Source: Podarcis muralis (lineage: Eukaryota). Taken from it: 64,000 nucleotides of DNA. The position numbers were made by a program, and so were the translations under genes. Each line of letters opens with the position of its first letter. Positions within the stretch are counted from its first letter, which is position 1. Location of the stretch: positions 112,902,001 to 112,966,000 of the forward strand of contig NC_135656.1 in the NCBI RefSeq assembly GCF_964188315.1, in the 5' to 3' direction. Below, piece after piece: positions 1 to 64,000 of this stretch. The notes below the pieces were generated by a model. It saw nothing but the letters and a program-made list of their open reading frames with translations. It was not told the DNA's origin and searched no databases.

Positions 1-445
1 CTCCTCCCCATCGCCAGCCCCGCAAACTCGGGGGACAGCGGGAGAGGCGCAGCGCGCCCTTGCCGCTGCCCCCCGACTTGGCTGGAAGGCTGGCGGGGGG
101 AGAAGCCTGCTCCTCCCCATCGCCAGCCCTGCAAACTCGGGGGACAGCGGGAGAGGCGCAGCACGCCATCTCGCTGTCTCCCGACATGGTTTGGAGGCTG
201 GCGGAGGGCTTCCTCCTCCCCCAGCCCCGCAAGCTCCCCCAGCCCCGCAAGCTCCCATGGCTCTGGGTCCCGTTCTGGGGGAGGGGGAAGCTCGGGCTTC
301 CCCCGCCCCAGCCCCACGCCTGGCGGTGGGGGAATAATTTTTCCCCCCTTTATTCCCCCCCCCCCCCGCCAATTTTTCCCGCGGCACAGCAGGCAACGTC
401 TCGCGGCACACTAGTGTGCCGCGGAACACCGGTTGGGAAACACTG
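1..445. mobile_element. End of a hAT-type element with internal GC-rich 109-bp repeats (same family as 63009-64000)
   Basis: Ends GGTTGGGAAACACTG; it is the reverse complement of about 63009-63450. Confidence 0.7.
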
Positions 446-580
446 CTCTAACCAACTGAGCTACCAAGGCTCTCAGCGGCTACTATTCATGATGCCAAAG
501 GCAGTGGTGCCTCTGAAACCACAGGAGGGGTGTGTCCTCTGGGGCTCGGATCCTGATCACGGGTTTCCCACAGGCTTCTG

Positions 581-1070
581 GAACGTGTCCAGAGGAGGGC
601 AACCAAAATGGTCAAAGGCCTGGAAATGATGCCTTATGAGGAACGGCTAAGGGAGCTGGGCATGTTTAGCCTGGAGAAGAGGGGTTAAGGGGTGATATGA
701 TAGCCATGTTCAAATATATAAAAGGATGTCACATAGAGGAGGGAGAAAGGCTGTTTTCTGCTGCTCCAGAGAAGCGGACACGGAGCAATGGATCCAAACT
801 ACAAGAAAGAAGATTCCACCTAAACATTAGGAAGAACTTCCTGACAGTAAGAGCTGTTCAACAGTGGAATTTGCTGCCAAGGAGTGTGGTGGAGTCTCCT
901 TCTTTGGAGGTCTTTAAGCAGAGGCTTGACAACCATATGTCAGGAGTGCTCTGATGGTGTTTCCTGCTTGGCAGGGGGTTGGACTCGATGGCCCTTGTGG
1001 TCTCTTCCAACTCTATGATTCTATGATTCTATGATTCTATGATTCTATGATTCTATGATTCTATGATTCT
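581..1070 (+). mobile_element. CR1 LINE 3' fragment
   Basis: ORF2 C-terminus (KRTRSNGSKLQERRFHLNIRKNFLTVRAV..SPSLEVFKQRLD) followed by an (ATTCTATG)n tail. Confidence 0.9.
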
Positions 1071-1503
1071 AGTCATTATGAAAACAGGATGTTGGACTTG
1101 ATGGGCCACTGGCCTGATCCAGCAAAGCCCTTTCTCACATTCTTATGTCTGAGGAAGAACCTGCAGGAGCCAGAAAGACACTGGAAATTTAAGGGTAAGT
1201 TATAGTGAAGATATTTACAAGCCCCTTTGGAATGTCCCCCCTTTTTGTATCAATTGCAGAGTAAATGATTCCATCACAGAGAAGGGCCTTCAAAAATATG
1301 CAATGGGAATGGCTTCCTGTCTGTGATTGTAGATGGCTACAAATGACTAAGAAAACATGTCCCTGTTTTGGTTTGTGATCTTGTTAAATGGATGGTGGAG
1401 TCCTAAACTATCTCTGGAAGGAGAAACTGGAGAATGAGTTTCCCACCTGTTAAACAGGAACTTTTGTAGCATCAGAATAAGGCAGGGGTTTTCCATCACT
1501 TAC

Positions 1504-3435
1504 CTCTGCAAGAAGCTTCTGATATCCTGGAAGGAAAGAAAGAAAGATGTCAGTGGAGCAATTTCTGCAGCCAGTTATAAATAATAAGCAGTTGAGTGAC
1601 AATTCCTGGGAATCACAGGTTGGGAGAGCACTACTGTTTTTTAGGCTTCCCAGTGACCTCTGGTTGGCCAATGCAAGAACAGAATTCTAGAATGAAGGGG
1701 CCTGTGGTTTGATCTAGAAGGGCCCTTTTTGCAACCCCAGGACTCAAGCCTTTCACCCTTCATGTACCAATTGTTTTCTTTACAGCAGCTTCTTTGCGGG
1801 GGGTGAGGGCATGTTATCCTGCCTATAGTCTGAAGCAGCCCACTCCACCCTCTCACATCAGGATGAGGCCTCACCTGCAGGAGTTCACTCGCTGGTTCCT
1901 GAAGCTTCTCCTCCATCTCCCGGATGAGGCTGTCAAGAGAGGAGAGTTCCCTGGAGAGTCTGGCCAGGTGCTCCTCCCTTTTGGCTGCAATCTCCTTCTC
2001 CACTTCTGCCATCTGGGCCAGAATACGTTTCTCTTGTTCTTCCAGAAACTGGTGCATTCGCCTGAACTCAGCCACCATCTTTTCCCTCTCTGCACCTGTT
2101 TGTTTCTGCAGCAAAGAGGTTGAAAGAAGAGAAGAGTGGGCCAATATCAGGCATCTAGTCTGCTCTTGCAGGATGAAGAGGCCAGTTATCCAAATTCCCT
2201 TGGAAGGCCACTTCTGACATATTCAGCAGAGAACGAGCTTCATAAAAACTTACAAGTCCACCCACTCCTTCAAATGGTCTTTCAGGCTCTGTGGAGATCA
2301 GGCTGTTCAAAAAGAAACCACTTTCTGTATTCCATATTCTCCCCCCCCCCCCAGATATTGATTCTAGACTATAGCATTTTTCATCTTCAAGCAGTAACAA
2401 TGGTGCTTACAAGCAGGTCTTGGCTTTCCTTTTCTGTGTCTGCTTTAAATACTAGAATTTTCTCTCTCTCCTTCCTCACATTGTCTAGGCAGCTGCTGAT
2501 CTGATCCTGAAATGAAAACAAAGTCCAAGTTGGGCTGCATTATACATTAATAGGCAAGCTGAATCGTATGTTTGCTCCCTGCCCCACATCCCTGGGTCTT
2601 TTGCAGAGGTTCCCCTTTCTCATCCCAGCTGAGGCAGAAATGGGGCTGCCCTATATCAGAGCTGAGAAACATGGGGTTTTTGCTATTTATCCCCCACACT
2701 GAAAACACCTCCAACATCTCCCCCCGCCTCTTTACTAAATTAATCCTAGATGTTGTAATCTTTCGTCCCAGGGGAGTTACTGCAGCCTGCATTCAGGGGG
2801 TGCACTTTAATCCCTCAAAAAGAAAAATAAATGTTTATTGTATTAATTTTTAGAGGTTTAGTTGTATCAGGAGAATACCTTTTGGGCTGCAAGTTGAGAG
2901 AATACATTACAATATTATCATTATCATCATTATCATTATTGCAAACCCCTCTTGTCTGCAGCTCTTCCACCCCCAAGAAAGACCCTCTGCCTTTTCCCAC
3001 CTTGTACTCCTGGGACGCCTCCTCCAGAGGAACCACCTCGTGGCTTTTGTGCTCCTTGGACCTGTCACACACGACACAGATGGGGCTTTGGTCCTCCTTG
3101 CAGAAGAGCTTCAGGGGCTCCTGGTGCTTCTCGCAGACCCTTCCTTTTCCTTCTCCCTCCTTTCCCTCTTTCCCCCCCAGATGGCTGAATTTCTTAGCTA
3201 TTTCCACAAAATTTGCCAGCTGCTGGTTTCGCCTGATGCTGCCTTGCTCCACCTTTTCCCTGCACTGAGGGCAGGAAGCCTCTCCCTCGGACTTCTCCCA
3301 GCACTGCATCAGGCAGGATCGGCAGAAGTTGTGCCCGCATTCATGAATGATCACTGGATCCCTGAAATACTCCAGGCAAATGGAGCAAGTGGCTTCCTCG
3401 CGGAGATCCTGCACGGCACCCCGAGTGGCAGCCAT
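1504..3435 (-). CDS. TRIM gene A (RING, B-box2, coiled-coil), partial; exons 5-7 lie left of the window
   Basis: Exons 3435-3001 (435 nt; MAATRGAVQDLREEATCSICLEYF..CGHNFC..CPQC RING; CEKH..C..C..C..H..H B-box2), 2506-2411 (96), 2105-1875 (231; KQTGAEREKMVAEF..ELLQ), 1526-1504 (23; DIRSFLQR). All have GT-AG boundaries and stay in frame. Confidence 0.9.
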
Positions 3436-3461
3436 GGCGGAGTCACCAGGAAGAGGGAGCT

Positions 3462-3515
3462 GGTTTCGTTTTCTCTCTTTTGCGTCTGCAAAGGGGCGTG
3501 TTCCCTTTCCTGGAA
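3462..3515 (-). promoter_or_regulatory. ISRE-like + GC box + GAS module upstream of TRIM A
   Basis: GGTTTCGTTTTCTC (3462-3475), GGGGCGTG (3493-3500), TTCCTGGAA (3507-3515). Confidence 0.7.
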
Positions 3516-4329
3516 ATTACTCAGATGCGATTACTCAGGATCTCTGCTGCGTTGGAGTTGGGTAGAGCCCCGAGCAGCTTTCGTATGGTGGAAATAAATT
3601 TATTTATTTAATTTAAATGGAGTGCTAATTCTTGGTGGCTGCTCGTTTATGGAACCATTTCCCTGTGGGAGCGGGTGGAGTTTGTTGTACAGTAGTTTTG
3701 TTTACTATCATCACGTCAGGCTCAGACTACTTTGCAAGCTGATGAATGAACTGCCTCCCCCCTCTCCCGCCTTCCTCCATTCACACTCCTCTTTCGAGTT
3801 AGTAGCCAAGACAAACAGAGGAGAAACAGCCCAACCCTCCATCCTGGTGCCAGTTTTTAGTGAGTCGTTTTGACAAAATCGCCAGCATCTCATAATATAG
3901 AATAACCTCTGGAACCAACTCTGCAAACGGCCTTTGCAAACAACTCAGCTAAATGGTATCCCGATATTTGCCAATCACACCGCAGGGCACCTATTAAGAG
4001 CAAGTGCTTTCACTTAGCCCCATTTTCTCAATGAATGCAGCCCTTTGTCAGTGAAATATCACTTTGTTATAAGAATTTTAAGATCTCCAATATAGAATAA
4101 ACACTCATGAATGCACACATATCTCAATATATGAACCATAAGCCATTCTGCTTCTCCCAATGACCTCAAATATTCCTCTGCAGTAAGGGAGTCAAATGGG
4201 GAAAGTCTTCCCATTATCTTTTTGCTGGCAAATCCTGTCTTAAGGGCATATTTGTGTATGAATAGGGTGAGCCTGTGACCTGGGTTCAGGAACTAAAATA
4301 TTTACTATCACCAAAGAATGGCCAAGCTG

Positions 4330-4640
4330 CCCAGGTAAAGCAATCAGTGACCATTAACAGGTATCCTGACAGAAGGATTTCTGCTGAAGACTGCCTCCTT
4401 CTGTGATGTATGTCTGATATTGGGAGGGGGGCTGGTCTTGGGCTACAGGGTGGGCAGTTTCAAAAGCCTATATAGGGGCTTGCGCACCATCATTCTGGGT
4501 TCTCCTCCCTCCTGCATGGGGTGAGTGGGGACCCTGCTGCAACAGTTCCTTTAATAAAGATCAGGCTTACTAGCCACTTTGCTTCTCAATATACTCTGGT
4601 TGGCCTGTTTTCTCCTATGGATAGGGAGCATACGGAGTGA
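4330..4640 (+). mobile_element. Old solo-LTR-like element in the repeated upstream block (also about 15460-15660 and 49630-49960)
   Basis: CTATATAG at 4468 and AATAAA at 4553 in LTR-like spacing; paralogous copies; termini unclear. Confidence 0.45.
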
Positions 4641-7248
4641 GCTCCTGTTGCTTTGCCTCAGCTCCTGCCTACCTAGCAGTTCAAAAGCACGCTGGTGCAA
4701 GTAGATAAATAGATACTGCTGTGGCGGGAAGGTAAACAGCGTTTCCATGCAATCTGACTCCTTGCAGAATCTCCCTTGGCTAAACTCTCTTTTACCCATT
4801 CAAGAACTGGGGCATGGATGGGACCCCCAGCCACAGCCATGGTGTGTGTGTGTGTGTATGTGTTAAATTTCACTCTCTTTTGCCCATTCAAGAAGTGGGG
4901 GGATTTTCCTTTCCAGGAAATTGCAGCTGGTGACATTCTGGTCTCTGCTTCCCCCTGCAGGTGTGAAGGTAGCTGGACCTCAGACCCTCTTATGTATTTT
5001 TAAAATGTTAAGAATGGTAGTGCGAAAGATGGGAAAAGGTCGCTTCTGAAGTCATATAACATAGGATGGATGCTAGTGTATTTTCAATCTGCTGTACAGC
5101 TCCTAGCTTTCCCCCACTGATCCCATCTACCACCTGCCCATGTGGAAGAGAACTTTTATTGAAAAAACTTTTAATGTCATGCTTTCTGAAAATTGAAAAG
5201 TTTCTTCGCGGGCAGTATTTGATGATCTTTTTTCTTTTCTTTTTTTTTACTTGTTTACCAGTATGGCATCATTGCACTCTTCAGTGGTTTATAGGCATTC
5301 CTAATAAAAATGTGAAAATATTTTTAGGTGCCAGATGAAAACACTCCTCTTCAACCAGGCCTTTGGCTGATTAATATTCTACAGCGTTTTAATGTGGGGT
5401 TTTTTTTTTGGGGGGGGGGACGACAGACTATCCTGGATATAAACACGGTGTAGCAAGAGAGGTCAGCTCACTTCCCAAAAGGACACCTTTCCCCTTTCTT
5501 ATTCTATAGAACCATTCCAATATAGCTTTGAGAAATGCTCAGGTTATGGGTGGCAGAGAGCCCCAAGCTTGAGCCTTCTAGGCCTTGGGGGATTGGCTTT
5601 CATTTCTAATCCGAATGCTGAGATCCAGAAATGGACCCAGGTGCAAAATACGAGCTTATGCAGGGAAGCCCCTGAAATCTGCCCCTCACCCAAACTGGAT
5701 TGACTCCTCCTGCAGACATTCAGGGTCAACACAGGAAGGTCTGAAGAGGAGCTACAACATAGAGAGGGACGGCTTTTAAGCAAATCTCTGAAGGGACCCT
5801 TGTTAAGATTTCAGATTCTGAGTGAACAGTGTGTTGGACTTAGGATGACAAGGTCTGGGTTCAAATCCCTTTTGACCATAAACTTTAATGCGTCTCCTTT
5901 TTCTAAGTCTCTCAGCTCAGCCTCTTCTACGTCACAGGGTTCCTCTGAGGATAAAGCAGGATATTACCCTCCTAAAATCCCTGGAGGAAGTATCATGGGG
6001 AATGGATATTATACTGTTGAGTTCCAAACACCACAGGAGTAACAAGAAGTACAATCTTTAATAGAATCAAACATGTTAGCGCATGAAACATATCCCCAAA
6101 TTATTTTAGGCCCGTTATACAAAAGGATAAGAGGAGGAGATCTCTAAAAATACAGATAAGTATCTGACTCTTCATTACAAACCACCTTGGTGAAAATGAT
6201 TTTATACATGGAAATTTACCACACACATATACCCCAAAATTCTCAAGATTGCCAATGTTTTCTCCTCAGAGCTTCTGACAGAGGCTCTTCACTGTCGAAG
6301 GGGATTTTGTTACATCGAGACCCAAAACCTGCAGAGGGGTTACGTCTCTGGGGTCAGCAGGCAAAGGCAATATAGTGTAAGTCAGGAAGACCCCCGAAAA
6401 CGCCCCACCAAAGAACCATACTGCTTGACTGAAGCCAGAGATCTTGACCTTTCTAGAGGTCAGTGAGCAAGGTGGACTTAGAAACTCTTTCCACCAATGC
6501 CAAAGGCCCCCCCCCCCCAATGCTTTCTGCGCTGTGGAGACTATTGTGAGATCTTGCACAGTCCTTTCCAACAGTTTTCCCCGTTCTTTCACCCTCTTTC
6601 TATTTATTAATTAATTTGTGTTTTGACAAAGGGCTCCAGGCTGAGATCACAGAAGAAAGTTGCCAGTGAGTTTAGGGCCAACTACTCAACTAGCAAACAG
6701 GTCTCTTGGGATATGGAGATTTTGCTGAATTGCCACATAAGCTTCCCTGAGGAGTAGCAAATAAAGGGGATTTTGGAACTTCCATCTCCCTGGACAGTGG
6801 AGATCTTGGGGGAGGAAAATGGAATCTGAGAGCAAGATTGAGACTGAGGAAGGTTTTAAGTGATTCCTGTACATAATTCTGACTTTATTCAGAAAAGATG
6901 ATGGTATTATCTCTAGAAATCTTAAGCCAGAGTTGGAAGCTGGAGAGAGAACTACATCAAAAGAGGAATGTGATTAGGGTTGCTGTTGTTTCCTAAATTA
7001 TTTTCTTGCACCTCGTGCACCGACAGAAGTAGCCCATTCCCAAGGGAGAGAGAACAGGCAGGTTTGGGGACTGACAGGGGACCAAATCAATCAGTGTCAT
7101 TTACAAAACTGGCCCAAGAAGGGAGAGTTGCATCATGACTGACACAAGGGATGGCCAATCACAGTTCTGGAAATATGGTTTCTCCTTCAGCTCAGTCCTG
7201 AAAAGGAGACTGAATATGTCATAATGGCAATGAATATACACTTGTCTG

Positions 7249-10200
7249 TCAACAGAGTATCAGGTTCCCTTTCTCCTTCACGTAAAAGAAGGGCTGGAGG
7301 GTCTCTCCTGAGAAGGAGGCTTCTGAGAATGAGTAGAGGAGGGCTGCTGTATCTGCATCATAAAAGGACACCTGTCCCCCTTCATAATTCAGGGTCACTC
7401 GGATCCTCTCGGGCTCCTCACTTGGAACAGGGTCCTCATGGGGGGAGGATATCTTGTACCCACCATCCCACTTCCCTAAACCCCAGATCCCTTCCGTAGT
7501 ATCAAAATTCAAAACACCCTTCCTCTTCACAGACTTTCTGGCCACCCCCACCCCCCACCCCTCCTCTTTTTCCACAAGGACCTCCCAGAAATGTCTGCCT
7601 TCCTTGAACACCTCACATCCCAGCACATCGCCATGTGTGTCAAATCTCTCAGGGTTGTCTGGCAGGTCTTGTTCGAAGTCTCCGTCTCTCACACTCTTTC
7701 GATCCTCAGACAGGATGAGGCTGGGATTAGCTGTGTCAGGATCCAATGTTACATTTTCTGTGGGGGCAGATGAAGAAAGAGAAGAGAAAGGACGTCAACG
7801 GGGAAGCTGACTCTTTTTTAGGCACATGACAGAAATAGCATCAGCTCTGAAATGAACAGGGACTCCATGGCTCTGCATTTGAGACAGGGATGTCCATCAA
7901 GTTCTTAATAAGGATTCTTGAAACATCTGCAGTTCTTCCAAGGGTACGAAGTACTTAGCACACATTATCTACATAGAACCCTTGCAAAGACCCTGTAAGT
8001 TGAGTCAATCTTACTATGCCCATTTTTCAGATGGGAAAACTGAGGCTGAGAGGCAGTGGCTTATCTAAGACAACCCCCACCTCCCAGAGTTCATGGCAGA
8101 AGGGAGTCAAGGCAGGGACTCCCTGATTCACATCTTAATCTTCTACCTCACATCACAGAACGTGCTTGACATACCAGGTAAAACTGGCAGCAAGTCCTCT
8201 CGCTCTTTTTCTAACCAGTTTAATGTTTAATCCTTCCAGGTAGTTTATAAAAAGCAAGAAAGTGGTTTGGCTACCCGGAACCCCCTTGTGTGAAATGTCC
8301 TGCTTGGGATTCTTGAAAGCACATCGTATAAGACCCCATCCTGGTTCCCCAGACCTGACTGGCTACATGATTCATATTTTCTTCACTGTTCCTCACATTT
8401 ATGGAAAAGGTGAGCAGTGGAAGCATCATGAGGAGGCCATTAAAAATCAGTCAGGCTGGTGGAGATTAGGAAGAAGATCTGCTCTGCAGTCCTCACCCCC
8501 CCCCCCCATTATGGAATGTTAGTCAAGTGATTTCTTTTTAAAGACACACATTTGTACAGAGGCCTATGGAGATTAAGTGTGATGTGGGATGTTGCCAGTG
8601 CTGCTATTAGTCTTTTTTTATTGTAATGGGTTTTTCTAGTTTCTTATTGTCTTGATTAACCTTTATGCATTTTACTCACTGCTGTTGTATAAAAGAATCC
8701 CAGAATATAATTTTGAAGTTAAGTAAGAGTTTCCTTTATGATACCATCTGCTGCACCTTTTCCAGCTCTTATGATTCCCATTTTGTGGTGTCCAGGATCA
8801 GGCCAGACTGGACTTCTGCCTTCCCATTGAGCCTTTGCCCCTGGTCTGTGGTGTAATTCTGACCTGCTCTTCTAAGTTTACTTAAGTTTCTCTAGTTTAA
8901 GCAGAGAAGTCATGTCTCCCCACCAACACAAAAGCTGACGGAAGACCCCCAATCTTGCTGGGAAGCCGAACTCCTGGAGTTCACACTCAGGCAGCCCCCA
9001 CCTCCCTGCCACTGACACCAGAACCCATTCACCTTCTAGACCCAAAAGGATGATGCAGCCATTTTCTGAGCTACTTGTGTTTGTGCATTTCCCACTCTTA
9101 CACCTTACTCTCACATAAAAGGGGTGGGGACCCTGTATGGCTCAAAGGGATATTTCCCCCTCATGTGCCGGGAGCCTTTGGCTTCACACCACCCCTGTGT
9201 CTTATTGAGATTCGGCACAGAAAAGCCAGCCGTCCTGGGCTGGGGGCTTCCTAAGAGTCTGCAGGATCAGGCCAAGAGCTTCCTAGCCCAGCATGCTGCT
9301 CTCACGGGACAGATGCCTCTGGGAAATAAGGGGAAATAAGGCAAGAACGGAAGAGCTGCAGTGGCCTGGTCTTTTGAGAAGCAGATCCCCTCTCTCCCGA
9401 ATTTGTGCCTCTGCTTGACCCAGAAATGTACCTTTTCGCAGCTGAAGTCCATATTCCACAGTGTCTGGGAGAAAAAAGGGAACAGAAATTTAGCATCACA
9501 CCAACATTCAGACAACAAACCTGGAATGAACAATATGAGCTCATGACATAGTAGCCAGGTGTTGTGGACTACAAGTCCCCTCATCCGTAACCACTGGCCA
9601 TGCCAGCTGGAGATAATGGGAGTTGTAGTCAAAACCATCTGAAGCTCTCGGGGGGCCACTAGGGGTGCATCAGAAGATGGCTGACAATAACATCTCTCCG
9701 ACCCACACGAGGTAATTTGGAGGCTGTGATGGGAGTAATAGCCTCCCTACCCCCCCAGGATTGTGGGGGGGGGGGCTGCCCTTGCCTGCTGTGCCCTATA
9801 CCACCCCCGAATTTGAGGGGATGGGGGCACTAGGCAGAATGCCCTTCTGTGGATATTGGCGCTCCTGGACGCTGTCTCTGATCTGCGCCTCTAGCTGCAA
9901 GAACTTCAAAAGAAACGATTAGGATGAAGCGAATGCACATATTTCAAGGAAGGAGGGGGGAGTAAAGACTGCTAACAGATGGGATCTCTGATAAAACAAG
10001 ACGAGTCGGAAGAACAAGAATTAACCAGATGAAGACACACCAAGACTCGGTATGGCAAAAGGACTGGATGGGGGAGGGGAAAAAAAACTTTCCTTTCTTT
10101 CCTCTATGTGATTAAACAAGAATCCTTCCCCTCACAAGTCAGAAATGTCGTTTGAAGGACTTAAGCTGTGAATTTATGTCTGTGTGGAGATAAACTTTCT

Positions 10201-13200
10201 AACCAAAGCATGCTTTAAGAAGAGCGTGGAATGTATAAGTGCTTTGGAATGACGCAGTTAAAAATACTGTCGCCATATTGGGAAGTTCTGTTGGAGGAAT
10301 TAAGTCTGGGAGGAGAAATAGAGCTGTTTTTATATTGTGGGTGAAACTTCTCAGAGGGACTTAAGAAGGACAGTTCTGTGATTAATGATGGAAAGAGCAA
10401 TGTTATCTATGAATGCGATGAGAAATGGAAACCATCTCGTTTTGAGGATTGGATGAACGGAAAATTCACACAGGATTATTATTGGTGTTTATCGGCTTAA
10501 GGAGATTATCAGAAGAGATCATAAAGAAAAAAGAGAAAATATACAAACAAGATGAGATGCAGAAACAGCAAGATAAGACTGGATAGAATTATGAACTTTG
10601 TTTGGACTGATTCGGACATTAACGCAGTAGCAAGAAGATGATCAGAATCCCCCTTCGGATCTTGGAATATGGGATCCCTCAACAAAATTTAAAATTAGGC
10701 TTTGTAATTCGGAATTTATGTGATGTGATTTGAATTGATTTGATTGGTCCGTTAATAAAAATTATTTAAAAAATAAACCATCTGGAGCTCTCCATGCTAG
10801 CTATCCCAGCATAACCAGGGCAGGGGTGATGTCAAGGTTCAGGCCTGCCCAAATTTTGGGAGGAGGAGCAAGACCCCCCAGAAGATCTCCCCATCAACAA
10901 CAAGGTCCAGACATCCCTTTTCCAAGACGGGAGGCCTGAGCCCCAGTCCCCTATGCTCCTGGCTGGCTCCTGGACAGCCCTCCTCCCTCCTGAACCCCTT
11001 ACATCAATCTCAGGGCCAAAGGAACAGGCGAAATGCCCCAAAAGTGAGATGTGTGAAAGCACCCAAAGCCTGGCTGAGAGATGGGAAGAGGTCAAGGACA
11101 ACTTTTTACAGACAACTTCTAATCGTGCAAAGTCAGAATGACCCCTGGATTCACCCCTGCCTTCTGAGATCCCAAGACAGCCGCATGAGAGCTCGCAGGA
11201 GCCTCTCAGAGCACAGTAAGCAAGGAGGGTGGCTTAAATGTGATTTGCGGGGTTGCCAAACCCTTCGTGGCAAGAGCTTTCAAGCCCTTTACCTTGCTGA
11301 CTGGAATCTGGGAGGCTCCCCCAAGATCTCACAAGAGCTTCCAGAGCCCAGCAAGAAGGGTTTATCCTCCTCTTTCAACTGCATAAGAAAAATCAGTTGT
11401 GAGTCATCTGCATAGGAATGTGTGACTTCTTGATATTGAAAAAGAATAAACAAACATTCTATTTTTCTGGCACCGCTAATGACCTGGAGCATTTGATGTG
11501 CAGTTTTAAATATCCAGTATAAAATATTTTCAGCCCTTCTTTAGTACCTCTGAATTTATTCATGACGCCCTCCAGGAAGGGATTAATATCACAGAAGTCC
11601 CAAATCTTCCACTTCAGGGCAGGAGGAAAAGCCACAGGAGGATCCTCTAAGTTCTCCTTCTCCTGAGACCTGGGAGGAGAAGAACAAAGTCAAGCCACCA
11701 TCCTTCCAATACAAGGAGCTTTCTGACAAGGCAGGGGTCTCATCCTGATGATAAAGGCATAATGAAGACTTGGGAGCAGGGTTTTCCTATGGCAAGAATG
11801 TGGTTGATGTGTGCATCTAGAGAACACCTAATGAGTTGAAGGAATACTGAAATGTACTGAAGGAAATATAGGAATATGAGATTGAAGGTAACGAAGCTGA
11901 TATATGCAAACTATTTTTTTGAAAAAGTGAGTAATAATGGGTCCTTACGCAGAGATTTTAGGACTACACCAATTTTAGTGAAGCTTTAATGAGTAGAACA
12001 AAATAGATTTGGTACGTGCATTTCTGAAATATAAGGAAGTGCAGAATTATTTAGAATGGTTTTTGCGATTAACATTAGAAATGTATTTTAGCACAGTGGC
12101 TACATTTAAAAATGGAGAAAATATTGGAAATTAAAGCAATATTTTCTAAATATTGAAGATTCTCAGAATTCATGAGTGTTTGAAGTTGTCTGGTGGACAA
12201 GGCTCTCAGCGGCTACTATTCACGATGACTAGGTCAAAGGCAGTGGTGCCTCTGAACTCTTGCTGAAACCACAAACTACCACAAAAATGTGTCCCTGTTT
12301 TTGTCTGTGATTTTGTGAAATTGACGATGAAGTTCTAATCTCTGGAAGGAGGAAGTGGAGACTGAGTTTCCCACCTGTTAAACTGAAACATTTATAGCAT
12401 AATACAGTGGTACCTCAGGTTAAGAACTTAATTCGTTCTGGAGGTCCGTACTTAATCTGAAACTGTTCTTAACCTGAAGCACCACTTTAGCTAATGGGGC
12501 CTCCTGCTGCTGCCGCGCCGCCAGAGCACAATTTCTGTTCTCATCCTGAAGCAAAGTTCTTAACCTGAAGCACTATTTCTAGGTTAGCGGAATCTGTAAC
12601 CTGAAACGTATGTGACCCAAGGTACCACTGTAATAAGGCAGGGGTTTCCCATCACTTACCTCTGCAAGAAGCTTCCAATATCCTGGAAGGGAAGAAAGAA
12701 AGATGTCAGTGGGGCTGTTTCTGCAGTCAGTTATAAATACTAAGCAGCTGAGTGGCAACTGCTGGGGATCACAGGTTTGGAGAGCACTACTGTTTTTTTG
12801 GCTTCTCAGAGACCTCTGGTTGGCCAATGCGAGAACACAATGCTAGAATGAAGGGGCCTGTGGTTTGACCTAGCAGGGCCCCTTCTGCGTCCCCAGGACT
12901 GACGCCTTTCACCCTTCATGTACTGTTTTCCTTCCAGCAACATTTTTATGTGACTAAGAAATGCCTGTAGTCTGAAGCAGCACACTCCACCCTCTCGCAT
13001 CAGGATGAGGCCTCACCTGCAGGAGTTCACTCGCTGGTTCCTGAAGCTTCTCCTCCATCTCCCGGATGAGGCTGTCAAGAGAGGAGAGTTCCCTGGAGAG
13101 TCTGGCCAGGTGCTCCTCCCTTTGGGCTGCAATCTCCTTCTCCACCTCTGCCATCTGGGCCAGAATACGTTTCTCTTGTTCTTCCAGAAACTGGTGCAGT

Positions 13201-14565
13201 CGCCTGAACTCAGCCACCATCTTTTCCCTCTCTGCACCTGTTTGTTTCTGCAGCAAAGAGGTCGAAAGAAGAGAAGAGTGGGCCAAAATCAGGCATCTAG
13301 CCTCCTGTTAAAGGATGAGGAGGCCAGGTATCCAAATTAACTTGGAAGGCAACTGCTGACATATTCAGCAGAGAAAGAATTTGTAAAAACTTACAAGCCC
13401 ACCCACTCTTTTAAATGGTCTTTCATGCTTTGTGGGAGATCAGACCATTAAAAAATAAACCTCTTTCTGTATTTCATATTCATTGCCCCCCCCCCCATAT
13501 TGATTCTAGACAATAGCACTTTTTCACCTTAAAGTAGCAATGATACTTACAAGCAGGTCTTGGCTTTCCTTTTCTGTGTTTGCTTTAAATACGAGAATTT
13601 TCTCTCTCTCCTTCTTCACATTGTCTAGGCAGCTGCTGATCTGATCCTGAAAAGAAAACAAAGTCCAAGTTGGGCTGCGCTACACATTAACACAACAACA
13701 TTAACACAACTCGCTGCCCCACATCCCTGGGTCTTTTGCAGAGGTTCCCCTTTTCATACCAGATGAGGAAGAAATGGGGCTGCCCTATATCAGAGCTGAG
13801 AAACATGGGGGTTTTGCTATTTATCCCCCACACTGAACACACCTCCAACATCTCCCCCCCTCCTTTTTATTAAATTAATCCTAGATGTTGTAATCTTTTG
13901 TCCTGGGGGAGTTACTGCAGCCTGAATTCAGGGGGACACCGGTGCACTTTAATCCCTCAAAAAGAAAAATAAATGTTTATTGTATTAATTTTTAGAAGTT
14001 TAGTTGTATCAGGATAATACCTTTTGGGCTGCAAGTTGAGAGAATACATTACAATATTATCATCATTATCATTATTGCAAACCCCTCTTGTCTGCAGCTC
14101 TTCCACCCCCAAGAAAGACCCTCTGCCTTTTCTCACCTTGTACTCCTGGGACGCCTCCTCTAGAGGAACCACCTCGTGGCTTTTGTGCTCCTTGGATCTG
14201 TCACACACCACACAGATGGGGCTTTGGTCCTCCTTGCAGAAGAGCTTCAGGGGCTCCTGGTGCTTCTCACAGACCATCCCCTTTCCTTCCCCCTGCTGTT
14301 TCCCCCACAGATGGCTGAATTCCTTAGTTATTTCCACAAAATTTGCCAGCTGCTGGTTTCGCCTGATGCTGCTTTGCTCAACATTTTCCCTGCACTGAGG
14401 GCAGGAATCCTCTCCCTCGGATTTCTCCCAGCACTGGATCAGGCAGGATCGGCAGAAGTTGTGCCCACACTCCGGGATGATCACTGGATCCCTGAAATAC
14501 TCCAGGCAAATGGAGCAAGTGGCTTCCTCGCAGAGATCCCGGACGGGACCCTCAAAAGCAGCCAT
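7249..14565 (-). CDS. TRIM gene B, complete RING-B-box2-CC-PRY/SPRY protein, 480 aa (TRIM27/TRIM39/TRIM7-like class)
   Basis: Exons 14565-14137, 13646-13551, 13247-13017, 12682-12660, 11669-11548, 9464-9432, 7757-7249 sum to 1443 nt in one open frame. The last exon encodes NVTLDPDTANPSLILSEDRK..ERFD..VLG..GRHFWEV..WGVGVA..RIRVTLNYEGGQVSFYD (B30.2). Confidence 0.92.
9900..10785 (+). mobile_element. Degraded LINE (probably L1-like) fragment in TRIM B intron 5
   Basis: A-rich segment absent from the paralogous introns, ending in AATAAA and an A-rich tail; no intact ORF. Confidence 0.4.
12405..12630. mobile_element. Tigger/Tc1-mariner-type MITE
   Basis: TIRs CAGTGGTACCTCAGGTT / ACCCAAGGTACCACTG, TA TSD; 30 bp from the TRIM B exon-4 donor. 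Confidence 0.8.
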
Positions 14566-14591
14566 GCTTGCTTCGCCAGGAAGGAGGAGCT

Positions 14592-14662
14592 GGTTTCGTT
14601 TTCTCTCTTTTCCGCCTGCAAATGGGCGTGTTCCCTTTCCAGGAAATTCGGATTTCCGGGAA
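14592..14662 (-). promoter_or_regulatory. ISRE-like + two GAS motifs upstream of TRIM B
   Basis: GGTTTCGTTTTCTC (14592-14605), TTCCAGGAA (14637-14645), TTCCGGGAA (14654-14662). Confidence 0.7.
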
Positions 14663-17219
14663 ACTCAGGATCTCTGCTGCCTAGGAGTTGGGTGGAGCCC
14701 CGAGCAGCTTTGATACGGTGGAAATAAATATATTTATTTATTTTAAATGGAGTGCTCATTCTTGGTGGCTGCTCGTTTAAGGAGCCATTTCCCTGTGGGA
14801 GTTGGTGGAGTTTGTTGTAGTTTTGTTGACTATCAGCACGTCAGGCTCAGACCACTTTGCAAGGTAATGAATGAATTGCCGTCTCTCTCCCCCGCCTTCC
14901 TCCATTCACAGCTTCTATCTAGTTAGTAGCCACCGCATACAGAGGAGAAACAGCCCAGCCCTCCATCCCGGTGCCAATTTTTAGTGAATCGTTTTGACAG
15001 AATCGCCGGCGTCTGATAATGTGCAATAATAACCTCTGGAACCAACTCTGCAAACGGCCTTTGCAAATAGCTCAGCTAAATAGTATCCCGATATTTGCCA
15101 ATCACACCGCAGGGCACCTATTAGCAGCAGGTGCTTTAAATTAGCCCCGTTTTCTCAATGAATGCAGCCCTTTGTCAGTGAAAGATCACATTGTTATAAT
15201 AATTTCAAGTTCTCAAATACAAAATAAATACTGTACATAAATGCACACATAACTGAATATTTGAGCCATGTGTCTGAAATAGTATGGGAGAGCAATCCTG
15301 AAGCCATTTCGACTCTCCCAATGGCCCCAAATATTCCTCTGCAGTAAGGGAGGAAAATGGGGAAAGTCCATTCATAAGGGCATATTTGTGTATGAATAGG
15401 ATGAGCATGTGACCTGGATTCAGGAACTAAAGTATTTATGATCACAAAAGAATGGCCAAGCTGCCTGCAATCAGTGACCTTTAACAGGTATCCTAACAGA
15501 AGGATTTCTGCTGAAGACTGCCTCCTTCTGTGATGTATGTCTGATATTTTGTGGGGTTGGTCTTGTGCTACAGGTGGGCAGTTTCAAAAGTCTATATAGG
15601 GGCTTGCACACCATCATTCTGGGTTCTCCTCCCTCCTGCATAGGGTGAGTGGGCAGTGGGCAGTGGGAGGCCCCACTTAGCGAAAGCACGCCTCATGTTA
15701 AGAACAGTTTCGGCTTAAGAACGAATTACGTTCGTCACCCGAGGTACCACTGTAGAGGAGCTTTGCAGGGAGGGCTTTCAAGCACATCTCTGAAGGGACC
15801 CTTGCTAAGATTTCAAATTCTGAGTGCCCAGTGTGTTGGACTTGGGATGACAAGGCCCAGGTTCAAATCCCTTTTGACCATAAACTTGAACGTTTCTCCT
15901 TTTTCTAAGTCTGTCAGCTCAGCCCATCTACCTCACAGGGTTCCTCTGAGGATAAAAAAGGATATCACCCTCCTAAAATCCCTGGAGGAAGTGTCATGGG
16001 GAATGGATATTATACTGTTGAAACACCACAGGAGTAACAAGAAGTACAATCTTTAGTAGAATCAAACATGTTAGCGCATGAAACATATCCCCAAATTATT
16101 TTAGGCTCGTTATACAAAAAGATAAGAAGAGGGGATTTTTAAAAATACAGGTAAGTATCTGACTCTTCATTACAAACCACCTTGGTGAAAATAATGTTAT
16201 ACATGGGAATTTACCACACACACATACCCCAAAATTCTCAATGTTTGCCAATGTTTTCTCCTCAGAGCTTCTGACAGAGGCTCTTCACTGTCGAAGGGGA
16301 TTTTGTTACATCGAGACCCAAAACCTGCACAGGGGTTACGTCTCTGGGGTCAGCATGCAAAGGCAATGTGGTGCAAGTCAGGAAGACCCCCGAAAATGCC
16401 CCCTAAGCAACCATACTACTTGTCTGAAGCCAGAGATCTTGACCTTTCTAGAGGTCAGTAAGCAAGGTGGACTTAGAAACTCTTTCCACCATTGCCAAAG
16501 GCCCCCCCCCCAACAAAAATGCTTTCTGGGCTCTGGAGACTATTGTGAGATCTCACACAGTCCCTTCCAACAGTTTTTCCCGGTCTCTCACCCTCTTTCC
16601 ATTTATTAATTTGTGTTTTGACGAAGGGCTCCAGGCTGAGATCACGCAAGTAAGTTGCACATGAATTTTGGGCCGACTGTACTCAAACTAGCAAACAATA
16701 TTTGGATATGGAGATTTTGCTGAATTGCCACATAAGCTTCCCTGAGTAGTAGCAAAAAAAGGGATTTTGGAACTTCCATCTCCATGACAGTGGAGGTCTT
16801 GCGGGGAGGGAAAGGGAATCTGAGTTCAGGATTGAGGCCGAGGAATGTCTATAGAAAATGTGTCAGAATTGGAGGTTGGAGAGAGAACTACATCGAAACA
16901 GGAATGCGGGGAGGTTTGTTGTTGTTTCCTAAATTATTTTCTTGCTTCTTTCCCCCTTTGCACCTCCTTGACTGGCAGAAATAGCCCATTCCCAAGGGAG
17001 AGAGAACAGGCAAGTTTGGGGACTGTCAGGGGTCCCAATTAATCAGTGTCATTTACAAAGCTGGCCTGAGAAGGGAGGGTTGCATCATGATTGACACAAG
17101 GGATGGCCAATCACAGTTCTGCAAATATGGTTTCTCAAGTGCTTGTCAGCTCAGTCCTGTAGAGGAGACTGGATATGTCATTATGGCAATGAATATACGC
17201 TTGTCTGTCTGCACATCAG

Positions 17220-20200
17220 TCAATAGAGTCTCAGCTTCGCTTTCCTGCTTATGTAAAAGAAGGGCTGGAGGGTCTCTCCTGAGAAGGAGGCTGCCAGGAA
17301 TGTGTAGAGGAGGACTGCCGTGTCTGCATCGTAAAAGGACACCTGTCTCCCTTCACAGTTCAGGGCCACTCGGATCCTCTTGGGCTCCTCACTTGGAACA
17401 GGGGCCTCATGGGGGGAGAATAACCTGTACCCATTGCCCCACTTCCCCAAGCCCCAGATCCAACCCCAGATCCCTTCCCTAGGACCGAAAGAGAAAACCC
17501 CCTTCCTCTTCACAGACTTTCTGGCCACCCCCACCCCCCACCCCTCCTCTCTTCTCACAATGACTTCCCAAAAATGTCTGCCTGCTGTGAAACCCTCACA
17601 ACCCAGCACATAGGTAAGTGTGTCAAATCTCTCAGGGTTGTCTGGCAGGTCTTGATAGATGTCTCCCTTTCTCACTCTCTTTTGATCCTTGGACAGGATG
17701 AGGAGGGGATGTGCTGTGTCTGGATCCAAAGTTACGTTTTCTGTGGGGGCAGATGAGGAAAGAGAAGAGAAACAACGTCAACGGGGAAACTGACTTTTCT
17801 TTAGGCACATGACAGAAATAGCATCCCCTCTGAAATGAACAGGGACTCCATGGCTCTGCATTCGAGAGAGGAATGTTCATCAAGTTCTTAATAAGGATTC
17901 TTGAAACATTTGCAGTTCTTTCAAGGGTTCACACCATTATCTATATAGAACCTGACCCTGTAAGTTAAGTCAATCTTAGCATACCCATTTTTCAGATGGG
18001 AGGACTGAGGCTGAAAGACAGTCAGTGGCGTAGCGTGGGTTGTCAGCACCCGGGGCAAGGCAAGTAATTTGTGCCCCCTAACCCGTGGATTGGCGCCCCC
18101 TAACCCGTGGATTTGCGCCCCTAACCCTAACCCCCAGATGTTGCGCCCGGTGCGGCCGGCCCCCCCCCTGACCCCCCACGCTACGCCACTGGAGACAGTG
18201 GCTTGTCTATGGCCACCCCTACGCCCACCATTCATGGCAGAAGGGAGTCCAAGCAGGGATTCCCTAATTCACATCAATCTTTTACCTCACATCACATGGC
18301 AGACCATGCTTGACAGGTCAGGTAAAACTCTCATCCTCCCTGCAGGTGCTCTCACCCTCCCTGTAACCACCATTCAAGTTTCAGTTACATATTTAACATT
18401 ATATTATAGACCATCCTTCCAGAGAGTTTATGAAAAGCAAGAAAGTGGTTAGGCTACCACGACCCCCCTTGTGTGAAATGTCCTGCTTGGGATTCTTGAA
18501 AGCGCATCGTAAAATTGTAGAGCTGCAAGGGACCCCAAGGATCACCTAGTCCAACCCCCTGCAATGTAGGGATCCCAAATAAGCATCCAGCACAGGGGGG
18601 CACCTAACCTTTGCTTAAAAACCTCCAAGGAAGGAGAGTCCACCACCTTCTGAGGGACTCCCTTCCATGTTCTGCAGTTTGGGCCTTTGGTGTGTTTCCC
18701 CCAGGCAAACTATGAGCAGTCAGCCAAGAACTAACTTGATTATCTCTTACGGTTTGGTAAAAGCAGAGCTTTTAAATTGACAACTATTACATCGTTGATA
18801 TGAATGGCTTTCTTTTTCTGTGAATTGTGTTAATGCATTTATTGTTGCAATCTCAAGATGAAAGGCAAGATTTATAAAACCTAGGAAGTGCCATTCCCAC
18901 CTGTCACCTTCAACGCAAAGACCCCATCCTGGTTCCCCAGGCCTGATTGGCTATATGATGATTCATTTTTTTCACTGCTCCTCACATTTATGGAAAAAGT
19001 GGGCAGTGGAAGCACAATAAGAAGTCTATTTAAAAATTGGTCAGGCTGGTGGGCATTAGGGAGAAGATCTGCTCTGCAGTCCTCTCACCTGCTCCCCACG
19101 TTATGGAAAGTTTGTGAAGCAATTTCTTTTTAAAGACACACATTTGTACAGTGGCCTTTGGAAATTATGTGGGATATTGGATGTTGCGATGCTGCTATTA
19201 GTAAAAAAATATTGTTAAATGTAATGGTTTTTTCTAGTTTATTGTTGTATTGGTTAGCCTTTATGTATTTTACTTGCTGCTGTTTTCTAAAAGAATCCCA
19301 GAATGTACTTTTAAAAATAAGTAGGAGTTTCCTTTATGCTTCCATCTGCTGCACCTTTTCCAGCTCTTATGAATCCCTTTTTGTGGTTTTCAGGATCAGG
19401 CCAGACTGGACTTTTGTCTTCCCATTGAGCCTTTCCTCCTGGTCTATGCTGTAATTCTGTCCTTCTCTTTTAAGTTTACTCAGGTTTCTCTAGTCCGCCA
19501 TCATGTTGCAGCAGAGAAGTCATACAATACAATACAATACAATACAATACAATACAATACAATACAATACAATACAATACAATACAATAGCTGACTGAAG
19601 ACCCCCATCTTGCAGGGAAGCCGGACCACTGAAGTTCACAGTCAGGCAGCCCCCCAGCTCCCTCCACAGACATCAGAACCCATTCACCTTCTAGCCCCCA
19701 AAGGTTGTTGCAGCCATTTTCTGAGCTATTTCTGTTCATGCATTTCCCATGTGTGAGTAAACCTTACTCTTACATAAGCTCTCCTAAAAGGGGTGGGGAT
19801 CTGGTATGGCTCAAAGGGATATTTCCCCCTCATGTGCCGGGAGCCTTTGGCTTCACACCACCCCTGTGTCTTATTGAGATTGGGCACAGAAAAGCCAGCC
19901 ATCCTGAGCTGGGGGCTTCCTAAGAGTCTGCAGGATCAGGCCAAGAGCCCCTCTAGCCCAGCAAGCTGCTCTCATGGAACAGATGCCTCTGGGAAATAAG
20001 GGGAAATACGGCATGGACGGAAGAGGTGCAGTGGCCTGGTCTTTTGAGAAGTGGATCCCATCTCTCCCGAATTTCTGCCTCTGTTTGACTTGGAAATGGT
20101 TAGGGAAACCCAGCCAGATGGGCAGGGTATAAATAATACTTATAATTATTATTAAATGTACCTTTTCGCAGCTGAAGTCCATATTCCACAGTGTCTGGAA

Positions 20201-21619
20201 GAGAAAAGGGAGCAGAGATTAGGATCACACCATCATGCAGATAACAAACCTGGAAAGAACAGTATGAGCTCATGAGATTGTAGGCAGGTGTTGTGGACTA
20301 CAAGTCCCATCATCCCTAACCACTGGCCATGCCAGCTGGAGTGATTCCAGAGACCAGCAAGAAGGGTTTACCATCCCCTTTCAATTGCCTAAGTAAAATC
20401 AGTTGTGAATCATCTACATATTAAAGTGTGGCTTCTAGATATTGAAAAAGAATAATCAAATAAACCATCCATTTTCCTGGCATGGCTAATATTCCGTATG
20501 ACCTGGAGCCTTTCATGAACACTTCTAAACATTCAGTATAAAATATTTTCAGCCCTTCTTTACTACCTCTGAATTTTTCCATGACTCCCTCCAGGAAGGG
20601 ATTAATATCACAGAAGTCCCAGATCCTCCACTTCAGGGCAAGAGGAAAAGCCACAGGAGGATCCTCTAAGTTCTCCTTCTCCTGAGACCTGGGAGGAGAA
20701 GAACAAAGTCAAGCCACCATCCTTCCAATGCAAGGAGCTTTCTGACAAGGCAGGGGTCTCATCCTGATGATAAAGGCATGATGGATATATCCTGAAGACT
20801 TGGGAGCAGGGTTTTTCCAATGGTAAAAGGGAGCATCTAGAGAGCACCTAACAAGTTGAAGGAAAACCGACACACACCTGCTTCCATAATATACAGAAGG
20901 AAATATAGGAATATGAGATCACATAGATCAGCCTCTTTACCTTCAAATTAATTTTTTTAGGAAACTGAGCAACACTGGGTCCTTACGCGGAGATTTTAGG
21001 ACTACACCAGTTACAGTGAAGCATTTCAAGTGATCAATGAGCAAAACATATTGATCTGGTATGTGCATTTCTGAAATATAAGGAAAATCAGAAAGCTTTA
21101 GAACGCCTTTTGCGCTGCTGGAATGGCATTTGAAAGATGAAGTAAAATCGGTTATGATACACTGGGCCAAAGATTTTGGATATAATATACAGCTAAAAGA
21201 ATGAGAGAGCTTGTGGAAAGAAAGAATAAAATTTACATCATGTAATGCTCTGAAAGAGAATGTGATGAAAATGATGTATAGGTGGTATATTACTCCCGTG
21301 AAATTAGCTAAAATGTATAAGACAAGTGATAAATGTTGGAAATGTAAAGAAAAATGAACTTTTTATCATATGTGGTGGGAATGTAAGAAAGTAAAAAGCT
21401 TCTGTGAGTGTAGATGGGATCAATAGCTACCACAAAAATGTGTCCCTATTTTTGTCTGTGATTTTGTGAAAATGGACAATGGTGTCCTAAATTATCTCTG
21501 GAATGAGGAAGTGTAGAGTGAGTTTCTCACCTGTTAAACAGCAAAATTCATAGCATCAGAATAAGGCAGGGGTTTCCCATCACTTACCTCTGCAAGAAGC
21601 TTCCTATATCCTGGAGGGA

Positions 21620-21667
<48 letters not shown>

Positions 21668-23639
21668 AGTCAGTGGAGCCAGTTCTACTGTTATCAATTT
21701 TGCGAGAACACAATGCTAAAGTGAAGAAGCCTGTGGTTTGATCTAGCAGCACCCCTTTTGTGACCCCAGGCCTTTCACCCTTCATGTACCAATTGTTTTC
21801 TTTGCAGCAGCTTTTTTTAGGATGGGGGCTAAGACATGTTATCCTCCTGCCTGTAGTTTGAAGCATCACACTCCACCCTCTCGCATCAGGATGAGGCCTC
21901 ACCTGCAGGAGTTCAGTCGCTGGTTCCTGAAGCTTCTCCTCCATCTCCCGGATGAGGCTGTCAAGAGAGGAGAGTTCCCTGGAGAGTCTGGCCAGGTGGT
22001 CCTCCCTTTGGGCTGCAATCTCCTTCTCCACTTCTGCCATCTGGGCCAAGATATGTTTCTCCTGTTCTTCCAGAAACTGGTGCAGTCGCCTGAACTCAGC
22101 CACCATCTTTTCCCTCTCTGCACCTGTTTGTTTCTGCAGCAAAGAGGTTGAAAGAAGAGAACAGTGGGCCAATATCAGGCATCTAGTCTGCTCTTGAAGG
22201 ATGAAGAGGGCCAGGGGTCAGCAAATGTTTTCAGCAGGGGGCTGGTCCACTGTCCCTCAGACCTTGTGGGGGGCTGGACTAAAAATATATATGAAGGAAT
22301 TCCTATGCCCCACAAATAACCCAGAGATGCATTTTAAATAAAAGCACACATTCTACTCATGTAAAAACACACTGATTCCCGAACCGTCCGCAAGCCAGAT
22401 TGAGAAGGTGATTGGGGCCTGATCCGGCCCATGAGCCTTAGTTTGCCTACCCATGACTTATCCAAATTCCCCTGGAAGGGCATGCCTGACATTTTAGAGT
22501 GATTATGCCAATATTCAGCAGGGAAAGAGCTTCATAAACACAAGCCCACCCCCCTTTTTAAATGGCCTTTCATGTTCTGTGGGAGATAAGGCTGTTCAAA
22601 AAGAAACCTCTCTCTGTATTCCATATATACCCCCCCCCCCAGATATTGATTCTAAACTGTAGCATTTTTTCTCCTTAAAGTAAAAATGATGCTTACAAGC
22701 AGGTCTTGGCTTTCCTTTTCTGTGTCTGCTTTAAGTACTAGAATTTTCTCTCTCTCCTTCCTCACATTGTCTAGGCAGCTGCTGATCTGATCCTGAAAAG
22801 AAAAGAAAATCCAAGTTAGGCTGCATTACACATTAACAGGGAAGCTGAATCGTATGTTTGCTCCCTGCCCCACATCCCTGGGTCTTTTGCAGAGGTTCCC
22901 CCTTTTCATCCCAGATGAGGCAGAAATGGGGCTGCCCTATATCAGAGCTGAGAAACATGGGGGTTTTGCTATTTGTCCCCCACACTCAACACACCTCCAA
23001 AATGTCCTCCCTCCTTTTTATTAAATTAATCCTAGATGTTATTTATAGTTTCAGAAGTTAAGTCTTATCAGGCAGCAAAAGATTCTTGCTCTATAACTCC
23101 TTAGGGGCTGCAAGTGGAGAGAATACATGACAAGATTTATTTATTTTTTTGCAAGCCCCTCTTGTCTGCAGCTTTTCCACCCCCAATAAAGACCCACTGC
23201 CTTTTCCTACCTTGTACTCCTGGGACGCCTCCTCTAGAGGAACCACATCGTGGCTTTTGTGCTCCTTAGATACATTACACAAGACACAGATGGGGCTTTG
23301 GTCCTCCTGACAGAAGAGCTTCAGGGGCTCCTGGTGCTTCTCGCAGACTCTCCCCTTTCCTTCTCCCTCCTCTTTCCCCCCCAGATGGCTGAATTTCTTA
23401 ATTATTTCTACAAAATTTGCCAGCTGCTGGTTTCCCCTGATGCTGCCTTGCTCCACTGTTTCCCTGCACTGAGGGCAGGAAGCCTCTCCCTCGGATTTCC
23501 CCCAGCACTGGATCAGGCAGGATCGGCAGAAGTTGTGCCCGCACTCCGGGATGATCACTGGATCCCTGAAATACTCCAGGCAGATGGGGCAAGTGGCTTC
23601 CTCGCGGAGATCCTGCACGGGACCCCCAGAAGCAGCCAT
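17220..23639 (-). CDS. TRIM gene C, complete RING-B-box2-CC-PRY/SPRY protein, 484 aa
   Basis: Exons 23639-23211, 22792-22697, 22133-21903, 21610-21588, 20688-20567, 20194-20162, 17740-17220 sum to 1455 nt, open frame, canonical splice sites. Confidence 0.92.
18023..18191. mobile_element. hAT-type MITE (CAGTGGCGTAGCGTGGG TIR family)
   Basis: TIRs; 8-bp TSD AAGACAGT/GAGACAGT; internal ~21-bp repeats. Confidence 0.8.
19524..19588. repeat. (TACAA)n microsatellite
   Basis: Direct reading. Confidence 0.95.
21172..21405 (+). mobile_element. L1-like ORF2 3' fragment
   Basis: Encodes a KLAKMYK..KCWKC..FYHMWWEC Cys-rich motif homologous to the L1 at 38676-41055. Confidence 0.75.
21618..21668. repeat. 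(AAAG)n microsatellite at the exon-4 acceptor of TRIM C (homologous (TTTC)n at 43441-43512 in E)
   Basis: Direct reading. Confidence 0.9.
22212..22455. mobile_element. hAT-like MITE in TRIM C intron 2
   Basis: CAGGGGTCAGCAAA / TTTGCCTACCCATG termini; absent in paralogues; TSD not evident. Confidence 0.5.
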
Positions 23640-23665
23640 GGTTGCCTCGCCAAAAAGAGAGAGTT

Positions 23666-23719
23666 GGTTTCCTTTTATCTCTTTTACGTCTGAAAATGGG
23701 CGTGTTCCCTTTCCAGGAA
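23666..23719 (-). promoter_or_regulatory. Degenerate ISRE + GAS upstream of TRIM C
   Basis: GGTTTCCTTTTATC (second half-site altered); TTCCAGGAA at 23711-23719. Confidence 0.55.
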
Positions 23720-24828
23720 ATTCAGATGCGATCACTCAGGATCCCTGCTGCCTTGAAGTTGGCTGTAGCTCCGAGCCGCTTTGATATGGTGGAAGTATAT
23801 ATTTTTATTTATTTTAAATGCAGTGCTCATCTTTGGGGGCTGCTTTTTTAAGGAACCATTTCCCTGTGGGAGCTGGTGGAGTTTGTTGACTATCAGCATG
23901 TCAGCCTCAGACTACTTTGCAAGCTGATGAATGAATTGCCGTCCCCTTCCCCCGCCCCCCTCCATTCACACTCCTCTTTCCAGTTAGTAGCCAATAAATA
24001 CAGAGGAGAAATAGCCCAACCCTCCATCCTGGTGCCAGTTTTTAGTGAGTCGTTTTTACAAAATCGCCAGCGTCTGATAATATGCAATAACCTCTGGAAC
24101 CAACTCTGCAAACGGCCTTTGCGAACAGCTCAGCTAAATGGTATCCAGATACTTGCCAATCACACCGCAGCGCAGCTATTAACAGCAGGTGCTTTCACTT
24201 AGCCCCATTTTCTCAATGAATGCAGCCCTTTGTCAGTGAAATATTACATTGTTATAAGAATTTTAAGGTCTCAAATATAGAATAAATACTCATCAATGCA
24301 CACATATAGGAATATATGAACCATGTGTCTGAAATGGTACGGGAGAGCAATCCTGAAGCCATTTTGACCCCAAATATTCCTCTGCAGTAAGGGAGAAAAA
24401 TTGGGAAAGCCTTCCCATTGTCTTTTTGCTTACAAATCCATTCTTAAGGGCATATTTGTGTGTGAATAGGGCGAGCCTGTGATTATTTATTCCTTCCTTC
24501 CATCCAAGTCATAGAGGATACAGCTTTAAATGGCTATGATTCATGATGGCTATAAACCACCTCCAGGATCAAAGGAACCATTCCTCCCAATTCCAGGCTC
24601 TGCAGAGCAGAAGAAGGAGAAAGCGCTCTTACTTACTGGCTTATTTATTTCATAAAAAATTATACACCACTTGTTTTGTAAAACAAAAACAAAAAAACCA
24701 ACAACACCAAAGTAGTTTACAGAAAGATAAAATCAGGAGGTGGGGGAATAAAATATACCAGAAGGTAAACTACTAAAACATATTTTCTAAGCATCCGGGT
24801 AGGCTTGACGAGACCAGAATGTTTTTAG

Positions 24829-25620
24829 TAAAGGTAAAGGGACCCCTGACCATTAGGTCCAGTCGTGGCTGACTCTGGGGTTGTGGCGCTCATCTTGCTT
24901 TATTGGCCAAGGGAGCCGGCGTACAGCTTCCGGGTCATGTGGCCAGCATGACTAAGCCACTTCTGGCAAACAAGAGCAGCGCACGGAAACACCGTTTACC
25001 TTCCCGCCGGAGTGGTACCTATTTATCTACTTGCACTTTGACGTGCTTTCAAACTGCTAGTGTAATGGGAATTGGGGTTGCTTGTACGTAAGCCACAAAC
25101 TGCTCCAAGCTGCTTGTGTAGCTAAACCTTTCCCTGGCTGGACAGCCCTTACAACTCGGCCGTCTCAGTCGCTGGCAGAATCCGTCAGTGGGCGTTTCCT
25201 GAACTTCTTCCAACATAAAAATTCTTTGACAGCAAGTCTCCGCCTAGCTTCTCTGCGCGGAAGCTTTCTGCGCAGAGTAGGCGTGCCAAGCGGAGGTCCT
25301 GCGCTCTCCCCGCTGATCTCACTGGAAGAGTCTCGGAGCCTTACCTCCGAAGTCCTCTCGGCTTCCCCTTTCTTCCTGGCGTCACTCTGATTTCTTTCCC
25401 CAGCGGGAGCTCTCCCTCTCTCCCTGCTAGTTCCCTCTCCGGCCTCATTGGGGAGCCTTACCTCTCCTCTTGGCTCCGATGGCAGTTCCCTGACAGCTAG
25501 GTTGGCAGGAGCAGGGACTGAGCAACAGGCGCTCACCCCGTCATGGGGATTCGAACCACCGACCTTCTGATCGGCAAGTCCTAGGCTCAGTGGTTTAACC
25601 CACAGCGCCACCCATGTCAC
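24829..25620 (-). mobile_element. Sauria SINE interrupted by a solo LTR
   Basis: (TAAAGG) tail at 24829, tRNA-like head near 25610, TSD-like CCAGAATGTTTT on both sides. Confidence 0.85.
25061..25495. mobile_element. Solo LTR
   Basis: TGTAATGGGAA...TTCCCTGACA (TG..CA) with exact 5-bp TSD GCTAG. Confidence 0.8.
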
Positions 25621-26052
25621 CCAGAATGTTTTAGCAGGCACCAAAAAGAACACAGTGAAGGCACCTGCTTGATATCAAGAGGCAAGGAGTCCCAAAGTGT
25701 AGATGCTGCCGCACCAAATGACCAGGTTCTTACAAATGCAGAACTGGTGTCTTGGTGTCTATGGCCCCCCCCGTAGGTTTCCAGCTTCCAGGTTCTGCTT
25801 TGGTTTTTAACCAGAATGTTAAGGTCAGCCAACCAGAGACAGGGGCACAACTGTGGCTTCGCCAGGCAGACAGCATATGCCCAACCCAGAAATTTGTGAT
25901 CAGGACCAGAATCAAGCTTGGGTGTCTATGGACACAAAAATTCAGTCCTGATTCCCTTTCCGGTTTCCTCCCAGCGAATGATTCCTGCACCGCACAGGGT
26001 TGGACTAGATGGCTCTTGTGGTCCCTTCCAACTCTATGATCCTATGAATGTA

Positions 26053-26267
26053 CAGTGGTACCTTGGGTTAAGAACTTAATTCGTTCTGGAGGTCCGTTCT
26101 TAACCTGAAACTGTTCTTAACCTGAAGCACCACTTTAGCTAATGGGGCCTCCCGCTGCCGTCATGCGATTTCTGTTCTCATCCTGAGGTAAAGTTCTTAA
26201 CCTGAGGTATTATTTCTGGGTTAGTGGAGTCTGTAACCTGAAGCGTCTGTGACCCGAGGTACCACTG
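26053..26267. mobile_element. Tigger-type MITE (same family as 12405-12630)
   Basis: CAGTGGTACC..GGTACCACTG TIRs, TA TSD. Confidence 0.8.
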
Positions 26268-27251
26268 TAAATTCTTTTTGGGGTGGGACAGGGAGTTGCT
26301 TATTGGCAGCTGCCTGAAAGGAGACGCTTTCTAGGCAGCAGCTCCTCCCATCTATGGTTTCCTTCAGACGGCTCAGGACGTGCCACACAGTCTCTATGAT
26401 GATTACTGTCCTTGGTTGGCTGGCTGATCTTTTCTCAACCTGAAAGGTAATAGTGAGACTCCACTTGATGTTTCTAGGTCCTTCCCACAGCTTCAGATGT
26501 TCCCAGCTCTGCAGTGGCTTCTGCTCCTCCTCCTCAATCCTCTTCTTCAATTTCTCACCATAGAAGAAGAGCTGCAAGGTTGCTTTTTGAGAGGTGCAGA
26601 GGTGTTGGAGATCTGCAATCCAGGCAAAAGGCGGAGCAGAATTAATTTTTGTTTCATTCTGCTGCAAAGGACAATAGTGATCATTATCTGTGAAATGGAT
26701 CTAAGCAAGCACGTCTCTCTCATCTCCCACTTGAAACTAAATGCCCAGCATCGTTCCTTGTACTTTCCTCACCCAGGAAGGCACTATCCCTGGGCGACTA
26801 TGGGAGGGAAGGCAGAAAATAAAGAGAATGAATAAAACTATGGGGGATGGCAGAGAATGGTATCTCCTCCATCTGCGCCCAGAGACTGAGGCTTGACACA
26901 GAGGGAGGAAAGGGACATACCTGAACGGCCCAGAGCAGTCCCCGTCCCAAGAGCTTAAGATGACTGACAGTTCAAGGAAGGCTGTCTTCTCTTCCATTTC
27001 CATTTGCTAGATGGTGGAAGGAGGAGAAAAGAGTGTCAGGGTGGAGAATATATTCAGGTTCTGCAACATCAAGGAGCCACGTCATTCATGAGCATTCCCT
27101 GGGAAAGGCACTTTTAAATTCCCTACAAAGGTCACAACATCAGGAAAAGAACTTTCTAGAAGCTTATTATTAGTGTATTTTTGGTCTTTGTGGAAGCCGC
27201 CCAGAGTGGCTGGGGAAACCCAGCCAGATGGGCGGGGTACAAATAATAATA

Positions 27252-27282
<31 letters not shown>

Positions 27283-27462
27283 GGTGCCCACCTTTGGAAT
27301 AGTCACTCATTTCCTGCAGGAGAAAGGGGCCACCCCAAATAGAAGCAAAGTGGCCTTGTGTGCTTTAAAAAATATCCAACCCTTTCTGGATTAATTCCCC
27401 CCACCCCCAGTTTATTATTTTTAGACTCGTACTTTTTCACTTCCCAACATCAGCAACACTTA

Positions 27463-27563
27463 CAAGAAGCCCTTGAATCTTCTTTTCCGCGTCTGTTTTT
27501 CCCCACCTCCAAATGCTGCCTGTCTCATCGCCTCCAGATTCTCCGCAAGAGCGTCAATTTGAT
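27463..27563 (-). pseudogene. Second, frameshifted copy of TRIM exon 2 in locus D
   Basis: ttcag|GATCAAATTGACGCT...CAAGGGCTTCTT|gtaagt is 101 nt, not a multiple of 3. It reads DQIDALAENLEAMR in one frame and TDAEKKIQGLL in another. Confidence 0.6.
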
Positions 27564-27926
27564 CCTGAAGAGAAAACATAAACCAGTTTGTTTTGTTTTT
27601 GGTTCCTTTATTGTCTATTTCTGAAGTGAAATCCGAGGGGCAAAGTTGAATGGCATGCTTTCTCCTTGCCCTCACATTCCTGTGCTTTTTTACAGAGATC
27701 CCCTGCAACCTTCCATATCCTCTTGCAGCATTAGAATGGGTTGGATTCAATAGATTACAAGTGAAGTAGGGGGTTTAACACACCTTGATAGGAAGGAAGG
27801 GAGACCTCCCCAATGCTTTGGGAAGAGAATACACTCAAGAATGAGGGAACATAAAAAGTGTCCTTCTAATCTGGATCAGGCCAGCATCTCTTTTTCACAT
27901 TGTCCAACCAGATGCCTCTCTTAGAC

Positions 27927-28388
27927 CTGAGTGGCGCTGTGGTCTAAACCACAGAGCCTAGGGCTTGCAAATCGGAAGGTCGGCGGTTCGAATCCCCGCG
28001 ACAGGGTGAGCTCCCATTGCTCGGTCCCAGCTCCTGCCAACCTAGCAGTTTGAAAGCATGGCAAAGTGTAAGTAGATAAATAGGTACCGCTCCGGCGGAA
28101 AGGTAAACGACGTTTCTGTGCGCTGCTCTGGTTCACTAGAAGTCATATGGCCAGCATGACTAAACCGCTTCTGGCGCAGTGAGACACCGTGACAGAAACC
28201 AGAGCGCACGGAAATACCGTTTACCTTCCCGCCGCAGCGGTATCTATTTATCTACTTGCACTGGTGTGCTTTCGAACTGCTAAGTTGGCAGAAGCTGGGA
28301 CAGAGCAATGGGAGTGGGAATTTGAACCACCAATCTTTTGATCAGAAAGCCCAAGAGGCTCAGTGGTTTAGACCACAGTGCCACCTGC
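27927..28388. mobile_element. Two partial Sauria SINEs in inverted arrangement
   Basis: Plus copy from GTGGCGCTGTGGTCTAAACCAC; minus copy ending GGTTTAGACCACAGTGCCAC. Confidence 0.75.
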
Positions 28389-28746
28389 ATTATGTGTGTT
28401 GAAACATCTAATATTCAGTTTTACTGAATGCCCTCAGGTTCTCGTATGAGAGATAAATAATTCTGTCCATCTGCTTTCTTCACACTGTGCATAATTTTAT
28501 GTCCCTCTTGTCTTAACTTTTGTTTTTCTAAACTCAAAAGCCTCAGATGTTGTGACTTTTCCCCATAGGGAAGTTTGAGATGTCGCAAGGCCATAGGACA
28601 GAATGAATTGTTTTCCTTTGAGCTCAGCAAGCAATTGGAAATGTCAAAGCAGGTAGCATCACGCAGTGCTATGGAGTGCTTAAGAAGTGGAGTGCAGGAT
28701 CAGGCCAGTGGCCTGTTCTCACAGTGGCCAACCAGACAGCACTTAC

Positions 28747-29738
28747 AAGCTCATCTTGGCTTTCCTTTAAGATGGCTGCTCCGTATGCCAGAACCTTCTC
28801 TCTCTCTTGACACAAAATCTCCTCGTGACTGCAGAGTTGATCCTGGAAAGAAACATGATTTGTACTTTGGTTCTTTTTTTTCTTTTTTGGTTTATTGAGT
28901 ATTTATGATATCAAAATTGAGAAAGTGAGAGGGAAGTTGAATGCAATGCTTGTGACTTAAGTTTGATGGAGGTCTCTTGCACCTTCCATGTCACATTATA
29001 GCATTCAACATAAAATTGTAGAGTTGGAAGGGACCCCGAGGGTCATCTAGCCCAACCTCATTGTATGCCCCGTGGAGGACCTTAAGGTCCACAAATTACA
29101 ACACTTTGGAGGTCCCGAGCCGCAAGGTGGTTAGATTGGTCTCAATTAGGGCCAGGGCCTTTTCAGCCCTGGCCCCGACTTGCTGGAACGCTCTGTCACT
29201 GGAGACTAGGGCCCTGCGGGACTTGACATCTTTCCACAGGGCCTGCAAGACAGAGCTGTTCCGCCTGGCCTTTGGTTTGGACTCAGTCTGACCCTTATGT
29301 TTCCCTCCCCTTCTGGTCTTGATCTACGGGCTACTTTTAAAATGAGGCTGCATTTTAAATTGTATTTTAACTCGGATTTTAAATTGCCCCCTCCCCATTA
29401 TGTTTTTACAGGGGTACCTCGGGATGCGAACGGGATCCGTTCCGGAGCCCCGTTCGCACCCTGAATAGAACGTAAGACGCGATTGCACATCTGCGCATGC
29501 GCGGGTCGCGTTTTGCAGCTTCCGCGCATGCGCATGATGTCATTTTGAGCGTCTGAGCATGCGCAAGCCGCGAAACCCAGAAGTAACGCGCTCCATTCCC
29601 TCCGGGTTGCCACAGAGCGTAACTTGAAAACGCTCAACTGGAAGCACATTCAACCCGAGATATGACTGTACTGTAGTTTTTACTGTTGTTAGCCACCCTG
29701 AACCCGGCTCTGGCCGGGGAGGGTGGGGTATAAATAAA

Positions 29739-29794
<56 letters not shown>

Positions 29795-31397
29795 CTGTCC
29801 CATACGGGATCAAACCTGCAGCCTTGGAATTACCAGCACTATGCTCTAACCCAGTGTTTCTCAAATGTGGGCCATAGGGCCCCTTGGGGACCCTCATGAT
29901 ATTTCAAACAAGGTCAGAAAAAAGGTTGAGAAACACTGCTCTAACCAACTGAGCTACCCAAATGGGTCAGATTGAATAAGTTAGTGGGGTTTAACACTCC
30001 TTGAAATGAAATCCTGGGGAAGGGCATCCTTGCTGATTTCTTGGGGAAATAACGCATTCAAGAAAGAGAGAACAAAATAAGAGGCCTGCTGGATCAGACC
30101 AAAGTCTAGCGTCCTCTTCTCACACTGACCAATCAGATGTCTCTGAGAAGCCTATTGGAGATCTTTGAGAGTGTCAATAAGCAAATAGATGTAGCAGAAC
30201 TGGCTAAATTGACATACAAACTGAGAGATAAGGACAACTGTGACTTTAAAGAAGAATGGGAACGTTTGACTTTTTTTTTCCTTGTTGGAACTTTTTACAT
30301 TTTACTTAAAAAGACAACAAAACGAATTGGACTTCTTGGCAGGTTTTGAATAAACATATACAAATCTATTGAGTGTTAACATAGTAGATGGACACAGGTG
30401 GCGCTGTGGGTTAAACCACAGAGCCTAGGACCTGCTGATCAGAAGGTCGGCGGTTTGAATCCCTGCGATGGGGTGAGTTCCCATTGCTTGGTCCCTACTT
30501 CTGCCAACTTAGCAGTTCGAATGCACATCAAAGTACAAGTAGATAAATAGGTACCACTCTGGCGGGAAGGTAAACGGTGTTTCCGTGCACTGCTCTGGTT
30601 CGCCAGAAGTGGCTTAGTCATGCTGGTCACATGACCCGGAAGCTGTATGCCAGATCCCTTGGCCAATAAAGAGATGAGTGCCGCAACCCCAGAGTCGGCC
30701 ACGACTGGACCTAATGGTCAGGCGTCCCTTTACCCTTTACCTTTTTTCCATCATAATAATAGTAATAAATGTATTATTTATAATCTACCTATTAAACATT
30801 TAAAAACATCCCTATACAGGGCTCCCTTCAGATGTCTTCTAAAGGTTGTACAGTTTCTTATCTCCTTGGCTCAGAGGTCGCACACCCTCCAACGTTTCTC
30901 TGTTGAAAGTAGGGACATCCTACCATACCCTCCAACATTTCTCGGGTTAAAATAGGGACGTCCTAAGGAAAAGTGGGACATTCTAGGATCAAACTGGGAC
31001 AGCTTCTGTAAATCCGGGACTGTTCCTGGAAAATAGGGACTTTTGGAGCGTCTGCCATTCCACTTAATGAAATACTCCACCCCCTTATCACAAAGCTCAC
31101 TGGAGCATTCATTTTATGGAGACACACTGCAACATTTTGTTGCAGGACCTGCTTGCCCATAGCTAGTAGAGTATTACTAGAATAGAAAACGTGATTTCCT
31201 ACCTTGTATATTTCAGGCGCTTCATCCAGAGGAACAACCTTGTGTTTTTTGTGTTCCTTGGCTTTGTCACAAATCACACAGATGGCGGTTTTGTGGTTTT
31301 TACAGAAGAGTTTCTGGGGTTCCTGGTGTTTTTCGCAGAAGCTCCATGTTCCCCTTTGATGTCTGGAGAGATCTTCAGCAAGACCCCCAGCAGCCAT
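28747..31397 (-). CDS. Divergent RING-less TRIM-like locus D (B-box2 exon plus coiled-coil exon 2); gene or pseudogene unresolved
   Basis: Exon 31397-31203 (195 nt, MAAGGLAEDLSRHQRGTWSFCEKHQEPQKLFCKNHKTAICVICDKAKEHKKHKVVPLDEAPEIYK|gtagg). Exon 28842-28747 (96 nt, DQLCSHEEILCQEREKVLAYGAAILKESQDEL) has ag/gtaagt sites. No downstream SPRY exon was found. Confidence 0.6.
29409..29668. mobile_element. Tigger-type MITE
   Basis: CAGGGGTACCTCGGG..CCCGAGATATGACTG, TA flanks; nested in an L2 3' tail. Confidence 0.7.
29852..29938. mobile_element. 87-bp hAT MITE inside a tRNA-derived SINE head
   Basis: Perfect 13-bp TIR CAGTGTTTCTCAA; exact 8-bp TSD CTCTAACC. Confidence 0.85.
30390..30741 (+). mobile_element. 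Sauria SINE, near full length
   Basis: GGTGGCGCTGTGGGTTAAACCACAGAGCC head; CCTTTACC tail. Confidence 0.9.
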
Positions 31398-31475
31398 GGC
31401 TGCCTCCGGCACAAGAGTTACTTTTTTCTCTGTGGTCTTTTGTTAAAAACTTATTTCACAAACTGGGTGTTCCCT

Positions 31476-31484
31476 TTCCTGGAA
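31476..31484 (-). promoter_or_regulatory. GAS motif retained upstream of locus D
   Basis: gggtgttccctTTCCTGGAA at the position homologous to the other copies. Confidence 0.5.
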
Positions 31485-32024
31485 AACAGGTGACTGGGGA
31501 TTTCTACTTTGTGTTGCACCTCAGGTGTGTGTCAAAGTCCACAGCCAAAGCAAAAGTTTAAACAATTATAAAAAAATTAAAAAGAATGTGCAAAGCAAAC
31601 TCTTAGTTGGCAAGGACATTCTGCAGCCTTTGATTCAGTACCAGGAAGAAACCTTTAATTTAGTACCAGGAAAGAAACAGGAGAATACAGGAGATAAGAC
31701 GCCTCATTAACTCTAAATTATTTGGGGCATTCCTCACAGGTGCCCCGGGTGATATTTCAGGCTCAGTTAGCTGTAATATCAAAGATGACATTTGGGGGTG
31801 CTATTTCTCTAAAATGCATGTGGAATTTAGGGAGAGGAAAACCAATTTCCTCTGGATTTTAATGATCTTCCAGAGTGGGATGCAGTAAAAACCAGGACAC
31901 CACAAAAGTTGTTGAGCTGCTTCTTTTTTAAAGAAAACCACCAAAATTGTTGAGCTTTTTAAAGGCAATTCCCAAAGTTGTTCAGCTTCTATTCCCTTTT
32001 TATTCTGATATATGATAGCACTAC

Positions 32025-32096
<72 letters not shown>

Positions 32097-32239
32097 TTTT
32101 TAATACTCCGCCCTCCCCGCCCAGGACCAATAAAATTACAATAAAATGTAATGGGGGGGCAGTAACCCAGTCTGAAAGAAAGACTTGATCAGGCCTCAGG
32201 CTCAGACCATGATAATGTCTGACATATGGGACGGCTAGC

Positions 32240-32615
32240 TGAAAGATACTCGGAGTCGAGTGTGAATTTCATGCTCTTTATTCAGCTCGTAGTAGCAATT
32301 ATGAAACTTTTCCCCAAACGTCTAGCTATATATACATTATTTACACAATGGGTCCCACATGATTGGCTAATTCCGGGCTGCTCCTGTATGCCAATCAGGT
32401 TGCTGATTCACTTCCTCCAGAAGCCTGATTGGCTGCTCCTGCAGGCCAATCAGGTTGCTGATTCACTTCATCCAGGAGCCTGATTGGCTGCTCCTGTAGG
32501 CCAATAAGGTCGCTGATTCATTTCCACCTGGAGCTAGATTGGGTGGCTCCTGCGGACCAATCAGACTGCTGCGTTCTAGATCCTATTGTTCTAGGATTCA
32601 GCTCAGTACGTAACA
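32240..32615 (-). mobile_element. Solo LTR with repeated CCAAT units
   Basis: Minus strand TGTTACGTAC...TATCTTTCA; TATA-like GTATATATAG followed by AATAAA; TSD CTAGC/GTAGC (4 of 5 match). Confidence 0.75.
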
Positions 32616-32929
32616 GTAGCTAATCCTCAGAAGATATAATATGGAGGAGGAGAAATTGGGAACCCAGGATGTGTCTTGACTCTGAAGAGAGATCTGGCAT
32701 GCTGGGAAGCAAATCGTTGGATGCTCTGGAGAAGAAAAGTGGGCCTTCAGAAGAGCCCCCCACCCTCTAGACTCTAGATATTCTCAGTTCAAAGACTCCT
32801 ACAGCAGCACCTCCTGCTCTCCTTCAGTTTCATTGGATCACTCCAGGAGCTAAGATCACGAAAAATCTCCCTATCCATTTTCTCAGCATCTCCACCATGT
32901 TATAAAGCCCTCTTCAGAGATGTGCTCTG

Positions 32930-33665
32930 TGACAGGAGGCTGCAGGTGTGGGGGACTCCCTGGTCCTGAATGGGGTAACTGTGCCCCTGAAGGACCAGGT
33001 GCGCAGCCTGGGAGTCATTCTGGACTCACAGCTGTCCATGGAGGCGCAGGCCAATTCTGTGTCCAGGGCAGCTGTCTACCAGCTCCATTTGGTACAGTGG
33101 CTGAGATCCTACCTGACTCTGCACCATCTAGCCAGAGTGGTACATGCTCTAGTTATCTCCCACTTTAACTACTGCAATGTGCTCTATGTGGGGCTACCTT
33201 TGAAGGTGACTCGGAAACTACAACTAATCCAGAATGTGGCAGCTAGACCGGTGACTGGGAGTGGCTGCCAGGACATATAATACTGGTCCTAAATATTATT
33301 TATTGGCTCCTAGTGCATTTCTGAGCACAATTCAAAGTGTTGGTGCTGACCTTTAAAGCGCTAAACGGCCTCAGTCCTGTATACCTGAAGGAGCATCTCC
33401 ACCCCCATCATTCAGCCTAGACACTGAGGTCCAGCGATGAGGGCCTTCTGCTGGTTCCCTTACTGTGAAGTTACAGGAAACCAGGCAGAAGGCCTTCTCT
33501 GTAGTCACATTCACCATCTGGAACGCCCTCTCTTCAGATGACAAGAAGATAAATCAACTATCTGACTTTTAGAAGACATCTGAAGGCAGCCCTGTTTAGG
33601 GAAGTTTTTAATGTTTGATGTTTTACTATGTTTCAATATATGCTGTGAGCCGCACAGAGTGGCTG
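32930..33665 (+). mobile_element. L2 LINE 3' fragment
   Basis: LNGVTVPLKDQVRSLGVILDSQLSMEAQ.. is homologous to 42160-43290. Confidence 0.85.
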
Positions 33666-33810
33666 ATGGGATGATGGGAACTGTAGTCCACAATACCTAA
33701 AGTTCACCACTCTGGCTTCCCCAACTATAATTGCATGAGCTCATATTGTCATTACCAGATTAGTTATCAGGATGGTGTGATGCTAAATCTCTATTCCCTT
33801 TCTTCGCCAG

Positions 33811-33843
33811 ACACTGTGGCATCTGGACTTCAGCTGTGAAAAG
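33811..33843 (+). pseudogene. Orphan TRIM exon 6 relic
   Basis: ccag|ACACTGTGGCATCTGGACTTCAGCTGTGAAAAG|gtaaat matches the 33-nt exon 6 but has an in-frame TGA. Flanking intron homology is present; no partner exons nearby. Confidence 0.75.
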
Positions 33844-33965
33844 GTAAATTTCAGGGTTGAATGGAGGCACAATTTCAGGAGAACGGGAATCTGCTTCTCA
33901 AAAGATGAGGCCACTGCAGTTCTTCTGTCCATGCCTTATTTCCCCCCAGTTAGCACTTTCTCCAC

Positions 33966-34140
33966 GGATGCAGGTGGCGCTGTGGGTTAAACCACTTTGC
34001 TGCTTGGGCTTGCCAATTGAAAGGTCGGTGGTTCGAATCCCCGCGACGGGGTGAACTCGGCCTGTAAAGCGAGATGAGCATTGCAACCCCAAAGTCGTTT
34101 GCGACTGGACTTAATTGTCAGGGGTCCCTTTACCTTTACT
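33966..34140 (+). mobile_element. Sauria SINE with internal deletion
   Basis: Head and tail motifs are joined directly. Confidence 0.75.
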
Positions 34141-34195
34141 AGCACTTTCCACGTCTGCCTTACAGGTTTTCTGTCACTTTCAGGAAGTGATAAAT

Positions 34196-34459
34196 TACCG
34201 TATTTTTTGCTCTATAGGACTCACTTTTTCCTTCCTAAAAAGTAAGGGGAAATGTGTGTGCGTCTTATGGAGCGAATGCAGGCTGTGCAGCTATCCCAGA
34301 AGCCAGAACAGCAAGAGGGATTGCTGCTTTCACTGCGCAACGATCCCTCTTGCTGTTCTGGCTTCTGAGATTCAGAATATATTTTTTTCTTGTTTTCCTC
34401 CTACAAAAACTAGGTGTGTCTTATGGTCTGGTGCGTCTTATAGAGCGAAAAATACGGTA
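34196..34459. mobile_element. Tc1/mariner-type MITE
   Basis: TIRs TACCGTATTTTTTGCTCTATA / TATAGAGCGAAAAATACGGTA. Confidence 0.75.
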
Positions 34460-34644
34460 TACGTAGGTTGCTACACTCCTCTAATTCTCTTGTCAGTTAG
34501 TAGTTTCAAGTGGTTTCCTTTTATTATTTTAATTAATTAATTAATTAATTAATTAACTTTCTATACCACCCTATACCCAAGGTCTCAGGGCAGTTCACAA
34601 AATAAAATCACAATATAAAACCACAAAATACATATAATCATGCA

Positions 34645-35219
34645 ATCTTTGAGATGGAAGGGACCCCAAGGGTCATCTAGTCCAACCCCCTGCAAAGCAG
34701 GAATCTCAGCTAAAGCATCCATGATGGGTGGCCATCCAACATCTGCTTAAAAACCTCAAGGAAAGAGAGCACCCCCCTTCATGGGAGTCTGTTCCACTGC
34801 CGAACAGCTCTTACTACCAGAACGTTTTTCTGAATGTTTAGTCAGACTGTACTTTCTTGTAACTTGAAGCCATTGGTTCGAGTCCTACCCTCCAGAGCAG
34901 GAGAAAACAAGCTTGCTCCCTCATCCATGTGACAGAGCCTTGAGCTATCTGAAGGTGGCAATCGTATCTCCTCTCACTCTCCTCTTTTCCAGGCTAAACA
35001 CACCCAGCTCCTTCAACCGCTCCTCATAAGGCTCAGTTTCTAGACCCTTGACCTTCTCTGCACACATTCCAGCTTGTCAACATCCTTTTTAAATTGTGGC
35101 TCCCAGAACTGGACACAGTATTCCAGGTGTGGTCTGACTAAGGCAGAATAGAGCGGCACTATTACTTCCCTTGATCTGGACATTATGCTTCTGTTGGTGC
35201 AGCCTACAATAGCATTAGC
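34645..35219 (-). mobile_element. CR1 LINE fragment
   Basis: [43 protein letters not shown]. Confidence 0.85.
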
Positions 35220-35746
35220 CTTGTGGGCCAATCAAGTCGCTGATTCACTTCCACCTGGAGCTAGATTGGGTGGCTCCTGCGGACCAATCAGACTGCTGCA
35301 TTCTAGATCCTATTGATCTAGGATTCAGCTCAGTACGTAACAGTAGCTAATCCTCAGAAGATATAATATGGAGGAGATGGTTGCCATTAATTTGATTTTA
35401 ATTTGATTTAATTAATTTTATAATGAATGTTTTTAGAATGTTGGACTATTTCGATTGTTGTTAGCCGCCCTGAGCCCAGCTTCGGTTGGGGAGGGCGGGA
35501 TATAAATAAAATTTATTATTATTATTATGAGTCTACCGCTCTTAACCACTACACCACACTGGCAAAAACATTCATTTTTAACCAGGCCTTTGGTTGATCT
35601 GTTTGACATCCTACACCCTTTTAAACTGTGGCTCTTTTCTGGGGGTGTGTTATTGGGTGGCTGTTTTTATTCTGATTATATATGTGGTGATTTTTTCTGT
35701 GAACCGCCCTGAGACCTCCGGGTATAGGGAGGTATATAAATTCAAC

Positions 35747-35790
<44 letters not shown>

Positions 35791-36015
35791 GAGAAAATGG
35801 GGCTAAGTGAAAGTACCTGCTGTTAATAGTTGCCCTGTGGTGTGACTGGCAAATATATGGCTACCATTAGCTGAGCTGTTTGCAAAGGCCGTTTGCAGAG
35901 TTGTTTCCAGAGGTTACTCTTGTACATTATCAGACGCTGGTGCTCTTGTCAAAAGGACTCACTAAAAACTGGCGCTGGGATGGAGGGCTGGGCTGTTTCT
36001 TCTCTGTATGACTTG

Positions 36016-36106
36016 CATAGCTGTCAACTTTTCCCCTTTTCTTGCGAGGAATCCTATTCGGAATAAGGGAATTTCCCTTTAAAAAAGGGAAATGTTGACA
36101 GCTATG
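36016..36106. mobile_element. hAT MITE (CATAGCTGTCAAC TIR)
   Basis: TIRs; TSD ATGACTTG/ATGACTGG. Confidence 0.75.
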
Positions 36107-36112
36107 ATGACT

Positions 36113-36466
36113 GGCGCTGTGGGTAAAAGCCTCAGCGCCTAGGGCTTGCCGATCGAAAGGTTGGCGGTTCGAATCCCCGCGGCAGGGTGCGCTCCCGTTG
36201 CTCGGTCCCAGCGCCTGCCAACCTAGCAGTTCGAAAGCACTCCCGGGTGCAAGTAGATAAATAGGGACCGCTTACTAGCGGGAAGGTAAATGGCGTTTCC
36301 GTGTGCTGCGCTGGCTCGCCAGAGCAGCGATGTCACGCTGGCCACGTGACCCGGAAGTGTCTCCAGACAGCGCTGGCCCCCGGCCTCTTGAGTGAGATGG
36401 GCGCACAACCCCAGAGTCTGGCAAGACTGGCCCGTACGGGCAGGGGTACCTTTACCTTTACCTTTA
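36113..36466 (+). mobile_element. Sauria SINE in the TRIM E upstream region
   Basis: Head GGCGCTGTGGGTAAAAGCC; tail CCTTTACCTTTACC. Confidence 0.9.
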
Positions 36467-36732
36467 TGATGACTTGGCTACTAACTCGAAAGAGGAGTGT
36501 GAATGGAGCAAGGCGGGGGAGGGAGACAGCAATTCATTCATTAGCTTCCAAAGTAGTCTGAGGCTGACTTGCTGATAGTAAACAAAACCACAACAAATTC
36601 CAACAGCTCTCGCAGGGAGGATGAGCATTCCACGTAAAATAAACAAATAAACAAATATTTCCACCATATCAAAGCGGCTCGGAACTCCAGCCAACTCCAA
36701 GGCAGCAGGGATCCTGAGTGATCGCATCTGAT

Positions 36733-36785
36733 TTCCTGGAAAGGAAAACGCCCATTTGCAGACACAAAAAAGAGAAAATGAAACC
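36733..36785 (+). promoter_or_regulatory. GAS + ISRE-like upstream of TRIM E
   Basis: TTCCTGGAA (36733-36741), GAGAAAATGAAACC (36772-36785). Confidence 0.7.
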
Positions 36786-36826
36786 AGCTCTCTCTCACTC
36801 ACTTATCTCTTCCTGACGACTCCGCC

Positions 36827-39800
36827 ATGGCTGCTTCTGGGGGTCCCGTGAAGGATCTCTTCGAGGAAGCCACTTGCTCCATCTGCCTGGAGTATTTCAG
36901 GGATCCAGTGATCATCCCGGAGTGCGGGCACAACTTCTGCCGATCCTGCCTGATCCAGTATTGGGGGAAATCCGAGGCAAAGGCTTCCTGCCCTGAGTGC
37001 AGGAAAACAGTTCAGGAAAAGAACCTCATCCCCAATCGGTCGCTGGCAAATGTTGCAGAAAAAGCCAAGATGCGGGCAGAAGAAAAGGGGAGGGTCTGCG
37101 AGAAGCACCAGGAGCCCCTGAAGCTCTTCTGCCAGGAGGATGAAGCCCCCATCTGTGTGGTGTGTAAGGAATCTAAGGAGCACCAAAGCCACAAGATGGT
37201 TCCTCTAGAGGAGGCTTTCCAGGAGTACAAGGTAGGAAAAGGTAGCGGTTCTTTCTTGGGGGGTGGAATAGCTTCAGACAAGAGGGGCTTGCAAAATAAA
37301 AAATAAATATAAAATGTTGTAATGTATTCTCTCCTCTTGCCGCCCAAAAGGAATCCTCCAGCAAGAGATCTTGTGCAGCCTGATAGGACTAAACTTCTGA
37401 AACTTTATACAATAAGCATTTATTTTTCTTTTTGAGAGATTAAAGTGCACCACCTGAATGCAGGCTGCAGTAACTCCCCTGGGAGGAAAGATTACAACAT
37501 CTAGGATTAATTTAATAAAAAGGAGGGGGCACATTTTGGAGGTGTGTTCAGTGTGGGGGATAAATAGCAAACACCCCATGTTTCTCAGCTCTTGATATAG
37601 GGCAGCCCCATTTCTGCCTCGTCTGGGATGAAAAAGGGAAACTCCTGCAAAATACCCTGGAATGTGGGGCAAGGAGCAAACATACGATTCAGCTTGCCTG
37701 TTAAGGTGTAACGCAGCCCAACTTGGACTTTGTTTTCTTTTCAGGATCAGATCAGCACCTGCCTAGACAATGTGAGGAAGGAGAGAGAGAAAATTCTAGT
37801 ACTTAAAGCAGACACAGAAAAGGAAAGCCAAGACCTGCTTGTAAGCATCATTGTTACTTGAAGGTGAAAAAGTGCTATACAGCCATATCTTGGGTTGCGA
37901 ACGTGATCCATGTGGGAGGCACGTTCACAACTCGCAGCACTGCGTCTGTGCAGAGGCGTAATGTAATTTTGTGTTTCTGCGCATGCATGAGTGCCAGAAC
38001 GTGGAAGTAACCCATCCCGGTACTTCCGGGTTCAGCGCAGTCTGCAACCCAAAATGCGCAACTTGCAGTGTTCGCAACCCAAGGTATGACTGTAGTCTAG
38101 AATCCATATCTGGGGGGAAATGAAAATGGAATACAGAAAGAGGTTTATTCTTGAACAGCCTTATTTCCCACAGAACATGAAAGACCATTTAAAGGAGGGG
38201 GTGGGCTTGTGTTTATGAAGCTCTTTCCCTGCTGAATATTGGCGTAATCTCTCTAAAATGTCAGGCGTTCCCTTCCAGGGGAATTTGGATAACTGGCCTC
38301 TTCATCCTTCAAGAGCAGACTAGATGCCTGATTTTGGCCCACTGTTCTCTTCTTTCAATCTCTTTGCTGCAGAAACAAACAGATGCAGAGAGGGAAAAGA
38401 TGGTGGCTGAGATCAGGCGACTGCACCAGTTTCTGGAAGAACAAGAGAAACGTATTCTGGTCCAGATGGCAGAAGTGGAGAAGGAGATTGCAGCCAAAAG
38501 GGAGGAGCACCTGGCCAGACTCTCCAGGGAACTCTCCTCTTTTGAACACGCCATCCGGGAAATGGAGGAGAAGCTTCAGGAACCAGCGAGTGAACTTCTG
38601 CAGGTGAGGCCTCATCCTGATGCGAGAGGGTGGAGTGTGCTGCTTCATAGTACAAGCAGGAGGATAACATGTCTTTTTTTTTTTTTTATAATAAATTTTT
38701 ATTAGTTTTCCATGAATAAAGAAGAGACAAAACAAAAACATAAACATAAACAAACAAAAATACGACTTCCCCATACCACCCCTTTTCTGCATTCTTGTTT
38801 CAAGATTTTTCAGCAACCCTCTGAGCATAACTTAAATATATTTCATGTATTTAACTTCAGTTAGTTATTAATACAACTGTAGTTCTTTATCTCTTATAAC
38901 TCTGAGCCCCTAATTTTCCAAATTACAACAGTTTTTAAGATAAACTTTAAATTTGTTCCAATCTTCATCCACCGCCTCTTTCCCCCGGTCTCGAATTCTG
39001 CCAGTCATCTCTGCCAGTCCCATATAGTCGATCACCTTCGTCTGCCATTCTTCCAACGTGGGTAAATCTTGCGTCTTCCAATACTTTGCTAGAAGGATTC
39101 TTGCTGCTGTAGTGGCATACATAAAAAATGTCCTATCCTTCTTTGGCACCATTTGGCCCACCATACCCAAGAGAAAGGCCTCTGGTTTTTTAACAAACGT
39201 TCTCTTCAGAACTTTTTTTTATTTCATTATAGATCATTTCCCAGAAAGCCTTAATCTTCGGGCAGGTCCACCAAAGGTGATAGAAGGTTCCCTCCGTTTC
39301 ACTACACTTCCAACACTTGTTATTGGGCAAATGATAGATCTTTGCTAACTTAGCAGGAGTCATGTACCACCTGTAGATCATTTTCATAATGTTTTCTTTT
39401 AAGGCATTGCATGCCGTAAATTTAACACCAGTGGTCCATAACTGCTCCCAGTCAGCAAGTTCAATGTCATGCCCAATATCCTGTGCCCATTTAATCATAT
39501 TAGATTTCACCATTTCGTCTTGAGTATTCCATTTCAACAGCAAGTTGTACATTCTTGACAAATTTTTAGTATTGGGTTCTAACAGTTCTGTTTCTAATTT
39601 TGACTTCTCCACTTGGAAGCCTTTCTTTCTGTCCTGTTTGAATACTTCATTTATCTGTCGATAATGTAACCAATCTCTCACCTTAAACTTCAGTTTCTCA
39701 AAACTCTGCAATTTTACATTTTCACCATCTTGTTCTATAATTTCACAATATTTAGGCCAATTAGAACCCATATTCAATTTTTTCACCTCTTTTGCTTCCA

Positions 39801-41613
39801 TTGGTGACAACCACCTGGGGGTTCTACTTTCAAACAGGTCTTTATACTTAATCCAAACATTATACAGAGCTTTCCTCACCATATGGTTCTTAAAACCTTT
39901 ATGCAATTTTACCTTGTCATACCATATATATGCATGCCAACCAAATCTGTTGTCAAATCCTTCAAGGTCCAAAATGTCTGTATTCTCGAGGAGCAGCCAA
40001 TCTTTCAACCAGCAAAACGCTGCTGATTCATAGTAAAGTCTTAAGTCCGGCAGGGCAAAACCCCCTCTATCTTTCGCATCTGTTAATGTCTTAAATTTTA
40101 TTCTTGGCTTTTTGCCCTGCCAAACAAATTTCGATATGTCTTTCTGCCACCTCTTGAAACAGTCCATCTTGTCTATTATTTGTAATGTCTGAAACAGAAA
40201 TAACATTCTAGGCAATACATTCATTTTGATAACAGCAATTCTGCCTAACAAGGAAAGTTTCAGCCTTGACCATATGTCTAAATCTTTCTTAACTTCTGTC
40301 CAACATTTATCATAATTGTCTTTAAAAAGATTCACATTTTTCGATGTCAAATTCACCCCCAGGTACTTCACTTTTTTTGCTATCTCCAAACCTGTTTCAT
40401 TCTGGAATGTCTCTTTTTCTTCATTTGTTAGGTTTTTTTCCAAGACTTTAGTTTTTTGTTTATTCAACTTAAATCCTGCAACTTGACCAAATATCTCGAT
40501 CAGTTCTAAAACTCTTTTTGTGCTAGTGATTGGCTGTTGCAAAGTCAAAACTAGGTCATCTGCAAATGCCCTTAATTTATACTCTCTCACTCCGACCTGA
40601 ATTCCTTTGACCAACTGGTCCTTTCTAATCATATTTAACAAAACCTCCAGAACCAGTATAAAAAGTAGGGGGGAAATAGGGCATCCCTGTCGTGTTCCTT
40701 TCTCTATAGCTATCTCTTCCGTTACCACATTATTCACAATTAGCTTTGCCTTCTGCTCAGAATAAATTGCACCTATACCATTTTCAAAACCTTGGCCTAC
40801 CCCCATCCCTTGGAGATTCTTTTTCATAAAACTCCAACAAATATTGTCAAAGGCTTTCTCCGCGTCCACAAAAATCAAAACCGCTTTTCTGTTAATGTTC
40901 ATTTCCAACAGTTCCACAATGTCTATTATGTTCCTCACATTGTCAGACATGTGTCTTCCCGGGAGAAAGCCAGATTGATCCTTATGAATCTCACCTGTCA
41001 ATACTTTCTTCAGTCTTTTTGCTAAAATGTCTGCAAAAATTTTGTAATCCACATTTAACATGTCTTAGCCCCCACCCCCCAAAAAGCTGCTGCAAGGAAA
41101 AGAATTGGTACATGATGGGTGAAAGGCCTGGGGTCACAAAAGGGGATCTGCTAGATCAAACCACAGGTCCCTTCACTCTAGTATTGTGTTCTCACACTGG
41201 CCAACCAGAGGTCTCTGGGAAGCTTTAAAAACCAGTAGCTCTCTGCCCACCTCTCTTTCCCAATAAGTGCTGGTCAGCTGCTTAGTATTGATAACTGGGG
41301 TCATCCGGAGGTTTGGCACACGTTGTCAGCAATATGCTGGTGAGTCTCCTTTACATCTGCAGGTGAGGCAGTGGAAGTGCTGGACCAGTGTCTTGTCTCT
41401 CTAGCAGACTGGATGAGAGTCAACAAATTGAAAGGCAATCCAGATAAGACTGAGGAACTATTAGTGGGTGGTTCCCTAGACCGGATGGGTGGGAGATGGC
41501 CTGCTCTTGATGGGGTTGCACTTCCTCTGAAGGAGTAGGTACATATCTTGAGGGTTGTAGATGGGGCTGTGCCTGAATACAGTTTGGATTATTTGGTTGC
41601 TCTTGTTTTTGTA

Positions 41614-41667
<54 letters not shown>

Positions 41668-42119
41668 TAATACCTTTAAAGCCCTATATGGCCTAGGACC
41701 CTCATACCTATGGGACCGCCTCTCCTGGTATGTCCCACGGAGGACCTTACGGTCTTCAAACCAAAACATCTTGGAGGTCCCGGGCCACAGGGAGGTTAGG
41801 CTGGACTCAACCATAGCCAGGGGTTTTTCGGCTGTGGCTCCAATCCAGTGGAACGCTCTGTCACAAGAGACTAGGGCCCTGCGGGACTTGACATCTTTCC
41901 GCAGGGCCTGCAAGACAGAGCTGTTCCACCAGGCCTTTGGCCAAGGCACAGTCTCACCCCGTTCTTTGGTAATCCTCACAGAACTCTAGCCCAATGGTTG
42001 CCATTAATCTGATTTGAACTGATTTTATAATGAAATGATTTTAGAATGTTGTATAATTTTACTGTTGTTAGCTGCTCTGAGCCCGGCTTCTGCTGGGGAG
42101 GGCGGGATATAAATAAAAT

Positions 42120-42167
<48 letters not shown>

Positions 42168-43442
42168 TTATACCCCACCCGTCTGGCTGGGCTTCCCCAG
42201 CCACTCTGGGCGGCTTCCAACAGAATATTAAAATACAATAGTCTATTAAACATTAAAAGCTTCCCTAAACAGGGCTGCCTTCAGTTGTCTTCTAAAAGTC
42301 TGGTAGTTGTTTTTCTCTTTGACATCTGGTGGGAGGGCGTTCCACAGGGCGGGTGCCACTACCGAGAAGGCCCTCTGCCTGGTTCCCTGTAACTTGGCTT
42401 CTTGCAGCGAGGGAACTACTAGAAGGCCCTCAGCACTAGACCTCAGTGTTCGGGCAGAACGATGGGGGTGGAGACGCTCCTTCAGGTATACTGGACCGAG
42501 GCCGTTTAGGGCTTTAAAGGTCAGCACCAACACTTTGAATTGTGCTCGGAAACGTACTGGGAGCCAGTGTAGGTCTTCCAAGACAGGTGTTATGTGGTCT
42601 CAGCAGCCGCTCCCAGTCACCAGTCTAGCTGCCGCATTCTGGATTAGTTGTAGTTTTCAGGTCACCTTTAAAGGTAGCCCCACATAGAGCGCATTGCAGT
42701 AGTCCAAGCGGGAGATAACCAGAGCATGCACCACTCTGGCGAGACACTCCGCGGGCAGATAGGGTCTCAGCCTGCGTACCAGATGGAGCTGGTAGGCAGC
42801 TGCCCTGGACACAGAATTGACCTGCGCCTCCATGGACAGCTGTGAGTCCAGAATGACTCCCAGGCTGTGCACCTGGTCCTTCAGGGGCACAGTTACCCCA
42901 TTCAGGACCAGGGAGTCCTCCACACCCACCCGCCTCCTGTCCCCCCAAAACAGTTCTTTTGTCTTGTCAGGATTCAACCTCAATCTGTTAGCCGCCATCC
43001 ATCCTCCAACTGCCTGCACACAGGACCTTCACCGCCATCACTGGTTCTGATTTGAAAGAGAGGTAGAACTGGGTATCATCCGCATACTGATGAACACCCA
43101 GCCCAAACCCCCTGATGATCTCTCCCAGCGGCTGCATGTAGATGTTGAAAAGCATGGGCGAGAGGACAGAACCCTGAGGCACCCCACAAGTGAGAGCCCA
43201 GGGGTCTGAACACTCATCCCCCACCACCACTTTCAGGACACGGCCCAGGAGGAAGGAGCGGAATCACTGTATAACAGGGCCCCCACTTCCCAGCCCCTCT
43301 TATTATGAATTTTATGTTTTTATATAGTGATTTTATCTTGTCAACCGCCCAGAGGCCTGCGGTTAAAGGGTGGTATACAAATTTGATAATAATAACAAAC
43401 TGATCACAGTGCTCTGTGCAAAACTGATTCCACTGAAATATT

Positions 43443-43510
<68 letters not shown>

Positions 43511-46500
43511 TCCCTTGCTCCAGGATATTGGAAGCTTCTTGCAAAGGTAAGTGATGAAAAACCCCTGCCTTATTCTGATGCTAGGAACATTCTTTAACAG
43601 TCCACTCCCTCCTTCCAGAGATAGTTTAGGACACCATTGTCACTCACAAAATGACAGACAAAAATAGGGACACGTTTTCGTCATCATTTGTATCTATTGG
43701 TCTCATGTACAACCATGGGAAGGAAGCCGTTCCTCATTCCTCTCCATTGCGTATATCTGAAGGCTCTTCTCTGTGATGGATTCATTTCCTCTGCAATTGA
43801 TACTCAAAGGGGAGACATTCCAAAGGGGCTTGTAAATATCTTCACTATAAGTTTTTCTTAAATATCCAGTGTATTCCAAGCTCCTGCTGTTTCTTCCGCA
43901 GACATAAGAACATGAAATAGGGCAACCCTGGATCAGGCCGGTGGTCCATCAAGTCCAGCAGCCTGTTTTCACAGTGCCTAACCAGATGCCAGGATCTGAG
44001 CCCCAGAGGCCACTCCCCTCCTGTGGTTTCAGCAGAGGCCCCACTGCCTTTGACCAGCCATCGTGATTAGTAGCTGCTGAGAGCCTTGTCTCCCAGACAT
44101 ATTCAAAGATTCATGAATTTTGAAAATCTTGCATGTTTAGAAAATGCTGCTTTAATTTATTTTCTTTTAAAAAAAATAATTTGCATATATCAGCTTCTTT
44201 ACCTTCAATCTCATATTCATATATTAGCTTAAACATGCTTTGGAAGCAGCTGTGTGTTGGTTTTCCTTCAGCTTGTTAGGATCTCTCTAGATCCACACGT
44301 CATCTAGATGCTCCCAAGTCATCATGCCTTTATCATCAGGATGAGACACCTGTCTTGTCAGAAAGCTACTTTCACTGGACGGCTGGTGGCTTGACTTTGT
44401 TCTTCTCCTCCCAGGTCTCAGGAGAAGGAGAAATTTAAGAACCCCCCTGAGGCTTTTCCTCTTGCCCTGAAGTGGAGGATCTGTGACTTCTGTGATATGA
44501 ATCCCTTCCTGGAAGCTGTCATGAAGAAATTCAGAGGTAGTAAAGAAGGGCTGAAATATTTTATACTGGATGTTCATGACAGGCTCCAGGTCACACAGAA
44601 TATTAGCTGTACCAGGAAAATGGAAGTTTTATTTATTTATTCTCTTTCAATATCTAGAGGCCATACTTACATATGCAGAAGTCACAACTTATGCTACTTT
44701 TATTTATGCAATTACAGCTTTACACGGATCGCTAAAAAATAGATAAAGAGTGAGGTAGGAAATTATTGTTTACTGGGCTCTGCCTTGCTTATTGGGCTCT
44801 GATGAGATCTTGTGGGAACATCCCATATCTCAATTGGAATGTAACCCTCACATAAGTTGTGAGTCGTCTGTAAAACGTTGTGTTTTACTGCTTCCCATCT
44901 CTCAGCCAGGGCTTAGGTGCTTTCACGCATCTCACCCATTTCCCAGGTAGCCTCACCTACAGCTTTTTGGGCATTTCTCCTGTTCCTTTGGCATTGAGAT
45001 TGATGTAAGGGGAGTAGAAGGAGGGAATGAGGGGGGCTGTTAAAGAGCCAGCCAGGAGCAGAGGAGACTGGAATTGAGGCCTCCTGTCCTGATATCTGGT
45101 GTCATGAACACATCTTCCCCAAGTAGAGAAGCACAGCATGAGTTAAGCAGTCAGCAGCAGGAAAGCTTGCATTTCTCTCAGACAGCTGGGAGCAGATGCA
45201 TGTCTATTCCCGCTTTCCCTGACAGTGAAAGAAATGCAGATAAGACTTATGTAGAGAAGCCTGCTCACTCAAGAAGCATAGGCTGGCTCGGAATGAAGGA
45301 AAGGGGAGCATAATCCTATGAGCCCAAGGAGTAGACGTATGGGAAAGATATTAGAAAGGAAACAAAACCAGAAAAGTAAGGGTTATAGGTTCAGGATATT
45401 CTGCAGAAGCAGGAAGAACTCCTCAGAAGGGTCAACTGAATCATATGGTACGGAAGCTCCGCTAGGGCGTCCAAGGCTGACTGTAAATTTTCCAGCTAAT
45501 TACGACTTGTGTGCTGTGTTATCAAGATGGCAGCCTGGGCTCCTGACATCTCCTGAAGGTTGTTGCTGATGGGAAGATCTTCTGGGGGTCCTGTTCCTCT
45601 TCTAAGGTCTGAGCAGGCCTGAATCTTGACATTGCCCCTGCCCTGGCTTACGCAGGGATAGTCGGCATGGCGGATTTCGGATAGTTTTAAATTACAATCT
45701 CATGAGTTCGTATTGTCGTTACTAGATTAGTAATCAAGACTAAATGATGATTTAATGATTTTAGCACGATGCTAAAACTCTGTTCCCTTTTCTCTTCCCT
45801 TTTCTCTTCCAGACACTATGGAATATGGACTTGAACTGCGAAAAGGTAAATTTCAGGTTTTAAAGGAGGCACAATTTCAGGAATGATGAAATCTGCTTCT
45901 CAAAAAAGCAGGCTACTGTGGATTTCCCATCTATCACCCCCCCCCCAGTACCTCCCCCCAGTCCCCGTTTGCACTTTCCATGTCTCCGTTACAGGTTTTT
46001 GTCACTTTCAGGAAGTGATCAATTGTACCTAGGGTGTTATACTCCTCCAATTTTATTGTCTGTGAGAAGTGTTGGTGCTTTGCTGGCACCAGTCGTCCTC
46101 TGGACATCCAGGCGCAACATACATCCGAAAATGCATGCACGTAGTCATTAGCAGAGTTAGCCTAAGCTAAGACCAGGGCAATGTAGCATCAGGGTTTAGT
46201 GATTTATTTACAAGATCAAAACAAAGAACAGAACCATTATGGTGCGTCTCTTCTCCTCCGAGAGAGAGCAACAAACAGACAGGAAACAAAGGACAGAATT
46301 AGGAAGTCATAGGACTATCTTCCGTTTCTCATGCTTCCAAAGAATGGAATGTCAACACACAGAGCATGTGGTCTAGTAGTCACGCACACACTGCAGCATG
46401 GGAGAGAATGAAACCACTGACACAAAGAGGTTTCCTTTTGAAGGATCTCATTGGAGGTTTATGGCATTTCATCCTTTTTGAGTTTTTTTATTTGCCAATA

Positions 46501-49272
46501 TCAACAGATTGACAGAGCTTAAACATTCACAACAGGCAAGTCCACAGTTTGGCATCAGAGAGAAGCAGCCAGGACCACCGACATGCTGTCACCTAACAGA
46601 GCCCAAACTCCACTCCCTCTGTCTCCTCCTCTGCCATACACTCAAACGTTAGTTTTTATTATTGACAGACACCTAATAACATTGGGACGCGGGGGCGCTG
46701 TGGGTTAAACCACAGAGCCTAGGACTTGCCGATCAGAAGGTCGGCGGTTCGAATCCCCACAATGGGGTGAGCTCCCATTGTTCGGTCCCAGCTCCTGCCC
46801 ACCTAGCAGTTCGAAAGCATGCCAAAGTGCAAGTAGATAAATAGGTACTGCTCCGGCGGGAGGGTAAATGGCGTTTCCATGGGCTGCTCTGGTTTGCCAG
46901 AAGCGGCTTAGTCATGCTGGCCACATGACCTGGAAGCTGTACGCTGGCTCCCTCGTCCAATAAAGCGAGATGAGCGCCGCAACCCCAGAGTCGGTCATGA
47001 CTGGACCTAATGGTCTGGGGTCCCTGTACCTTTACCTAATAACATTGTCTATAGCTAGGACTTTTTTTCCTGCTTGTGTGGTGGTGGTGGTGGGGACATG
47101 CCTCCAGTCACCTTCTAGCTAATTCTTTGTTATTTAGCCAGAAATCTCTGTAACAACAATAACCTGGCAACTTTTCTAGGCCTCTTTTTATGTATGTGAG
47201 GAACAGAGATGAGAAAGATGAGTCATATCAATCTGGTCTGGGGAGCCAGGATGGGGTCTCTGTATTGAAGGTGAAGTGTGGGAATGACACTTCCTAGGTG
47301 TTACTGGGTTTGGCTTTAATTTGTTGTTGTTTAGTCGTTTAGTCATGTCCGACTCTTCACGACCCCATGGAGCAGAGCACGCCAGGCACTCCTGTCTTCC
47401 ACTGCCTCCCACAGCTTGGTCAAACTCATGCTGGTAGCTTCAAGAACACGGTCCAACCATCTCGTCCTCTGTCATCCCCTAGTCTCATAAGGTGGCCAAA
47501 GTACAGTGGTGCCTCGCAAGACGAAAATAATCCATTCCGCGAGTCTCTTCGTCTAGCGGTTTTTTCGTCTTGCGAAGCAACCCTATTAGCGGCTTAGCAG
47601 ATTAACGCTATTAGCGGCTTAGTGGCTATTAAAGGCTTAGCGGCTAAAAGGCTATTAGCGGCTTAGTGGCTACTAAAGGCTTAGTGGCTAAAAGGTTATT
47701 AGCGGCTTAGCAGCTTAGAAAAGGGGGGGGAGCGAAAAAAATCGCAAGACCCGCAAGACGTTTTCGTCTTGCGAAGCAAGCCCATAGGGAAATTCATCTT
47801 GCGAAGCGCATCGAAAAACGGAAAACCCTTTCGTCTAGCGGGTTTTTCGTCTTGCGAGGCATTTGTCTTGCGGGGCACCACTGTATTGGAGCCTCAGCTT
47901 CACGATCTGTCCTTCCAGTGAGCACTCAGGGCTGATCTCCTTCAGAATGGAGAGGTTTGATCTTCTTGCAGTCCATGGGACTCTTCAAGAGTCTTCTCCA
48001 GCACCATAATTCAAAAGCATCGATTCTTTGGCGATCAGCCTTCTTTATGGTCCATCTCTCACTTCCATACAACACTACTGGGAGAACCATAGCTTTAACT
48101 GTATGGACCTTTGTTGGCAAGGTGATGTGTCTGCTTTTTAAGATGCTGTCTAGTTTTGCCATTGCTTTTCTCCCAAGAAGCAGGCATCTTTTAATTTCAT
48201 GGCTGCTGTCACCATCTGCAGTGATCATGGAGCCCAAGAAAGTAAAACCTCTCATTGCCTCCGTTTCTTCCCCTTCTATTTGCCAGGAGGTGATGGGACC
48301 AGTGGCCATGATCTTAGTTTTTCTGATGTTGAGCTTCAGACCATATTTTGCGTCCCTGCCTTGACTCCCTTCTGCCATGAACTGTGGAGATGGGGGTGGC
48401 CTTAGACAAGCCACTGTCTCTCAACCTCAGTCCTCCCATCTGAAAAATGGGCATCCTAAGATTGACTTAACTTACAGGGTCGTTGCAAGGGATCTATGTA
48501 GATAATGTGTGTTAAGTACTTTGAACACTTGAAAGAACTGCAAATGTTTCAAGAATCCTTATTAAGAACTTGATGAACATCCCTCTCTCAAATGCAGAGC
48601 CATGGAATCCCTGTTCATTTCAGAGGGGATGCTGTTTCTGTCACGTTCCTAAAGAAAAGTCAGCTTCCCAGTTGACGTCGTTTCTCTTCTCTTTCCTCCT
48701 CTGCCCCCACAGAAAACGTAACTTTGGATCCAGACACAGCACATCCCCTCCTCATCCTGTCTGAGGATCGAAAGAGTGTGAGAAAGGGAGAAGTGCGTCA
48801 AGACCTGCCAGACAACCCTGAGAGATTTGACACACAAACCTATGTGCTGGGATGTGAGGGTTTCACATCAGGAAGACATTTCTGGGAGGTCACTGTGGGA
48901 AGAGAGGAGGGGTGGGGGGTGGGGGTGGCCAGAAAGTCTGTGAAGAGGAAGGGTGCTTTCACTTCTGGTCCTATGGAAGGGATCTGGGTTTTTGGGAAGT
49001 GGGGCGGTATGCACAAGTTCTTCTACCGCCAAGTTCTGCTGCGCCTCAAGAGGATCCGAGTGGCCCTGAACTATGAAGGGGGACGGGTGTCCTTTTACGA
49101 TGCTGATACAGCAGCCCTTCTCCGCGCATTTCCAGCAGCCTCCTTCTCAGGAGAGACCCTCCAGCCCTTGTTTTATGTGTCTGCCAAAGGTCACCTGACA
49201 ATCTCTGAGTGTAGAGACAGACAAGGTTCCAGGTTCGCTGCTGAATATGCGTCTCTGTGCCACTTGTCCTAA
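36827..49272 (+). CDS. TRIM gene E, complete RING-B-box2-CC-PRY/SPRY protein, 489 aa
   Basis: Exons 36827-37231, 37745-37840, 38373-38603, 43524-43546, 44415-44536, 45813-45845, 48713-49272 sum to 1470 nt, open frame. The RING-B-box linker is shorter than in the paralogues. Confidence 0.92.
37880..38092. mobile_element. Tigger-type MITE in TRIM E intron 2
   Basis: TIRs CAGCCATATCTTGGGTTGCGAAC / GTTCGCAACCCAAGGTATGACTG, TA TSD. Confidence 0.85.
38676..41055 (-). mobile_element. Young 5'-truncated L1-clade LINE (RT plus Cys-rich C-terminus)
   Basis: The 623-aa ORF starts at LNVDYKIF and includes GTRQGCPISP, AFADD and CWKC..HLWWTC. AATAAA and poly-A at the 38676 end; 11-bp TSD TAACATGTCTT at 38665 and 41056. 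Confidence 0.95.
41340..41600 (+). mobile_element. Old L2 fragment shared with TRIM F intron 3 (59560-59835)
   Basis: DWMRVNKLKGNPDKTEELL-like coding remnant at homologous positions in both genes. Confidence 0.7.
41670..42110 (+). mobile_element. L2-family 3' fragment
   Basis: IQWNALSQETRALRDLTSFRRACKTELF; homologous to 29060-29400; (AAT)n flanks. Confidence 0.7.
42160..43290 (-). mobile_element. L2 LINE 3' 1.1 kb
   Basis: GVPQGSVLSPMLFNIY..YADDTQ, RLNPDKT, LHWLPVRFRAQFK motifs with frameshifts. Confidence 0.9.
46061..46422 (-). mobile_element. Possible solo LTR in TRIM E intron 6
   Basis: TG..CA ends and AATAAA on the minus strand; absent from the paralogous relic intron; no TSD found. 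Confidence 0.35.
46685..47036 (+). mobile_element. Sauria SINE
   Basis: Full head and tail; TSD ACCTAATAACATTG. Confidence 0.9.
47321..48352 (-). mobile_element. RTE-BovB LINE 3' fragment interrupted by a MITE
   Basis: LKLNIRKTKIMATGPITSWQIEGE..DAFELWCWRRLL; (CAA)n tail. Confidence 0.9.
47504..47883. mobile_element. Tigger-type MITE nested in BovB
   Basis: CAGTGGTGCCTCGCAAGAC / GTCTTGCGGGGCACCACTG, TA TSD, internal TTAGCGGCT repeats. Confidence 0.85.
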
Positions 49273-50010
49273 ATCAGCAGAGCGATGCTCAACATCAAAG
49301 CACTTCAGAAGCTCTGACCCAGACAACGAAGGCAGTAACTCACAGATTCAGTTAATTACAGACAGAAGTATTTTACGATCGGGTCACAAAAGCTTAATGG
49401 TTCCTGTTATAAGAATTTTAAGGTCATATATAAAAAAATTAAATGTTCATAACTGTATATATAAACCACATGTCTGAAACCCCACAGATTAGGTCCTGAA
49501 CAAATTGACCTCAAATATTTCTCTCTCTTTCCTCACAAACCCACATTCAAGATATGAACAGTGTGTGAGCCTGTGACCTGTGAGCTAGATTCAGGAATTA
49601 AGTAGTTATAATAACAAAAGAGTGGCCAAAACCCAGATAATGCAATCAGGTAACTTGCCAGACAGGAGATAAACAACGCACTCAGATTTCTGCTGTAGAC
49701 CGCCTCTTCTGTGATGTAGGTATGATGTGTCTGGGGGGGTTGGTCTTGGACTCCAGGGTGGGCAATTTAAAATGTCTTTATAAGGGTGGGCACACCTTTG
49801 TTCTGGGTCCTCCTCCTCTCTCCTGCGTGTTGGGGGAGCACCCTGTTGCAACAGTTAATAAAGATCAGGCTTACTAGCTGCTTTGCTTCTCAATATTCTC
49901 TGGTTGGTCTCTGTTATTTTCTCCTACCGATAGAGAACCTACAAAAGGACTTTATAAGGGCTCTTGGGTACCCCATAAGGCAAAAGGAGCAATTTTTTTT
50001 TACTTATATC

Positions 50011-50168
50011 CAGTGGCGTAGCGTGGGGGGTGCAGGGGGGCCCGGCCGCACCGGCCGCAACATCTGGGGGTTAGGGAAATCCACGGGTTAGGGGGCGCAA
50101 ATCCATGGGTTAGGGGGCGCAAATTACTTGCCTTGCCCCGGGTGCTGATAACCCACGCTACGCCACTG
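50011..50168. mobile_element. hAT MITE (CAGTGGCGTAGCGTGGG family)
   Basis: Exact 8-bp TSD CTTATATC. Confidence 0.85.
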
Positions 50169-50857
50169 CTTATATCAGTTCCCATTTACAGAGTTCATCT
50201 GCTGAAGTGTTTCTTCCTTAGAGTTTTCTGGGCTTTGCTTTTTGCGACCCACAATGCCCTGCTCTTCCCTCTCTGTCAGCTTGCCAGATCAATGCAGACT
50301 AAACACAGTTTTCATACAGCTGCTGTAAGAACAGAAGCAGCTCCTCTCACAGATGTGGCCTTTACTAAAGAAAAACTTCCAGCCTTCTGGAAGCTTCTTG
50401 CAGTATCCTTGCAAAATCTTCTGGAATCTTCAAGAACTTTCAGGTAGTTCTGGAAAGAATGAAAGCTCTCCTTCGCCCCAACCACTCATCACCACGCAGT
50501 CCTCAAGGGCTGTCCCCCCCCCCCCCCCGCCGAAGTAGAACAGTGTTTGCAGGACAGTGATTGGCCAGACTTCCTGCCAGTCATGATGCCAAGTCTACCT
50601 TCTCAGGCCAGGTTGGTAAACAACACTGATTGGTTGGCTCTCCTGCCAGTCCTGAAACCTGCCTGTTGTCTCTCCCACATGCTTTCCCTTGAGAATCAGC
50701 TGCTTCAGGGGGAAATAAGCAGACTAATACGTAAAACAGCAACGACCCTGCTCTTATTCCGGTTCCGATACTGTTCTTTCTCCAGCCTCCCAAAAGAGAG
50801 TCGAGTCTGACACAGCTTTATAAAGACGAGATCATAACCTTACTGGCCTTACATTGC

Positions 50858-50957
50858 TCATTCGGTAAAGCATGAGGCTCTTAATATTAGGGTTGTGTGT
50901 TTGAGCCCCACACTGGGCAAAAGATTCCTGCATTGCAGGGGGTTGGACTAGATGACC
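50858..50957 (+). mobile_element. tRNA-derived SINE with CR1-like tail (related copy inverted at about 54430-54520)
   Basis: Degenerate A/B boxes followed by GGGTTGGACTAGATGACC. Confidence 0.6.
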
Positions 50958-51430
50958 CTTGTTGTTGTTGTTGTTCAGTCGTGTCCGACTCTTCGTGACC
51001 CCATGGACCAGAGCACGCCAGGCACTCCTGTCTTCCACTGCCTCCCGCAGTTTGGTCAAACTCATGCTGGTAGCTTCGAGAACACTATCCAACCATCTCG
51101 TCCTCTGTCGCCCCCTTCTCCTTGTGCCCTCCATCTTTCCCAACATCAGGGTCTTTTCCAAGGAGTCTTCTCTTCTCATGAGGTGGCCAAAATACTGGAG
51201 CCTCAGCTTCAGGATCTGTCCTTCCAGTGAGCACTCGGGGCTGATTTCCTTCAGAATGGAGAGGTTGGATCTTCTTGCAGTCAATGGGACTCTCAAGAGT
51301 CTCCTCCAGCACCAGAATTCAAAAGCATCAGTTCTTTGGCAATCAGCCTTCTTGATGGTCCAGCTCTCACTTCCATACATCACCTGGGAAAACCATAGCT
51401 TTGACTATACGTACCTTTGTTGGCAAGATG
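50958..51430 (-). mobile_element. RTE-BovB 3' fragment
   Basis: MYGSESWTIKKAD..DAFEFWCWRRLL..LQYFGHLMRRE; (CAA)n tail. Confidence 0.9.
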
Positions 51431-51629
51431 ATTCTGAAAGCACATCAGTTAAAACCACCCTCAGCCTCAATCCTGTTCTCAGTTTCCCTTTACCTCCCCC
51501 AAGATGACCTCCACTGGCCGTGAACAACCAAAACCCCTTGCCTTCATCTTATGTGGCAATTGCAACAAAATATCTCTATCCAAAGAGGGCCAAAATTTGC
51601 ATAATTTCTATTATGCAATCACAGCCTTG

Positions 51630-52291
51630 NNNNNNNNNNNNNNNNNNNNNNNNNNNNNNNNNNNNNNNNNNNNNNNNNNNNNNNNNNNNNNNNNNNNNNN
51701 NNNNNNNNNNNNNNNNNNNNNNNNNNNNNNNNNNNNNNNNNNNNNNNNNNNNNNNNNNNNNNNNNNNNNNNNNNNNNNNNNNNNNNNNNNNNNNNNNNNN
51801 NNNNNNNNNNNNNNNNNNNNNNNNNNNNNNNNNNNNNNNNNNNNNNNNNNNNNNNNNNNNNNNNNNNNNNNNNNNNNNNNNNNNNNNNNNNNNNNNNNNN
51901 NNNNNNNNNNNNNNNNNNNNNNNNNNNNNNNNNNNNNNNNNNNNNNNNNNNNNNNNNNNNNNNNNNNNNNNNNNNNNNNNNNNNNNNNNNNNNNNNNNNN
52001 NNNNNNNNNNNNNNNNNNNNNNNNNNNNNNNNNNNNNNNNNNNNNNNNNNNNNNNNNNNNNNNNNNNNNNNNNNNNNNNNNNNNNNNNNNNNNNNNNNNN
52101 NNNNNNNNNNNNNNNNNNNNNNNNNNNNNNNNNNNNNNNNNNNNNNNNNNNNNNNNNNNNNNNNNNNNNNNNNNNNNNNNNNNNNNNNNNNNNNNNNNNN
52201 NNNNNNNNNNNNNNNNNNNNNNNNNNNNNNNNNNNNNNNNNNNNNNNNNNNNNNNNNNNNNNNNNNNNNNNNNNNNNNNNNNNNNNNNNNN
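51630..52291. other. Assembly gap (662 N)
   Basis: Run of N. Confidence 1.
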
Positions 52292-52549
52292 NGTCAGACG
52301 GGATCGTGTGTTATCTCACAAGAGCATCCAGAGCCCAGAAAGCAAGATGGGGGGCTTACAAATTTGGTGCCCTATATCCTGCTGTGCAAAGGGCTTCTAA
52401 GCCCCTCTGTTTTGCTTACGGACCTCCAAGAAAGGTTTCTCAAGGAGTCTCCCTGACTTGACTTGCTAATCCCCAGAACGTAAGAGCCTCTGACAGAAGT
52501 TCCAAGGACAGAACAGAGACAATTTGGGGAATTTCAGGGGGTGGTAGTG

Positions 52550-52885
52550 GGACGCGGGTGGCGCTGTGGGTTAAACCACAGAGCCTAGGACTTGCCAATC
52601 AGAAGGGTGGCAGTTTGAATCCCCGCGACGGGGTGAGCTCCCGTTGCTTGGTCCCTGCTCCTGCCCACCTAGCAGTTCGAAAGCACATCAAAGTGCAAGT
52701 AGATAAGTAGGTACCGCTCTTGCGGGAAGGTAAACGGCGTTTCCGTGCACTACTCTGGTTTCGCCAGAAGCGGCTTAGTCATGTCGGCTACAGGACCCGG
52801 AAGCTGTCTGCAGACAAATGCCGGCTCCCTCGGCCAGTAAAGGTCACAACTGGACCTAATGGTCAGGGGTCCCTTTACCTTTACC
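52550..52885 (+). mobile_element. Sauria SINE
   Basis: Head and tail motifs; TSD GGGGGTGGTAGT. Confidence 0.9.
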
Positions 52886-53419
52886 TAGGGGGTGGTAGTA
52901 AATTCCCACTTATACAATTATTTTCTCTAAGCTGACTTGTTGTGAACAATCGGGTACATCAATATGTTTTTTACAGATCCCCTCTTATTTTTTGCACGAA
53001 AAATCTCCCTATCCATTTTCTCAGCATCTGCACCATGTTGCAAAGCCCTCTTCAGAGATGTGCTCCCAAGCCTTCATTATGAAGTTCTTTTATGCTGCAG
53101 CTCATGTTCAGGTATTCCTGTGTCAACAGTGAAGCTCTGAAGGGGGATTTAAATCCAGTCTGGGTTCTGCCATGACTCCTGCTTTCTCGTCTTTCTCCTC
53201 AAAGATGTCCGCCATGGGTGTAGACAGAGGGGGGCAGGGAGGGCAGCTGGCCTCTTAATTCAAATAAATAAATAAATAACACTTAACTAACTGACCAGCT
53301 GTGTCACAGATTTCTCAGTTCTGCCCTCCCCATAAAAGTCCCCCCCCCCCCAAAAAAAATCCCTGGCTGTGTTTCAGTTTTTGGAAAACCAGACCTGTAG
53401 TGACTTGGGTGCTAGGCAG

Positions 53420-53588
53420 CAGTGGCGTAGCATGGGTTGTCAGCACCCGGGGCAAGGCAAGTAATTTGCGCCCCCTAACCCGTGGATTCACGCCCCCTAA
53501 CCCGTGGATTTGCGCCCCCTCACCCTAACCCCCAGATGTTGCGCCCGGTGCGGCCGGCCCCCCCTGCACCCCCCACGCTACGCCACTG
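53420..53588. mobile_element. hAT MITE (CAGTGGCGTAGC family)
   Basis: TSD CTAGGCAG/CTAGGCAA. Confidence 0.8.
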
Positions 53589-53635
53589 CTAGGCAATGGC
53601 CGGATTTATGTATAGGCTGAGTAGGCTGAAGCCTG

Positions 53636-53826
53636 TTGTTGTTGCTGTTTAGTCGTTTAGTTGTGTCCGACTCTTCGTGACCCCCTGGACCAGAGCACGC
53701 CAGGCACTCCTGTCTTCCACTGCCTCCTGCAGTTTAGTCAAACTCATGCTGGTAGCTTCAAGAACACTGTCCAACCATCTCATCCTCTGTCGTCCCCTTC
53801 TCCTTGTGCCCTCCATCTTTCCCAAC
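53636..53826 (-). mobile_element. BovB 3' fragment
   Basis: Homologous to 50958-51140. Confidence 0.8.
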
Positions 53827-54307
53827 AGAAAGATGAAGCCTAGGGCCTCTAAATCTAGGGGGCCTCGCTAGCCTGCGGACAGCGCTGGCTCCCGGCCTCT
53901 AGAGTGAGATGAGCGCGCAACCCTAGAGTCGGACACGACTGGCCCGTACGGGCAGGGGTACCTTTACCTTTACTTAAGATGTACTTAAGGTGGCGGGTAC
54001 TTTAAAAAGCAGAGACATCACCTTAGGAGACACCAGGTTCCAGGTCTGGGCAGGCCTGAGCCTTGACATTGCCCCTGCCCTGGCATATGCAAGGGTGCTC
54101 ATCATGGTGGCTTTCAGATATTTTCAAGTGCAACTCCCATAATCTCCAGCTGGCATGGCCAGTGGCTAGGGATGATGGGATTTGTAGTCCACAACATCTA
54201 GAATGCAGCACTCCGGCTACCATCGCATGAGCACATATTGTTGTTGCCAGGTTTGTTATCTGAATGATGGTGTGATGCTAAATCTCTCTTCCCTTTTTTC
54301 TCTCCAG

Positions 54308-54340
54308 ACGCTGTGGAATCTGGACTAAAGCGGCAAAAAA
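54308..54340 (+). pseudogene. Orphan TRIM exon 6 relic
   Basis: ccag|ACGCTGTGGAATCTGGACTAAAGCGGCAAAAAA, donor site lost. Flanks are homologous to introns 5 and 6 of the intact genes. Confidence 0.7.
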
Positions 54341-54744
54341 TTAAATGTCAGGGTCTAATGGAGGCACAGTTTTAGGAGAAACACAGAATCATAGACTTGT
54401 AGACGTTGTGAGGGACAGTGAGGGTTATCAAACAACCCTGTGCAACGCAAGAATCTTTCACCCAACGTGGGGCATGAACCCACAACTCTGAAATTAAGAG
54501 TCTTGTGGTCTAGAGAAAGACAAGTCATATAGTTGATCTGATGCAGGGAGCCAGGATGGGCTCCTGCATTTAAAGTTACTGGTGGGAGTGACACTTCCTA
54601 GATCTTACATCAAACCAATCTGTAGTAAAATAAAGCAATTTATAGCAACAGTGCAATAGATATCATTATAAAAGATGCAACATCTATTTTCTGCATCACT
54701 TCTAAATGAACCACAAGCAATAAACTGGTAGCATTCCAACAATA

Positions 54745-55092
54745 AAGGTAAAGGTAAAGGGACCCCTGATCATTAGATCCAGTCGTGGCCGACTCTGGGG
54801 TAGCGGTGCTCATCTCACTTTATTGGCCGAGGGAGCCGGCGTACAGCTTCCGGATCATGTGGCCAGCATGGCAAAGCCGCTTCTGGCAAACCAGAGCAGC
54901 GCACGGAAACGCCGTTTACCTTCTCACCGGAGGGGTACCTATTTATCTACTTGCACTTGCTTTTGAACTGCTAGGTTGGCAGGAGCAGGGACTGAGCAAC
55001 AGGAGCTCACCCCGTCGCGGGGATTGGAACCGCTGACCTTCTGATCGGCAAGTCCTAGGCTCAGTGGTTTAACCCACAGTGCCACCCACATC
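54745..55092 (-). mobile_element. Sauria SINE
   Basis: TAAAGGTAAAGG tail; head near 55085. Confidence 0.9.
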
Positions 55093-55323
55093 TCTCAATA
55101 AAAGCTCATTGCAAATTGATTTTGCGTTACCCAACAGTGTGTCCATTTGAAAACAAATGTAATGGGGGGGGGGGTTACGCCAAGACTGCAGCCTCCAATT
55201 CATTTTTCACTCACCTGTGACATGTGCAGGGAAGAAAAGGCATGGATAAACTAATCCAAGGTGGTTCGGTTCAAGTGTCACTGTTTTGATGTGTATAAAC
55301 TACAGTACCTGGAAAGTTGCAGG

Positions 55324-55525
55324 TGTTAAGTTGTGGGTGAACATATCAGATGACACAGCGATTCTTCCAAAGCAGCTCTTTATTTGTAAGCTGGAACAGA
55401 ACTGAACTGAGGAGCTCAGTCAGCCTGCTTATATAGAGCTCCAGAACAATCTAACTGAAGAACTTTCTAAAACTATCCAATCACTGAACGTCACTTTCGA
55501 TCCTTCATTTGCATAACTATCTACA
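55324..55525 (-). mobile_element. Short solo-LTR-like element upstream of TRIM F
   Basis: Minus strand TGTAGATAG..ATGCAAAT..TGACGT..ATTGG..TATATAAG..AATAAA..TTAACA; TSD not found. Confidence 0.55.
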
Positions 55526-56361
55526 GTATCCCCCTGCTGGCCCAGGGTGAGAACTTCAGTACATAACAGCAGGATAACATACTTTAAATATATAATGGAA
55601 ACTTGGGTGGTAGCTGCAAAGAGGGTATTTTCTCTGCTGTGGGCTGCTGCCAGTTTTTCCTGACCTTTCAAGGCAAAATATTGAGCTGTGAATCAGAGGA
55701 GTCCCTAGTTTGACTCCTGCTTCTCTGCATGAACTTGAGTGGCAGGCGAGGTGGCCACATTTTCATTGGCTTTCTGTTAGGTCAGTCAGGAGAGGAAGCC
55801 CGCCTCTTGTCCCTCCCCCAGGCAGCTTTTCCAAAAGAGGAACTTGTTTGGTTCATGTTCTCTCTGACTAAAGTGATATTTCACTGACAAAGGGCTGCAT
55901 TCATTGAAAAAATGGGGCTAATTGAAAGCACCCGATGTTAATAGCTGCGCTGCAGTGTTATTGGCAAATATCTGGATACCATTTAGCTGAGCTGTTTGCA
56001 GAGTTCGTTCCAGAGGTTGTTATTGCACATTATCAGACGCCGACGATTCTGTCAGAACGACTCACTGAAAACTGGCACCGGGATGGAGGGCTGGGCTGTT
56101 TCTCCTCTGTATGTGGGGGCTGCTAACTAGAAAGAAGATGTCAATGGAGCAAGGCGGGGGGGGGGATTCATTCATCAGCTTGCAAAGTAGTCTGAGGCTG
56201 ACATGCTGATAGTTAAACGACAACAACAATAAACTCCACCAGCTCCCACGGGGAAATGGTTCCTTAAACGAGTAGCCACCATGGATGAGCACTCAATTAT
56301 ATATATATGGAGCTCCACCCATCTCCAAGGCAGCAGAGATCCTGAGTAATCGCATCTGAAT

Positions 56362-56415
56362 TTCCTGGAAAGGGAACACGCCCATTTCAAGACGGAAAAG
56401 AGAGAAAACGAAACC
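56362..56415 (+). promoter_or_regulatory. GAS + ISRE-like upstream of TRIM F
   Basis: TTCCTGGAA (56362-56370), GAGAAAACGAAACC (56402-56415). Confidence 0.7.
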
Positions 56416-56444
56416 AGCTCCCTCTTCCTGGCGAGGCAGCAGCC

Positions 56445-59400
56445 ATGGCTGCTTCTGGGGGTCCCGTCCGGGATCTCAGCGAGGAAGCCACTTGCTCCAT
56501 TTGCCTGGATTATTTCACGGATCCAGTGATCATCCCGGAGTGCGGGCACAACTTCTGCCGATCCTGCCTGACCCAGTATTGGGGGAAATCCGAGGGAGAG
56601 GCTTCCTGCCCTCAGTGCAGGAAAACAGTGGAGCAAGGCAGCATCAGGCGAAACCTGCAGCTGGCAAATTTTGTGGAAATAGCCAAGAAATTTAGCCATC
56701 TGGGGGGAAAAGAGGGAAAGGAGGGAGAAGGAAAAGGAAGGGTCTGTGAGAAGCACCAGGAGCCCCTGAAGCTCTTCTGCCAGGAGGATGAAGCCGCCAT
56801 CTGTGTCGTGTGTGACAGATCCAAGGAGCACAAAAGCCACGAGGTGATTCCTCTGGAGGAGGCTTTCCAGGAATACAAGGTGGGAAAAGGCAGTGGGTCT
56901 TTATTGGGGGTGGAAGAGCTGCAGACAAGAGGGGTTTGCAATAATGATAATGATGATGATGTAATGTATTCTCTCTACTTGCCACCCAAAAGGAATTCTC
57001 CAGCAAGAGATCTTGTGCAGCCTGATAAAACTAAACTTCTGAAACTTTATACGATAAATATTTCTTTTTCTTTTTGAGGGAGTAAAGTGCCCCCAGTGAC
57101 CCCTGAATGCAGGCTGCAGTAACTCCCCTGGGAGGAAAGATTACAGCATCTAGGATTATTTTAATAAAAAGGAGGGGGGTTGTTGGAGGTGTGTTGAGTG
57201 TGGGGGACAAATAGCAAAACCCCCATGTTTCTCAGCTCTGATATAGGGCAGCCCCATTTCTGCCTCCTCTGGGATGAAAAAGGGGAGCCTCTGCAAAAGA
57301 CCCAGGGATGTGGGGCAGGGAGTAAACACAGGATTCAGCTTGCCTGTTAATGTGTAATGCAGCCCAATTTGGATTTTGTTTTCTTTTCAGGATCAGATCA
57401 GCAGCTGCCTAGACAATGTGAGGAAGGAGAGAGAGAAAATTCTCATATTTAAAGCAAACACAGAAAAGGAAAGCCAAGACCTGCTTGTAAGCACTATTGT
57501 TACTACTTTAAGATGAAAAATGCTATAGTCTAGAACAGTGGTTCCCAAACTTTTTTCAAGGAGGGCCAGATTTGATGAAGTGAAGGGCCGTGAGGGCCAA
57601 CCAAAGACCAAAGATGTTGCGCTTTTCGCTTTTTTAAGGATTGAAATTGTTGACCTTTTTTTTTTTTAGGGTTGAAGTTGTTGAGGGGTTTTTTATGGCT
57701 TTCACCCCATAAACTGCCAAAGGGGCTGGATTAGGCCCCAAAATGGACTTTGGACATGTCTGTGGTAGAGCCTTTGGCCAACAAGGGAATCAAAGATGTG
57801 CTAAAGGTGGGAAAGGAGATTGCAGAGGAGCTGAACGGATTATTTGCACCTGTCTTTAGAGCAGAAGACTCGCCAGTAACATAAAAGTAATAAGGTGAAA
57901 CAGGAGAGATGCGAGCCGGGAAGGGCGACGGAAGGGCCCGGCCGGGCAGCGACTCACCTCGCAGGCGGTTCGCCATCCCTTTGGCCCCGGCGAGGCGGCG
58001 GCGGCTGCTCGGCGACCTCCTCGCCCGTCTCCTCGTGAGGGAAACGTGGCATCGGCGTCAGGGCGCCTCCAGCGGAGCAAGGCCGCTGGCCTTTGCCTTC
58101 TCCGCCTTCCTCCTTTTTGCCACGCCGCCTGCGCCCCCGCTGCCTCCCGCTCTCGGCGGGCCCTCCGGGCATTGGGCGTCGGGCTCCAAGGGCGAAGGCG
58201 CCCCTCCTTGGCCCCACTCCACCACGCCCATCTGCAGCACGGGCCCCACCGCCGCGCTCCCGCCAGCCACCCTGGCTGCTTTGCCCGCCTCCTCCTCGGG
58301 CTCGAAGCCCGGGTTGTCCCGGCTCCAGGCCTGCCTCAAGCAAGACGAGAGCAGCGGCGAGCAAGACAAAGGAGGAGGAGAAGGAGAAGAAGCGCTGACG
58401 ATGACTCCGCCACCGCCGCTGCTGCCTGGCGGGTCCCGCAGCCGCCCCAGTTCCAGATGCTCCAGGCCGCTGGGAGGGCAAAGTCCCACCATGGCCCCCT
58501 GACCCTGGACGAAGGCCGCCGCCTCAGAAATTTTCTCTCAGGCCGGTCGGGTAATGGCGTGGGAAGGGAGTGCCTTCGCTTTCTTCACCGCCCGCCTTCC
58601 AGCCCCCAGCCCCGCCCACAGCGCGCCGCCTCGCAGGGGGAAGCGGGCAGGCCGGGCTGGCGGCTACACGGGCCACATGACGAGGTCTGGCGGGCCGGAT
58701 TCGGCCCGCGGCCCTTGTGTTTGACACCCGTGGTCTAGAATCAATATCTGGGGGGGGGGGGAGGAATATGGAATACAGAAAGTGGTTTATTTTTGAACAG
58801 CCGTATCTCCCACAGACGTGAAAGACCATTTAAAGGAGGGGGTGGGAAGCTCTTTCCCTGCTGAATATAGGTGTAATCTCTCTAAAATTTCAGAAGTGGC
58901 CTTCAAAAGGAATTGGGATAACTGGCCGCTTCATCCTCAAGAGCAGACTAGATGCCTGATTTTGGCCCACTCTTCTCTTCTTTCAACCTCTTTGCTGCAG
59001 AAACAAACAGGTGCAGAGAGGGAAAAGATGGCGGCTGAGTTCAGGCGACTGCACCAGTTTCTGGAAGAACAGGAGAAACGTATTCTGGCCCAGATGGCAG
59101 AAGTGGAGAAGGAGATTGCAGCCAAAAGGGAGGAGCGCCTGGCCAGACTCTCCAGGGAACTCTCCTCTCTTGACAGCCTCATCCGGGAGATGGAGGAGAA
59201 GCTTCAGGAACCAGAGAGCGAACTCCTGCAGGTGAGGCCTGGTCTTGATGCGAGAGGGTGGAGTGTGCTGCTTCAGACTACAGGCAGGAGGATAACATAT
59301 CTTAGCCCCCACCCCACCCCCCGCAAAGAAGCTGCTGTAAAAAAACACAATTAGTACATGATGGGTGAAAGGCCTGGGGTCACAAAAGGGGTGCTGCTAG

Positions 59401-62274
59401 ATCAAGCCACAGGCTTCTTCACTTTAGCATCGTGTTCTTGCATTGGCCAACCAGAGGTGGCTGGAAGCCTAAAGAACCAGCAGCACTCTGCCCCCCTCTG
59501 TTTCCCTGCAAGGGGAACTCAGCTGCTTAGTATTGATAACTGATTGGAGTCATGCAGAGGTTTGGAGCCCGTTGTCAGCAATATGCTGGTGACTCTCCTT
59601 TACACCTTCAGGTGAGGCAGTGGAAGTGCTGGACCGTTGTCTTGTCTCCACAATGGACTGGATGAGAGCCAACAAACTGCAGCTCAACCCAGATAAGACT
59701 GAGGAGCTATTAGTGGAAGGACCCCTAGACTGGATGGGTGGGAGATGGGCTGCTTTTGATAGGGTTACGCTTCCTCTGATGGATTGGGTACATAGCTTGG
59801 TGGTAGTACATGGGGCTGCCTCTGAAGACAGTTTGGATTATTTGGTTGCTCTTGTTTTTATTTTTATTATGAATTATATATTTTTATACTGTGATTTTAT
59901 CTCATGAACCACCCAGAGCATAGCTGTCAAGTGTCGCTTATTTGAAGGGACAGTCCCTTATTCCAGCGCCATGTCCCGCTGCTGTCCCTTATTGATAGAT
60001 GTCCCTTAAATGTCCCTTAAATGATGTCCCTTAAATTTCAAAGGAAGCAGCTCCTCTCCCTCCCTCCCTGCCGGCCAGGGAGGAGGGAGGCTCCAACTGT
60101 GTTGCTTGGCTGTGTTGCTCACCCAATAAGAAGTCTAAGAACGACTGGGGGGGTGGAGCTTGCATGCCTTGTGTGTGGCTAGTTAATGCAAGCTGAGGAG
60201 GTTTTTGAATGCTGGGCGCCATTTTGTTGCACGTGCTGCTGCAAACTTTGCAGTGCAAAGCCAGGCCGGGGAGCCATCTTAAGTTGAGGCTGCATAGGCC
60301 TTGTGGTGCATGTGATTCAGATTCTATTCAGTTGAACCTCTGGTTACAAAGTTGGTTGGACAGTGTTCTCGAAGCAACCAGCATGAGTTTGACCAGACTG
60401 CAGGAGGACAGGAAGACTGCAGTGTCTGGAACAGGTGAGGCTGCAGGTCCCTTATTTTGGCTGCTGGTCCCTTATTTTCAAATCTGTAAGTTGACAGCTA
60501 TGACCCAGAGACGTGCGGGTATAGGGTTGTATACAGAATTGATAACAACAACAACAACAACAACAACAGTAGAACTGGCTCCACTGACATCCTCCCTCCC
60601 TCCCTTTCTTTCTTTCCATCCAGGATATTGGAAGCTTCTTGCAGAGGTAAGTGATGGGAAACCCCACCTTATTCTGATGCTATGAATTTTCCTGTTTAAC
60701 AGGTGAGAGCCTCACTCTCCACTTCCTCCATCCAGAGATAATGCAGGACTCCATCGTCCATTTCACAAAATCGCAGACAAAAATAGGGACACATTTTTGT
60801 GGTAGCTATTGGTTCCATCTAAGCTCACAGTCAGGAAGCCATTCCCATTGCATGTTTCTGAAGGCTCTTCTCTGTGATGGATTCATTTACTCTGCAATTG
60901 ATACAAAAAGGGGGGACATCCCAAAGGGGCTTGTAAATATCTTCACTATAACTTACCCTTAAATATCCAGCGTATTTCTGGCTTCTGCAGGTTCTTCTTC
61001 AGACATAAGAATGTGAGAAAGGGCCCTACTGGATCCACCCAGTGGCCCATCTAGTCCAACATCCTGTTTTCACAGTGCTGAACCAGATGCCAGTGAGAAA
61101 CCCGCGATCAGGATCCGAGCCCCAGAGGACACTCCCCTCCTGTGGTTCAGAGGCACCACTGCCTTTGATGCAGCCATTGTGAATAGTAGCCGCTGAGAGT
61201 CTTGTCCTCCAGACAACTTAAGACTTTCTAATATTTTATAGATATTACTTTCTAATATTTTCTAATATTTTCCCCATTATTAAAATATAGCTACTGTGCT
61301 AAAATACATTTATAATGTTAATTGCAAAAACCATTCTAAAGGATTCTGAATTTCCTTATTTTTCAGAAATGCACATACCAGATCAATATGTTTTGCTCAT
61401 TAATCACTTGAAATGCTTCACTAAAACTGGTGTAGTCCTAAAATCTCCACGTAAGGACCCAGTGTTGCTCAGTTTCCTAAAAAAAATAATTTGAAGGTAA
61501 AGAAGCTGATATATGTGGTCTCAAACTCCTATATTTCCTTCAGCGTATTTTGGAAGCGGGTGTGTGTTGGTTTTTCTTCAACTTCTTAGATGCTTTCTAA
61601 ATCCACACATCATCTAGATGCTCCCTTTTGTCATAGGAAAACCCTGCTCCCAAGTCTTCATGATATATCCATCATGCCTTTATCATCAGGATGAGACCCC
61701 TGCCTTGTCAGAAAGCTCCTTGCATTGGAAGGATGTTGGCTTGACTTTGTTCTTCTCCTCCCAGGTCTCATGAGAAGGAGAACTTAGAGGATCCTCCTGT
61801 GGCTTTTCCTCCTGCCCTGAAGTGGAGGATCTGGGACTTCGGAGATATAAATCCCTTCCTGGAGGGAGTCATGCAGCAGTTCAGAGGTTAGTAAAGAAGG
61901 GCTGAAAGTATTTTATACTGGCTGTTTAGAAGTGTTCATGACAGGCTCCAGATCATACGGAATATTAGCCATGCAAGGAAAATGGTTTTTTTGTTTATAC
62001 TTTTTCAATATCTAGAAGTCACACTTTGATATGTAGATGATTCACAACTGATTTTACTTATGCAATTGAAAGAGGACGATAAACCCTTCTTGCTGGTCTC
62101 TGGAATCACTCCAGCTGGTGTAGCCAGTGGTTAGGGATGATGGGACTTGTAGTCCACAACACCTGGCTACAATCTCATGAGCTCATATTGTTCTTTCTTT
62201 GATGGTGTGATGCTAAATCTCTGTTCCCTTTTCTTTTCCAGACACTGTGGAATATGGACTTCAGCTTCAAAAAG
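56445..62274 (+). CDS. TRIM gene F, partial; SPRY exon lies right of the window
   Basis: Exons 56445-56879, 57391-57486, 59001-59231, 60624-60646, 61765-61886, 62242-62274 are in frame with GT-AG sites. Confidence 0.9.
57536..58732. mobile_element. Non-autonomous hAT (Charlie-like) element carrying the PKD2 fragment
   Basis: Exact 8-bp TSD GTCTAGAA at 57528-57535 and 58733-58740. Termini CAGTGGTTCCCAAAC ... GTTTGACACCCGTG. The paralogous empty site gctatagtctagaatcaatatc is in gene A. Confidence 0.85.
57958..58528 (-). pseudogene. PKD2: Captured fragment of polycystin-2 exon 1 (in-frame stop, frameshifts)
   Basis: The minus frame gives [56 protein letters not shown] and later (EQPP)RLAGAKGMANRLR-G|gtgagt. 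This matches, as recalled, the PKD2 N-terminus ([45 protein letters not shown]) and its phase-1 exon-1 donor. Confidence 0.9.
59919..60502. mobile_element. hAT element (CATAGCTGTCAA TIR) containing a small BovB piece
   Basis: Exact 8-bp TSD ACCCAGAG. Confidence 0.85.
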
Positions 62275-63008
62275 GTACATTTAATAATAACAATAATAAT
62301 TTATTATTTATACCCCGACCATCTGGCTGGGTTTCCCCAGCCATTTTCCAAGGCAAAATTCGGGAGAGATGGGATCTGCTTCTCAAAAGACCAGGCCACT
62401 GCAGCTCTTCCGCCATGCCTTATTTTCCCTTATTTCCCGGAGGCATATGATGAGTGAGAGCAGCATGCTGGGCTAGAGGGGCTCTTGGCCTGATCCTGCA
62501 GACTCTTAGGAACCCCCCAGCCCAGGATGGCTGGCTTTTCTGTGCCCAATCTCAATAAGACACAGGGGTGGTGTGAAGCCAAAGGGGGAAATATCCCTTT
62601 GAGCCATACAGGGTCCCCACCCCTTTTATGTAAGAGTAAGGTGTAAGAGTGGGAAATGCATGAACACAAATAGCTCAGAAAATGGCCGCAACAACCTTTG
62701 GGGGCGAGAAGGTGAATGGGTTCTGGTGTCAGTGGAGGGAGCTGGAGGCTGCCTGAGTGTGAACTCCAGGGGTCCGGCTTCCCTGCAAGATGGGGGTCTT
62801 CCCTCAGCTTTTCTGTTGGAGAGGAGACATGATGTCTCTGCTTAAACTAGAGAAACTTGAGTAAACTTAAAAGAGCAGGACAGAATTGCACCACAGACCA
62901 GGGGAAAAAGCCCAATGGGAAGACAGAAGTCCAGTCTGGCCTGATCCTGAAAACCACAAAAAGGGATCCATAAGAGCTGGAAAAGGTGCAGCAGATGGCA
63001 GCATAAAG

Positions 63009-64000
63009 CAGTGTTTCCCAACCGGTGTTCCGCGGCACACTAGTGTGCCGCCAGACGTTGCCTGGTGTGCCGCGGGAAAAATTGGCGGGGGGGGGGAATA
63101 AAGGGGAAAAAAATTATTCCCCCACCGCCAGGCGTGGGGCTGGGGCGGGGGAAGCCCGAGCTTCCCCCTCCCCCAGAACGGGACCCAGAGCCATGCCGAA
63201 GCTGCGCGCAGCTTTGGCATCGCTCTGGGAGCTTGCGGGGCTGGGGGAGGAGGAAGCCCTCCGCCAGCCTCCAAACCATGTCGGGAGACAGCGGGATGGC
63301 GCGCTGCGCCTCTCCCGCTGTCCCCCGAGTTTGCAGGGCTGGCGATGGGGAGGAGCAGGCTTCTCCCCCCGCCAGCCTTCCAGCCAAGTCGGGGGGCAGC
63401 GGCAAGGGCGCGCTGCGCCTCTCCCGCTGTCCCCCGAGTTTGCAGGGCTGGCGATGGGGAGGAGCAGGCTTCTCCCCCCGCCAGCCTTCCAGCCAAGTCG
63501 GGGGGCAGCGGCAAGGGCACGCTGTGCCTCTCCCGCTGTCCCCCGAGTTTGCGGGGCTGGCGATGGGGAGGAGCAGGCTTCTCCCCCCGCCAGCCTTCCA
63601 GCCAAGTCGGGGGGCAGCGGCAAGGGCGCGCTGCGCCTCTCCCGCTGTCCCCCGAGTTTGCAGGGCTGGCGATGGGGAGGAGCAGGCTTCTCCCCCCGCC
63701 AGCCTTCCAGCCAAGTCGGGGAGCAGCGGCAAGGGCACGCTGTGCCTCTCCCGCTGTCCCCCGAGTTTGCGGGGCTGGCGATGGGGAGGAGCAGGCTTCT
63801 CCCCCCGCCAGCCTTCCAGCCAAGTCGGGGGGCAGCGGCAAGGGCGCGCTGCGTTTCTCCGCTGTCCCGGACGGCTTTCAAAAGCCTGCCTTCAAAAGCC
63901 GTCCGGGACAGCGGAGAAACGCGCTGCCTTTCTCCGCTCTCCTGGGAAGGCAGGCAGGGGGGAGCAAAGACTTTCGCCCCCGCCCGCCTTCAGAAGAGGT
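63009..64000. mobile_element. hAT-type element with a GC-rich tandem array, in TRIM F intron 6 (continues beyond the window)
   Basis: Starts CAGTGTTTCCCAACCGG; absent in paralogous introns. Confidence 0.7.
63293..63868. repeat. 109-bp GC-rich tandem repeat, about 5.3 copies
   Basis: The CGCTG(C/T)GCCTCTCCCGCTGTCCCCCG motif recurs at 63302, 63411, 63520, 63629 and 63738; a truncated variant at 63847 keeps the 109-bp spacing. Confidence 0.95.

What the first reader, a model, noticed from the sequence alone, without database searches (positions are those of the whole stretch)
57528..58740. Pack-TIR-like hAT transposon that has captured PKD2 (polycystin-2) exon 1 and inserted it into a TRIM intron
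Seen: a 1197-bp insert between TRIM F exons 2 and 3, bounded by an exact 8-bp duplication GTCTAGAA. Gene A has the empty site. The termini CAGTGGTTCCCAAAC / GTTTGACACCCGTG are imperfect TIRs. Inside, on the minus strand, is about 570 bp of very GC/CpG-rich DNA translating to [21 protein letters not shown] and MANRLRG, ending at CGAG|GTGAGT and followed by about 200 bp of non-coding sequence. Known: NTCTAGAN 8-bp TSDs typify Charlie-group hATs; [12 protein letters not shown] is a hallmark of the PKD2 N-terminus; as recalled, PKD2 exon 1 ends at phase 1 in the G of ..LR-G. Inferred: capture was at DNA level, because the donor and apparent intron-1 sequence came along, so this is not a retrocopy. 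The fragment has a stop (58058-58060) and frameshifts, so it is non-coding. Host-gene capture by DNA transposons is well known in plants (Pack-MULEs) and much less reported in vertebrates.
Basis: partly seen in the sequence, partly recalled or inferred. Interest (0 to 1): 0.9.

Follow-up and report, generated by a model that had tools for sequence, protein, structure and literature searches.

The report
PKD2-exon-carrying hAT transposon in lizard
A cut-and-paste (hAT) transposon in wall lizards picked up the promoter, first exon and start of intron 1 of the kidney-disease gene PKD2, then jumped to at least three places, one of them this TRIM intron; the donor gene still shows how the capture happened.

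Summary
A 1197-bp insert (57536-58732) lies in TRIM intron 2 between exact 8-bp duplications GTCTAGAA. Three TRIM paralogues in the window have the empty site.

Compared with the true PKD2 loci of Podarcis muralis, P. lilfordi, Lacerta agilis and Zootoca vivipara:
- 57763-58659 is PKD2 DNA: 167 bp upstream of the ATG, all of coding exon 1, and 195 bp of intron 1.
- The "left arm" 57536-57762 is a complete 227-bp hAT MITE. It sits in PKD2 intron 1 of Podarcis with its own target duplication and is absent from Lacerta and Zootoca.
- Only the last 73 bp (58660-58732) are foreign to the PKD2 locus. They are a high-copy hAT end.

Two further full copies occur on other chromosomes of P. lilfordi, with different 8-bp duplications (GACTAGGA, CTGTAGGT). 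The composite therefore transposed after a single capture on the Podarcis stem.

The window copy is a decaying pseudo-exon with two frameshifts, a stop and CpG loss.

Likeliest origin (inferred): repair synthesis from a broken hAT element entered the PKD2 promoter and ended by annealing at the resident MITE.

This is a new squamate member of the rare multicopy Pack-TIR kind. The scan has already noted other Pack-hATs with other cargos in this genome.

The parts
57391..57486 (+). TRIM exon 2 (96 nt, coiled-coil). The donor GTAAGC follows at 57487.
   Evidence: ORF and frame. RNA contig joint 57486->59001 with GT..AG. RING and B-box in the upstream exon 56445-56882.
57528..57535 (.). Left copy of the 8-bp target-site duplication GTCTAGAA
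   Evidence: Present once in three paralogous empty sites.
57536..57762 (+). Left arm: a complete 227-bp hAT MITE ('MITE-A'). Its outer terminus is CAGTGGTTCCCAAAC (57536-57550) and its inner terminus is CAGACATGTCCAAAG on the minus strand (57762-57748). It was copied from PKD2 intron 1.
   Evidence: Collinear with P. muralis and P. lilfordi PKD2 intron 1. Absent from the Lacerta and Zootoca PKD2 loci, which show the empty site. The first ~70 bp are very high copy: depth 141,749 against about 200-370 in the flanks.
57763..57957 (-). PKD2 intron 1, first 195 bp. It includes the inner target-duplication copy of MITE-A (57763-57770, CTCTACCA on the minus strand) and an old interspersed-repeat piece.
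   Evidence: Aligns to intron 1 of PKD2 in four lacertids. The repeat piece is also in Lacerta and Zootoca intron 1.
57958..58492 (-). PKD2 coding exon 1 (ATG at 58492-58490, donor CGAG|GTGAGT at 57958|57957), now a pseudo-exon
   Evidence: PDB hit to polycystin-2. Against P. muralis exon 1: 34 substitutions in 520 sites, a 1-nt deletion near 58166, an 11-nt deletion near 58000, and a stop at 58060-58058.
58493..58659 (-). 167 bp upstream of the PKD2 ATG (5'UTR and proximal promoter, CpG-rich)
   Evidence: Collinear with the PKD2 loci of four lacertids up to exactly 58659.
58660..58732 (+). 73-bp hAT right end (terminus ...GTTTGACACCCGTG). This is the only part not found at the PKD2 locus.
   Evidence: No match in 110 kb of PKD2 loci. 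High copy: depth 16,116. Other copies of this end diverge from the insert exactly at 58659 (loose ends). The same 73-bp end and the same junction are in both P. lilfordi copies.
58733..58740 (.). Right copy of the target-site duplication GTCTAGAA
59001..59231 (+). TRIM exon 3 (231 nt, coiled-coil)
   Evidence: Acceptor ...ctgcag|AAACAA, ORF frame, RNA joint.

Best explanation
This is one copy of a small family (three copies found, perhaps up to about eight) of a non-autonomous hAT element. Its body is a DNA-level copy of the 5' end of the wall-lizard PKD2 gene.

Shown:
- A 227-bp hAT MITE inserted into PKD2 intron 1 on the Podarcis stem.
- Later, 1124 bp of that locus became joined to a 73-bp right end of another hAT element. 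The 1124 bp run from the MITE's outer terminus, through 195 bp of intron 1 and all of exon 1, to 167 bp upstream of the ATG.
- The composite has two usable termini. It was moved in trans at least three times, each time making a new 8-bp duplication. One landing site was intron 2 of this TRIM gene.
- The copies have since decayed, mostly by CpG-to-TpG change. The window copy cannot encode the PKD2 N-terminus.

Inferred origin:
- A hAT element elsewhere was broken or excised and was being repaired by synthesis-dependent strand annealing (gap filling).
- The strand growing inward from its right end left its template after 73 nt. It re-primed in the open, G+C-rich PKD2 promoter with at most 1-2 nt of overlap and copied about 1.1 kb.
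- Repair was completed when the strand reached the resident MITE. The MITE's terminal ~70 bp are homologous to the other end of the broken element.
- So the resident MITE set one border of the cargo and became the new left arm.

The captured promoter, exon and splice donor point antisense to TRIM. I see no sign that they are used here.
For: Insert and host site:
- Target duplication and empty paralogous sites.
- Polycystin-2 identity.

Donor locus:
- 57536-58659 is collinear with P. muralis PKD2 (L003 5928->4842) and P. lilfordi PKD2 (L004 5940->4827).
- Lacerta and Zootoca PKD2 match only from about 57767 to 58659 and have an empty site for the MITE. In Podarcis the MITE is flanked by CTCTACCA/CCCTACCA.
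- The right end is absent from all four PKD2 loci.
- G at 57560 is shared by the three Pack copies and the PKD2 MITE, while about 99% of family depth has A (table 3).

Other copies:
- Two further full copies in P. lilfordi, L001 9757-10935 and L007 5757-6955. They have the same internal junctions and their own duplications GACTAGGA and CTGTAGGT, in unrelated flanks.
- Extra diverged contigs over the cargo in every DNA run, with summed depth of about 2-8 single-copy equivalents.

Phylogeny and decay:
- The three copies form a clade (98%), sister to the Podarcis PKD2 genes (85%). Together (97%) they group apart from Lacerta and Zootoca.
- 28 of 52 and 19 of 36 copy-specific changes are CpG>TpG/CpA.
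- Frameshifts and stop.
Against: - The origin mechanism is inferred from anatomy only. The recipient element and the first locus are unknown.
- Overlap at the 58659|58660 junction is at most 1-2 nt, which is no better than chance.
- Replication-fork template switching (FoSTeS) predicts the same product.
- All three Pack copies share C at position 9 of the left terminus, where both PKD2 MITEs have T. That could be a stem mutation or a trace of the recipient's own end.
- Copy number in P. muralis is only a rough estimate from unitig depth.
- The left junction of the window copy was not among the contig pieces shown.
Confidence: 0.8

Rival explanations
1. In-situ macrotransposon. A second hAT element once lay just upstream of the PKD2 promoter. 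Transposase paired its outer end with the outer end of the intron-1 MITE and moved everything between them. The donor allele was then lost.
For: hAT ends cluster around the PKD2 5' region: the MITE in intron 1, and an older hAT-like terminus about 0.9 kb upstream of the ATG in all four lacertids. The left arm is the resident MITE itself. From my own knowledge, paired use of ends of neighbouring Ac/Ds elements is established in maize.
Against: Only 73 bp of the right end are present. It is the inner side of that end, not a terminus, that abuts PKD2 at -167, so an extra internal deletion is needed. No trace of such an insertion is seen at -167 in two Podarcis species or two outgroups. Excision would also have removed exon 1 of an essential gene.
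Confidence: 0.12
2. [quoted passage not shown] 2021), rather than double-strand-break repair, joined the hAT end to the PKD2 locus.
For: The product is the same: an abrupt junction with minimal overlap, a parent on another chromosome, and several copies with distinct duplications, as in the frog, alligator and fly cases.
Against: Nothing in the sequence separates it from gap repair. It does not by itself explain why the cargo ends exactly at a resident MITE terminus, whereas annealing at homology does.
Confidence: 0.2
3. The captured CpG-island promoter, first exon and splice donor are active at the new sites. They would give antisense or chimeric transcripts, making the copy a functional regulatory or gene-birth cassette rather than inert DNA.
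For: The cargo is still CpG-rich (observed/expected 0.79) and keeps the GTGAGT donor. In P. lilfordi the third copy keeps an open exon-1 frame. It is annotated as exon 1 of a two-exon 'hypothetical protein' (P0161, CAI5787293.1), spliced from the captured donor to an exon about 3.7 kb outside the element.
Against: In the one RNA run laid, depth is zero over 58023-58590. The only RNA contig on the exon's 3' end carries the parental letters (57970 G, 57988 A), so it is PKD2 mRNA. The window copy has frameshifts and a stop. The P. lilfordi model may be an ab initio artefact. More than half of the changes are methylation-type CpG decay.
Confidence: 0.1
4. Retrocopy, plain segmental duplication or assembly error.
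For: None beyond the presence of a gene fragment away from its gene.
Against: Intron and promoter DNA are present and there is no poly(A). There are exact 8-bp duplications at three independent sites and precise empty sites. The same structure appears in a second species' assembly, and junction contigs appear in three samples.
Confidence: 0.02

Closest known systems
Multicopy Pack-TIRs of vertebrates, e.g. Pack-hAT-N8_XT carrying the CAPSL 5'UTR in Xenopus tropicalis (Tan et al. 2021, PMC8277862)
   Same: A non-autonomous hAT with host-gene 5' sequence between its ends. It has several copies on different chromosomes with distinct 8-bp duplications, and the parent gene is retained elsewhere.
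   Different: - The cargo here is larger: about 900 bp of gene plus a resident MITE, against 291 bp.
- It includes proximal promoter, a whole coding exon, the splice donor and intron.
- The donor locus explains one arm of the element, whereas the origin of the frog and alligator cases was left open.
- The only lizard in that survey (anoCar2) yielded no Pack-TIR.
Pack-MULEs of rice and other grasses
   Same: TIR elements that duplicate gene fragments at DNA level and amplify them. From my own knowledge (Jiang et al. 2011), they are biased toward G+C-rich 5' ends of genes.
   Different: A different superfamily (Mutator, 9-10-bp duplications), with long TIRs, thousands of copies, and plant hosts.
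Filler DNA and abortive gap repair in Ac/Ds and P elements; Ac/Ds macrotransposons and composite insertions (maize; from my own knowledge)
   Same: hAT elements whose interior is replaced by ectopic sequence through template switching during break repair, or that move flanking DNA by pairing ends of neighbouring elements.
   Different: Those are experimental or recent events in plants and flies. Here the event is an old natural one in a vertebrate, inferred from comparative sequence only.
Helitron capture of promoters and first exons in vespertilionid bats (e.g. Thomas et al. 2014, PMC4224331, listed but not read here; from my own knowledge)
   Same: Vertebrate DNA transposons that pick up and spread promoter plus first-exon cassettes.
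   Different: Rolling-circle elements without TIRs or target duplications. Capture is by read-through, not by break repair.

Membership tests
hAT superfamily, non-autonomous element | 8-bp target-site duplication | tested here: met
   GTCTAGAA (window), GACTAGGA (L001) and CTGTAGGT (L007). The resident MITE at PKD2 has CTCTACCA/CCCTACCA.
hAT superfamily, non-autonomous element | Short imperfect terminal inverted repeats beginning CAG/CAnnG, with a target preference around a central TA(G) | tested here: met
   CAGTGGT(T/G)CCCAAAC and CA(C/T)GGGTGTCAAAC match at 10 of 15 positions. Family termini CAG(G/T)GGTGTCCAAAC appear in loose-end consensi, preceded by ..TCTAA... Three of the four target duplications share a central TAG; the PKD2 MITE site has TAC.
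hAT superfamily, non-autonomous element | Mobilised by a hAT transposase (BED, DDE and hAT dimerisation domains) | not tested
   The element has no transposase and the autonomous partner was not sought. GGGCC/GGCCC motifs recur in both subterminal regions and may be binding sites; that is inference.
Pack-TIR (Tan et al. 2021) | Host, non-TE sequence lying between the two ends of a TIR element | tested here: met
   57763-58659 is PKD2 DNA between high-copy hAT ends.
Pack-TIR (Tan et al. 2021) | A parental copy can be identified and is retained | tested here: met
   Intact PKD2 next to ABCG2 in P. muralis (L003) and P. lilfordi (L004).
Multicopy (transposition-dependent) Pack-TIR | Two or more copies with the same chimeric structure and different target duplications at unrelated loci | tested here: met
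   Window copy plus L001 and L007.
PKD2 (polycystin-2) exon 1 | Sequence identity to the PKD2 N-terminus and collinearity with the PKD2 locus, including the exon-1 donor | tested here: met
   93.5% nucleotide identity to P. muralis exon 1 at aligned sites.
Processed retrocopy | No introns or promoter, a poly(A) tail, and L1-type duplications of variable length | tested here: not met
   195 bp of intron 1 and 167 bp of upstream DNA are present, there is no poly(A), and there are TIRs with 8-bp duplications.

The most novel reading that the evidence does not exclude
The hAT family of wall lizards would be a systematic collector of CpG-island promoters and first exons. The proposed reason is that its MITEs settle in 5' introns and promoters, and break repair that strays into such open DNA is completed only when it meets a resident MITE. 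On this reading, every Pack-hAT noted in this genome (PPAT, RANBP9, CRPPA, PKD2 and others) should have a resident MITE at one border of its parental segment. The dispersed promoter-exon-donor cassettes would occasionally seed chimeric genes, as the P. lilfordi model P0161 hints.
Probability: 0.3. Interest if true: 0.8.

Novelty: new member of a known kind. Interest (0 to 1): 0.6.

Why it matters
Gene capture by cut-and-paste transposons is common in plants but sparsely documented in vertebrates. The one broad survey found only four multicopy cases (frog and alligator), found none in its single lizard genome, and could not say how the multicopy ones arose.

In this case the donor locus, two outgroup empty sites and three transposed copies are all available. 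They show that one arm of the mobile element is a transposon that already lived next to the captured exon. This gives a concrete and testable rule for how such elements form.

This scan has flagged many similar elements in the same genome, so the rule can be tested at once. It bears on how promoters and first exons get shuffled in vertebrate genomes.

There is also a practical consequence: the cargo is mis-annotated as "hypothetical protein" genes in P. lilfordi.

Tried and rejected
- Searching the window for further copies of the insert or its ends found none. That is expected at about one left end per 170 kb.
- Inverted-repeat search inside the insert gave only chance G+C-rich pairs.
- Pfam has no model for the PKD2 N-terminus or for the repeat piece at 57750-57884. 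I suspected a LINE ORF2 fragment from its peptide. I could only show that it is ancestral PKD2 intron sequence in Lacerta and Zootoca and moderately repeated.
- A distant squamate exon-1 contig (L002) was too diverged to test the intron.
- The look-up of encoding contigs failed once because it was busy. It had no record for PKD2 isoform X2; isoform X1 worked.
- The search of earlier findings by sequence was blank.
- I considered the reverse direction, that the PKD2 MITE arrived by gene conversion from a Pack copy. I rejected it because the MITE at PKD2 has its own target duplication and the outgroups have the empty site.
- I could not test whether the TRIM-intron insertion is orthologous in other Podarcis species.
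Full report
**1. The observation**

The window has GTCTAGAA at 57528-57535 and again at 58733-58740, around a 1197-bp insert.
- The insert starts CAGTGGTTCCCAAAC and ends GTTTGACACCCGTG.
- When the flanks are joined with one copy of the octamer, they align without a break to three paralogous TRIM introns in the same window: 2439-2288 at 95%, 22725-22576 at 88%, and 13581-13431 at 86%. The insertion is precise and the duplication is not chance.
- The host is a TRIM gene. The exon at 56445-56882 has RING and B-box domains.
- An RNA contig joins 57486 to 59001 with GT..AG, which makes 57487-59000 intron 2. The contig differs by one letter from the window and may come from a close paralogue.

**2. 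The cargo is PKD2**

The interior is 68-75% G+C.
- The minus-strand ORF 58492-58061 hits only polycystin-2 among all solved structures (E 1.7e-7).
- A protein search found Podarcis and gecko PKD2 exon-1 products.
- I obtained the full-length lacertid proteins. I then fetched the true PKD2 loci of P. muralis (L003), P. lilfordi (L004), Lacerta agilis (L005) and Zootoca vivipara (L006), each next to ABCG2 where that flank was fetched.
- Against P. muralis exon 1 (544 nt), the window copy has 34 substitutions in 520 aligned sites and six indels. Two indels break the frame: 1 nt near 58166 and 11 nt near 58000. The stop lies at 58060-58058.

**3. What was copied**

The insert aligns to the Podarcis PKD2 locus continuously from its first base, 57536, to 58659 (L003 5928->4842; L004 5940->4827).

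Lacerta and Zootoca match only from about 57767 to 58659. Their intron 1 is uninterrupted where Podarcis has about 230 extra bases. Those extra bases are a complete small hAT MITE:
- termini CAGGCATGTCCAAAG and CAGTGGTGTCCAAAC, matching at 11 of 15 positions;
- flanked in PKD2 by CTCTACCA and CCCTACCA;
- a single related octamer in the outgroups.

The insert therefore consists of:
- the resident MITE, 57536-57762;
- 195 bp of intron 1, 57763-57957, beginning with the MITE's inner duplication copy;
- exon 1, 57958-58492;
- 167 bp of upstream DNA, 58493-58659;
- a 73-bp hAT right end, 58660-58732, which is not found anywhere in the four PKD2 loci.

The stretch taken as the transposon's own left arm was also copied from the PKD2 locus.

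**4. Repeat status of the ends**

Contigs of three DNA runs were laid at 80% likeness.
- Summed depth is 141,749 over 57526-57596 and 16,116 over 58662-58732, against about 200-370 in the TRIM flanks and 45-126 over the cargo.
- Other copies of the right end diverge from the insert exactly at 58659 (loose ends, 0.99 agreement).
- At 57560 the window, both P. lilfordi copies and both PKD2 MITEs have G, while about 99% of family depth has A. This fits a left arm derived from the PKD2 MITE or its subfamily.
- Both subterminal regions carry GGGCC/GGCCC motifs.

**5. It moved after capture**

One hit of the protein search, a "hypothetical protein" of P. lilfordi (P0001), lies in a second full copy of the element, L001 9757-10935.
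- It has the same junctions.
- It has its own duplication GACTAGGA.
- It sits inside what looks, from its tRNA-like head (my own reading, not tested), like a SINE, with flanks unrelated to TRIM.

The other member of that protein's cluster (P0161) led to a third copy on another chromosome, L007 5757-6955, with duplication CTGTAGGT.

In the laid runs, extra diverged contigs cover the cargo.
- Some have the gap pattern of the parental exon.
- One fits neither the parent nor the L001 copy.
- The summed depth of these other copies, the parental exon included, is about 2-8 single-copy equivalents.

**6. Timing**

- In a maximum-likelihood tree of the shared ~890 bp, the three copies form a clade (98%).
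- That clade is sister to the two Podarcis PKD2 genes (85%). Together (97%) they group apart from Lacerta and Zootoca.
- Each copy has a private branch of 3-4.6%, on a short common stem of 1.1%.
- This indicates one capture on the Podarcis stem, after the MITE insertion and probably before the muralis-lilfordi split, then a brief burst of transposition and long independent decay.
- More than half of the copy-specific changes are CpG>TpG/CpA: 28 of 52 and 19 of 36. CpG observed/expected has fallen from 0.93-0.96 in the Podarcis parent genes to 0.79-0.87. That is what loss of CpG-island protection would give.
- The copies keep 21-36 bp of intron 1 that today's Podarcis PKD2 genes have since deleted.

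**7. Mechanism**

Shown: DNA-level copying of a contiguous donor segment that includes a resident MITE, an abrupt junction to a truncated hAT end, and later trans-mobilisation.

Inferred:
- The composite arose by template switching during repair of a broken or excised hAT element.
- Synthesis from the right end left its template after 73 nt.
- It re-primed in the PKD2 promoter with at most 1-2 nt of overlap.
- It ran through exon 1 and intron 1.
- It was resolved by annealing at the MITE's terminal homology with the other end of the break.

This explains why the cargo ends exactly at a MITE terminus and why the right end is truncated at a non-terminal point.

A two-element macrotransposon formed in situ needs an extra deletion and an upstream insertion, of which no trace remains. 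Fork-stalling template switching (Tan et al. 2021) gives the same product and cannot be told apart here.

**8. Function now**

- The cargo is antisense to TRIM and is spliced out with the intron.
- In the one RNA run laid, depth over 58023-58590 is zero. The contig on the exon's 3' end has the parental letters, so it is PKD2 mRNA.
- I take the window copy to be inert.
- The third copy, in P. lilfordi, keeps an open exon-1 frame. It is annotated as exon 1 of a two-exon gene spliced from the captured donor to flanking DNA. This is a lead, not evidence of expression.

**9. Comparison with what is known**

- Tan et al. 2021 (PMC8277862) found 370 Pack-TIRs in 100 animal genomes, 208 of them hAT.
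- Only four were multicopy (three in Xenopus tropicalis, one in alligator), and their origin was unresolved.
- Their only lizard genome gave none.
- Only three papers in the searchable library use the term, and none I found concerns squamates.
- Earlier notes of this scan name the genome as Podarcis muralis and list other Pack-hATs with promoter and first-exon cargos: PPAT in 10-20 copies, RANBP9, CRPPA and others. I did not test those.
- The PKD2 element is thus a new member of a known but rare kind, in a lineage where the kind seems unusually productive. It has a donor locus that exposes how it was made.

Noticed in passing
window 37880-38093: In the paralogous TRIM intron, a ~210-bp MITE sits next to the equivalent of the hAT target octamer. 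It has a TA duplication and TIRs CAGCCATATCTTGGGTTGCGAAC / CAGTCATACCTTGGGTTGCGAAC (Tc1/mariner type). Two different DNA transposons hit the same few bases of paralogous introns.
   Followed up: partly
L007 6001-10432 (P. lilfordi OX395136.1) and L001 10001-10285 (OX395139.1): Two P. lilfordi 'hypothetical predicted proteins' are products of the captured PKD2 exon 1: CAI5787293.1 (250 aa) and CAI5792364.1 (94 aa). The 250-aa model splices from the captured donor to an exon about 3.7 kb outside the element. This is either a mis-annotation or a chimeric transcript.
   Followed up: partly
L003 4089-4108, L004 4230-4249, L005 2238-2257, L006 1780-1799 (minus strand): An older hAT-like terminus, CAGTGGTTCCCAACCTTTCT, lies roughly 0.8-1.2 kb upstream of the PKD2 ATG in all four lacertids. 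So the PKD2 5' region has been hit by hAT elements more than once.
   Followed up: no
L003 about 5555-5640 and L004 about 5560-5650, against window 57840-57900: The Podarcis PKD2 genes have lost 21-36 bp of intron 1 that the transposed copies and Zootoca still have. The Pack copies preserve an older state of the donor intron.
   Followed up: partly
window 63369-63821, 80-96, 431-445 (-) and 63009-63023 (+): There is a tandem array with a 109-bp period near the window's right end, with a related piece inverted at the left end. Each lies beside a hAT-like terminus CAGTGTTTCCCAACC. These may be two copies of another repeat-bearing element.
   Followed up: no
window 57750-57884 (+): An old interspersed-repeat piece inside PKD2 intron 1 has the peptide ...KEIAEELNGLFAPVFRAEDS, which resembles a LINE ORF2 region from memory. 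About 35-40 related contigs per run cover it. Its family was not identified.
   Followed up: partly
window 51630-52292: A run of 663 N (assembly gap or masked). It was left untouched.
   Followed up: no
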